Assembly: GCF_006345805.1 (NCBI RefSeq) | Contig: NC_042998.1 | Span: 135,470,001-135,534,000, forward strand | DNA from: Octopus sinensis | Taxonomy: Eukaryota | Direction of reading: 5' to 3' | DNA length: 64,000 nucleotides | Shown: positions 1 through 64,000 of the stretch, piece by piece | Layout: each line of letters starts with the position of its first letter | How positions within the stretch are numbered: position 1 is the stretch's first letter | Program-made: the position numbers and the translations under genes | Notes under the pieces: generated by a model | What the model saw: only the letters and a program-made list of their open reading frames with translations | Database searches by the model: none | Told to the model about the DNA's origin: nothing

Positions 1-130
1 CCTAATTTCTCTCAAATGACACTGTACTGTTGGATAATGCAGTTGCAGTAGATGCATTCTAAAAATGACGGGATGGTCATGATTGGAACTTTGATTATAG
101 GTCTGCTCAATCAAGGCAAGCCATGATTAT

Positions 131-850
131 TTACAGCAATTTAATGATATCTTGCATATTAGAAATGACTGAATCTTCAGAAACCTCATCAGGTAGTGGA
201 ATGTCTGGATTGTTCTGGAAAAAGATTGGTCTGAGCCCAGCATTTTTAGCCCCTAGGTAGTCGTTTGTAAGATCGTCACCTACATGAATGGTTTCCTCAG
301 CTTTCGTGTTACCAAGATGTAAAGCTTTTTTAAAAATGTCAGCGTCAGGTTTAGCTACTTTTTCTACCGAAGAACAAAGAATAAAGTTAAAATAATTTGC
401 TATACCAAGATCAGTTAGAATTTTGGGAAGGCGATTGTCAAAATTGGAAACTATGCCAAGTTTCAAACCTTTATCTTTCAAGAGTGCCAGACCTTCTTCA
501 GAACCTGGAATCACTTCCCATCCTCGGTTCGAAGCAAAAAATGTGTAGATATCGTTAGCAACTTTAGACAATACCTCTGGATCAGTACTCTTCTTATCAC
601 ACACTGACAGTAAGCTACTTTTCATAACCTCGGTCCACCATTTCTGAGAAGTTAGGCCCTGGTTGACGCCATAGTTAGGATAATCTTTATTCATCTGTTT
701 CCATGCGGTTTTGAATGCTTTGTTAACTTCATCTGTATTGGCATATATGCCGTGTTGGTTTGCAACACGGCCATATTGTAATCCTACACTGCCCATCACA
801 CGAATCAATGTATTTGTAGCGTCGAACGTTACCAGTTTATACAAAGACAT
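131..850 (-). CDS. HDHD3: HAD-like hydrolase, HDHD3/REG-2-like; single coding exon
   Basis: The ORF has HAD motif I (LVTFDATNTL), GIVSNFD, KPD and HVGDDLTNDYLGA. The likely ATG at 850 (MSLYKL) directly follows a pyrimidine tract and AG acceptor (ttctttcttccgattgcag|ATG), so the 5' UTR exon lies further upstream. Confidence 0.88.
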   Translation of the reverse strand: MSLYKLVTFDATNTLIRVMGSVGLQYGRVANQHGIYANTDEVNKAFKTAWKQMNKDYPNYGVNQGLTSQKWWTEVMKSSLLSVCDKKSTDPEVLSKVANDIYTFFASNRGWEVIPGSEEGLALLKDKGLKLGIVSNFDNRLPKILTDLGIANYFNFILCSSVEKVAKPDADIFKKALHLGNTKAEETIHVGDDLTNDYLGAKNAGLRPIFFQNNPDIPLPDEVSEDSVISNMQDIIKLL

Positions 851-1049
851 CTGCAATCGGAAGAAAGAAGGAAGTCCAGAATTAATACAATTAAACATTC
901 ATATAGATAATATACAATTGACACGATATTCCATACAACTAGTTGATGTTATCTGAGAACTCTCGGTACCACTCGTTCGTAGAAAGAAAAAGATATAGAG
1001 GAAATATTTTCTCAAAAGCTAAATCAAGTAAAGTGATGTGTTCTGATGA

Positions 1050-2697
1050 ATAAATAATAACAGTTTCTGATTTAGGCATAAAGCTAATAATTTTGAGGGA
1101 AAAAGAATTTCATCATTACCATCGATATCATGTATTTAACAGGCAGTTTATTTGATCGCCTCCGAAAGTATGAAAGCTAAAGTTGACATCGGCGAGATTT
1201 GAATTCAGAATGTAAAGGCCCGGAAGAAATACCCCAAGGCATTTTGTTCGACGTTTCGCCGCTTAACCCATAGAGCGCTGGGATTTTCACTTGCATAGCA
1301 TGGACTGCTGAGCATGAGACTACCATACACACATAAAAACCAAAAAATAGTTAAAATATCTTCTTTGTATATAATGGTAGCAAGATTTACATCGTCTGAA
1401 AAGTCATTAGTTGAACTATTAGTCCTCTCGCATTCTGGGGGGTATCGGAGCGTTTGAGTAACATTAGACTCTAAGTAACGCCCATAAATTAAATACATTT
1501 ATCTGGGCCATGATCGTGGCCTGTCGACCTGTGCCTGATGGGCACGATCGTGGCCCATCGCGCTTTATGTATTAAATAATATTTGTTTCTAATTTAGGTA
1601 CAATGCCAGAGTTTGAAAGAGGTTTGTCAATACCATAAAACCCAATGCTTGACCAGTATTTTTATATTATTGATCCCGGTGGGATGAAAGGCAAAGCTGA
1701 CCCCGGTGGAATTTGATCTTAGAACTTAAAGAGCTGGCAAAATATTACATGGCATTTTGTGATTTCGGCACAAGACAAGTAGATTTTAGAGAAAGGGTTT
1801 AGTCAATCGACTCTAGAATTTGACTAGTAATTTGTTTTATCGACCCAGAAGGACGAAAGCAAAGTTGACTTCGACAGGATTTTAACTGAATAGGTTGGAA
1901 GCAGGAGGTATGTATGTGTGTGTGTGCGTGGGGGAACTCAAGGGCTACCCCACTGTATCTCGTGGCCCTTTGGTACCTTTAGCAGAGCCCACTGTGTTGC
2001 AAATACTCGAGCCTGGTCTGAGATTAGCTCGTTATCTTGTGCTATTTCCCAGTACAGCAGCCGATGACTCAGGGTTTTTCTCTTTTTCAATCATCCACCA
2101 GTCACGAAGATGCTGATAAACGTGGTGGGCATTGCACTTCTCTTCCTCTTAAGTTATTAAGTCATAAAAATATACATAAGCAACTGGTTTAAGTAAGAAA
2201 AAAAGAAACCCTCACTGCTAAATAAAAAAGTTTCTGAACGACTGTCATAATTATTAATAATTTCTTTCTACTACAGATAGAAGGCCTGAAATTTTGGAGG
2301 AGGTGGCTAGAAGATTTCATTGACTAGAATTTATCTTATCGACCCTGAAAGAAGAAAGGTGCAATCAACCTCGGCGGAATTTGAATTCGGAACGTAAAGC
2401 CGGAAAAACGTCGCTGAGCATTTTGTCCGGCGTGCTGACTCTGCCAGCTCACCGGCTAAATCATTGGTTTCAAATTTCAGCACAAGACCAGCAATGTCGG
2501 AGCGGGAAGTGGTGGTGGTGGGGGATTGAAGTCAATTACATCGATCCAGTACTCAACTGGTACTTATTTTATCGATTCCTAAAAGATGAAAGGCAAAGTC
2601 GACCTCGGCAGAATTTGAAATCAGAACGTAAAGACGGACAAAATTCCGCTAAGCATTTTGCCCGGCATGCTAACGATTCTGCAAGCTCGCCACCTTA
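1050..2697 (-). mobile_element. Cluster of about 5 degenerate copies of tRNA-derived SINE family B
   Basis: The core 'atcgaccccgaaaggatgaaaggcaaagtcgacctcggcggaatttgaactcagaacg' recurs at ~1150, 1670, 1840, 2340 and 2570. The B-box-like GAGTTCAAAT is on the minus strand. Confidence 0.8.
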
Positions 2698-2707
2698 ACC
2701 ATCTTAA

Positions 2708-5029
2708 TCTCTCTATATATAAACGGCAGTTTGTCTGTCTGTCTGTCAGGTTGTACCCTCACCCTGACCACGGCTTTCAACCAATTCTGATGAGACTTGA
2801 CACACACATAGCCCAATGTCATAATTCAAAACTAACACAGCGAAAATTTTGAAAAGTTCCCCCAGTTCTGAAAAAGAAAATCGATAAATTCGACATGGAG
2901 TCGAGAATCTAAGCTTTTCATATGCAACACATATTCTGTTGTAGTTTTCGCAACTTGCAATCGATTTTCACCAAACTCATGGTGAAGCTTAATGTTACCC
3001 TAAGAAACTTAATTCTGACGTTAGTTTTCCATGCAATACCTTACCATTAGAAAAAAATCGATAAAATCATGCCATTTTGGGAAATCGCGTTCAAATTCAA
3101 GATGACATATTTTCGACAATATCTTTAACAAATTGGCAGGATTTAAAAAAAAAATTCACAGCGAGCATCATGTCTGCTCCAAGGAGCTATATGGCCCTTT
3201 TTATTCCAATAGGATACTTTATTACTGGAAAAAATCGGTTAATTAAATCATATGTGGCACTCATAGCAAACCGACTTGTGTATTAAACACAAACCACAGA
3301 CTGTCTAGGGGACGCAACTCGACCTTTTTAACTCTCTTACTCTCCCAAATAACTATCAAACAGCTATCGATAATTCAACCAACAGGAGGAAATCTAGACT
3401 TAATCTTCAAGGTATCCCACATACAAACCAAAGATTACATCGAAACCTCCAGACTAACCTAAGTTTTGGTGAACCAATTCCTACCAGGAAGAAATTACAT
3501 TCGAGACTTTACCCCCAACACCACCACTTCAAGCAGTCAATGCTCTGGTGGCAAAGTGGACCTGCCACCCCTACGAGAACCACCTCAACCGCTGAAGGGT
3601 CTCGCGGCGGGTTTAATCCCCGAATCGTCACAATTCCTTCAAATCATTCGAAAGAACAACTGCTCATTCCAAATGACCTCTTTCGGGGCCAAAATTCCTC
3701 CCAGAGAAGGCTGGATGCCTACTTTCAAAGTGCAGGGACAGGTCTACCATCTTATTGGGTCACTTCTGCCAGACGAGATTCAGCAGTCTTCTTTCCTCCA
3801 AATCTACTTCATTGCCGACTACAACCAGCAGGTCGATGCACGCCTTGGAATAATACCGGGTACATGCTATGTTCCCCGCAGAGACGTTCTTCTCCGTCTC
3901 CAAACCATGCTTCGTGATATCAACAGCTACGTCCGCAGCTTCAGGTATGCCTTGGACAGTGCTCCGTCTCCAGACATCACCGTTGTCATTGATGCTGATA
4001 AACGACCCCACGGGGAGCACGAACGCCGTTTCAACGTACCTGCGTGCAACGAAATTGCCGCAGTCATACACGGAGAGCAACACAACAGCCGTGACATAAT
4101 CATCTCCTCCCGTGGTAACAGCCTACGCAGGATCAGCGAGACTCACAGATCTTATGACGCGCTTCAGTATCCATTGCTTTTCCCTTATGGGGAAGACGGC
4201 TACCACTTCGGAATTCCTTTACGGCAGCCCTCCAATCAAACTACTGCGGCATCAAAGACGGTTTCCTGCAGGGCCTTCTACTCATACCGGTTCATGGTCA
4301 GGGAGGGTGAGTTCAACTTATTGCCCCGTTGTCGTCAGCTATTCAACCAGTTCGCCGTCGACATGGCCGCCAAATGGAATCGGAAAGGCTGCTATACATT
4401 AAACTTAATCAGACCTAACTTCGCTCCGACTCCTACATTCATCTCTGTGACGGCTTGCAACAAGAAAATGACCCTCTCAACATCGGCAAGCCATGCATTC
4501 TACCCTCCACCTTCACGGGAGGACCGCGATATATGCGTGAAAGGACCCAAGACGCCTTGACCTACGTGCGCATTTACGGCCGGCCGGACCTCTTTATCGC
4601 CTACACGTGCAATCCCAACTGCGACGAAATCACTCGCGAACTCCTCCCGGGTCAAGAGCTATTCTTGCACCCAAAAATACAACCGTCAACTCCATCAATA
4701 TCCAGCTACTTGAAGCTATTCCTGGTGATGTCCACGTCTACAAATCTATAGATAGGACAGCAGACCCCCGCCGAGCTTGCCGATTATCCTGTTGAATTCC
4801 TGAAATCACTTGAACTGCCAGGCCTGCCGCCACACATCCTGAAGTTAAAAGTCGGTGCGCCCATTATGCTCATCAGAAATTTGGTTCCACCTAAACAGTG
4901 CAACGGCACACGTCTGGTTGTGAAACATTTGGCACCACATTTAATAACGGCCACAATACTTAGATCGGGATTAGTCGTTGCCTACTAGGGGCTCTTACAT
5001 ACCCGGGCAACGCCGGGCTGTGCTGCTAG
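2708..5029 (+). mobile_element. Helitron, internally deleted, with a Rep/helicase remnant
   Basis: The 5' end is A|TC (tctctctatatataaacgg). The 3' end has the hairpin cccgggcaacgccggg followed by CTAG|T at 5026-5030. Internal frames give Helitron motifs FKVQGQVYH, ISETHRSYDALQYPLLFP, LPSTFTGGPRYM, YGRPDLF and the Pif1-like [13 protein letters not shown]. Confidence 0.9.
3466..4960 (+). pseudogene. Helitron RepHel fragment (frameshifted, large internal deletion near 4655)
   Basis: The 364-aa ORF continues in shifted frames. Rep motif 1 (PDLFIAYTCNP) is joined almost directly to the helicase C-terminal region. Confidence 0.85.
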
Positions 5030-7289
5030 TCATTAATAATAAGGGTCTCCAACTAAAGGAAGAAGTCCAGAATTTTATGGTTGCGGTAGTGGAATGGGCT
5101 AGTCGATTACATCGACCCAAGTACTTGGCTGGTATTTTATGGATGAAAGACAATGTCTACTTCGATGGAAATCGAACTCACAACGGAAAGGAATGTATCT
5201 AAATTATAAAGTTACTATAAATGATCAGATTTATAAACGATACAAAAGAAGATTACGCGACATTCACATATTTCTTGATAACATCAACGACATGGAATAA
5301 ATATGTTGCATTTAAGAATTGAAACTGGATTGCAACATCGAAAAGAAACAATCACAGTTCTTTTGATTAGGTATTAAGCCAAGAAGAGGGTTATTCGTTG
5401 ATCATCGAATCAACACTACCATATCGCTACTGAAGCCAACAATGATGCAATTTGAACTCAAAATATAAGAATAAGCGACTAAATACTGTACGACATTGTG
5501 ACTGGGTAACATAAACATGCCCATCACCCCCTGTTAAGCCAGTCAATCGCAGTAAAATGTTGATATAAACATATGGAAACAAGTTTAGTGTTTAGTCTTG
5601 GTAAGCCACTATCGATGAGATCCCAAGTAACAAGAAGACTTGCATTATTTCCAATATGTGTGTGTGTTATTTTTTTAAATAAGAGGGTGACAGTGGCATC
5701 GAAGTTTTAGCCTGCTAGCCTTTGTTCGATAGTCCGACGAAGGCAAGTAGTTCGAAACTTTATAATCACTGTCAACACTATTCTTGTAAAAAAATAATAA
5801 ATATGTACTCTACAAAAGTATTGAATAATTCTTGTTTAGTGTTAAATTGTTTTATTATAACTCGACTACGGATGGAGTGTATCTAGATCTAAGATATTAG
5901 ACTACTATATCTAGCAAGATAAGATCTGTAAGGTAGAGATGAGCCGTATCCTGGAAGACAGGCACCTCTAAATTATATTTCATATTTTAACCTCTTTTAG
6001 TAAATTGAACAGTTGATGTGCATGATAAGGGAGATAACTACATGATTAAATTGAGCAATCTTTTTTTTATGTGCATTTGTGAGAATACACAAATTCACAT
6101 GAATTACTTTAAATGCACATGGCCTTGTGTTATATATTATGGGTACCAACACAGAAGAAACAAATAAATAACTGTTGTTTCACTTAACTAGTAACAATAC
6201 TGGTTATTGTAGAAAAAAGACAGAGGATAAGAGCAGTTGAGTGAGTGCTAATGATGGGACATCATATATATTTGTGAATGGATTTGGAACATCTAAAATA
6301 GCCCTAATTTTTGTGTCTGTGTTCCCTACTATTTTACAGTCAGTTCGTTCTACAATCAACTTTCCTGGTATTTTTGAGGTTTAACCTAACCTAGGAACAT
6401 GTCTAAATGTAATAACAAGGGTATCCAATGATTTTTTAAAAAAATGTTTACCAGAGCAGGAAGAGACAGTCAGTGCTCATGTCCAATTTCAGAACCTCTG
6501 GCTAGGACAGGATGCACTAATTCTTTGATCAGAATCTGATCTGGATGTTCCCCAAAGAGTGAGACAGTCTTAAACTTTGAGACACATAAGGTCAGGTGTT
6601 TGAGCTGACAATACAAGACTTCTCCCTTGAACAGGATACCAGTTTGTCACAGGCTTAGCCCTCAGGCGCCACTGCTCACTTTCAGTTGAACATACTGGAA
6701 CAATGTGGAATGAAATATCTTGCCTTAGAACAAAGCAATGCACAGCCTGAGACACTGACTCACAACTCTGATGTACAACTTAATGACTCTGGATCCAACA
6801 TACTAACCAGCAGGCCAGACATCTTCACTTTCAACAGAGTGGACTCAGCTAAAGACACTCATGATAAACTAGTACAGTACAGTTGTCACTGACAAACAAG
6901 TATGGCTTGGTAACATGTATCATGCTTTTGATAATTGTTTTAAGGTCACTATTGTAGTCACAAGGAGATATAGACATTCTCTCAGTATCCTCATCCTTGA
7001 CCTGGTGGTACATCCAGGTAACTGCTTAAAGAAGATAGAGCTGCACCAGCAGCAGACTGATAGACATTTGCAGCTGTGTCAATTAGAACAAGGTAAAATG
7101 AAGTGCCTTATTAAAAGACACAGCACACTGCTGGCCTAGGGATTGAACCCATAACCTTATGATCATGAACTGACACCCTACCCATTAGGCTAAATGTTTT
7201 ATAGTTGATAAATTAGGTATCAGTTAATAAGTCATTCCAGTAATATTTCCCATTCTGTAGCCTTACAAAAATAGATTATATATAAGGCA

Positions 7290-7680
7290 AAGGTGTGGCT
7301 GTGTGGTAAGAAATTTGCTTTCCAACCTCATGGTCCTGGGTTCAGTCCCACTGTGTGGTACCTTGTGGTACTTTTACAGTAGCTCCAGGCTGGCCCAAAC
7401 CTTGTGAGTGGATTTCGCAGATGGTAAGATGAGAACTGAAAGAAGCCCATCATATATGTGTGTGTGTGTGTTTGTGTTTGTCCCCCACCACTGCTTGATA
7501 AGTACTGTTGGTTTGTTTACATCCCAATAAATTAACAGTTCAGCAAAAAAGACTATGAGAATAAGTACCAGGTTTTAAAAAAATAAGGACTGGAGTTGCT
7601 TTGTTCATCTAAATCTTTCAAGGCAGTGCACTAGCATTACTGCAGTCCAATGAGTGAAACAAGTAGAAGATAAAAGATAA
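7290..7680 (+). mobile_element. tRNA-derived SINE family A
   Basis: A-box TGGCTGTGTGG, B-box-like GGTTCAGTCCC, a central (TG)n tract and the tail gaaacaagtagaagataaaag. Homologous to 34381-34770. Confidence 0.8.
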
Positions 7681-7689
7681 AATATACTA

Positions 7690-8160
7690 CGTAAGAAGTT
7701 CAAGTATCTCAAGGCTGTATTCATGAGTGGTGGGAGGTGGGAGATCGAACTGGATACTAGAATCGCAGGTGCTTTATCACAATACTGTATCAGCTTAGCA
7801 GTTGATCTTAAGAGTGTGTGTATGGGAAACTAACAAACAAACATGGTTTCTTCAATTCAGTTTTGAAGCCTACCCTCACCTATGATCATGAATGTTAGGT
7901 AATGACTGAAAGAGTAAGATCATGAATATGAGTGGCTGAAATGGGGTTCCTCCTAAGGATCTCTAGAGTAACATTACTTGACAGGGTGTATAGCCCAGAA
8001 ATCAGGGAACTATGGACATGTGATTAGAATGTTGCAGAGACAAATTCTTTCAGATGGGCTAACTAGAAGAGGACCTAGGGGAGGTGGTGTCTGAGAACTC
8101 TGCCCTCACAACCCTCCTGGGAATAGTTGAGTGGTGGAGAAGATGGATGGATGGATGGAA
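7690..8160 (+). mobile_element. Degenerate RTE-like LINE 3' fragment
   Basis: Remnants KFKYL, PTLTY and AEMGFL, ending in a (TGGA)n tail. Confidence 0.55.
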
Positions 8161-8259
8161 TCCTATATCAACTAAAAGAATATCAAATGAAATATCCTCT
8201 GCAAAAATGATTAATACCAAAGAGTATTATCTTTAATGTCTAGTTACAAGCTTTCAGTG

Positions 8260-8640
8260 ATGATGGTGAAAGAGGTTATCTGGTGGACGAGGCTGAATGG
8301 CATGAAGACAGAGACTTTCCTTATTGGTAGAGCCTTCATCAATTTTTTCAAGTTTAACTTGAAAAGGAAAGTGATGGTGGAAAGGAAGGTGCTGTCTTCA
8401 AGTAAATTTATTGAAAGGTGGGTGCAAAAATGGCAAGAGTGGATGGTACCACTCTAAGAGTAGACCTGAGTATAGACCTGCTCTTGGTGTGCAGGGAATT
8501 CTTGGATGGTGGGATTCCTTGATTATCCTTAGAAGTCCTCCTATGACAGGAGGGCCACTTTATTATTTTTATTTTATTTTTACTTTTGTATACTACCTAT
8601 GCTTCCCTTCTCTGTTTTATTGTATACTGTGTATATTTTC
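8260..8640 (+). mobile_element. Tx1/L1-like LINE 3' fragment
   Basis: KEVIWWTRLNGMKTETFL..FFKFNLKRKVMVER matches the minus-strand frame at 49075-49311. Confidence 0.55.
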
Positions 8641-8700
8641 TATACTTTGGTATATATATTTTTTGCCCTATTGGCAAATTTTATTATCATTTTTATTATG

Positions 8701-8732
<32 letters not shown>

Positions 8733-8744
8733 TACTTTTATTAA

Positions 8745-8960
8745 GGTGGTAAGCTGGCAGAATCATTAGCACATCAGGAAAATTGCTTTGTGGCAATTCA
8801 TCCTTCTTAACGTTCTGAGTTCAAATTCTGCCAGTGTCAACTTTGCCTTTCATTCTTTCAGGATCAAAATATTAAGTACCAGTGAAACATTGGAGTTGAT
8901 GTAATTGACTAGTCCCCTTCCACACAATTTCAGATTGTGTGCTTATAGTAGAAAGGATTA
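8745..8960 (+). mobile_element. SINE family B
   Basis: Head aaggtggtaagctggcagaatc, B-box GAGTTCAAAT and core gcctttcattctttc. Further copies lie at ~9395-9580, 14027-14250 and 14480-14660. Confidence 0.75.
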
Positions 8961-10649
8961 TTATTACAGCCATATCATGTATATCTATTTTCTTCCAAAA
9001 ATAATGTATTTAAGGCCAGGTACTGTATATTGCATAATCTAAACAAATAAGCTAAGAGAAATAACATAGACAAATAAAGGTCTATCAAATACCATACAAC
9101 ATAAATCCTTTATTTATGCCACTAGAGGATGTGTCATAATTATTAAATGGCAATTAATAGCAGCACCACTAGAGAAGGGAGATCATCTGAAGAGTCAAGG
9201 AATCCCCAAAGTTTATATGCCATTAAAGAAAAGGACAAGCTTATTGTTTGGTGATAAGAAGATAGTTGTGACTCCTGATTAAATGCAAAACTTCAAGTAA
9301 CAGTGATGTAAATTATCAACTCATTCCCCCAAAATATAAACCCAACATCATGTATTGAGTACTTTTTATCAATTTTAATATTGCTTTAGTCAGTAAGGTG
9401 GTGAGCTGACAGAATCGTTAGCATACTGGGTAAAATACTTAGCATATCTTCCGTCCTTACGTTCTGAGTTCAAATTCCGCTGGTTTGATAAAATATGTAC
9501 CAGTTGAACCCCGGGGACGATGTAATCGACTAGCCCCACCGCGGAAATTGTTGACCTTGTGCTAAAATTTGAAACCAGTATTGCATTAGTCATTAAGTCA
9601 AAAGTTGAATATTATCCGTTCTTTGTTTAGGAGTATGCTGTTTCTTTGGCTTATCTTTTCTACTGTTACAACAGTGACACCTGCTTCTTGAAACTTCTTC
9701 GTCTTGTACCATCTGTGTTCGCCCCCTCCCCGACTAGCTCGTCCCTTCTCCTATCGTCTACCATATTATTTCCCCTAGCTTCCACCTGCATTAACCACTA
9801 TCCATATTTCTTCCTTTCCGGGCCGTTAACCATTGGGATTTCTCTCCCAGCAATGTTTTTCGTGTGACATATCTACACGTGTGTGCATCTCCTTCGATTG
9901 TATTTCCTCGTAACTTTAGCTTTCAGATGGCGTATATTACAATTGTATCGGAATTTCAGTGCACATAATGAATAAAAAACATTTAGAAAATGTGTAAGAC
10001 AGGGTAACTTTCCCAAATGACAGAGTGCGATGATCATTCTAATCTATAAGAGTCGATACCGTCAATAACAGGTCAATTAATTAACTCTCCATCTTACACA
10101 AAAGGTTTAATGAAAATTATCTAAGCTGACAGTTAAAGGATAGTGAAGCGCAAAACAGTTAAGGGGAAGTAACTCTGTAAATACAGTAACAGCTGAATGT
10201 GCTATGAGGTTTTATAACAAAACAAATATGAAAAAGGAAAGGGGTAAAAAATTGAAATAATTTTGTATTTCAACAAACCTGTCCTGTTAAAATTTATGTT
10301 AGATTTATTTAATAAAGTTTTGCTATTAACTTGTTATTAATAAAGTTTTATCAACTTCACCCCGATGTTGTGAATTGTATGGTGTACAAGTGTGATTATA
10401 CATACATAGACACACAAACACACACACACTATACATACATCATACACACACACATGGTAGTCTTTACGTATGCATGTACGTGTGTGTCACATTTACACTT
10501 CTCAAAAAAATCAAACTTCAAAGATGTGTGGAATAAGTGGACCCCGTACTTGAAAATAGACAAGAATTAGCAACAGGTGCACCCAACAGTTAAAAAATTT
10601 ATATTCCCAGGAGTTGAGCAACAAAATACAGATTCTCTCTCTATTGGCA

Positions 10650-12790
10650 TATATTCAGAGAGAGGGGGGGAGATGTTGATGCAATTTAAATTATGATAGA
10701 GGTTTGTTTTCAAGGAATAGATGTGAAGCTGGCTTTTGTGACCGCCTTCCCCGACTATATCTCTGTGCATCTGCCAGACACTGAAACGATGTCGGTAGGA
10801 GAGATGATTAACAAATCAGAGGTGTTGCCGCAAAGCGACACTCATGACGTAGCATACAAGTGGTATGAAGAATCAGGCAGCAAACAACAACAGCAAGAGC
10901 TTGGTGAGGTGAATGCTTCAGATGTCAAGGTCCGCACATGGCCAAGGAATGTACAGAATTGAAGCTAATGGTGGTGCGTTTCCAATGTGGCTACTCTGGG
11001 CACATAGTGAATAACTACAAGCAGCGAAACAAACAAAGGGTCCACTGTGGTGCTAGTTCCCTCCACGACCAATTGAAGAGCGCACTACCGGACGTTGCCT
11101 CTAGTGAGGCTTAGGGTGAGGGCAAGGGAAGCACAAGCCCTCGTGGATACGGGTTGCATAACAATCCTGGTTACTGCACGGATGGTCAAGAGCTGGAGAG
11201 GAAACACCAGGCTCAGAGTGGTAGATGGTAGGGAGGTCAAATTTAGGGGCGTCAGCAACGTGGAAATGGAGATACAGGGGTCCATGTTGAGGCTGCAGGT
11301 GATTGTAGTTGATGAAGTGGTGGACGGTGTCGACATAGTGGGTGGAATGGATGTGATCACACGATTGGGAGGTGTGGCAGTTGGCGGGGCAGGAGTAGAG
11401 TTTCATGACCGGTGTGCTGCGTGCTGTGAGTGTGGAGCAGAGGAAGAAGACTGTAAGAATGACTGATTACTGGCACAGAGAGGGCCTTCCATTGAAGATG
11501 AGGACTTCCACGCTGAGATCGATGGCGAAAGATGGACAGTGGAGTACTTCTTGGAAGGAGAACCTCCTGTACTGAGAAGCAGGGTGAGCGTCTCCAAGTA
11601 CACTCTGAAAAGAGAAGCTAGGTTTGAGTTCGAAACAGAGGTGAACAGGTGGATAGAGAAGGGCATTCTGATGCCATGGAGTGAGAAGACGACAGACTGT
11701 ATGCTGCCGTTGATGTCTGTGGCTCAGCTGACAAAAAATAAGATTCGACTGGTGCTAGACTTCAGTGAACTGAACAAATATGTGTCCTGTCATATGGGTG
11801 GTGAAGTAGCAGATGTGTGTGGAGGCGAATGAGGGGGCGACTATGATCGTCGACTTTTCTGCAGCTCCATGTACCAGAGGAGTTGTGGAAGTACCAACTA
11901 GTGAGGTACAGGTGCAGAACGTACTGCCTGACTCGACTGGGTTTCGGCTTGAGTTTGGCGCCAAAGATGATGGTGAAGGTCCTCAAGGCGGTTTTAGGCA
12001 AAGAGGCCAAAGTAGTTTATTTGTTTAGATTATGCAATATACAGTACCTGGCCTTAAATACATTATTTTTGGAAGAAAATAGATATACATGATATGGCTG
12101 TAATAATAATCCTTTCTACTATAAGCACAAGGCCTAAAATTTTGGGAGAGGGAGCCAGTCAATTAGATCGACCCCAGTATGCAACTGGTACTTAATTTAT
12201 CGACTGCAAAAAGATGAAAGGCATAGTCGACCATGGCAGAATTTGAACTCAGGCTACCAACTCATATATATCTTGGTAGATGAGAATGTGACATCGGCAG
12301 AGGAAATTGTGAACCATCTTAGGAGGTTCGGGCTGACAACAAAACCGTCAGAGGCCATAGAAGGTGGTTTGGTGCTAGGGCTAAGGTTCAAAAGAGACAA
12401 AGTGGGTAGGCTTGTGTTTCACAGAGGAAACGAGATCCCTGACCTAAATCGGAATATGAATAGGCAAGAGCTGTTCTCAATGTATAGGAAGTTGATGGAT
12501 CACTACCCCGTTGCATGATGGCCTTGAACAGCATGTAGCTATGTCAAAAGGCGATCAGAAGGAATGAAATAGGGTGATAAAGCGAGAGAGAAGACAATGG
12601 TGATAATGTGAGAGGTTTTGGAGATTGCGAGCAGAAGATCCAGTAGATCAGGGCGAATGGCTATATGGAGAGAAATCAGGGCGGAGTCTGATGCCGATGT
12701 CACAGAAGTGCTGAAAGCGGTGTTCTTGGAAAGGGAGCCTGTAGATGAGCTATTGATGGACAACAGCACAGTTTTCTGCTCAGAGATGTA
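10650..12790 (+). mobile_element. Degenerate Ty3/Gypsy-like LTR retrotransposon internal region (gag knuckle, protease, RT), interrupted by a SINE at ~12100-12255
   Basis: Decayed CxxC-xxxGH knuckle near 10980, aspartic protease ALVDTG (11095-11466), and RT motifs KNKIRLVLDF and YCLTRLGFGL. Many stops and frameshifts. Confidence 0.75.
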
Positions 12791-13041
12791 AGAACGATTT
12801 TATTTACATGCCTTCAAACCACAAACCAAGAAGTAATTGGATCATCCTTCAAGATTGGTAAAGGTCACATCTCTCTCCCACTCTTACTTTTTGCTTCCTC
12901 TCTTTCTCCCGTACCTCTCTCTCTATCTCCATCTCTCAGCTGTTGACTTCTCATAAACAGTAACATGATGTGATATTCTCAAACTTAGAATTCAAAACCA
13001 GATAACTGAGAATGTAGCATAACTGTTTAATGCCCATAGAG

Positions 13042-13875
13042 CAATGTTTCTCAACCTTTTTACCCTTGCGTAATCCTTAAAATAAATTACTTCTTTCAAG
13101 GAACCCTGTACAAAAAAAATTATATACCATATCTTTCTCATATTTTTCATTGTAGTTCATGTGGTAAATATCATATATATATATATATATATAATCATAT
13201 ATAATATATACACATAGACACACACGCACACACAGACACACACATTAATACTTCTTTGTCAAATTTGTTGGTAATGCTAGATAAGATTCATACTGCTCGT
13301 TTATGATACCTCTTCACAGAGTTTACATTCATGCACAAAGAAAAAAAATCTGAACTGAAACGTAAAGAATAAACATAAGTAACCAATATCATATACCTAT
13401 AATACATAAATGTAAATGGAACAAAAACAGATAATTGTGCATCACTTTATTATTTATTTATCCTTTACTGGCAATGATGAAAAGACAAAAGATAAATCAA
13501 GGCAAAATGTACTGTGAATCAATAAATTATACAAGGAAATGTTACTTTCAAAGGCATTTGATAAAGAGAAATGTGCTTCTCTAATGTTAAACCTGCACCT
13601 ATCTTTTGCTACATAAATACGTAATTCGAGGTCAAACATTAGATAAACATGTATGGATTTCATTTTTAATGGTTGTTATATTTTTTTGATAACATAATAG
13701 GTTAGATAGGATAATGTCTAAATTACAATATTAAAATAACCAATGATATGTTGTACATGTATAGTAATATTACGATCATGAAATTAGTATTAGCTTATCT
13801 CACTCTTTCTCGCAGAACCTCTAGGACCTCTTGTGGAACCCTAGGGTTCTAGGGGACCCCAGTTGAGAAACGCTG
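13042..13875. mobile_element. Non-autonomous hAT (Charlie-like) DNA transposon
   Basis: TIRs caatgtttctcaac / gttgagaaacgctg, with imperfect 8-bp TSDs ccatagag / ctgtagag that resemble the Charlie NTCTAGAN target. Confidence 0.7.
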
Positions 13876-16211
13876 CTGTAGAGTGTCACTCTGAGTGAAC
13901 TTAATCATTGTTATGTAGAAATTTTAATTTTTAGCTCATATTAAGAGAGAGAGAGTTAGGGAGAGAGAGTTAGGGAGAGAGAGAAACAGAAGAGTTATGG
14001 TTTTTATTATTACTTTACATATATATAAGGTGGCAAGCTGGCAGTATTGTTAGCATGTTGTGAAAAATGCTTCGTGGCATTTTGTCCATCTTTACATTAT
14101 GAATTCAAATTCCACTGGGGTTGACTTTGCCTTTCATCCTTTTAAGGTCAATCAATTAAGTACCAGTGAAACACCGGAGTTGATGTAACCACTAGTTAGT
14201 CCCCACCCTTCAAATTTCAGGCCTTTTGCCTTTAGTAGAAAAGATTATTACTTAAGGTGGTAGCATATCAGAATTGTTAGAGCATCAACTAAAATACCTA
14301 GTTAGCTCATTTCGTTCTTTGCTAGTCATTTTTTTAGAGTTGATAAAATAAAATATTATTCCAGTGCTCATGTCAATGGTATTAACTAACAGCAACCCTC
14401 AAATTTCAGGCCTTCTATACATATAAAATATAGTTAAATGAGAGCAGTGGGTTAGTGGATTCCTTAAAATGTCATACAAAATGTCTTGTGGTATTTATCC
14501 TGGCTCCTTATGTTCTTATTTCAAATCTTCATGAGGTCAACTTTACTTTCCATCCTTCTGGGAAATTGGTAAAATAAAGTACCAGTCAAGGACTGGAGGG
14601 TCGATATAATTAACTGTTCCCTTCCCTACAAATTTGTGTTTTGCATCTATGTTTAAAATGATTATTACTGTACATATAGTATTACAAATCATTGTTTATG
14701 AGACATAATTTTTGAAAATAATAAAAGCAGAATTGAATTTCACAGTGGATGAAGGTAATAAAGTATTACATAACTGGTTAAAATGCCAATCATCAGCATT
14801 AAGCAGTGTCGTTGACAATGAGAGTTAACTCTCATATGTGGTGGATTGCTAGAATCATTGTTAGTCTTAGATAAAATACTTGGATTATTTCATTATCATC
14901 AAGGTCATCTTTGCCTTCCATCTCTTTGGGATGATAAAATAAAGTAGCAGTGAATTATAAGGATTGATTAAGCATTTCTATAAAGCACTGCAGTTGTAAA
15001 GGGAATTATAACAAAAGACTAAGATCAACTGTCAGTGATCCAACTCCCTTAAATACGAATACATACCATGAAATGGTTGTTGTTGATTTTCTATAAACAA
15101 CAGAAGGTTTAATATTGGTTTCAAATTTTGGCACAACTGGTACTTAATTTATTGATACTGAAAGGATGAAAGGCAAAGTTAACCTCAGTGGAATTTGCTG
15201 AAGACTTAATATTATAGCCAGATAATGTTGAACTTTTAATCCTTCAATGGAGTGTGAATAAACAACAGAAAATCTCTTTGGTGATTGAAAAAAAGCTCAA
15301 ACCATCACATGACATGCTAGAAATTGAAACTAAGTACCAGACTTCAAAAAAATTACTGAAGTCGATTTTATTCGGCTAAACCCTTCAAAGCGGTGCCTCA
15401 GCAAGGCTGCAGTCTGATGACTGAAACAAGTAAAAGAAAAAAAAAAAGATAAAGTCAAATGAACACAACACTCAAGTGCAATTTTTCTTGTTTTTCAAAG
15501 CGAAAATGCAAAAAATTAAAATTTGTGATTAATGTAGGGGAGATAATTCTACATTAACCGTTGATGTTTGTCAACATTGACGTGGTGTGAGATACTAAGC
15601 AGTTGTATATATTTATTCTCTATTAACTTAGTACATTATGTTGTAAAGAATTTGAATCGTCAACTTGAGACGGATTTGAACTCATTAAATTCCCTCTATA
15701 TACTGCAAAATATCAATCCTTTTCCTATCAATTTTACACTTCTAAAATATATTTTAGCCGATTAAGTCAACATGATGTTACGAAAATAATTGTTACATTT
15801 TTACTCTACTTTGATTTCAATTCCACGTGTTAACTATAAAAAAATACCATAAATTACAGACTTATTCGGTAAATAGAGTGAATTGTAGCGTAATTTCAAC
15901 AAAGAAAAGCGGGTAATATTTTAAAAACATCGTGGTTTCCTTGAAATACTGAAGCGAAAACAATATCGTTTACTCATCGCATCTTTTCAAAATTTCTACC
16001 GATTCTCATACATTACACATTATAATTAATTACACCTTATAATTAATGCTTTTAAATAAAATACTTCCAAGTACCTAAAAGACTTTTTTCTCTTATACTT
16101 TTAAAATTAAAGTATCTTTTACATCACAACACATCAAAATCAAAGTACGTACAAGATACTTTAAGATTTTTTTTTTTCTCTCCCTGCAATATAAGTTGTA
16201 ATGGAAGTTTA

Positions 16212-16325
16212 CTCTACGGCCATATCACGATGAAAACACTGGTTCTCGTTCGATCCCTGAAGTTAAGCAGCGTCAAGCCTAGTTAGTACTTGGATAACCG
16301 CTTGGGAAACCTAGGTGCTGCAAAT
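16212..16325 (+). pseudogene. 5S rRNA pseudogene
   Basis: ctctacggccatatcacgatgaaaacactggttctcgttcgatccctgaagttaagcagcgtcaagcctagttagtacttggat..accgcttgggaaacctaggtgctg matches metazoan 5S. It has substitutions and a ~4-nt deletion in the box C region (ggat-aaccg versus ggatgggtgaccg). Confidence 0.85.
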
Positions 16326-16334
16326 ATCTTAAAG

Positions 16335-16695
16335 TAGGCGCAGGCATGGCAGTGTGATAAGAAGCTTGCTTCCCAACCATATGGCTCAAGAGTTCAATCT
16401 TACTGCGTGACACCTTGGGTAAGTATCTCCTACTATAGCCTCGGGCTGACTAAAGCCTTTATGAGTGGATTTGGTAGATGGAAACTAAAAGAAGCCCTGA
16501 GCGTGTGTGTATCTTTGTGTTTGTTTGCCCCCCGACCATCATCGTTTGGCAAGTGTATTTTTGTCCCCGTAACTTAGCGGTTCGACAAAAAAATTGGAAT
16601 ATATACCAGGTTTTAAAAAACGAGTACTGGGGTCAATTCATTTGACTAAAAAATTTCAAGGTGGTACCCCAGCATGGCCGCAATCTAATGAACAT
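16335..16695 (+). mobile_element. SINE family A
   Basis: Head aggcgcaggcatggcagtgtg and 3' ggtggtaccccagcatggccgcaatc, as in the other copies. Confidence 0.8.
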
Positions 16696-17636
16696 AATAC
16701 AATATCATGCTATAAAACCAGTGTAAGATATCAATGTTTGTTTTGGTAACAACTGTATACAATAAATTCCATGATTAAAATATTATATTGCAAAATTAGA
16801 ACTTTGCATGTCCCATCACTGGTGACTGACATAACAAAAAAATGTCAGTATGAGAAATGAATTGGTCGAAAGATTCGCTTCTGTCAAAAACTTTGATCAT
16901 ACGTTGAATGAAATCTTACGTCTTTTCTAGGTGGGTAGCATCATTCGATCGGCCAGCTTTTACCTTTGTTACTTCCCTTTGGTATACATTGCAATGAAGG
17001 CGGTAGCGATGCAAAACAAGTGCGGTATTATTAAAAGAAAAATGAGTAAGATAAAATTTAAGTGAAATGTTGGACACCTGCAGTATCTAGAATTGGTGTT
17101 TGTCTATTACTCGGTTTCTGATTGTTTTAGATAGGGGGAAATAACTGACAGGGTTGCGATGAAATGATGTTGATAAGAGACAATAATTATATTGAACTTA
17201 TTTACTTACAATTGTTGCTGGATAAAACAGAGATATTTACTTCTACCACAATCTTGATTTCCGATATAAAAAACTGCCACCTTTTACCAGTTTTAGATGG
17301 ATTTAGAAAATCCACTATCAGCGACTTCCAATTCACCTTCAGCAGTGTCCTACTTTATTTTTCGCTTCGCTCTTCTCTCTATCTCTTCTAACAAGTAGTG
17401 TTGTTCAGAATGAAACTTTAGCAGAACAAAACTTCCGGTTGAAGAACGTTGGTAGTTTCCTATTTCAGCATACAACTAATATGGAAAGCATTGAATTGCG
17501 GCTATGCTGGGGCATCGCTTTGAGGGGTTTAATCTAGGGTTGTCAGATCAGAAAATTAGATATACGGGACACTCTTAAAATATCTCTGTATACATATAAA
17601 TTTATACATGTCTATACTCCCAGAACAACATAGAGA

Positions 17637-20600
17637 CATCATCATCATTATCGTTTAACGTCCGCTTTCCATGCTGGCATGGGTTGGACGGTTTGACTGA
17701 GGACTAGCGAGCCAGATGGCTGCACCAGGCTCCAATCTGATCTGGCAGAGTTTCTACAGCTGGATGCCCTTCATAACGCCAACCACTCCGAGAGTGTAGT
17801 GGGTGCTTTTACGTGCCACCGGCACGAGGGCCAGTCAGGCAGCAGTGACAAAGGCCATGCTCAAATGGTGTTTTTTATGTGCCACCTGCACAGGAGCCAG
17901 TCCAGTGGAACCGGCAATGATTTCACTCGAATGTTTTCATGTGCCACCAGCACAAGTGCTAGTAAGGCGACGATGGTAACGATCACGCTCAGATGGTGCT
18001 CTTAGCACTCCACTGGCACGGATGCCAGTCATGCAGTGCTGTCATCGAATTTGATTTCAATTTCGATTTCACTTGCCTCAACAGGTCTTTGCAAGCAGAG
18101 TTTAGTGTCCAATGAAGGAAAGGTACACATAAGCGGGCTGGTTACACCACTGGCATAGGCCACAGGTTATGGCCTCACTTGGCTTGCCAGGTCTTCTCAA
18201 GCACAGCATATTTCCAAAGGTCCCGGTCATTAGTCATTGTCTCGGTGAGGCCTAATGTTTGAAGGTTGTGCTTCACCACCTCATCCCAGGTCTTCCTGGG
18301 TCTACTTCTTCCACAGGTTCCCACAACTGCTAGGGTGTGACACTTTTTCACACAGCTATCCTCATCCATTCTCACCACATGACCATACCAGCGCACTCAT
18401 CTCTCTTGCACACCACATCTGATGCTTCTTAGGTCCAACTTTTCTCTCAAGGCACTTTCACTCTGTCGAGTATGCACACTGACATTACGCATCCAGTGGA
18501 GCATACTGGCTTCATTCTTTGCAAGCTTACGCATGTCCTCAGCAGTCATGGTCCACGTTTCACTGCTATGTAGCATGGCTGTTCGTACACATGCATCATA
18601 CAGTCTACCTTTTACTCTGAGAAAGAGGCCCTTTGTCACCAGAAGAGGTAGGAGTTCTCTGAACATTATCCAGGTTATTCTTTATTCTAGCAGCTACACT
18701 TTTCAGAGCACCCACCCCTTCTACTGACTTGGTCACCTATGTAACGGAAGCTATCAACTACTTCTAATTTTTCTCCCTGGAACGCGGCGGAAGTTGTTCT
18801 CTGCACATTTTCAGTGATTATTGCTCCTGAGCATCTGCCACATTCAAAAACTATCTTCCCAGTTAGCTTCCCTTTGATATTGCTGCACCTTTTATGTGTC
18901 TATTGCTTATACTGGGTACATCTTATAGAGTTTCTACCTAGGCTTTTTCTACAGATCGAGTAGTGCCATCTACTTGAAGGGATTTGTGGTTTGTCTGCCT
19001 TCCTTCTTATTAGGACTTTGGTTTTAGCCAGGTTGACACTAAGGCCTTTCGATTCTAATCCTTCCTTCCACACCTGAAACTTCTCCTCCAGTTCTGATAG
19101 TGACTCAGCAATTAGAGCAAGGTCATCAGCATAGAGGAGCTCCTAGGGGCATCCTGTCTTGAATTCCTCTGTTATTACCTGGAGGACTATGATAAATAGG
19201 AGGGGGCTGAGGACTGAATTTTGGTGGAACCCTACCACTAGCCAGAATTCTTCACTGTCCTTGTTGCCAACCCTCACCTTACTGACAGCGTCCCTGCACA
19301 TGGCTTGCACAGCTCTCACTAACCATTCATCTATCCCTGGTTTCCTCATTGACCACTAGATAAGGGATCGGGGGACCCTGTCAAAGTCTTTCTCCATGTC
19401 AACGAAATCCAGGTACAGAGGTTTATCTTTGGCTAGGTATTTCTCCTGCAGCTATCTTACCAGAAATACGGCATCAGTGGTACTTTTCCCTGGCACAAAC
19501 CCAAACTGCATCTCAATCTAAACTCACTCTCTCCCAAATTAGTTGGGCTATGACCCTCTCCATGACCTTCATTACCTGATCCAACAACTTGATACCTCTG
19601 TAATTATTTGTATCTAAAGCGTCACCTTTACCTTTGTAGCAGCTGACTATAGTGCTGCTACACCAGTCATTCGGTATGACTCCTTCATGTATTACCTGGT
19701 TAACTATAAGGGTGACTAGGCTATAGCCGATACCGCCAGATATTTTGAGCATCTCTCCGGTGATTCCTGATGGGCCAGGGGCTTTCCCTGTCTTCATACT
19801 CTTAATTGCTTTATCTACCAAGGTACTGTCAATTCGGATAGCTGGTCCTTCTGTTGGGTTGACACTCGGCAGACTCTCTTTCTCTCATTCATTCTCTTTA
19901 TTGAGCAACCTGTCATAGTGGTGTCTCTAGTGCAAGTGAACCATCATCCATGCAGACACATTTCTCACCTTCAACATCACGATTCTCTCTCACACACTGT
20001 CTTGCAGCACGAAATACTTCAAGTCTTTGGTCCTCACAGCACAGAACATTCTTTTACTCTTTTACTTGTTTCAGTCATTTGACTGTGGCCATGCTGGAGC
20101 ACCGCCTTTAGTCGAGCAAATCAACCCCAGGACTTATTCTTTGTAAGCCTAGTACTTAATCTATTGGTTTCTTTTACTAAACCGCTGAGTTAGGGGACGT
20201 AAACACACCAGCATCGGTAGTCAAGCAATGTTGTGTGTGTGTGGGGGGGGAAACACAGACACACAAGCATATACACACACACATACACACATACATACAT
20301 ACATACATACATACATACATACATACATACATACATACATACATACATACATACGACGGGCTCCTTTCAGTTTCCGTCTACCAAATTCACTCACAAGGCT
20401 TTGGTCGGCCCAAACCTGAAACCATGTTGTTCGTAAGCAAGCTATTTACCACACAGCCACTCATACGCCATTGGCAATTTTTTTTCTTATCTGCTTCCCC
20501 TCTAGCTAAATAAACCTGTCTCCTAGCTTCCTTTTGGCAGTCTGATACGATTCCCTGCTACCACCATTCTTCCATGCCTTCCAAGCCTGTTTCTTTTCTC

Positions 20601-20790
20601 TAATAGCCCTGTCAACAACATTGTTCCACCACTTTGTTACCTTGGGTCATGAGGGGATTTTGCACCATCCACAGATCTGGTCAGTAGCCCTAAGCAGGTT
20701 GTCCCGTAGAAACCTCCAGTTGTCTTCCATATCATGTGATGCTTTTTCCAATTCTTTTTTGTCAAAGGCTTCAAGTAATACATCTCTAAA
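17637..20790 (-). mobile_element. RTE-clade LINE, 5'-truncated and degenerate
   Basis: RT motifs GKAPGPSGI, NYRGIKLL, SVLSPLLF, LLYADD and RWYGHVVRM..GRPRKTW. The 3' UTR ends in a (GAT)n tail at ~17640. A SINE interrupts it at ~20050-20468. Confidence 0.9.
20050..20468 (-). mobile_element. SINE family A inserted into the RTE
   Basis: Reverse complement of the family A consensus with a central (CATA)n tract. RTE sequence resumes at attggcaa. Confidence 0.8.
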
Positions 20791-21999
20791 TTAGTCGATA
20801 ATATGGCCTTTTATTTTCGTTGTTCAACTTCTGTGAGTTGTAGTACAGTGATTATTTGCAGTTTTGATATCCAGTCTGTAGGTAGTTAACTTCATCTTTT
20901 GCTGACTGCTAGAAGACGAATGGAAAAAGGAGAAGAAAGAGTAAAAGAATCCACCTCTCTGGACAGACGAGTAGATAGGATGAAAATTGTATTGTCGCGC
21001 GATGACAATCCATAAGTGAAGGAAGAGAAATAGTTGCTCTTCGGCTCGGTGCTAAGTGACCAAAGAGGCAGAACCAATTTTGGGTTCCGTATTTATATTT
21101 CTTTCTAATTAAATTAGGTCAGGCTGAACTAAGGATTTTCCATCTCCTGTCTTGTCTGAACCCTATTTAACCTAAGAATGTTCCCTTAAACAACAGAACT
21201 TAACTAAGTGTCACAACTGAGTCTCATACATTTTTAAATGCAAAGGCCATAAACAATAGACAGGAAATGTAGATTCGGTTTCGAATCCTAAATTAGAATC
21301 TAGGAAGCTGCTTGTTACATACATATTAGCTCCACACATACACACACATTACATATGTATGTTGTGTTTGTGTGTGTGTGTGATGATTATAGTTATGCCA
21401 ACTAGTTCTGGCAGCATATGTTCTGAGAAACACCTAGGCGAGTGACTGAAACTATCTTTTCAGATATGTTCTCCTCTAGTATTCCACACACAAGAAAGAC
21501 TTATTGTTCCGTGTCTTGCAAATGGTTCACTCGTAGTTGCACTGAGGTTGACAATATCAGTAGAAACTCCGAAACCAAGAGGTAAATCCCACCCACCACA
21601 ACCAAACGGCATATACCTAGCAACGCAACTCTCTGCAAGACCTCTATCCGAATTACAGATGACTTCATGTTGCCCTGAAGCTGTCTCACCTTCCAAACTG
21701 CACCGATTTTTGGCCCTTTGTCACAAGGATTTCCATCAAATTTGCAAAATGTTCTTTCCTCTCTTTTAATATTAACAATGGCTTTGTAAGCATTAACCTA
21801 GCAAAATAAGCTTTCATCCTTGTTGCTTGTTTTGCATCCAACTTTACAAGTCCTACACTTGGCAAAATCTTTTCCACATTCACACATTTTAACTCATCCA
21901 ATTCATCGCCTTGTATACATGCCCAATGTGAAAGTATCTTCAGTTACTTCAGATTCATAAGACCTCCGGTTTTGACAATGTCCCTTCAATTACCCTCAA

Positions 22000-23020
22000 A
22001 TATTGCACCCCAGAGCTGGTCTCTATACTTACCAAACTGTTATTTGGAGACACGCTTTAAAGTGTTCCACTCCCAAGAAAGGTAACTTCTGATATTGCTA
22101 ACTATCGTCCTATCTCACTTCCATTATCTTTTGGACGGAATAGTCAGCCTTTAACAACGACTTTCCTTGTTACCCTCCAGTGGGCTCTTGCTTTGGAGGA
22201 GTGACATAGTGAAAACAATATAATCGCTCTCGGCATCAGTAAAGCTTTTGGTTATGCCTGAAATGCAAATCTATCGAAACTTTCTGCCTGTAAACTCTAT
22301 CCAGCTCTCATTTCTTGAATCGCTAATTTCTTATCAGATATCACAATCGTGGGTTGTGCTAACATAGGTCTTTTTCTCCCTCGTTTTATCGATTCTGGTG
22401 TAATCCAGGATTAGTTTTGTCCCACTCCCACACACTTTCGTCCTTCTGCACAACAATGATCTTGCCACTTCGCCAAATAACGTCCAGTCTTACGCAAATG
22501 ACATTACTTTCCATACTTCCATAACTCTCAACAATGCTTCATCCATCGTAACCTTGATACCGCATCCCAAATTTATGTATGCATTTATGTGAGTTGGGCG
22601 AAGACCAAGCTGATGCAAGTCGGCGATGGGCCAGGCCCTTCCCCGCTTTATATTGGTCCCGACGTCGTGGGGTTTGTCAGCTCCCCACCTTCCTGGGATC
22701 ACTAGCAATGGAGACCTAACTCCGAAGATCAACCTGAGATGTGATCTGGCCACCGGGGTCATGCACTCTCATGGAAGTCATTTTGGAGTCATTGCTCTAT
22801 CTCCCAGAAGACAAAGCTCCACATCTACAATGCGTCTGTCTTGTCTGTTCTCCTCTATGGAGCAGAAACGCGACTTTTCAGGAAAACTCCGACAAAGAGA
22901 GGATCGACAGCCTTGACACCAGAGTCTTGAGCACCATTGACAACATCAGTTAGTACCATCACGTTTCCAACGAAAAGCTTCTTGCGCACACGCATCAATC
23001 TGCAGTCTCCCTCCTCACAT
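22000..23020 (+). mobile_element. Highly degenerate non-LTR RT fragments
   Basis: Remnants ANYRPISL, KAF and YANDIT, plus an RTE-like KLHIYNAS..SVLLYGAE. Confidence 0.5.
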
Positions 23021-23245
23021 GGTATAGATATGTAAATACTTTCCCAGTGAAACTTGCACTTCATTTTAGAAGCTCTGAGGAAGCTATAAGGTGATGCACA
23101 AGTATTCAGCTTTGAGTGCACTGCATCATATAGCAGAAACGGGTCTAAGTTAATGAAATTCATTGCATAATTCGCTGTTCCTTTGACATTTATTTAATTT
23201 TATATTAGACTCTGTATTCCACGAATGCTTTATTCTGACACATAC

Positions 23246-23320
<75 letters not shown>

Positions 23321-23452
23321 GCATGCACACACACACTCACACACACACACACATACATACGCACACACACACGCATGCATACATACATACATACATACAC
23401 ACACACATACATACATACATCATACATACATACATACATACATACATACATA

Positions 23453-24568
23453 CATGGGTTGGACAAAATAATGGAAACACCTTAAAATTTCAAACAAATT
23501 TATTTTAAAATGGAGTAGGACCGCCTTTGGCAATAGTAACAGCTTTAATTCTACAAGGTATGGGCACATACAAAGTTTGAATTGTTTCCAGAGAAATTTT
23601 TGTCTATTCTTCAGCTAAAACAGTCTCCAGTTCATGTAGTGATGATGGTGGATGATATCGACTCCTTATTTGTTTTTCTAAACTGCACCATAAATGTTCA
23701 ATAATTTTGAGACCTGGGAACTGTGGTGGCCAGATAAGATGTTCAACTTCCCTAGAATGTTCCTCGTGCCATTCAGTAACAACTTTAGCTGTATGAATTG
23801 GTGCATTATCATCATGAAAGATTGTTTCCCTCCAGAAACAGTGCCGTAATCATAAGATGAATTTGATCAGATAAAATGCTTAAATAGTCTTGACTATTAA
23901 TTCTGCCATGAAGGGAAACCATTGGGGCGGCGGACTTCCTAGATATAGCCCTCCAGGTCATCACAGATCCTACCCCATGTTTAACAGTTGGAAGAAGGCA
24001 GTTTGGGCCAAATGCTTCTTTTGGCTGTCTCCACACGTATACTCTGCCGGTGGTCGCAAATATGGTAAAGGGTGACTCGTCCGGGAAAATAACATTCTCC
24101 CACTGCTCTAGGGATCAATTTATAGGTTTTTACTCCACTCCAAACGCTTTGCAACGTTTGTTTTTGAAAGTAGTAGTTTTCTGACTGCAGCCTTCTCGTG
24201 AAATCCGGCTTTGTGCAGCTCCCGACAAACAGTTTTTCTATCTTTCTCAAAGGCTGTCATTACTTTTGAGACAGTACTTCTTGATACACCAAACATTTCG
24301 GCTGTTTTCGTTACACTAGCGGCTGCCATACGAGCACCAAGAATTTTACCTCTTTAAAAGTCCGATAGATCTGTCATTTTAAAGAATTTCAATTACTTTT
24401 TTCTGATGATATCTGTAAAGAAACAACAACTTTAGCAAAACATATTAAACAGCGCTAATGATAAATAAAAAACCCCATAAAAATAAATAAGCTTTTGACG
24501 GTTTTATAGATATTTCAAAACTATGATGCTATGATGCTAGGTGTTTCCAATATTTTGTCCAACCCCTG
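23453..24568 (-). mobile_element. Tc1-like DNA transposon, defective
   Basis: TA-flanked TIRs catgggttggacaaaataatggaaacacct / aggtgtttccaatattttgtccaacccctg. Transposase remnants PTVKHGVGSVM, DDNAPIH and WPPQFPGLKIIEHLW. Confidence 0.85.
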
Positions 24569-24584
24569 TACATACATATATACA

Positions 24585-25300
24585 TGGTGCAGTCGACTTT
24601 GGAATCTCTTGCAACTCTTCTGGACGATCTCCTTGTTTAAGTTGGTGAATGTTGCCATAATCCTTGCCTTCAGTTCATCTTTGGTTACAAAGGGTTTTGC
24701 TGGTCTCTCGCTCAGCTGCGCCCCCACCTACAATAATCAAGTAGGTTACAGTCTGGGGAGTTAGGTGGCCTGATGTTAGGGGGATGTGGTCGCAGAAATT
24801 GTCCGGCAGCTATGACTGGGTTCTCCTGCTTGTGTGGCATGGTGCAGAGTCCTGTTACCAGACATAGGGTCTTCCAGCAGTAGCCTCTTGCCCCAGGGCA
24901 GCGCTACCTCTTCCAGGTTCTTGATGTAGGCTTCCGTGTTGAATTGGAGGCCATGTGGAGAGATGAATGGAGGCATCACGTCGCCATCACTAGTGATCAC
25001 TCCAAACATCATGATGTTGACTGGATGTTTGATTTTTATCATTCTCGGTAATGTTTTGGGGATACGGCAAGCCAACGATTGTTCTCTACGTTCACCGTCT
25101 GTTCGTATTGGAGCTTCTGGCGCGAATGCCAAACAGTACAGCATATCGTTTTCAAATTTCTGGCTGGGTGAATTGCGTCATGGTGTCGTTTTTCTTACAG
25201 AGGGCGCCCACCTGACCCTACTATACTGTGTGGTCGACAAAATCCAAAACAAACAATTCGCATGCGTGAAATTAAAAATATAAAATGCGACAATTTATTC
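24585..25300 (-). mobile_element. Tc1/mariner-superfamily (maT-like) transposase fragment
   Basis: KHPVNIMMFGVITSDGDVMPPFI, QDSAPCH and PNSPDCN motifs in broken frames. Confidence 0.65.
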
Positions 25301-25334
25301 ATCGCACAGTTTATTAGTATCGTTGTTTAAGCGA

Positions 25335-25625
25335 TACCCTTTTCTTTTACCTTTTTCTTATTTCAGTCATTGAACTGCAGCCTTGTTGGGGTACCACCTT
25401 GAAGGATTTTAGTCGAATAGAGCAAACCCAGCATTTATTTTTGTAAGTTTGATACTTATTTTATCGTTGCTGAACCGCTAGATTTCAGGGAATTATGTAA
25501 GACAATACTGGTTGTCAAGCAGTGGGGGGAAACACAGGACCAAAGACACACACACGCCCCCACCCTCCCCACAAAGACACACACTAAAACGACAGGCTTC
25601 CACAAAGTTTCTGTCTACCAAATTC
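25335..25625 (-). mobile_element. SINE family A, partial
   Basis: Reverse complement of the family A 3' and middle parts. Confidence 0.65.
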
Positions 25626-26159
25626 ATATATAGAATATAAAGGGTTTAGTTCACTTGTGATCCAAACGAATAGGTAAGCTAAGTGCTATAGTAGGTCGAC
25701 CGTTAGGTTCCAACATCACAGCTAAGCCTGTATCTAGGGTACCGTGTTAGGGTTCCGTTATAGCAGGTGTATATTATATTAGAGAAGAAATAAAGACCAA
25801 GGCAGAACGAGTATCTCAAGTCATTTAGAATAATTTAATTTGGAGTCTTATACCCGCTTCTGGAATAACCCAAACGGTCGGTTAACATGTCCATGCACTG
25901 GGTATGGCGTCATTAGAGACAAAGTATAAATATTTTAGACGGGGAAAAATTTACAGTTTACGTGGAATAAAATTCACAGCTTATGGGGAATGAAATAGAA
26001 GAATAAAGAATAAAAGTAGTTAGAAGAATATAGGCAGGAGAATAATGTTCATAACTCATCTTTTCCCAGAGGATATGGATGTTGGTCGGTACTTCCATGA
26101 AGGTACAGGTCTTTAGTTAAAATCCCAGATAAATCCAGGTAGTATTTTGGCAAAATATT

Positions 26160-26495
26160 CTAAGGACTACAGGATTTGGAGTTGGAAGTTCTCCATCATC
26201 CACCATATTCATCTGATCTTGCCCCCACTGACTACCACGTCTTCCAGAATTTAGATAATTTTTTGATAGGAAAAAAATTTAATTCCAATGATACTGTAAA
26301 ACAGGCCTTCCAAGATTTTATTGACTCTAGGTTGCCAGGTTTTTACAGTTCCGGGCTGGATAAGCTACCACTGAAATGGCAAAAGTATATTGACAATATG
26401 GGTGCATACTTTGATGAATAAAACTGTTCATTGTATTTATAAAACATTAGCAAACTTTTTTTCCTTTCTACATATTTCATACTTGACGACCTAAT
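26160..26495 (+). mobile_element. Mariner 3' fragment with right TIR
   Basis: HPPYSSDLAPTDYHVF..GAYFDE, ending in atttcatacttgacgacctaata. Confidence 0.8.
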
Positions 26496-26705
26496 ATAAG
26501 TACATATATTTATTTTGTACATATATTAATTTCGTATATATTTTATTTCGTACATATATTTATTTTGTTTTTCCAATGACATAAAGTTAATAAAAAATAA
26601 GACTTTTTATTTTTAGATAACTGACTTTTATTTTAACGGAAAATATAATGTTCCTTTATGAATAAAAAATAAAAAAACAACATAGAGGAGAATTGAGAAA
26701 TTCGG

Positions 26706-26738
<33 letters not shown>

Positions 26739-27068
26739 ATCGATCTCTATTAAACGAATTTTTGATATGAAAGGACGTTTCTATTCAAAACTTAGCTATT
26801 CGATAAGGAGAGAGCGATAAAACATTATTACTATTCTCAAACAAGTACAGGGGTCGACACGATCAACTAAAACCGTCGAAAGCAGTACCACAGTATAGCC
26901 GCAGTCCAATGGTTGAAACCAGAAAAAAGAATAATATGAATGGTGCGCATTTTATAGATTTCGGAAAGATGAAAGGCAAAGTGGACCTTGGTGGAATTTG
27001 AATTAAAAAGTTATAAGGACTCGGTGAAACAGTGTTAAGCAGTTTGTCGTATATTGTATTCTGCCATC

Positions 27069-27562
27069 TCAGTGTTCTTCGTAAGATTTAATGATGAAAT
27101 CCCATTCCTTTTCAATTTCGTCTCTTGGTTTCTTCCAAATACTGTGAAGGAGAGGCCAGCCAGTGGCAGCTGTTACCAATGGATAATCATTAGAAGGATT
27201 TCTTACATACGTGTACCAACCAATAGCCAAAGTTTGGGAAATTCGACAACAGATTAACAAAAGCAAAGCATTACGTTCAGCTGAGTTCATATGAAATTCC
27301 GACAAATAGCCAGCTAATGTATGGCCACTGACATTGATTGCATCGACCTGTTTGTTGCTAGTCATCATGTAAGCTAAAGCTATGGCAATGTCATATATGA
27401 AATATGAAAAACTAGCATCGGCAAAATCGATCATTCCTGATATAACAAAATCAGGTTTATTCTTTTGCGATGTTATGCTTTCATTACTGGATTCTTGTTT
27501 AATAGATGAATGGCGTTCCTCGACTAAAACGTTCAAATCACTGAGGTCACCGTGGATTTGAC
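27069..27562 (-). CDS. HYKK: Hydroxylysine kinase / AGPHD1-like, exon 5 (last)
   Basis: Acceptor ttctttcccag|GT. Encodes GQIHGDLSDLNVLV (Brenner HGDxxxxN motif) and GMIDFAD, ending at a stop. Confidence 0.85.
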
Positions 27563-27624
27563 CTGGGAAAGAAATAATTAGATATTAGACAGAACCAAGA
27601 ACGAAGTAGGTATTTCAACGTTAA

Positions 27625-27854
27625 CCTTTTGCCTGGCCTGTGTATCATATGTGATATACAGAATATATTTCCCTGGTGTCCATACATCGTATATGATACA
27701 CATTCTCAATTATTTTTTAATCACCAGAATAACTTGGAACTTATGTAAGGAATGCTTTATATTAAAACATAGGAAACAAGGGCTAACTAAAAGTCTGAAA
27801 ACAAGCATGGACGTTTAGGATAAACTTATGAAAATGCTTTGGATAGGCAAAGGG
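27625..27854. mobile_element. piggyBac-like MITE
   Basis: TTAA|ccttttgcctggcc ... ggataggcaaaggg|TTAG, with internal short palindromes. Confidence 0.5.
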
Positions 27855-28386
27855 TTAGGAAAACAACACTTTCATGACGTTATAGAGGAAGATGTTTAGC
27901 ATCCATGATGTGTTGTCATGGTTGTGTGAAGAAGAAATAAGAATTCATTAGCTGATTCTTTAGGCAGTGATACACTAAGATGATTGGTTAACTTGAGATC
28001 TATTCCAAATGCTTATGATACAGTGAACTCTCCCAAAAGTTAAGTGTTTGTGTAAAATTGGATGAAGTATTAAATCTATGATCTAGAAAGAAATAGGTAC
28101 AATCCACATATAAAACAATATCTATTTACAACCTTGCACGCACACACATGAAAAAAAGAAGAAAATTCGCCTCGTTATCAGCTCACCAATACACTAACAT
28201 ATCTCAAGCAAATTAATACCATACACTCTCATTTACGATTGCAAGAAATCCCAAAATAATCAATAATGAAGCCAGAAAAACACCTCCCCCAATCAATAAG
28301 TATAAAAAGCAGAGTAATAAACAAACACAGCCACTAGACCACACAGCAAAGGATATAAATACACCACCAATATCGAGTTGTAACAG

Positions 28387-28429
28387 TTCTTGCCTGAAGA
28401 TCGCAGTGGCGTGAAACTCGAGTGAGAAA
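28387..28429 (+). ncRNA. Degenerate minimal hammerhead ribozyme motif
   Basis: CTGAAGA-t-cgc-agtg-gcg-t-GAAA-CTCGAG-T with a palindromic helix III. The cleavage triplet and helix I are damaged. Confidence 0.4.
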
Positions 28430-28460
28430 ACAATCTCAGTTCATTTTCAATATATATATG

Positions 28461-28496
<36 letters not shown>

Positions 28497-28595
28497 TTAT
28501 GTATGTATGTATGTATGTATGTATGTATTATGTATGTATGTATGTATGTATGTATGTATGTATGTATGTATGTATGTATATGTATGTGTGTATAT

Positions 28596-28671
<76 letters not shown>

Positions 28672-28760
28672 GGGAAAGTTTACGAAAATAAACAAAAGAC
28701 GAAGGCAGGTGGTGTACAAATAAACAGATGTATTAGTATAGCGCTCAGGAATAGAAAAAG

Positions 28761-28797
28761 TCTTTTACGTTTCGAGCCTACGCTCTTCTACAGAAAG
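28761..28797 (-). ncRNA. Minimal hammerhead-like motif (variant core)
   Basis: Minus strand reads cttt-CTGTAGA-a-GAGC-gtag-GCTC-GAAA-C-GTA-aaag. Helices I and II pair, and the core has A6>U. Confidence 0.5.
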
Positions 28798-29184
28798 GTA
28801 CACAGAAAAGACAAGGAGAGAAAAAATAGGATATATATAATATATATATATATATATCAAGATGGTTGCACACACTCACTCCATTCAGCTTCATCCAGCC
28901 TACTAGCTTTCTTTTTTTATCACCTGTACTCTGTCTCGTCCTGTAGATCATGCATTAAACACTTCACCCAGTCTTTCCATAACATAGATGCAACTCACAG
29001 GAAATTTCTCTCCAGTAAAGTTTTTCATTCAAGTATCGACTTACAACTATGTTCAAGATGAACACCAACAGCATCAAGCTCACCACTTTGCTTAAGAAAA
29101 ACTTAAAACGGTTATGGGCTCTGTCCCACCTTTTCTGACTAAATTATTATAAAGAAACAAAATGTTAATATTAGGTGAGTTTAC

Positions 29185-29362
29185 CTGGTTGAAATTTTGG
29201 CATGACAGGAATGATTTCTTCAATGAATGCATCAACAATATCCGTTATTAGCTTTCGATCTCTATCGTCTTCAATAGCGGCAGCATATTCCTTAAGTCTT
29301 GGAACAGCGGTTAGACTCCAGCTGCTGGTTGATGTTTGGTCGAAATATGAATGATGAAAATC
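29185..29362 (-). CDS. HYKK: HYKK-like exon 4
   Basis: DFHHSYFDQTSTSSWSLTAVPRL...PKFQP|G with donor GTAAAC. The acceptor phase is off by one G (see findings). Confidence 0.8.
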
Positions 29363-29415
29363 TAGATAGAAAACACACACACTTATATATATATATATCA
29401 AATTTAGACAGACAT

Positions 29416-29487
<72 letters not shown>

Positions 29488-29489
29488 AT

Positions 29490-32108
29490 GAGATAAAACG
29501 GTAAGATAACAAAAGAAAGAAAGAGACCTCAATATTATGTAAATAGAGGAATTTATCTATACAATATGTTACATTACTCGGTAGTCAAGATAAAACTCTG
29601 AGTTTCAGATGCCGAAGTGGAAATCCACAACACCATCTCATCGGTTATCTGGCTATTTGAAAACGTTATGAAAAAATATACGTTAAAAATGAAGGGAAAT
29701 TACTCTGTTATAACTCTGCTTTGCCTGCGTACTTATACATCGCTCGCATTTTTCGTCATAAAAATTATAAAAATACATAAAAATATATAAAAATATATAA
29801 AAATATAAAATCTTCTTGGGACATAACACAGAAAGCATGTTCTATCCGTTTTCTTTAGGGGACCAAAAACGCGTAACAGAAATTAGTCACATGTGGGCAT
29901 GATCCGAAAAGCTCTGTCCTTGTATCTAGACATGTGGTAGGGTCTAAACTGCTTTTCCAGATAAGCCATCTCTCCATGTCGCATAAACCGCACCTTCCGC
30001 TGCCGTTAGTATAGGGCTTACATTGGCCAAAATCTTCCATTGTATGTTATAATCGACACCTTTATCTCTTAAAGACCAAATATGATTGGATAATTGTGTC
30101 GCTTTTCTTTTGTTCCAGTGCCTAAAGCTCAAAGTGTGGTTAATGAACCTGCCTTGAAATTACCCTCTGTCAGGCCCACGTATTTCTTCGTCGCGAAACG
30201 GTGTCTTTAGTGGTATAGAGTTTACGGTAGCTTCATATATGATGGTCTTGGACATGCAAGCTCCATTTAGCGGGCACAATTCTTTATTCCTGCATGAACA
30301 GCTGTTTTTTCTTCTTGTGTTTTGTATGTTATGATTGATTATGTTTTTAAAATTGGTAGTTGAACTAAAACTAATTTTTAAATTGTGTCTATTGAAGAGT
30401 TTCCTATAAGCATGGTTAACTGGAAAATGTCTATCTATCAGTGCTAGGAAATATTTACCTATATTGAAGGCCACCTCGGGTGAGTAAGGGGGCGTAAACC
30501 AGATGACCTTCCTATTTCTATTATTCCTTTTCCTTATTGTTGGGCTGGTGATAGGTGTATATTTTATTTTTTCGCTAAAACCACTATCTTTTAAAGCTTT
30601 ATTATAAACTGGGGCAACGCTATTGAAGATGTCCTCATTAGATGAGAGGCTAGAAATCCTCTTACTAATATTTTTAACTAAATTTTTGAATACTAAGGGG
30701 GATGGCATGAACCTACATAATATAACTTAGTCTATCATTGGGCTTCCTATAAGGCTTATAAATATTATTATTAAGATCTAAGGAAACGTCTAAGAAATTG
30801 ACAACCGTCAGGTTAGTGTCTATAGTTATACTAAGTCCGAAGTGTTTCATTAACTGGATAATATCCTTCCTAAAACGATCTTGTGCTGGTCCATTTGTAT
30901 TAGCTGTTAAGGCGAGGGCATCATCTTTGTAGATGGCGAAATGTACGTAGGGAATGTCTTACCGAAGGTATCTAGGAGAAAGAGCCCATTAGATCACAGA
31001 TGCCTGCCCCATCATATGAACCCATGCTCACATCGAAAGCGCCTCCGTGTCGGTGTTTTTTACCCACTTTGCATTCTCACTGAAAAGTAATGTCTTTCTA
31101 CCATGGAAGATTATATCCTTATCATTGGTACTAATTTCTATGAAGTCACTAGCGAAGATTAGGCTTTATCTAGCAGTTCTTTAGAGATAGAGGCATAAAA
31201 ATCAACAATATCGAATTGTGTAAACCTCGCTTTTTTCTTATTCTTAATAGCTTTAAACCAGTCTACGACTTCTATACTATTGGACCATTGCACTAGCCTA
31301 TTCGGTCTTAATTTTCGTATTTATTTTATCTAACTTTCTTTTCTTTGCTATAATCCTAGTTCTGACTTGGCTGGGTTGATACGCCTACATTTAGGGTGGA
31401 AAGGAAGTTTTCTTTGTGGTCTTTAATAGTAATAAAGGCCTCTTTTTGGGGGAGGGTTTCTATTTTTTTATCTAATTAAGTTTAGCGGCGATGACGCTAG
31501 CTTCTTTTTAATTTCGTTATATGTCTGTGCCCTAGCCTTAGTTAATTATTAATGATGCTGTTGTGTAAAGAGTTTGTGTGTATTTGACTGTTATACCAGG
31601 TATAGTTCTTGGTTTTATCCGAAAAAAGAGCTTTTTTCTTGGAGCTTTTATATGATCAATATCTTTTTTCAATTTATGTTGAAATTGTTAAAAGACTTAC
31701 GAAACTTTATTTGCTCATGATCTCAGCAGTCCGCTTCGAAATCTTCCAAGCCTTTAATCCTAGGAGGATTTTTTGGATTTTTTATCCGATAGAAAATGTT
31801 TTCCTTGGTGTTCGCTTCTGTGTCAAAAAAGAAAGCCTTCCATCTCATACAGCTTAATTACATCAGTAATTTTTTGCAGAATTTTCTTAGAGTAAAAATC
31901 CTTGATGGGATCGGTAATTTTTCATAGAATAATATGTGATATGCGTCCATATTAGATTCTTTTGTTTGTTGAGAGTCCTCAACCGATGTTAGGCGATAAT
32001 CCCAAAAGGTCGTATTAGCTCTTAGTTGAGAATACCGTCCGTCCGGGAGGTGATTATTGATAAAACGTTAAATAACAAAAGAAAGAAAGAGACCTCAATA
32101 TTATGTAA
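29490..32108 (-). mobile_element. Penelope-like element, Naiad-type (RT + C-terminal GIY-YIG), near full length
   Basis: N-terminal YSMKN-PIPS and MRWKAF, RT motifs QFDIVDFYAS, MGSYDGA and YKDDAL, a CSC..CPLNGAC motif, endonuclease IIYEA..YVGLT, and a RCGLC..CPH tail. A short terminal repeat at 32058-32108 duplicates 29491-29542. Many 1-nt indels. Confidence 0.85.
29588..29650 (-). ncRNA. Hammerhead ribozyme motif in the PLE 3' terminal repeat
   Basis: agataa-CCGATGA-gatg...catc-t-GAAA-CTC-a-GAG-TT-ttatct. Helix I is agataa/ttatct, with GUU as the putative cleavage site. Confidence 0.6.
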
Positions 32109-33850
32109 TAGGCTAGTGCAATGGTCCAATAGTATAGAAGTCGTAGACTGGTTTAAAGCTATTAAGAATAAGAAAAAAGCGAGGTTTACACAATTCGATA
32201 TTGTTGATTTTTATGCCTCTATCTCTAAAGAACTGCTAGATAAAGCCCTAATCTTCGCTAGTGACTTCATAGAAATTAGTACCAATGATAAGGATATAAT
32301 CTTCCATGTAGAAGACATTACTTTTCAGTGAGAATGCAAAGTGGGTAAAAAACACCGACACGGAGGGCGCTTTCGATGTGAGCATGGGTTCATATGATGG
32401 GGCAGGCATCTGTGATCTAATTGGACTCTTTCTCCTAGATACCTTCGGTAAGACATTCCCTAACGTACATTTCGCCATCTACAAAGATGATGCCCTCGCC
32501 TTAACAGCTAATACAAATGGACCAGCACAAGATCGTTTAGGAAGGATATTATCCAGTTAATGAAACACTTCGGACTTAGTATAACTATAGACACTAACCT
32601 GACGGTTGTCAATTTCTTAGACGTTTCCTTAGATCTTAATAATAATATTTATAAGCCTTATAGGAAGCCCAATGATAGACTAAGTTATATTAATGTAGGT
32701 TCATGCCATCCCCCTATAGTATTCAAAAATTTAGTTAAAAATTTAGTAAGAGGATTTCTAGCCTCTCATCTAATGAGGACATCTTCAATAGCGTTGCCCC
32801 AGTTTATAATAAAGCTTTAAAAGATAGTGGTTTTAGCGAAAATAAAATATACACCTATCACCAGCCCAACAATAAGGAAAAGGAATAATAGAAATAGGAA
32901 GGTCATCTGGTTTACGCCCCCTTACTCACCCGAGGTGGCCTTCAATATAGGTAAATATTTCCTAGCACTGATAGATAGACATTTTCCAGTTAACCATGCT
33001 TATAGGAAACTCTTCAATAGACACAATTTAAAATTAGTTTTAGTTCAACTACCAATTTTAAAAACATCAATCATAACATACAAAAAACACAAGAAGAAAA
33101 CAGCTATTCATGCAGGAAAAAGAATTGTGCCCGCTAAATGGAGCTTGCATGTCCAAGACCATCATATATGAAGCTACCGTAAACTCTATAACCACTAAAG
33201 ACACCTTTTCGACGAAGAAATACGTGGGCCTGACAGAGGTAATTTCAAGGCCAGGTTCAATAACCACACTTTGAGCTTTAGGCACTGGAACAAAAGAAAA
33301 GCGACACAATTATCCAATCATATTTGGTCTTTAAGAGATAAAGGTGTCGATTATAACATACAATGGAAGATTTTGGCCAGATGTAAGCCCTATACTAACG
33401 GCAGCGGAAGGTGCGGTTTATGCGACATGGAGAGATGGCTTATCTGGAAAAGCAGCTTAGACCCTACCACATGTCTAAATACAAGGACAGAGCTTTTCGG
33501 ATCATGCCCACATGTGACTAAATTTCTGTTACGTTTTTGGTCCCCTAAAGAAAACGGATAGAACATGCTTTCTGTGTTATGTCCCAAGAAGATTTTATAT
33601 ATTTTAATATATTTTTATATATTTTTATGTACTTTTTTATATAATTTTTATGACGAAAAATGCGAGCGATGTATAAGTACGCAGGCAAAGCAGAGTTATA
33701 ACAGAGTAATTTCCCTTCATTTTTAACGGTATATTTTTTCATAACGTTTTCAAATAGCCAGATAACCGATGAGATGGTGTTGTGGATTTCCACTTCGGCA
33801 TCTGAAACTCAGAGTTTTATCTTGACTACCGAGTAATGTAACATATTGTA
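32107..33850 (+). mobile_element. 5'-truncated inverted copy of the same Naiad-type PLE
   Basis: Near-identical reverse complement of ~29560-31302, with the same RT, GIY-YIG and 3' UTR peptides. Confidence 0.88.
33760..33822 (+). ncRNA. Hammerhead ribozyme motif (second PLE copy)
   Basis: agataaCCGATGAgatggtgttgtggatttccacttcggcatctGAAActcagagTTttatct. Confidence 0.6.
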
Positions 33851-34205
33851 TAGATATATATATATATAGTAGAAATATGTAACAAAAAGAAAATATAACT
33901 CCCTACATCACTCACATCTCTAAATCCAGAACTACTTACCTCCCTTACAAATAATCTTTTTTCTCAGGAACTATTAGACCTGACACCGTGTATTAGCCGG
34001 TGTTTTTAAAGCGATGAATAGCTTTGCGGAAATCATGGTACGCTTGTTTTCTGACTTTATAATCATCTATAATCATCTCATAATAATGACTTTTATGACT
34101 TTTATTACTACCTCAGTCAATCTAAATGTATATATTTGTCGTTACTTGTCATAAAAAGCCTTTTTTATTTACAATGTGCATTTTCGTTGATTTTTCATAA
34201 TTTAC

Positions 34206-34280
<75 letters not shown>

Positions 34281-34380
34281 TTCTTACTACCCACAAAGGG
34301 CTAAACACAGAAGGGACAAACAAGGACAGACAAAGGGATTAAGTCGATTACATCGACCCCAGTGCGTAACTGGTACTTAA

Positions 34381-34770
34381 TAGGCGCAGGAGTGGCTGTG
34401 TGGTAAGTAGCTTGCTAACCAACCACATGGTTCCGGGTTCAGTCCCACTGCGTGGCATCTTGGGCAAGTGTCTTCTGCTATAGCCCCGGGCCGACCAATG
34501 CCTTGTGAGTGGATTTGGTAGACGGAAACTAAAAGAAGCCTGTCGTATATATGTATATATATATATATGTGTGTGTGTTTGTGTGTCTGTGTTTGTTCCC
34601 CTAGCATTGCTTGACAACCGATGCTGGTGTGTTTACGTCCCCCGTCACTTAGCTGTTCGATAGAATAAGTTCTGGGCTTACAAAGAATAAGTCCCAGGGT
34701 CGATTTGCTCGACTAAAAGGTGGTGCTCCAGCATGGCCGCAGTCAAATGACTGAAACAAGTTAAAAAAAA
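34381..34770 (+). mobile_element. SINE family A, well preserved, abutting a partial family B SINE (34282-34380)
   Basis: Head aggcgcaggagtggctgtgtggtaag..GGTTCAGTCCC, a (TA)/(TG) spacer, and the tail gactgaaacaagtt(A)n. Confidence 0.85.
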
Positions 34771-34774
34771 AAAA

Positions 34775-34823
<49 letters not shown>

Positions 34824-35673
34824 TGTATGTATGTATGTATGTATGTATAGGAGAGTATTGTAGTTCGCTTGAAGCAGTGTGTATTGCTTGTAAACAATAA
34901 TAATAAATCGTAATAATGTGTTTTGAATGGCACAACAATGCACTATAATAACTGGTGTAATTCAATCATCCATAGTCTGATATAATATTTCGGAATATAA
35001 AAATTCCTTCTTCAGATATGCCTAAGGATTGATCGAATCACTGCTTCAATTGATTTTCCAACTGCTTTTTCCTTTTTCTTTTTCTTTTATCCCCCACTCT
35101 CTTTTTCTTTCCCCGGAAGTGTGTCTGCACTGGTATCACGAAGCTCCTCCCGAAATTCTTCGTGAGAAGTGCGTGAGTGCGGCCATGTCTCAGGCTTGTG
35201 TGTGCTGCTTATAAGTTACGTATTATACGAGCAGTTTCCTCTTTTTCCTTCCTTTTTTCTCCTTTCCTTTTCTCTTTCCCCTTTTTTAAAATAAATAATA
35301 CATGAACATATAAAAAAAAAAACCTACACGCATCCAGATGTAGCTAGAGAATATATTGACTGCCAAGCTCCAGCCTGTTGTTGATTTGGGGGCCTAGTCT
35401 GTCTATGAGAATAGCTTCCTTAATTCTTAAATTACCCAAATTTTGGACACTTTAGCGACAACAGTTCGTTTGAATCTTTTCATTTTGAAAGCCAGATTTT
35501 TCAGATTTTTCTAGTTAACTAAATAATTTGAAACTTCGTCTGGTAGAGAATGTGTCAAAAGAAAACAATAATTTCAACTAGTTTTTTTGACAAAAATGTA
35601 TGCATCTATATAATACACACACATTATAAATATATACACATATATGCATATGCATTAGAATATGTGTGTATAG

Positions 35674-35748
<75 letters not shown>

Positions 35749-36129
35749 GCATATGTTTGTATACATGTGTGTGTAGCTATTTAGGATCTACACAATTTTA
35801 TATATACTCCACGAAGTTTACGATAAGCGGAGATGTTTACATGTTAGCTATTTACATGTTTACGTTAACTACGTCACAAAATAGCTGTTTACGTCACAGT
35901 AACAATATTTTGAGAGGCAGTAAATAATATGAAGTCGAAAGAAAGAATGCCATTGGTTAAAATTCGAATTATTAAACAACGTTAAACTTAGAAATTACAA
36001 TTCCGTTTTCATTTTGGTTTACAATTATGTTTTCTTTTGACACATTCTACCAGTATACGAAGTTTCAAATTGTTTAGTTAACTAGGAAAATCTGGCCTTC
36101 AAACTGAAAAGATCCCACATCATCAACCA

Positions 36130-36740
36130 GAAATCTCAACCACCTGCTTTTTTCTCACGTCAAGTCAAGCCAACAGAACAGCGTTACTGAGAGCTCTTAG
36201 CAGTTTATCTTGCTGTGAGATACTTCCGCCATCTTCTAGAAGGTCGGAGTTAACGATATTCACAGATCATAAACCTCTTACATTCGCTCTTCAGTCCGAG
36301 TCTGATAAATACTCACCGAGGACATACAGACACTTGGATTTCATCTCGCAATATACCAGCGACATTCGTCATATAGCCGGATCTGCAAACATACCTGCTG
36401 ATGCACTTCCTGTGTGTTCACTTTCGTCTCCTGCACACATCGATTTGGTTGCTATTGCCACAGACCAACCTTCTTTGGACTCTTTGGACACTTCTTCCAA
36501 CCAATATTTCTGTTGCAGATTTGAATACTTAGCTCTTCCGTCTGTTGAAGGACGAATCCTTTGTGACATCTCCACCGGCTCACCTAGACCGCTTCTTCCA
36601 CATCGTCATCAGCGTACCGTTTTCGATGCTCTTCATTCCTTGTCGCATCCGGCATAGCCGCCACGGTAAAACTCATTACAGCCCGTTTCTTCTGGCCTAA
36701 CATGCGCCGTATAATCACCAGTTGGACACGTTCTTGTTTG
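36130..36740 (+). mobile_element. Ty3/Gypsy RNase H-integrase fragment
   Basis: ELLAVYLAVRYFRHLLEG, IFTDHKPL, DFISQYTSDIRHIAGSANIPADAL, and the zinc-binding region H..SHPGI..FFWPNM..C..C. Confidence 0.8.
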
Positions 36741-36859
36741 CAGTGGTTTCCTGTGGCTTTGTACCAAATACGGACACAACACAGACTATTATACCGACGC
36801 AAATGAAAAGGGCACATCCACCGAACGAGATAACTATAACATCGAGGACGTCAGCACAC

Positions 36860-37256
36860 CATCGACAACGAAATCCCTAGTGACACACTTGAGTGGGTCA
36901 CTCTCCCATGAAGAACTAGAACTTCTCAGTCTGCACCCTAAACTTATCTTGAGTTAAGAGCCGAACGAAAACATCTTATTCGACCTGGAAGCTAACTTTT
37001 GCCGAACAGCCTGTCAACTCAAATGGCTATCGGTGATAAAGAACAACAACAGCAACACACTCGGCAAATTTCTCACATACCAACTAGACCAGCCACTCCA
37101 CCCACCCCCAACCAACCGAGAACTCAACCACAAACCATCCAGGCTGAAACAGTCTATCTCCAACATCTTACGGAAGAAATCGAAAATAATACCAAACTTA
37201 ACCAAAGCGCAACATAAATCATTGACAAAACTAAAAAAAAACCCAACTTAATACAG
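36860..37256 (+). mobile_element. PLE ORF N-terminal remnant
   Basis: LSHEELELLSLHPK.. and PNLTKAQHKSLTKLKKNP resemble the pre-RT segment of Penelope ORFs (LSLGPKF; NLTKEE..ALK.LK). Confidence 0.45.
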
Positions 37257-37332
37257 TTCTATATTTAAGAGACGAGGAATTATGTACATTATTTACATTT
37301 GACAGATATTTGTCCTCATCTTGTTTGTTGTT

Positions 37333-37378
37333 AACACAACGTTTCAGCTGATATACACTCCAGCCTTCATCAGGTGTC
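37333..37378 (-). ncRNA. Minimal type I hammerhead ribozyme
   Basis: gacac-CTGATGA-a-GGCTG-gagtgtatat-CAGCT-GAAA-C-GTT-gtgtt. Confidence 0.75.
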
Positions 37379-37425
37379 TTGGCGAAATTTCGAATCTAGG
37401 TTCTCATTCGTAAGGTATTTTTCGA

Positions 37426-37492
<67 letters not shown>

Positions 37493-37496
<4 letters not shown>

Positions 37497-37564
37497 TCAC
37501 TGCCTGGAATCGGACTCAGAATCTTGGGGTTAGTAGGCCGCACTCTTAACCACTACGCCATATG
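37493..37564 (-). promoter_or_regulatory. tRNA-like Pol III internal promoter head (left arm)
   Basis: Minus strand reads catatggcgtagtggttaagagtgc..ctactaaccccaagattctgagtccgattccaggcagtgacctg. The A box is intact and the B box is mutated (GAGTCCGATT). Confidence 0.6.
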
Positions 37565-37581
37565 GTACTCTTAACCGCTAC

Positions 37582-37656
37582 GGGCATATGGCGTAGTGGT
37601 TAAGAGCGCTGGCTACTAACCCCAAGATTCCGAGTTCGATTGCGAGCAGTGACCCG
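37582..37656 (+). promoter_or_regulatory. tRNA-like Pol III internal promoter head (right arm)
   Basis: A box TGGCGTAGTGG, anticodon-like loop CT-ACT-AA and B box GAGTTCGATT. The acceptor stem is not intact, so this is SINE-like rather than a tRNA gene. Confidence 0.7.
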
Positions 37657-37692
37657 AATAATAATAATAAAATAATAATAATAATAATAATA

Positions 37693-37731
<39 letters not shown>

Positions 37732-37792
37732 CAACAACAACGACATCGAAAAATACCTTAGGAATAAGGACCCAAGTTCGAAATTTCCACAA

Positions 37793-37838
37793 GACACCTG
37801 ATGAAGGCTGGAGGGTATATCAGCCGAAACGTTGTGTT
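37793..37838 (+). ncRNA. Minimal type I hammerhead ribozyme
   Basis: gacac-CTGATGA-a-GGCTG-gagggtatat-CAGCC-GAAA-C-GTT-gtgtt. The core is perfect, helix II has 5 bp, helix I is gacac/gtgtt, and a palindromic AACGTT replaces helix III. Confidence 0.8.
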
Positions 37839-37961
37839 AGCAACAAACAAGATGAGGACAAATAGTTGTCAAATGTAAATAATGTAAATGGTGTACATAA
37901 TTCCTCGTCTCTTAATATAGAAATATAATAATAAATGAACAAATAAATAAATAAAACTTAC

Positions 37962-38113
37962 CTTTAATGAATTGTGTATGGAGCCAATTAGCTTCCCAAA
38001 TTGATAAAGGAGACTTGGCACCATTGGAACTTTGCTAATGACTACTCCGGGAAGAAATGTCTGAAGTATAACCATGTGTTGCAAGGTTCTACTGGTAGCA
38101 ATGTTGTTCGTAT
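37962..38113 (-). CDS. HYKK: HYKK-like exon 3
   Basis: Acceptor gttgtag|AT and donor AAG|GTAAGT, 152 nt. Encodes (D)TNNIATSRTLQHMVILQTFLPGVVISKVPMVPSLLYQFGKLIGSIHNSLK. Confidence 0.85.
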
Positions 38114-38479
38114 CTACAACATGAAATGAGCAACCAGTTGTAGTAGTAGTAGTTGTTGTTGTAAACATGTACGAATGGGGGGGGGGACTAAATAGCTACT
38201 ACCCTGGTGTGATAATAGTAATAGTGGCGTTGCATTTCAGAAACATTTTGGAACGTAATGTAATTGTGAATGCAAGCAGAATAATTTGCAACATAAGTCT
38301 AACGACTGAGACGGCGACGGCATCACTGCCTTCCACCACCAACAACAATAACACCGAACCCCACCACCGCCACTACCATCACCGCAGCCGTCACCACCAC
38401 CACCACCACCACCACCACCAGCAACAACAACAATAACGACGACGAAAACAACAATAGAAGTTTGTCGTTATATTACAAA

Positions 38480-38871
38480 CTAGCAGTATCGCCCGGCGTT
38501 GCTCGGGTTTGTTTCGACTCTTTAGAATTGGAATTTTTGAAAAGTAAAAAGTTTGCATTATGTAGCTTGTTTTTCTCTTTAAGTGAACATTTTTCTGGTT
38601 GAAATACACCGAAAAATGGCGACACAGCTGTCAAAAAATCGTAAAAAATAGGGATTTTTATAGAAAAAAAAGCAGCTTTTTGATGTAAATAATTCTTGAT
38701 TTTAACATGGTCCGATTTGAATTTTTATCTTCTACAGAAGGAAGAGCAAGCCTTCTTCTATCATACTCTCAATTTTGGTCAACTTGCGCCGCAGGGTCTC
38801 GGAGGAGATAGTGTTAGTTGAAGGCTACCAAACCTGCCACACACAGACAACTTCAGCTTTATGTATATAGA
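38480..38871 (-). mobile_element. Short non-autonomous Helitron
   Basis: The minus strand starts tctatatacataaagctg and ends aacccgagcaacgccgggcgatactgCTAG|T, the same 3' end as 43383-43900. Confidence 0.75.
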
Positions 38872-39331
38872 CTATTTTTTGACACCATTTTCAACTGAGA
38901 ACTCCTTAAAAAGGCACACTCAAAACTGCTAGAATTTGCATTTTTCAAGCTAGAGAATTCAAACTTGTTCCAATCGATTCAGGAAATTTTTCTATGTATA
39001 ATGCTCATATTTTGTTTTTCGAAAAACTCAAAAATTGAACGTATTTTCGCCCCATTTTTCCGTTGCATTCGCGCAAACACGCGTAGAATCCAACATGTTG
39101 CATGAACACAACTCAAGGCAATAGTGCATGACATCCAATCACTCGCAGAAAATGCATTGTTTCGGGCCTTTGTTATCGAGATAGAGACTTGAAACCTACT
39201 CTGGCCGTAACTACACCACGCCTTCTATAGGTGTATAAATTTTCAGCTCGATTCTAGCACCTCTAGTGCCATTGAATCCTTACCAAAGCCAAAGTGTGCA
39301 AGTTTTTTTCTTCTTTTATATAGGTAGAAGA

Positions 39332-40518
39332 CTAGCTGAAGGTGACCCGCACTATGCGCGGGTAAGAGTGTGGTTGTTACTTTCTGTTGCTTCCTTTCAG
39401 CATGTAAAAAGCACCATCCGAACGTGACCGATTGCAGCGCCGCCTTGACTGGCTTCTGTGCCGGTGGCACGTAAAAGCACCAACGATCGTTGCCGCTGCC
39501 AGCCCCCCTGGCACCTGTGCCGACGGCACGAAAATAGCACCCACTACACTCACAGAGTGGTTGGCGTTAGGAAGGTCATCCACATGTAGAAACACTGCCA
39601 GATCAGACTGGAGCCTGGTGCAGCCTCCTGGCTTCCCAGACCCCGGTCAAACTGTCCAACCCGTGCTAGCACGGAAAACGGACGTTAAACGATGATGATG
39701 ATGATGATTCTCCCTCTGTGTTTCTCTCTCCTTTCTCTCTCACTTTCCCACTCTCTTACTTTTCTTTTCTCTCGGACTCTCCCTCGCTTTCTCTTACTCT
39801 CTATCTTTATCTATCTCTCTCCCATTTATAAACAACTAAAGATCTTGAGTAAGTTGAGAAATAGAATATTTTGAAAGATCAATCATAAATATCAGGCAGT
39901 TGCAACGGAAAGGTCTGCTTCAAGGCAGACAGCAAAACGCTAACATTAAAAAGGGACAGACGAACTTGCGAGCTGAATAAAAATAATAAAATATTGGAAA
40001 CCAAAGTTTGAAGGGATAGAATGTGAGGATAGTAGAGTCACCATGGCTGGCATTTCTTAACGACGGACAGCAACGTATTGACAGTTTAACGGCTGGCGTA
40101 AAATTTTGAACTTGATGTAAAAGAAAATTCGTAAACACCAAGTTTTGAAGTGATTCTTTCTCACGACAGTAGACTCACCATGGCAAGCATTCAAAACTTC
40201 TTTATCATGGACGGCAACACAATTGACGATTAAAAGGCTGGCGCAAATTTTTTAGCTTGATGTAACAGAGAATTCCTAAACACTCGCTCCTTTAAATTTT
40301 AATCCCCTTCCAGCCCCATTTAGACACCTTTTCACATTTTGGTTAATATAACCCGATTTCATTCGGTCTACTGGGGCCACATTTTATAAGATGAGGAATT
40401 TTGTCCTAGAGGTCACGCCTTTCATTTGAGGAAAAAAATAGTTGTCATGCAAACTTGCCAGCACTTTTAACATAGGTGTGCATATTTTCAGCTGAATCGA
40501 CCGACTACGTAATGCACC

Positions 40519-40530
<12 letters not shown>
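39332..40530 (-). mobile_element. Non-autonomous Helitron carrying an RTE 3' UTR fragment
   Basis: 3' hairpin acccgcgcatagtgcgggt followed by CTAG|T; the 5' end merges into (TA)n. Region 39400-39705 matches the RTE 3' UTR at 17640-17900. Confidence 0.65.
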
Positions 40531-40559
<29 letters not shown>

Positions 40560-40565
40560 TATATA

Positions 40566-40601
<36 letters not shown>

Positions 40602-40778
40602 CACGCATTATATATACAAATGTATACAATGAGATATATATCTGTATAAATAAAATTAGAGATAAAACCACTAATAGGCAAATCAAACTGAAAACCAAAA
40701 ACAAATTTTTTTTTAAAATATAATATAGAAAATATAGAAAATATAAAATTGAAAAATTAAAATTATTTAAATTGAAAA

Positions 40779-41628
40779 TTGCCATGGTGAGTCTACTGTC
40801 GTGAGAAAGAATCACTTCAAAACTTGGTGTTTACGAATTTTCTTTTACATCAAGTTCAAAATTTTACGCCAGCCGTTAAACTGTCGATACGTTGCTGTCC
40901 GTCGTTAAGAAATGCCAGCCATGGTGACTCTACTATCCTCACATTCTATCCCTTCAAACTTTGGTTTCCAATATTTTATTATTTTTATTCAGCTCGCAAG
41001 TTCGTCTGTCCCTTTTAAATGTTAGCGTTTTGCTGTCTGCCTTGAAGCAGACCTTTCCGTTGCAACTGCCTGATATTTATGATTGATCTTTCAAAATATT
41101 TTATTTCTCAACTTAATCAAGATCTTTTGTTGTTTATAAATGGGAGAGAGATAGATAAAGATAGAGAGTAAGAGAAAGCGAGGGAGAGTCCGAGAGAAAA
41201 GAAAATTAAGAGAGTGGGAAAGTGAGAGAGAAAGGAGAGAGAAACACAGAGGGAGAATCATCATCATCATCATCGTTTAACGTCCGTTTTCCGTGCTAGC
41301 ACGGGTTGGACAGTTTGACCGGGGCCTGGGAAGCCAGGAGGCTGCACCAGGCTGATCTGGCAGTGTTTCTACATGTGGATGACCTTCCTAACGCCAACCA
41401 CTCTGTGAGTGTAGTGGGTGCTATTTTCGTGCCGCCGGCACAGGTGCCAGGGGGGCTGGCAGCGGCAACGATCGGTTGGTGCTTTTTACGTGCCACCAGC
41501 ACAGAAGCCAGTCAAGGCGGCGCTGCAATCGGTCACGTTCGGATGGTGCTTTTTACGTGCTGAAAGGAAGCAACAGAAAGTAACAACCACACTCTTACCC
41601 GCGCGTAGAGCGGGTCACCTTCAGCTAG
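40779..41628 (+). mobile_element. Inverted, 5'-truncated copy of the preceding Helitron
   Basis: Reverse complement of 39332-40186, ending acccgcgcgtagagcgggtcaccttcagCTAG|T. Confidence 0.75.
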
Positions 41629-43205
41629 TATATGTATAAATTAAATTAGAGATAAAACCACTAATAGGCAAATCAAACAGTGAAAAACCAAAAACAAAAA
41701 CATAAAAATAAAAATATAATATAGAAAATATATAAAATATAAAATTGAAAAATTTAAATTATTTAAATTTAAAATAAAAATTTTTTAATTATTTTTATAA
41801 TTTGTTTAAAAATATATATAACTATGAAAAAGTATTAAAAAGTTTAATATACATAAATACAGATATATACACTTTGTATATATACATTATATATACATAT
41901 TTATATATAGAACACACACACACACATATAAATGAACGCAAGAAATATCTGATTCATAATATTTGTTCTCATGATTGTGTGTTGTTGGTGGCGATGATAA
42001 TTCTCTCTATGAATGCAGACAGCGAGATAAAGAACGCCGTTTGACGAACTTATAAAGGGAAACTGAAGGGAATGGAGGAAATAGCGTGAGTGAGGAAGAC
42101 AGATACGTAAAAGAACGAGAGTGGACTTGTCAAAGTGGGTTTTTGGCCCTAGCAACGACACCTTTTAAGATAGGGATTTCTAAGGTAGCCCACGGGCGTC
42201 GTCACCTCATTTTACATGTCCCTGTAAATTTTGGAGTCAATCCGACTGGATGTAGTGGCCTTGAAAGCGATCCAAACGGTCCAAACGCATTTCAGTTTTA
42301 TATATAGAGACTAGATAATGTTAAATAATTTAAATCTCATTCTTTTGTTTTCTTCTATAATGTTATTTAAACATAAAACAAGAAAGCCTAAAATATTAAA
42401 TAGTACGAAGTAATATTTGAAGATTAAATTTTCAACATTTTCAGGCTTACAGTGAAGAGTACATATCGGAGCGGCCAACAGAAAAGAAAAAAATCTGTAA
42501 CTTGTGAAACAACTTTAAAGTAGTACCAACACATAACAGATATTTGTACCCCGGGAACTTGTACAGATCCACAAGCCCAAAGCTAGGTCCCAAACATCCA
42601 TAACTCAGTGCCACAGCTACTGAGACAATAGGCCCAGGCATCTAAGTGAGGAAATACTGGAAGTGATACAGAGCCAACATTTACGAATGAAACGAAATTC
42701 ACAAAACTCAATGATTTTAGTTAATAAAGATGAACTCATTAACCAAGGATGAACTCACACATTGTATATAATAGTTGAGGCTCCTTAAGGGTGTCAGCAC
42801 GGAAACAATTCCTATTTTAAAACTAAACATCAAGGCAGATATACTTTGAATAGTTATTTTCAGATCAGAAAATAAATGGTGAAATACACAATCAGAAATG
42901 GATAGTATGATCTCCAAAACTGGCTGTGATTATTGTTCTTCAAGTGCAATACTAGCTTCTGACGAATTCCTATTTCAATTCAAAGTCCTAAAAACTCTGA
43001 AGAGTACGGATCAACTTTTATGTAGTTGATATTATGTAAATATTATGTAAATAGAGGAATTCATCTGTAAATATAATATGTGACAATTATTCGGTAGCCA
43101 TGATAAAACTCCGAGTTTCGGATACCAAGGTGGAAATCCAGCCATCGGAAAAATGCTCTGAAAAATGCATATACATATATATATATATATGTATATACAT
43201 GTATA

Positions 43206-43266
<61 letters not shown>

Positions 43267-43382
43267 ATCACGTGACCGACCAGACCATCAGATGTTGCTA
43301 CACATCGCTGGTCACAATGCGTTCGCATTGTTTTAGCCTTCGAACGACGCCACCCCGCTGGCTAAGCGAGCAGGCCAATATA

Positions 43383-43900
43383 TCTATATCTATATATATA
43401 AAACTGTAGTTGTGTGAGTGTCTGTCCTCTTCGATTTAGATTCCTAACTACTCCCACATTTTGCGGTGCAGTTTAACCAAATTCGGGTATCTTATAGTCG
43501 TGATTCATATCGAGCCCGTCTGAGTATTAGCACGCGTCTACGATGAGTCTACGATTTTAAAAATAATTTAACATCATTTTTATTCCATTTTAATGCATAA
43601 TTTTTCGTCTGTCGATGGCGGCGGAGTTGGCGTCCATGGTCACACCTGCACCTGTTTGCTTCTCCCCCTTCTCCCCTCCCTCGTAAAGCTGTGGGGAAGG
43701 GAGTGTAAGGAAATCAACGTCGTAAAGCGTTGTCAAGGAGACCAGTGTTCTTTTAGAACAACGACTCCATGGCTTGAAGACACCAAAACAGAAATGGCTA
43801 AGAAAGCCCGAATTGGCATCTATAAGGGAAGTAACTCTCTAAAAATGCTTATATAGTTATTTCCCTTACAAACCCGAGCAACGCCGGGCGATACTGCTAG
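43383..43900 (+). mobile_element. Non-autonomous Helitron
   Basis: A|TCtatatctatatatataaaactg start, with a 3' hairpin cccgagcaacgccggg followed by CTAG|T at 43897-43901. Confidence 0.8.
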
Positions 43901-45057
43901 TATAATATAAAGTATATTAAACGCTTTTATAAACCAACACCGTGTTATACTGCGTTATCAGTGCGCTTTTACATCACTTGTTAAGGTTATTTCTACAGCT
44001 GTTCTATAGAAATTATAGCCTGCACTGTCTTTTGTTACGACGTTTCGTATCCGAGACGTCAGATGTAAACAATGAAAGCGAAGATGAAAAAAGGGTAATG
44101 GGCATATGAGCCATATCTCGGGAGGTTTTGCTCCTTCATCAGTACATATCTAACCCTTTAATCACCCACGAACATATTGCTTAAACAGCCATTAAATACA
44201 GCGGTGTAACGTTATTGAATGTACTAATTTTACATATTAAACACATTCCTGAAAGCTGGTACGTAAATATTAATGACTTAGGTGTTTACCTGTTAAACGC
44301 TTTGCAACAGGTTTTTATTAAACTGGAAAACTACAGCAATGGACATTTACGTACATGATGGTGCCACTATCTAAGTTGGTATAGTGGAATTCAGGAAGTG
44401 CCGGGGAACAGTAATGTGATAATGAAGCAAGTATGGTTGGTAAATACAATAGAATGCAGTAAGAAGTTCTAAAGATAAAAAAACATGTTTTCTATATTCC
44501 AAATGAAGAAACTTTTCCGATCATAAGGCAACCGTTCCTAACTGTCCTTGCCATTATGCTCAAACGGTTCTCTAAAGAATTGGGTGGTATCTTCAATGTT
44601 TGTTTCTCTAAGTAGAAGTCTGTTTCAGTTTTTGAAATCATGTGATAATGGGCCCTATTTCCAGGAAGAGAAATTTCTCCGATTTCGCCACAGCTGCCCT
44701 ACTTCCATCAACTGTAATAAATGCAGTCATAAACATCCATATCCCTCTTCATCTCGTATCTAATGTATGAGATGTAAATAATCTCTTCATCTCGTATCTA
44801 ATGTAAAATACCTTAAGTTGCCAATGCGTGAGCTTCATCAGTGTCTCATTTCTCTTAGATCGGGAGTTTCTTATCAAGTTACTTCAGTGCATATTGTGTT
44901 GATTGCAATGTTCACCGGTCTACATTCTATCGCCAATGACAAGATTTGGACATGTCTCACACAATCTGTCTTCTGTATATCTACCACCGAAGTGTATACA
45001 CAATAAATAAGAGAACAAAAATACAATATTTGATTTAATAATTAGCCTGATAAATAC

Positions 45058-45165
45058 CTGTCGGTATTTCCTCCAGGGACATTAAGTTGCCATTTATGTT
45101 GGTTATTCGTTCTGGTGTTGATACTCCACTTTTGCGAATGTGGTCACTTAAAGAATAGAAGCCGT
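45058..45165 (-). CDS. HYKK: HYKK-like exon 2 (absent from the ORF track)
   Basis: tctttgtattggcag|AC...ACAG|gtattt, 108 nt, phase 1-1. Encodes DGFYSLSDHIRKSGVSTPERITNINGNLMSLEEIPT and fits between exons 1 and 3. Confidence 0.8.
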
Positions 45166-46104
45166 CTGCCAATACAAAGAAATAAATACTATTTAGAATA
45201 CAGAAACAAAAGTTTATCTTTCGTTTTGCTGTTCAGTCTTGTATTTGTTACAACAAATAATAAAGTAATCTATAAAACTTTTTCCAAGGCAGGAAAACTT
45301 ATTTAAACAATTCTTTACTCTGAGATCAGGGAAGAATCTGTACGCCTGGACTTAGTAGACAGAACACAAGCCTTCTTCATAGATAGAACGATGCTTTCTC
45401 ATATATTATCATCCGCCATTATAAAGTTGTTGATCTTTAGGAAACGTAAGTTCTGTATCAGTAAGGATCTAAGCAATAACGTATCTATTCTTTCTTAAAG
45501 CGTTCTGGAAGATTTGAATATAAATATGTTCACCACTGTTGTATTTAATCATCGGAGAACATCTCTTCAATTTAGTCAATGCGTGTTCATAACATGTACA
45601 ATTCGTTGATGTGAGGGGCCTTTGAGATTCCGAGGTGTTTTGACAGTATTTGCACTTCTTCAGTTAAAGTTAACACGAATTATTGAATCTAAACAAGAAT
45701 ACTGGTTCTTGTTAATAGAAAGTTCTGTATTGATTCAATGTAGATCTCAATCAGGAAGTTGAACTTTGTGAGATTTGAACCCAGAAGGTTCAGGATCAAG
45801 ACTAAATAATTGTTTGACAAACTACTTTCCTGTCAACACTGTGTGAACAAAAGGAGTTTGTTTGTGGTCACTTGATGAAGTAGACATATCAGCTAAATCG
45901 CCTCTGAGTCACATACTGCTGTCTTAAATAAATGTATTACATGATATAATTTAAGATATAGAATCTGCAAAATACAACAGATGGACGTTCAAGATTGCGA
46001 AACATTTCATCATAGATTCGTATGATCAGTGCTGACCTGGAGGTAAGTGCCATCGTCGCAAACTTTTCGCTATTTACCATATTAATCTATTACATCGCAG
46101 ACAC

Positions 46105-46168
<64 letters not shown>

Positions 46169-46189
46169 AGCGTGTGTATGTACATATAT

Positions 46190-46460
46190 ATTCTTTTACT
46201 TGCTTCAGTCGTTGAACGGCAGCCATGCTAAGACACCATCTTGAAGGATTTTAATCGAACAAATCAACAATATTACTTATTTTTTGTCAAAGGCACACAC
46301 ACACACACACATTTACGATGGGCTTCCCCGTAATTTTCATCTACCAAATTCACTCACAAGGCATAGAACGGCTTGGGACTCTTAACACACTTGCTCAAGG
46401 TGCCATATTTCGGTACTGAACTTGTAACCAGATGGTTGCAAAGCGAGCTTTTTATTAACC
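46190..46460 (-). mobile_element. SINE family A, degenerate
   Basis: Reverse complement of the family A tail and head. Confidence 0.6.
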
Positions 46461-46614
46461 ATGGCGCCATGTCCAAGCCTATAGAGATATTTCTAGTCAA
46501 CTTCTTATTTATTCGTGCGTTAAATGCGTTAATACAAAATTATTTGTTTTTCATGTGGATGCCATGTTTGAATTATTTTAGAACACAGAAGTCAATAATA
46601 CCAAGAGATTTTAC

Positions 46615-46879
46615 CGAAAAAATTTTCATTCTTCGAAAATTCCGCATTGAAGATTTTCAACAGGTATCCATTTGAGTCGATTTTTTTAACGTAAGGGTTG
46701 TCATGTTTACTGGTGACATGGACCAAGTAATTGCGATCATCGTAGCTGATGAGTTCGGAAAAATCGATCAGTTCCATTCCATATCGATCTTTAAGCAATT
46801 GAGCAATCATATGTTCAGGCAATTTGATTGGTTTGTAGTCGACTAGATTCATAGTATCACACTCCGTTGAATTTGACAT
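46615..46879 (-). CDS. HYKK: HYKK-like first coding exon
   Basis: ttctcttcag|A-ATG start and donor TTCG|gtaaaa. Encodes MSNSTEC..ELISYDDRNYLV..GYLLKIFN (HYKK-like SYDDxN motif and the ATP-binding Lys). Confidence 0.85.
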
Positions 46880-46890
46880 TCTGAAGAGAA

Positions 46891-46964
<74 letters not shown>

Positions 46965-47071
46965 GGATGATGATGATGGTGATGATGATGATGATGATAA
47001 TAATAATACTCGCCCAAGGATGCTGGGTGTTTCTCGGCAAGTGATTGTGACAAGCATGCAGATTAAAAGTA

Positions 47072-47155
<84 letters not shown>
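46891..47155. repeat. (AAT)n/(GAT)n microsatellites; many similar (TA)n, (CA)n, (CATA)n and (AAT)n arrays occur throughout the window
   Basis: Directly visible. Other arrays lie at 23240-23450, 28450-28670, 34210, 48930-49060, 56545-56795, 59190-59420 and 62390-63080. Confidence 0.95.
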
Positions 47156-47339
47156 TGTACATGGAACAAATATGGACTGCAGTAAAAGTGGAGCAGTTTG
47201 GAATTGCTCGATTATTCCGGATGGTACTCGAAAAATAAGGGGTGTTACCTCAGTTCACTGGTAGTGAACAGCTGACACCGTGGTACATCTCTAGCGTTAG
47301 AAGCTGTGCAAAGACAATTAAATAATAATAATAATGATG

Positions 47340-47890
47340 ATAATGATAAATCCCATGATAAGTGGTACATGCACTATTCAGGTACCTGTATGTAGTAAAT
47401 GGTAAGGACGTCACCATCCTTTGGAACTTCTCAATACAGACAGAAAAATCGACTCCAATCGACCAGACATTGTGATCAAGGACTACAACACAGGAACTCG
47501 TCTGTTGATAGGTATTTTTGTCTCACAAGATCAAAATGTCTCAAGAAAAGAATACGAAAAGTTTTCTCACTATAAAGATCTGCAAATTGAAATCACAAGA
47601 ATGTGGAAGCTTAGTACTACGATAACACCAGTAATAATTGGTACGTTGGGAATGATAAAGAAGGGAGCTGAAAAGCATATTAAGCAACTCCCTGGTAACT
47701 CCATCTCCGTAAACTACAACAGATAACCTTGATAGGTACAACCCATATACTACGGTAAGCACTCTCCATCTAAAATGGAATAAATGTGCTGATAATCTTA
47801 GCATGTATAGCAAAACAAAAGTGACCTTGCTACTCTTGGCCTCTGGAGGACACCCGGTACTGAGGCAGCTAAAATAAAGTTATAATGAAA
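47340..47890 (+). mobile_element. Dong/R4-type non-LTR 3' fragment (restriction-like endonuclease)
   Basis: NRPDIVIKD..KEYEK..YKDL..PVIIGTLG, flanked by (TAA)/(TGA) repeats. Confidence 0.75.
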
Positions 47891-47901
47891 GGAAACCATA
47901 A

Positions 47902-47946
<45 letters not shown>

Positions 47947-47963
47947 GTAATAATAATAATAAT

Positions 47964-48927
47964 TGCAAAAATTTTGCTATTGAGTTCATGCATAAAACCC
48001 ATTTTGAACAGCATGATGGAAGTGCGGCAACTTCTGTTGCAAAGAAGTGAAATCAATGGCAATAAAAAAAAAAGCGTATGACCAACTGGCTGATAGGTGG
48101 GAGCAAAAACCTCTGCATAGAAAATATGTGGCTCGCAGTAAACAAGCTGATGTTGACCAGAAGTACACCCACCAGTGGCTACGGAGCTCAAGGATAAAGA
48201 CAGAGAGCGAAGGCTTCATCTTAGCTGCTCAGGATGAATCCAATGTGATGAAAATTGGAGTAGACCCAAAGTGCCGATGCTGCAACGATGAGATTGAAAA
48301 AGTGGACCACCTAATCTCTGGATGTAAAGTTTTAGCACCTATGGAGTAAAAATCAAGACATGACAGAGTTAGCCAATATCTATACTGGTTAATATGTCGG
48401 CATTATAAAATCAAAACTGCTGACAGATCGTGTAGGCATCATCCTAAAGCTGTATCTGAGGGTTGTGATCATAATGTTTCGGCAAAAGAATTTTGCAATC
48501 TCAGAAAATATAAAGATTTGCTCATTGAAATGGAAAAAAATGTGGCATCCCAAGACGATTGCAATGCCAATGATTGTAGGAACACTTGAAATGAAAAGGA
48601 ACTGCAAATCATTTGAGAATGATCCCTGACTTACCATCCATGCAAGAAGTGCAGAAGATTGTTTTAGCTGGTACGTGACACGTATTGAGAAGATCATTGT
48701 CGTTGTGAATTTTCTTTCCTTCTCCACTTTTTTTTTTACATATTTTCTTTTTTCTATTTTCTATTTTTCCTTTTTTTCGTTCTTTCCCCTTTTTTCTATC
48801 ACATAACTTGAATTTGTAAACGATAAATCTGGCGTGTTTATTTTAATGGCCTACCAATGTATATACTAAGTTCCTTTGCCCTCGGTGTCGGGAAGACACT
48901 CGGCAAGAAATGGAAACAAAATTAAAG

Positions 48928-48930
<3 letters not shown>
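47964..48930 (+). mobile_element. Dong/R4-type non-LTR 3' fragment, degenerate paralogue of 60051-61023
   Basis: KPLH..QWL..ESEGFILAAQD..CRCC..DHLISGC. The 3' UTR ends at (TAA)n. Confidence 0.8.
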
Positions 48931-49009
<79 letters not shown>

Positions 49010-49010
49010 C

Positions 49011-49059
<49 letters not shown>

Positions 49060-49060
49060 A

Positions 49061-50200
49061 CACTCAGGCCATTCTTACGACATTACCCACCTTTTAACAA
49101 AATTGCCTAGGAGTAGAACTTCCTTCTCCATCCTCATTTTCCTTTTCAAGAGAAATTTGAAAAGGTTGATGAGAGCTTGGCTGAAGAAGAAAGTGTCTGT
49201 CTTGAGCCATTTCAGTCTCGCCCTCCACATAACCTCTTTTGCTAGGGCTACCAGGCAAAGAAAAACAGCCTGCCCTTCCCGGCCAAAGGAAGGCAGCGGA
49301 ACTATCCTCACAATGGTTTCAGTCTATAGCCAGAATCATCTTATACGCGACAGCAAGTGTTCGACATAAACACATACGTCAGAAATACTCGGGCATTGGA
49401 CAAGAGCGTGCAGAACGGTTTCGTCGTTCTGCGCGCATCTCGGGAAAGCCCGTCTGGCAGCACTTCCGTGCCTGTAGAATTTATCTCGAACAGTCTGTGC
49501 CCACCGGTAGTTCTGCCAGGCCAAGGATTTCTGGAAATTATCCATAGGCCCCGGCCGGAAGTACTCCAGAACAGGCCAGTCAACTCGTTCTTGTCGACGC
49601 CCAGAGTCTCCCCAAGAACGTCGTCGCACTTACCTGTCACTAACTCTCTATAGAACGCCATATTGAAATTTCCATCGACCGCATTGTCCGACTGATAGAG
49701 GAGTGTGGGTGCCTGACGACATTCTAGGTGACAGGCGCCCTGCCTCGGTCTACGCTTGATCCAGGACTGCAGCTCAGTCAAGGAGACAAGCTGTGAGAAA
49801 TCGCAGCTGACAAACAGTGACCATACCTGCTCAGGGTCTAGGAAGCACTGGAGATGCCGCAACCTCAGCGTCCCTTTCACAAAAAGCGGAATAGTAGGCG
49901 TTCCAGTTTGGTCAGACTCGAACCGGAACGACAGTAAAGTGGTAATTTATGACGGATGCAATGTAAGCATTCGCCATATCCGACCGATCTTTCAGAGATA
50001 GCTTTCTCTCAGCTCATTTCTGGGTGAGATTGGCCACCCTGTTCGCCACCTCGTCCCAGTTCTCCAACTGGAGATTTGGAACGAACCAGACCCCGAGCAA
50101 TTTAACAGGTCCTTAAGTCCAGCGTCCCACGAAGTTGTTGAAGTGCGGAAAGAGACCATGTGAAACCTCTGACAGCAGACTGCTGTCCGCTCTCGCAGAA
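49061..50200 (-). mobile_element. Tx1/L1-like LINE 3' fragment
   Basis: zf-RVT-like FQKSLAW..CAQNDETVLHALVQC and a C-terminal LAKEVMW segment. Confidence 0.6.
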
Positions 50201-50259
50201 TCTACCAGAGCAAACAAAACCGATTGCTCTGAGAAGTAAAACAATAATAATAATAAACT

Positions 50260-51815
50260 GATAAAATCCAGGCTTGCCTATAAACTGAGAAAATTCAGAC
50301 CTGTTTATGAGTTTACTAAAACGAAGATGAGAATAAATCACCTATTTTATGTGAATGACTTCGAGATGTATACAAGAAAAAAAAAAATGAAACAGCCTTG
50401 GAATCTCTGGTCCAACTGAGAATATTCAGTAAAGATATTGGAAAGCAGTCTAGAGTAGATAAGTGCACACTACTAACTATGAAGAGAGGCTGCAAAATAA
50501 AGTTTGATGGCATAAAATTACAACGGTATCATTCGATTGCTATGGAATAAAGAATACAAATACCTCGGAGTTCTGCAAGATGATAAGATAATGGAAAGAG
50601 ATACGAGAAAGTCATTAAATAGTACATAAGGAAAATTAGGAAGGTGGTCGAAAGAAAATTAAATGGAGGGAACATCACTGAAGCCATAAATGGGCAATGC
50701 CAATATTGAGATACTCGTCCTCCTTTCTGAAATGGACAAAGATCGAGCCGCGGAACTTAGAAGAATCAGAAAGCAGCTAACGATGTACAACGCACTCCAT
50801 CCTAAAAGTAATACAGACCGACTCTATCTGCTAAGAAAGGAAGGTGGTAGAGGATTACTAAACGCGGAAGACACTGTTGGTACTGCGATACTGAAAACTT
50901 GTGCAGAGTAAAGAAAGAATACTTTCGGCAGCCAGAGATACCCAAAAAGTGACTGAAATAGTAGGAGAATTCAAAGGGAAAAGGAAGAACAACCGAATGA
51001 ACAAATGGAAAGAAATGGAATTGCATGGTCAATTTATGCAACAAACGGAAAATATTGAAGGTGAAATTTACTGGCTTTGGTTGACAGGCGGGAACTTGAA
51101 ACAAGAAACAGAAACGTTAATCAAAACCGGTCAGGAACAAGCCCTTAGAACAAATCTACTCAAGGCAAAGTTCGATAAAACTCAATCAAGCAGCAAATGT
51201 AAAATTTGCAAGAGAGAAGACGAGAGTATCAATCACATTTTGAGTGAGTGCAGTATACTAGCACAAAAGGAGTACAAGCGAAGACATGACTGCGTAGGCT
51301 AAAGTGTGCATTTGGATGTTAGTCGAGTATGTGGCTTTAGAACAGCAGAAAAGTGATATGAGCATGAACCAGAAGCTGTACTAGAAAATGATGTTAAAAA
51401 CTGAGCATACTATTGAGGCAAGAAGACCAGATATTATTATAGGCGACAAAATAAACAAACAGTCCAAGATCATAGATATTGCAGTTCCCTATGATAGTAG
51501 AGTTGATACCAAAGAAATGGAAAAAATTGAGAAATACCAGGATCTAACCAGAGAGCTGAGGAAACTGTGGAAGACCAAGACAACAATTTTTCCTGTAATA
51601 ATAAGTGTACTTGATACAACCAACATCCAAAATGCTACCTAAAAGAATGAAAGAAATTGTAATTGAAACTCGAATTGTTGATTTCCGAAAAAGCCTCATC
51701 CTATATTCTGCTAAAATCTGAAGAAAAATTCTAGAGATTTGAGGAAACGTGTTGTTACCAAACTTCAAGATTAAATACCTGCTAATTAACTTAGCATGCA
51801 CCTAGCGTAATGATT
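50260..51815 (+). mobile_element. Dong/R4-type non-LTR fragment (RT end, CCHC, RLE)
   Basis: HLFYVND, YKYLGV, RLYLLRKEGGRGL, CKIC..ESINHILSEC..RRHD and RRPDII..IIDIAVP..K.EKY. Confidence 0.8.
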
Positions 51816-51824
51816 ATAATTATG

Positions 51825-52478
51825 ATTTCAAATTTTGGCACTGGGCCAGCAGTTTCTTGGAGGAAAGGGAGGTCGAGTACACTGACCTCAGTACTTGACT
51901 AGTACTTATTTTATCGACCTCGCAAGGATGAAAGGCAAAGTCGACGTGGATCGAATTTCAGCTCAGAATGTGATGACGGACGAAATGCTGTTAAGCATAT
52001 TGTCCAGCGTGCTAACGATTCTGCCAGCTCGCAGCTTTAGCAACAACAACAACAACAATGATAATAATAATAATAATTCTTTCTACTGGAAGCACAAGGC
52101 CTCAGATTCGGGGAAGGGATTAAGTCGATTACATCGATCTCAGTGTGTAACTGGTTCATATTTCATCGACCCTCAAAAGTATAAAAGACAAAGTCGACCT
52201 CGGCGGAATTTGAACTCAGAACGTAGCCGCAGACGAAATACCTATTTCTTTACTACCCACAAGGGGCTAAACACAGAGAGGACAAGCAAGGACAGACAAA
52301 TGGATTAAGTCGATTACATCGACCCACAGTGTGTAACTGGTACTTAATTTTATCGACCCCGAATGGATGAAAGGCAAAGTCGACCTCGGCGGAATTTGAA
52401 CCCAGAACGCAACGGCGGACGAAATACCAGAAAGCATTTCGCCCGGCGTGCTAACGTTTCTGCCAGCTCGCTGCTTTA
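51825..52478 (-). mobile_element. Cluster of SINE family B copies
   Basis: Three successive copies of the family B core. Similar copies lie at 54490-54700, 56000-56205, 56250-56450 and 58895-59170. Confidence 0.8.
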
Positions 52479-55400
52479 ACAACAACACCAACGACGACGA
52501 CGATGATGATGATGATGGAGTACCACCCAGAGATAACGACGGAACCTCATAAGGGTTCCTTGCAGATGTTCTCTTGTGATTTTTCGTGTAGTAAGAGCGA
52601 CTAGTATCATGGCGACCTTTTCCGTTTAGTGTTTCTGCATCGTTATGTAGGTGATCCTTAAGTGTTGCCAGTGTACAAACTGTATTGATGTATAGTGAGC
52701 TGAGTTCTTTCAAATTCTTTGTGGTTGAATGCGGTTTGTTGTGGCGAGATTCAGAGAAAAGTTTGCAATAATGAACGGTGGATCAAATGTATTTTTCGTA
52801 CTCTATTATTGCTGTATTTTCCTTTTAAGCCAATTGTGATATTCATCTGAAGCGCGGTATGTAATTTCTAGTATTTTAGTCTTGTGTGTGTGTGTGGTGT
52901 GTGTGTGTGTGATGTGTCTGTGTTACTATGTTTCATGACTGGGTATATTTGAGGTTCTATGCAAGTACTGGTAAGAAAAGATTGGATTTGCTAGGTGACA
53001 CTATCTATTTATCTATTCAATTATTTATTTGTTATTTCTACTTCAAAAAAAAAATACAAAAACAGAAAAAATCAAAATAGATAAATATCAATAGCAGATT
53101 TAAATGGATAGGTGAATAAATAATCTAGATAAAAGCAACTGCGTGGCTCACCTGAGGCTAAACCACAAGACCAACTACAAGACGGCTACCTAGAAAGTGA
53201 TGTAGACGAATAGGCGTCAAACACAGAATTAATTTCTACTTGGGCTTTTGAAAGAAGGGAATGGAGGTTTAAACACAATGCATAGTTTCTTGTGGCACAA
53301 TAATGTAAAACTGTATGCCGTCAGGAAGGAACAATCTGTTTACAAGCGAGTAAGCGTTTTACTACACACACACACACATTCTGTTTTTGAAATATTAACA
53401 GAATACTTTTTAAAAATTAAGTATAGTCTGGGTTGCACAGCGAATTAACACCGCCCAAGTAGCGAGAAACAGTGTCTATAGACATGGTGAACGACAGACA
53501 GATTATTACCAATTTCGGATCTTTAAATTAATTCAAATTTTCAGTTTTGCATGTTGATGACTATAATCACATAAATGTTTTCAAGAAATAACAACAACAA
53601 CAACAACAATAATAATAATAATAATTATTATTATAATGTTACAAGTATTTGAAATTATGTAATTTTCGCCAGCTAGAAGCCACCATTACAGATATGTCAG
53701 AAGTCCATCTATATACACCCCTTTTTGTCAAGTAAAAATAACAAAAATACAAATAAATAAAATCTCACCAAACAATTTCATTGTCCCCCTTCTTATCAGC
53801 AACTACAGAGGACATCAATTATAACCAACTATCACACTTAGCAACATAGACATACCACACACACGCAGAAAATAAAAATATCATACGAACTACAACTCGT
53901 CACATTTGTACTGAACTTTGTAAATATTAGACAAAAGTTATGATAAATATGAACTATTTCTTCTGTCCATTTATTTTCTGAAATTATCAACAATGTAACT
54001 CTCAGCTTCTTGCAGCCTTCTCAACTTGCCCTACGTAGCCTTTACCAAACTTACTACAAATACACAACTGCACTGTTATATCCTGCGACCTCTTCATATT
54101 AGCACAAATTGCATCATAAAATTACAATTGGTGACACTGATGTATAACATACATCATAACCATATTAGACACACACGCACACACACGCACACACACACAC
54201 GCACACACACACACACACACATACACACACATCTATATATATGTGTATACGACGGGCTTCTTTCAGTTTCCGTCTGCCAAATTCACTAAGAAGAGTTTGG
54301 TCAGCCTGCCCTATAATTCAGAAAATGATTCAGAGCTAAGCTTCACAAAAACGCACAAATATAGGAACGAATAAACATATCACATAAAAAATATTACTCT
54401 TAATTACTTTTTTATTTTCTACTTACTTTTTACTTGTTTAAGTCATTGGATTACGGCCATGCTGGGACATTGTCTCGAAGTTTTTAGTAGTGGAATCTGA
54501 ACTCCGAACGTAGCGGCAGACGAAATACCTATTTCTATTTCTTTACTACCCACAAGGGGCTAAACACAGGGAGGACAAACAAGGACAGACAAACGGATTA
54601 AATCGATTACATTGACCCCAGTGCGTAACTGGTACTTAATTTATCGACCCCGAAAGGATGAAAGGCAAAGTCAACTTCGGCAGAATTTGAACTCAGAACG
54701 TCGGGAAAGGCTGAATTTATTTCATCATCATCATCATCGTCATCATCATCATCATCATTCTCGTCCTCATCATTCTCATCCTCATCGTCGTCGTCGGCAT
54801 CATCATCATCAACATCAGCAACAACAAAAATCGATCGGCTGTAGGTGTCAAAGAAGTTGGTATCTTAGGGGAGCCAGAGCAAGGGTCCTCTTCAAGTTTC
54901 ACTAAGTTATCATTCAATAGCCTGAGAAAGCTCCTGTGTAAGGCAATAAGTTCAGCCATTTCCCCTGCAAAATCAGCTGAAACCAGAATTTCAGTCACAA
55001 ACTCCAACAAGAACAGGTGCTGTGTCCAAGCTTTCCAATGAGAAGTCCTGACATCGTCTGAAACTGTCAAACGATTGAAAATTGAGGCAAAAGCACGTGC
55101 AACAGGAAATGCACCAAGAGGCAACAAAAGACTACGAGTGAAAAGGAGGGTGAGTCACTTTCTCCAAAATGGCAGAAAACAGGTAGTATGGAATGTGACG
55201 ACAGTGACGGTGATCATGATATTGTAGATGATTCGGAAGAAGAGGCAGTGTGCTCCATCTACAAGATATTCTGGAGCAGATACAGGAGAAGAAAGAACGA
55301 AGTTGGTTACCGCGTAGCCCCGGTGATGATTAGGTTTGCCCTAAGCGTATTTTGAGAGTTCAAATATTTACTTCGTTTCCCGATAGTTTCATTTTGAAGG

Positions 55401-56546
55401 AAACCACTTTCACTTTCATGCGATCTTTTGACATGAAGAATCACTGAAATGTTTTATTGTCAACTTTGAAAGCCTATGCTAATTAAATGTTTTTGATAAT
55501 GTTGAGTTAAATGTACCAGAAAGCACCGAAGTGACTTTGTTAAGGACACAACTACGCACAAACCTATATGCGCAATATGAATCTCGCTTGCCTAATTAAC
55601 ATTTCTACTTTCAATTCTTAGAGAAAATTTTTCATGATCTCGAATAAAAACAAAAGAGATTTTTAACAGCCTTCAAACTCACCATCACAGTGTACCCAAC
55701 CAGTGCTGATGCTTTCTCAACTGGCAGAATGTTTATGCAAAGGCAACACCACATTCCCCTTAATGGCCACTGCAACACGTTGTATATATAGCAGAGGTGC
55801 TATCAAAGGACTCTAGCGGCAGTCAAACAAGGATCCGCTCAGATCCAGGTTTAACAGCCATAAGTTCTCCTTTAATGTTCAGTTAAGACGTAACGTCACA
55901 GCCTTGGATAGGCATGTATAGTCTTTTAAGAAAAGCGCCAATGATTACATCAAATGGAGAGTGCCGGAGAAAAGCAAACCTTAGCTCAACACTAGCAGGC
56001 TAAGCACAGAGAGGACAAACAAGGACAGACAAACGGATTAAGTCGATTATATCGACCCCAGTGCATATCTGGTACTTAATTATCGACCCCGAAAGGTTGA
56101 AAGGCAAAGTCGACCTCGGCGGAATTTGAACTCAGAACGTAACGGCAGACAAAATACGGCTACGCATTTCGCCCGGCGTGCTGACGTTTCTGCCAGCTCT
56201 CCGCCTTTAGAAAGAAAACGAAAAAACTGATATAATATTATTGTATTGTCAGAATCATTATCAAGCCAGGCAAAATGCTTAGCAACACTTCGTCCGTCGT
56301 TACATTCCGAGTTCAAATTCAGCCGAGGTCGACTTTGCCTTTCATCCTTTCCGAGTCGATAAATTAAGTATCAGTGAAATACAGGGTCAATGTAATTGAC
56401 TAGTCCCCTCACCCAGAATTTCAGGCCTTGTGCCACTAGTAGAAAGGATAATTATTATTTTTATTAATTGAGAAAATTATGACTGTCCTTGTAGTTTTCT
56501 CGGTAGAATCTTGATCGTGTAGCTACAAAACGCAAACGTCACCAGT

Positions 56547-56623
<77 letters not shown>

Positions 56624-56766
56624 GTATACGTACATTCATAAATACATACACATATATAAATATATACACACATTTAAACGATGCTGATGCTGATGACATA
56701 TATACATACATGTATATGACACCACACACAGACACTCATACATACATACATACATACATACATACA

Positions 56767-56796
<30 letters not shown>

Positions 56797-56797
<1 letters not shown>

Positions 56798-58067
56798 CAG
56801 GTAATCCCATAAGTTCTGTCCGAATTTTGAATAAAGAAAACAAGTGATCAAATGCTATATTTAACTGAAATTTAATCATCAATGTACTTTCCTTGATTAT
56901 CTTTGACTTCCTTCCATCTATTTACAAGCTTTTTAATCCCATTAATGTAAAACTCTTTAGGTTTCAAAGCGAAGAACTCTGAAATGTCAGTTTCGACCTC
57001 TCCTGGCTTGCGAAAGTTATGTCCCCCAAATGATTCTGTAAACTACGAAACAAATGGTAGTCTGAAGGAGCAAGGTCAGGAGAATAAGGTGGATAAGGAA
57101 TTTTTTCCCAACCAAGTTCTTCAATCTTCTGTGATGTGATCTTTGCAGTGTGGGGCCACGCATTGTCCTGATGAAACCTCACTCCTTTTCGATTCAATAA
57201 AGTGGGGTTTTTTTTCCTTCAAAGCTTTGTTCAAACGCTGTAATTGCTGACAGTAGGCTTGAGCATTGATTATTGCATTAGGTGGTAACAATTCAAAATG
57301 AATTACTCCTTTGCAATCTCACCAGATAGAGAGAAGAACCTTTCCCCCATGAAGTTCCCGTCTCGGTTGTGGTTGGGTCTTTTTCCCTTTTACCAAGCCA
57401 CTGTTTACGACATTTAACATTTCGATAGAAGATCCATTTTTTTGTCACCAGTCACAAGTCTATCCAAAAAGGGTGAAATGAGTTCACGAGAATGGAGAGA
57501 AGAGCAGATATCAACTCGAGATTTGTAGTTGCATTCGGACAATTTATGAGGCACCCATTTTCCAAGTTTAGGAACCTTTCCAAGTTGTTGAAGATAACGA
57601 TGAATAGTTGTGTGGTTTGAACTAAGCTTTATTGCCAATTCTTCAACTGATAATGCAGGATTTTCTTCAAGTAATGCCTCAAGATTGGACGTCCTGTTCG
57701 ATCTTCATCTTCAAGGCTGAAATCTCCACTTCTGAGTTTTGCAAACCATCTTCTGCAAGTTCTTTCATTCAAGCATTCTTTCCCATAAACTGAGTGTATG
57801 TTTCGAGTCGCTTCGGCTGCAGTTTCCATTTTTGTACTCATAAAGCATTATGTGCCTCAAATGCTCTTTGGATACTTCCATGTTAGAAAGGGTTTTAATC
57901 AAAGAAACTTTAATTCTATTATTCTGTAAAATGATATTTAATTAGTTTAAATGTGCACGAATGCATAAAAATAATTTTAAATTCCATTAGACATTCTAAA
58001 ATACTATCAAATTTCATTCAATTTAAAAAAAAAGGTAAAATCGGACAGAACTTATGGGATGACCTGA
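56797..58067 (-). mobile_element. Full-length mariner element (1271 bp) with a disrupted transposase
   Basis: TA TSDs and TIRs tcaggtaatcccataagttctgtccga / tcggacagaacttatgggatgacctga. Transposase motifs MEVSKEHLRHIMLYEY, WVPHKL, VTGD, HQDNA and YSPDLAPSDY. Confidence 0.92.
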
Positions 58068-58088
58068 TACATACGTACTGTACACGTG

Positions 58089-58304
58089 CGAGAGGTGCTG
58101 CAAAGTACCTAGCTTTGAGTAAAAGAAAATACAGGCGGATCTGCTAATTATGATTTTATTCATCATATTCCCCTCACAGATTCACATACTTATTGGAACG
58201 GTCCTTCAGTTTTTCTAAGCCTCGTATAAGAACTCGGAAGGCTGGGTCTCCAACCAAGCCTTTGGCAACATTCTTAAAGCCAGGAGACTTTTGGCGACCC
58301 CTCG
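58089..58304. mobile_element. Mariner-type MITE
   Basis: Imperfect TIRs cgagaggtgctgcaaagtacctagctt / aagccaggagacttttggcgacccctcg|TA. Confidence 0.55.
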
Positions 58305-59324
58305 TACATATATACACATGTACAGACACGCATACAAATTGATATAGATTATGTCAATAATATAAGTATATCAATAACGCCGAGATAAAATATTTAGATA
58401 TATATTTACATAAGGAGATATTCATGAAGTAGGACAAGGACATGAGAAAACAAAAGACGAAATTAAAGCAGATCCTTGTTGGAGTGGATATTTTCTTTTA
58501 TCCTTTGTCTTTAAAGACGTATCGTACAAAAAATTCCCTCACCCGTTCGCTCTCGTGTTTGTCGTTGTCGTTGACACCACCGTGGTAAGCTAAATATTTC
58601 TGCAGGTTCGTTAGCCCTCAGCGCATGCCATTGAATTTCATGAGTGAGCTTGGTGTACCGTAGGACTGGTATGTGAGTGGGTATAATGAGGGTGCACGCC
58701 ATGACATGTCTCCAAGATGTGGTTGCAACTGACGCTGTTGTGACGAGGGGGCATGTGCTATGGCTTTTCTGACCAACGGAATCTAATTTTCCCATAAGAA
58801 TAGGAATAGCAAGCTCCCTAGTCTGGTCAGATGTTTTGGGGGACAAGGTACGATGGTCAGCCAGCTGTACACCACCGAAGCTTTGTAAGGCCAGCAATTT
58901 TAGGGTAACGGGTTTAGTCGACTACATCGACCCCAATTCTTGACTGGTACCTTGTTTTAGCGACCCTGAGAAGATGAAAACAATTAATCTTGGAGTTATT
59001 TTAACTCAGGATATAATGAACCGGAAGAAATACACTGAAGCATTTTTTCCGACGCTCAACGTTTCTTTCAATTCACCCAAAATTCGCCCAGCAATTTTAA
59101 AGGGGAGAATGTCATTTAATATCCTCGACTCCAGTACTTGGTTGGTACTTTAGTTTATCCACCCCAAAAAAGATGAAAATACAAGGTTGTTTTTGTTGTT
59201 GTTTTTGATGATGATGGTGGTGGTGGTGGTGGTGCCGGCGGCGATGACGACGACAACGACGATGATGATGATAATGATGATGCCGACGACGAGAATGATG
59301 ATGATGATGATGATGATGATGATT

Positions 59325-59357
<33 letters not shown>

Positions 59358-60050
59358 GGGGTGGGGGTGGGGTGATGGCTGCGGCGACGATGATGACGAT
59401 GACGGCGATGATGATGATAATGATTTGTACTGTTGGCAGTTTTGAAGACGGGTGCAGCTATGCTTGCCTCAACATAATGTTTAGTTACAGATAAGCTCTA
59501 ACGTAGAAGAACTATGACCAAAGGATTTTCCTACTTTCTCCATTCTATCTTTTAATTATTTATTTTTTGGATTGATGATATAGTGCATCCATGGCTATAA
59601 TATCAAAAAGTATCATTCCCATTTTTTAAAAGCAGGTAAAGTGTGATTTGAGGATTAGTGGCTAGTTCTACAATAAAGTCTTCCATGTAGAGGACTCTAT
59701 CATGTATATCATAAATGAGTAGGATTCTCCACTCACACACACACACGTACATACACTCACACGCGTACACACTCACACATACACACATGCACTCACATAG
59801 GAGATGGATTTCGTATTAGACTTTTATTAGGTACAACATATGCTTCGACCCATCAATTTGATGGGTCGAAACATATGCTGTACATAACTGCGGAGTTCCT
59901 GAAGTAGATCCAACGGAAGTGTACCACAACTGCGGATGACAACAGGTTCTCTACTCAACCTTTAAACTCACTAATCGAATTCTACATATTTGCTCAAATA
60001 ATAATAATAATAATGATGATAATAATAATAATAACAATAATAATAATAAT

Positions 60051-61022
60051 ATGCTATTGATCTCGTGCAGGATACCCAAACTGAACAACCCGAGGGAAGT
60101 ACGGCAACTATTGTTGCAAAGAAGGTGAAAATGATGGCAACGAAAAAAGCGCACGAGCAATTGGCTGATAGGTGGGAGGAGAAACCTCTGCACGGCAAAT
60201 ATGTGACCCGCAGCAAACAAGCTGATGTTGACCAGAAGCAAACCCATCAGTGGCTACGGAGCTCAGGACTAAAAGCAGAGAGCGAAGGTTTCATCCTGGC
60301 TGCTCAAGATCAAAGCCTATTAACCCGGAACTACCAGGCCAATGTGATGAAAAATGGAGCAGACCCAAAATGCCGATTCTGCAACGACATGATTGAAACA
60401 GTGGACCACCTAATCTCTGGATGTAAAGTCTTAGCATCAGTGGAGTATAAATTAAGACATGACAGAGTTGGCCAATATCTACACTGGCTAATAAGTCGGC
60501 ATTACAATATCAAAACTGCCGACAAGTGGTATAATCACCACCCTGAGGCTGTAACTGAAGGAGAAAATGTAACCATTCTGTGGGACTTTCCAGTACATAC
60601 AGACCGAACCATCAAGGCCAATAAACCAGATATTGTTGTGAAAGACCAAAACAATAAAGTTTGCTTATTGATCGACATGAGCATCCCCTGTGATCATAAT
60701 ATCTCAGCGAAAGAGTTTGACAAGCTCAGAAAATATAAAGACCTACTCATTGAAATTGAGAAAATGTGGCATCTCAAGGCGGTTACAATACCAGTGATCG
60801 TAGGAGCACTAGGAATGATCAAGAAGGGAACCGAAAATTATATGAGAATGATCCCTGGCTTACCATCCCTGCAAGAAGTGCAAAAGATTGTCTTAACTGG
60901 TACATCACACGTATTGAGAAGAGCATTGTCGATGTGAGAACTGTTGCTGCTCATGTATTTTAATTTAACTTAAAAAAAAAAAAAAAATGAACGAACTATT
61001 GAGTTTGGTTTAATGGCCTACC

Positions 61023-61023
<1 letters not shown>
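60051..61023 (+). mobile_element. Dong/R4-type non-LTR retrotransposon 3' part with an open 290-aa frame (CCHC knuckle + RLE)
   Basis: ORF 60065-60937 contains CRFC..ETVDHLISGC..RHD..WD..KPD..LIDMSIP..K..KY. Both flanks are (TAA)n. Confidence 0.88.
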
Positions 61024-61084
<61 letters not shown>

Positions 61085-61085
61085 T

Positions 61086-61473
61086 ATGTCCCTTAGAGGC
61101 TGACGATATGTGCATCTCTGATCACGAGCAGAAGTAGTGGGGGAGCATCATAGCCATGTGCTGAGAGGAATTCTTCAGGGTTTGAATAATTCACCTCTGG
61201 AAACATGGGTGGTTCTTTCAACATCCTTAAACGACCCTTATTCAGGGACCTTTTGAGCAGGATAGGCTACTCAACCTGAAGAAAATTCTAACTGGGCCCC
61301 ACCTGCAAGGTCATGTGCTATTTATCTTGATATGAGATCACCATGTCGCGCACATATGGTTGTGATGCATGTGCCTGGTGTACCCTTATCAGACGGGTAG
61401 TCATGATGGGTATATTGGGCTTCGTATATTTTACCCCAGTGTCACTTTGATGGCATGAACTGCTCTCTCACTC
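61086..61473 (+). mobile_element. Probable retroelement 3' end embedded in (TAA)n
   Basis: A ~390-bp unique block sharply bounded by (AAT)n on both sides and ending ctctctcactc(aat)n. The family assignment is inferred. Confidence 0.45.
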
Positions 61474-61541
<68 letters not shown>

Positions 61542-61565
61542 CAATAATATTTATTATTATTATTA

Positions 61566-61735
61566 GTGGGTGTGTGGTAAGTCGCTTGCTTACCAACCAC
61601 ATGGTTCTGGGTTCAGTCCCACTGCACGGCACCTTGGGCAAGTGTCTTCTACTATAGCCTCGAGCCGACCAAAGCCTTGTGAATGGATTTGGCAGACAGA
61701 AACTGAAAGAAGCCCGTGGTATATTTATATATAGA

Positions 61736-61807
<72 letters not shown>

Positions 61808-62012
61808 TGTGTGTGTGTGTGTTTGTCCCCCCAACATCGCTTGACAACCGATGCTGGTGTGTTTACGTCCCTGTAACATAGCAGTTCGGTAAAAGAGACC
61901 GATAGAATAAGTACTAGGCTTACAAAACTTAAATCTTGGGGTCGATTTGTTCGACGAAAGGCGGTGCTCCAGCATGGCCGCAGTCAAATGACTGAAACAA
62001 ATAAAAGAATAA
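61566..62012 (+). mobile_element. SINE family A
   Basis: Full head-(TG)n-tail structure. Confidence 0.85.
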
Positions 62013-62395
62013 AAAAGTAAGAGATAATCTATATGGCCGGTCAGCGAGTGACCATTGGTTTCGTATCTATAAACTGCTTAGATGTATAGGCAGGGCCGTT
62101 GCATGACTTTTAGAGGTCCCCTGCAACTATTTGTTTCAAGGCCTCATCTCTTTGATCAAAATTCATAATCTACGCATCTTTTATTCATAGCTATATTTTA
62201 TTTTATTCTATATGATGTTCAATATTTCACATTATCCCAAAGAACATTTTTAAAAGTACAAGTTAAATTTATTTAGGGCTGAAACTATCGTATTATTTCT
62301 TATTTGGGAAGGCCAATATTTAATAGGGTTGAATATTTATTCAATAGACTCACAAATATAAGAAGACAAGCATTTGAAAATAACAACTGTATATA

Positions 62396-62430
<35 letters not shown>

Positions 62431-62641
62431 ATTATATTATATATATATATATATATAATATATATATAGCACTTGAATTTAGAAATAGCATTTTCAAGTG
62501 CTGTGTTTGCTTTTCAAGTGCTGTGTTTTTACTGAGATCTCCCTTTTAGTAGAAAGAATAGCTATAACTCTTTGACTGCTATTTCTAAATTCGGTGTGTG
62601 GTGAGGCAATTCGTTGCTAAATCCTTAATTGCTTAGTATTA

Positions 62642-62698
<57 letters not shown>

Positions 62699-62829
62699 AA
62701 TAAATATAAGAGAGTGGTCACTATGTGGCTCACTCTTGCACTAGAAATAGATCCAATAGGTTTCAACCACAAAATAAATGTTTCCCATGAAAGTCAGCAC
62801 GATTGTTATTATTCTCTAACCCTTATTAA

Positions 62830-62931
<102 letters not shown>

Positions 62932-63261
62932 ATATGTATGTATTATATATATGTATGTATTATATATATGTATTAATATATATATAACATATATATATAT
63001 ATGTATGTATATATATATGTATACATACATACATACATACATACATACATACATACATACATACATACATACATACATACATCGAAATTTGCTAGGATGA
63101 TCCGGTTCCTGACTGAAGATTAGATGCTTCGAATGACCCGTCCTTTCTTTGTGTCGTCTCTTTGTGTATTTTTGCGTTCTTGTCCCATTTTGTATTTTTA
63201 TATATAATTTTTATATACATATATATATATATACATACATGTGTTAAACCAAACAAGAATA

Positions 63262-63310
<49 letters not shown>

Positions 63311-63599
63311 ACACACACACACGCACACGCACAAGCAGATTCGCATGCTAGTATATTTGGACACTTGTTAGAAACCTGACTTTGTCATATAGAACTGGAC
63401 TTACTTGATGGAATTAAGTATTCGCTTGATGATGGAAGATCAGATGGAACGTACTACTCCGACTCTGAGCAGCCCAAAAACCGAATGCGAGAATTCTTTA
63501 TAACGTAGTAGAACTGCAACAGTAAACGTGTAAGTGGGTAAGATTAATCACTAACATTTCCAAAGTTTACCACGTCTATAGTTGTATACAACTATAGTT

Positions 63600-63651
63600 G
63601 TATACGTGTGAGACAGTACACGTGTGAGACAGTATACGTGTGAGACAGTAC
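63600..63651. repeat. 16-bp tandem repeat, 3 copies (gtaYacgtgtgagaca)
   Basis: Units start at 63600, 63616 and 63632. Confidence 0.85.
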
Positions 63652-64000
63652 AAACACTGTGACAAGCACACATTTGTGGTGACAGTTAAATCAGGCTGTT
63701 AATTCGGTTTCAGCAGCAGCCAGGGTTGGTAGTGATAAACGTCTAAACGTACAGAGATTATTACTATATTTTACTGTTTCCCCACCCCACTTACTCTCAA
63801 GCATCTACTTAGAAAGCAGTTTGTGGTAGGGATCAAGTGGGGACCAACAAGGGTTGTTACTCTTTACATAAGACGTGCATACTTCACCGTTTACCAAATA
63901 CCATTCACAAGTCAGTCTCCGATTCGAGGCTACGAAAGAAGAAATTTGTCCTATGCACAGTAGGATCGAAACTAGAACAACGTAGTTGCGAAGCCATTTG

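What the first reader, a model, noticed from the sequence alone, without database searches (positions are those of the whole stretch)
37257..37922. tRNA-promoted, hammerhead-bearing non-coding element in a head-to-head palindrome (candidate Pol III 'SINE-retrozyme')
Seen: two inverted ~310-340 bp units. Each consists of a tRNA-like head with A/B boxes, an (AAT)n linker, a minimal hammerhead (CTGATGA / 5-bp helix II / GAAAC-GTT) and an AT-rich tail ending ataattcctcgtctcttaa(a)tatagaa. The 17-nt centre repeats part of the head, which suggests template switching. Established: minimal type I HHRs with palindromic helix III occur in PLE pseudo-LTRs and retrozymes and work as dimers; inverted termini are a PLE hallmark; tRNA heads define SINEs. 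Inference: this is a non-autonomous element transcribed by Pol III, processed by its own ribozyme and mobilised by a PLE reverse transcriptase rather than a LINE. I do not know this combination as a described class.
Basis: partly seen in the sequence, partly recalled or inferred. Interest (0 to 1): 0.85.

Follow-up and report, generated by a model that had tools for sequence, protein, structure and literature searches.

The report
Penelope retrotransposon with tRNA-type promoter
The palindrome is two back-to-back, shortened end-pieces of a very abundant protein-coding jumping gene of the Penelope type, whose end carries a tRNA-like promoter that likely makes it be read by RNA polymerase III, an enzyme normally used for short non-coding RNAs.

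Summary
The sequence description is right; the reading as a separate non-coding SINE is not. The unit is the pseudo-LTR plus ORF start of an autonomous Penelope/Poseidon-type element (RT + GIY-YIG). The head follows the endonuclease gene in 28 of 30 loci. Short and ORF-linked copies have the same majority sequence. The hammerhead and 'AT-rich tail' lie inside the ORF's first 52 codons. Inverted pairs with one tailed arm (35 of 43) are the known PLE signature. Tandem arrays are rare and copies show no trace of ribozyme cleavage, so it is not a retrozyme.

The unusual part is a tRNA-type A/B-box promoter in the pseudo-LTR. Copy 5' ends stop sharply just upstream of it (mode -8; 4938 versus 896 exact 20-mers across the step, then a plateau). 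The ORF majority has no T4 run (p 0.02-0.10). Pol III transcription is likely for the short RNAs (about 0.6) and possible for the whole 2.7-kb coding element (about 0.4), untested. tRNA promoter plus hammerhead is known from schistosome Sm-alpha; I found no report of it in an autonomous PLE.

The parts
37251..37564 (-). Left arm: 5'-truncated copy of the PLE pseudo-LTR/ORF start, from head position +3 to the end of the tail
   Evidence: same layout behind the GIY-YIG gene
37495..37564 (-). tRNA-like head of left arm; A box 37560-37550 intact, B box 37515-37507 mutated
37429..37492 (-). (AAT)n tract of left arm (5' leader of the ORF in the source element)
37405..37407 (-). ATG that opens the PLE ORF in source-type copies
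   Evidence: (ATG in 252 arms; next commonest triplet 15)
37333..37378 (-). Minimal type I hammerhead of left arm; helix II first pair G-U; predicted cut after 37338
   Evidence: sequence
37251..37284 (-). PLE 'tail' (about 34 nt between the two preferred 3' ends); runs on into the ORF in full-length copies
37565..37582 (.). 18-nt junction: GT plus an inverted repeat of head +10..+25, sharing ACG with the start of the right arm
   Evidence: (D6); like junctions
37580..37656 (+). tRNA-like head of right arm from position -3; A box 37589-37599 intact, B box 37634-37642 mutated
37657..37742 (+). (AAT)n/(AAC)n tract of right arm
37764..37922 (+). Decayed first 53 codons of the PLE ORF (ATG mutated to ATA, one stop), holding hammerhead and tail
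37793..37838 (+). Minimal type I hammerhead of right arm; predicted cut after GUU at 37833
   Evidence: sequence; features as in PMC4209133
37896..37922 (+). PLE 'tail' of right arm (ends 5-6 nt short of the usual end)
36748..37241 (+). Insertion site, not part of the element: fragment of a second, unrelated PLE family, cut off at the palindrome
   Evidence: 28% protein identity to this family; no continuation in the window

Best explanation
The palindrome is two inverted, 5'-truncated copies of the pseudo-LTR and ORF start of an autonomous Penelope/Poseidon-type retrotransposon, and these short copies likely come from an RNA that RNA polymerase III starts at the tRNA-type promoter inside the pseudo-LTR. 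Steps: (1, shown) Source loci read head - (AAT)n - ATG - hammerhead - tail - ORF (RT, GIY-YIG) - 3' UTR - head again. (2, inferred) Transcription starts about 7-8 nt upstream of head position 1, some 14 nt before the A box. (3, from the Anolis PAc work plus the two 3'-end modes shown here) The PLE protein nicks both DNA strands and primes reverse transcription inside the RNA at two sites about 125 and 155 nt into the ORF. At the upstream junction the cDNA runs only about 300 nt before the RNA ends, which gives SINE-sized copies that outnumber ORF-linked ones about 9 to 1. (4, inferred) Two such cDNAs join head to head, helped by the self-complementary 12-mer at the RNA 5' end, giving one tailed and one untailed arm. 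(5, inferred) The hammerhead is not used to make these copies; cleavage would cut the start codon off the ORF and may limit expression. (6, weaker) The whole 2.7-kb unit lacks T4 runs and may itself be a Pol III transcript. The two window copies have broken B boxes and are probably dead.
For: Identity (about 0.97 alone): head directly after the EN stop region in 28 of 30 loci and body in 29 of 30 (four of these loci are near-duplicates, one is the query). Full-length copy L141. RVT_1 E=1.2e-9. 782-codon majority frame with YVDD, CxC and GET. Head-body-ORF junctions in L207, L213, L218, L226. Same majority sequence in short and ORF-linked arms. 3' ends bimodal: 80 of 203 short arms end at 143-151 and 99 at 172-178. 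One tailed plus one untailed arm in 35 of 43 inverted pairs, as described in 10.1101/2021.04.23.441226 and PMC11167929. Promoter: majority A and B boxes fit the consensus at tRNA spacing; 58 of 149 arms keep both. 5' ends: 19 of 109 arms at -8, 75 between -7 and +12, 15 further upstream. Genome-wide exact 20-mers: 4938 (head), 896 (57 nt upstream), 934 (166 nt further), controls 0; about 17,000, 1,900 and 2,300 arms after correcting by exact-match rates (my arithmetic). T runs: 28 of 650 T3 runs extend to T4 over copies, 0 of 12 in the majority, against 43 of 192 in a second PLE family and 359 of 1219 in 70 metagenome relatives. Arms of one palindrome share more non-majority bases than shuffled pairs (0.60 vs 0.23; 0 of 2000 shuffles; 48 pairs).
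Against: No transcript, start site or polymerase was observed. The -8 mode coincides with a self-complementary 12-mer, so snap-back or RT stalling could make the step without an RNA end. The T4 lack rests on one source lineage: p=0.016 (base shuffle), 0.041 (synonymous shuffle) and 0.10 (control codon usage). 8 of 70 metagenome relatives also have no T4, and single copies are not significant (L312 p=0.47; L144+L063 p=0.3). An uncapped Pol III RNA translates poorly (own knowledge). The only mapped PLE promoter is a LINE-like TATA-less internal one (PMC2377424). No tRNA model scores the head. Both window arms carry a tail, which only 2 of 43 pairs do.
Confidence: 0.62

Rival explanations
1. Ordinary PLE with a Pol II promoter in its pseudo-LTR. 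The tRNA-like piece with its (AAT)n is an old SINE insertion carried along, and the 5' step marks a Pol II start or a hairpin-driven stop of the RT.
For: D. virilis Penelope has an internal TATA-less promoter in the pLTR (PMC2377424). The step sits at a self-complementary 12-mer. (AAT)n looks like a LINE/SINE tail; other elements ending in AAT are nested in it. T4 lack is only p 0.02-0.10.
Against: The step falls where A/B boxes would place a Pol III start. Both boxes match the consensus in the source although the cloverleaf is decayed. 75 of 109 arms end just inside -8, as expected near an RNA end. T4 runs are rarer than in controls.
Confidence: 0.25
2. One reading: an independent non-autonomous SINE-retrozyme lineage, transcribed by Pol III from its own copies, cut by its ribozyme and copied in trans by a PLE.
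For: Most copies are about 300 nt and begin at the head. 58 of 149 arms keep both boxes, so some short copies could be transcribed. 4 of 28 head-anchored copies have head plus (AAT)n or less with no body behind.
Against: No diagnostic base separates short from ORF-linked copies. The body is coding. No 5' ends pile up at the cut site (10 of 255 arms in that 10-nt bin, like neighbouring bins). Same-strand second copies in only 5 of 86 loci. In PAc the RNA must extend to ORF nt 172, past the priming sites (PMC11167929), sequence that short copies lack.
Confidence: 0.08
3. A long Pol II transcript is cut at the tRNA-like fold by RNase P, and the downstream piece is the template.
For: A sharp 5' boundary near the tRNA +1 position (11 arms at -1).
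Against: 40 of 109 arms keep 3 to 8 nt upstream of head position 1. The acceptor and T stems are poorly paired (read by eye; fold z=-0.27).
Confidence: 0.05

Closest known systems
Penelope/Poseidon-clade PLEs, e.g. Poseidon of Anolis carolinensis (PAc; PMC11167929) and D. virilis Penelope (PMC2377424)
   Same: Single ORF RT + C-terminal GIY-YIG; pLTR from partial tandems; hammerhead overlapping the ORF start; two 3' ends 30-40 nt apart inside the ORF (tail); inverted truncated partner; uncleaved RNA as template.
   Different: pLTR holds tRNA-type A/B boxes and (AAT)n; 5' ends step at that promoter; ORF majority lacks T4. Penelope uses a LINE-like TATA-less promoter with an intron.
Schistosome Sm-alpha / Sj-alpha (seen through PMC6765202 and PMC2770079; originals not read)
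   Same: tRNA-derived Pol III promoter followed by a type I hammerhead; tens of thousands of short dispersed copies.
   Different: Described as non-coding SINE-like repeats with canonical active hammerheads in tandems. Here the unit is the end of a coding PLE, the hammerhead is minimal and copies are inverted pairs.
Animal non-LTR retrozymes (PMC7229834; 10.64898/2026.07.22.740005)
   Same: Short hammerhead-bearing sequences derived from PLE pLTRs.
   Different: Retrozymes are tandem, cleavage-defined, circular-RNA units. Here tandems are rare (5 of 86) and ends follow RT priming sites, not the cut site.
TRIMp3 elements Cassandra, Helenus, Ajax (PMC10886601)
   Same: Small-RNA-derived Pol III promoter inside a terminal repeat of a retroelement.
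   Different: Non-autonomous LTR elements; that paper argues autonomous partners must use Pol II. Here the promoter sits in a coding PLE.
tRNA-derived SINEs (SINE2)
   Same: tRNA-like head with A/B boxes, simple repeat, about 300 nt, high copy.
   Different: 3' part is the 5' end of a PLE ORF, not a LINE tail; no separate lineage; no target duplication seen at the window copy.

Membership tests
EN+ PLE, Penelope/Poseidon clade | [quoted passage not shown] | tested here: met
   782-codon frame, YVDD, YSIPCSC...GET; RVT_1. Pfam gave no hit on the EN-bearing segment; EN rests on motifs and on alignment A1.
EN+ PLE, Penelope/Poseidon clade | No extra Zn finger in the RT-EN linker (present in Neptune, Nematis) | tested here: met
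   Linker in alignment A1 shows none; CxC only near the N terminus and in EN; criterion from 10.1101/2021.04.23.441226.
EN+ PLE, Penelope/Poseidon clade | Phylogenetic placement among named clade members | not tested
   No named reference proteins were on hand; the 7 homologues are unnamed.
EN+ PLE, Penelope/Poseidon clade | pLTR, inverted 5'-truncated partner, 30-40-nt tail on one end | tested here: met
   (35 of 43 pairs)
PLE minimal hammerhead | Core, extra base between 9 and 10.1, G10.1-C11.1, palindromic 15.2-16.2 | tested here: met
   Sequence of right arm against PMC4209133; left arm has G-U at 10.1-11.1.
PLE minimal hammerhead | Self-cleavage as dimer or with protein help | not testable with these tools
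   needs an in vitro assay
PLE minimal hammerhead | Covariation or excess conservation of core and helices | tested here: inconclusive
   Core 4.1% (26 of 629) vs flanks 4.7% and 5.9% in 61 unselected arms; copies decay neutrally from one source, so the test has little power.
tRNA-derived SINE | tRNA-derived head with A and B boxes | tested here: met
   no tRNA model hit
tRNA-derived SINE | Non-coding lineage independent of its autonomous partner | tested here: not met
tRNA-derived SINE | Pol III transcription | tested here: inconclusive
   indirect only: 5' step, T4 lack
Non-LTR retrozyme | Tandem repeats of hammerhead units | tested here: not met
   5 of 86 loci have a same-strand second copy within 900 nt, 43 of 86 an inverted one
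Non-LTR retrozyme | Unit ends set by ribozyme cleavage; circular RNA | tested here: not met
   No 5' pile-up at the cut site; 3' ends lie 50-87 nt past it. Circles were not testable.
Sm-alpha/Sj-alpha type | Pol III promoter upstream of a hammerhead | tested here: met
   layout only; no sequence comparison with Sm-alpha was made
Sm-alpha/Sj-alpha type | Non-coding, released from multimers by cleavage | tested here: not met

The most novel reading that the evidence does not exclude
An autonomous, protein-coding retrotransposon that captured a tRNA-derived SINE head as its pseudo-LTR promoter and is transcribed end to end (2.7-3 kb) by RNA polymerase III, having purged T4 terminators from its ORF. 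Internal priming near the RNA 5' end makes it produce SINE-like copies of its own promoter by the ten thousand, which could also be how Sm-alpha-type tRNA-plus-hammerhead repeats arise.
Probability: 0.4. Interest if true: 0.82.

Novelty: new variant of a known kind. Interest (0 to 1): 0.56.

Why it matters
Autonomous retrotransposons are held to need Pol II (stated in PMC10886601), and only one PLE promoter has been mapped in the papers I read (PMC2377424). A PLE driven by a tRNA-type promoter would show that an RT-endonuclease can be made from an uncapped Pol III RNA, would give a route from PLE pseudo-LTRs to SINE-like and Sm-alpha-like repeats, and is directly testable. Even if Pol III makes only the short RNAs, a family of roughly 17,000 or more tRNA-headed copies that looks like a SINE is really a PLE end, which matters for repeat annotation. 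The fossil ends also extend the PAc internal-priming model to a second lineage and suggest how head-to-head pairs are joined.

Tried and rejected
Rfam (5 kb, E<=1; 306 nt of L115, E<=10) and ARAGORN: no tRNA or hammerhead hit; relaxed ARAGORN on metagenome loci gave noise. Single-strand folds of head, hammerheads and tail are no better than shuffles (z -0.75 to 0.82). The PLE fragment left of the palindrome as the partner: rejected, none of its 18 other fetched copies has the unit within 1.5 kb and it is 28% identical in protein. Hammerhead conservation test: uninformative. Cleavage-defined ends: not found. Target duplication at the window copy: none seen by eye. B box within 700 nt behind 80 metagenome PLE relatives: 0 of 80, many cut short, so no second lineage for an independent T4 test. 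Sequencing runs: no RNA holder listed; four guessed-RNA contig sets cover the unit but show neither strand, ends nor expression, so they are not used. Intron in the pLTR as in Penelope: no listed joint fits one; weak test. Earlier-findings look-ups by sequence, by six words and by place returned nothing. Repbase and Dfam could not be searched, so the family may be catalogued there. Supplements were not read; those of the two bioRxiv preprints are closed and may list such families.

Full report
Observation. The window holds two inverted arms, about 37251-37564 (-) and 37580-37922 (+), 84% identical. Each has an A box, a damaged B box, an (AAT)n tract and a minimal type I hammerhead with the features listed in PMC4209133 (passages read): an extra base after A9, G10.1-C11.1 and a palindromic helix III. 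The predicted cut is after 37833. The centre is 18 nt with a 16-nt repeat of the head. ARAGORN and Rfam find nothing. The genome is 2.72 Gb; it looks like an octopus to me, which is recalled and untested. The 47-nt hammerhead stretch occurs exactly 731 times, the reversed control 0 times. Contigs of runs labelled organisms C, E, F and G cover all 29 bins of a stretch with head, body and ORF start.

What it is. In five of the first 30 loci the sequence continued upstream of the head and translated as the end of a GIY-YIG endonuclease. Of 30 loci fetched with that piece, 28 have the head directly behind it and 29 have the body on the same strand (one is the query and four are near-duplicates of each other). 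Upstream lies a reverse transcriptase (RVT_1, E=1.2e-9; no Pfam hit on the EN-bearing segment). L141 is a full-length copy of 2.6 kb. A column majority of 46 long segments gives one open frame of 782 codons with YVDD, CxC and GET and no extra zinc finger in the linker. That fits Penelope/Poseidon by the criterion in 10.1101/2021.04.23.441226 (Introduction and passages read); no tree was built. Seven unnamed homologues are 52-68% identical.

The unit is a permuted junction. The tail runs straight on into the ORF in full-length copies, and L207, L213, L218 and L226 show head, (AAT)n, hammerhead, tail and ORF in one run. The frame is open from an ATG 34 nt upstream of the hammerhead core (ATG in 252 arms, the next commonest triplet in 15). 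So the hammerhead and the 'AT-rich tail' are the first 52 or so codons of the ORF. PAc of Anolis has a similar overlap (PMC11167929, main text read). Short arms (128 heads, 203 bodies) and ORF-linked arms (36, 26) share the majority base at all 74 and all 178 columns. There is no separate SINE lineage. The head travels with the body: 24 of 28 head-anchored copies have it behind them, and 4 do not.

3' ends and palindromes. Of 203 short arms, 80 end at body 143-151 and 99 at 172-178, about 125 and 155 nt into the ORF. PAc primes at two internal sites, one 111-118 nt into its ORF, and the tail is the stretch between them. Of 86 loci picked only by the hammerhead, 43 have an inverted body on the 5' side; 35 of these pair a tailed with an untailed arm, 2 have two tails like the window, and only 5 of 86 have a same-strand second copy. 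Arms of one palindrome share more non-majority bases than shuffled pairs, so they tend to come from one event or have converted each other. 5' ends do not gather at the ribozyme cut site, and many ORF-bearing copies keep a whole hammerhead upstream. The template was uncleaved RNA, as reported for PAc. This rules out the retrozyme reading (PMC7229834 passages; 10.64898/2026.07.22.740005 main text).

The unusual part. In those 86 loci only 5 of 81 head-bearing arms reach more than 30 nt upstream of the head. Fine mapping of 109 arms that cover the start of the head gives 19 at -8, 75 between -7 and +12, and 15 further upstream; 10 of the 19 have no inverted head beside them. Genome-wide, exact 20-mers number 4938 inside the head, 896 just 57 nt upstream and 934 another 166 nt upstream, controls 0. 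With exact-match rates of 48 of 166, 31 of 64 and 21 of 51 (pooled by me) that is about 17,000, 1,900 and 2,300 arms: a ninefold step, then a plateau. Copies that pass the step run on for a median of about 400 nt. The step lies about 14 nt before an A box that matches the consensus, with a consensus B box at tRNA spacing; 58 of 149 arms keep both. That is where Pol III would start (own knowledge). The ORF strand also avoids T4: 28 of 650 T3 runs extend to T4 over copies and 0 of 12 in the majority, against 43 of 192 in the second PLE family and 359 of 1219 in the 70 of 80 metagenome relatives with at least 800 nt.

Against. The copies come from one source lineage, so the T4 result is one observation: p=0.016, 0.041 or 0.10 by the null used, and 8 of 70 relatives also have none. 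The -8 mode sits on a self-complementary 12-mer that can fold back or pair with a second cDNA; this explains the head-to-head joins but could also make the step without an RNA end. The hammerhead core is not clearly better kept than its flanks (4.1% vs 4.7% and 5.9%). No RNA evidence was obtained. D. virilis Penelope uses a TATA-less internal promoter (PMC2377424, abstract and Discussion). None of 80 metagenome relatives shows a B box downstream.

Mechanism. Shown: the layout, the family identity, the end distributions. Inferred: transcription starts at the tRNA-type promoter; the PLE protein primes inside the RNA about 300 nt from its 5' end; the cDNA runs off the end; two cDNAs join head to head. 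I put identity at 0.97, an RNA 5' end at the step at about 0.75, Pol III for the short RNA at about 0.6 and Pol III for the whole coding unit at about 0.4. The window copy is a dead product with two broken B boxes, inserted into a fragment of another PLE family.

Known and new. A tRNA-derived Pol III promoter followed by a hammerhead is described for Sm-alpha and Sj-alpha (passages of PMC6765202 and PMC2770079; originals not read). Small-RNA promoters in terminal repeats are described for non-autonomous TRIMs, with the remark that autonomous partners must use Pol II (PMC10886601 passages). Ten searches (listings, plus the passages cited) showed no autonomous PLE with a tRNA-type promoter; the library lacks most subscription papers, and Repbase and Dfam were out of reach. 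Passages of two cephalopod repeat papers (PMC6962438, PMC13282606) do not describe it. Three unchecked earlier notes from other genomes report tRNA-bearing, ribozyme-free repeats with PLE-type ends; they are leads that tRNA modules recur in PLE-mobilised RNA, not support.

Verdict. New variant of a known kind, interest 0.56.

Noticed in passing
window 36748-37241 (+); L033-L050: Fragment of a second PLE family (RT + GIY-YIG with extra cysteines in the linker, so Neptune/Nematis type by eye), 41 matches in the search; used as control for T runs.
   Followed up: partly
window about 36000-36660 (+): Broken LTR-retroelement-like RNase H/integrase remnant (label recalled from motifs).
   Followed up: no
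window 7192-7140 (-): Another A-box/B-box tRNA-like element, unrelated to this family; probably an ordinary SINE head.
   Followed up: no
G000:C2:134773598-134774755 (L002, L016, L032): The palindrome and its flanks are duplicated at 99% identity about 730 kb away in inverted orientation; segmental duplication or assembly duplicate.
   Followed up: no
L008 2150-2860, L009 900-1560, L012 800-1560, L018 260-1500: A roughly 600-nt element and LINE 3' ends sit nested in the (AAT)n tract, flanked by AAT repeats; the tract is an insertion hotspot.
   Followed up: no
L207, L218, L219, L224, L225, L227: Several copies break off about 400-420 nt into the ORF and some resume in the pLTR: a recurrent jump point, or partly an artefact of the query ending there.
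   Followed up: no
head +5..+13 (window 37587-37595): A two-codon upstream ORF (ATG GCG TAG) overlaps the A box; could bear on translation of the main ORF.
   Followed up: no
L234, L246 (metagenome contigs): Two 1.8-kb PLE coding stretches with no T4 run and no B box found downstream.
   Followed up: no
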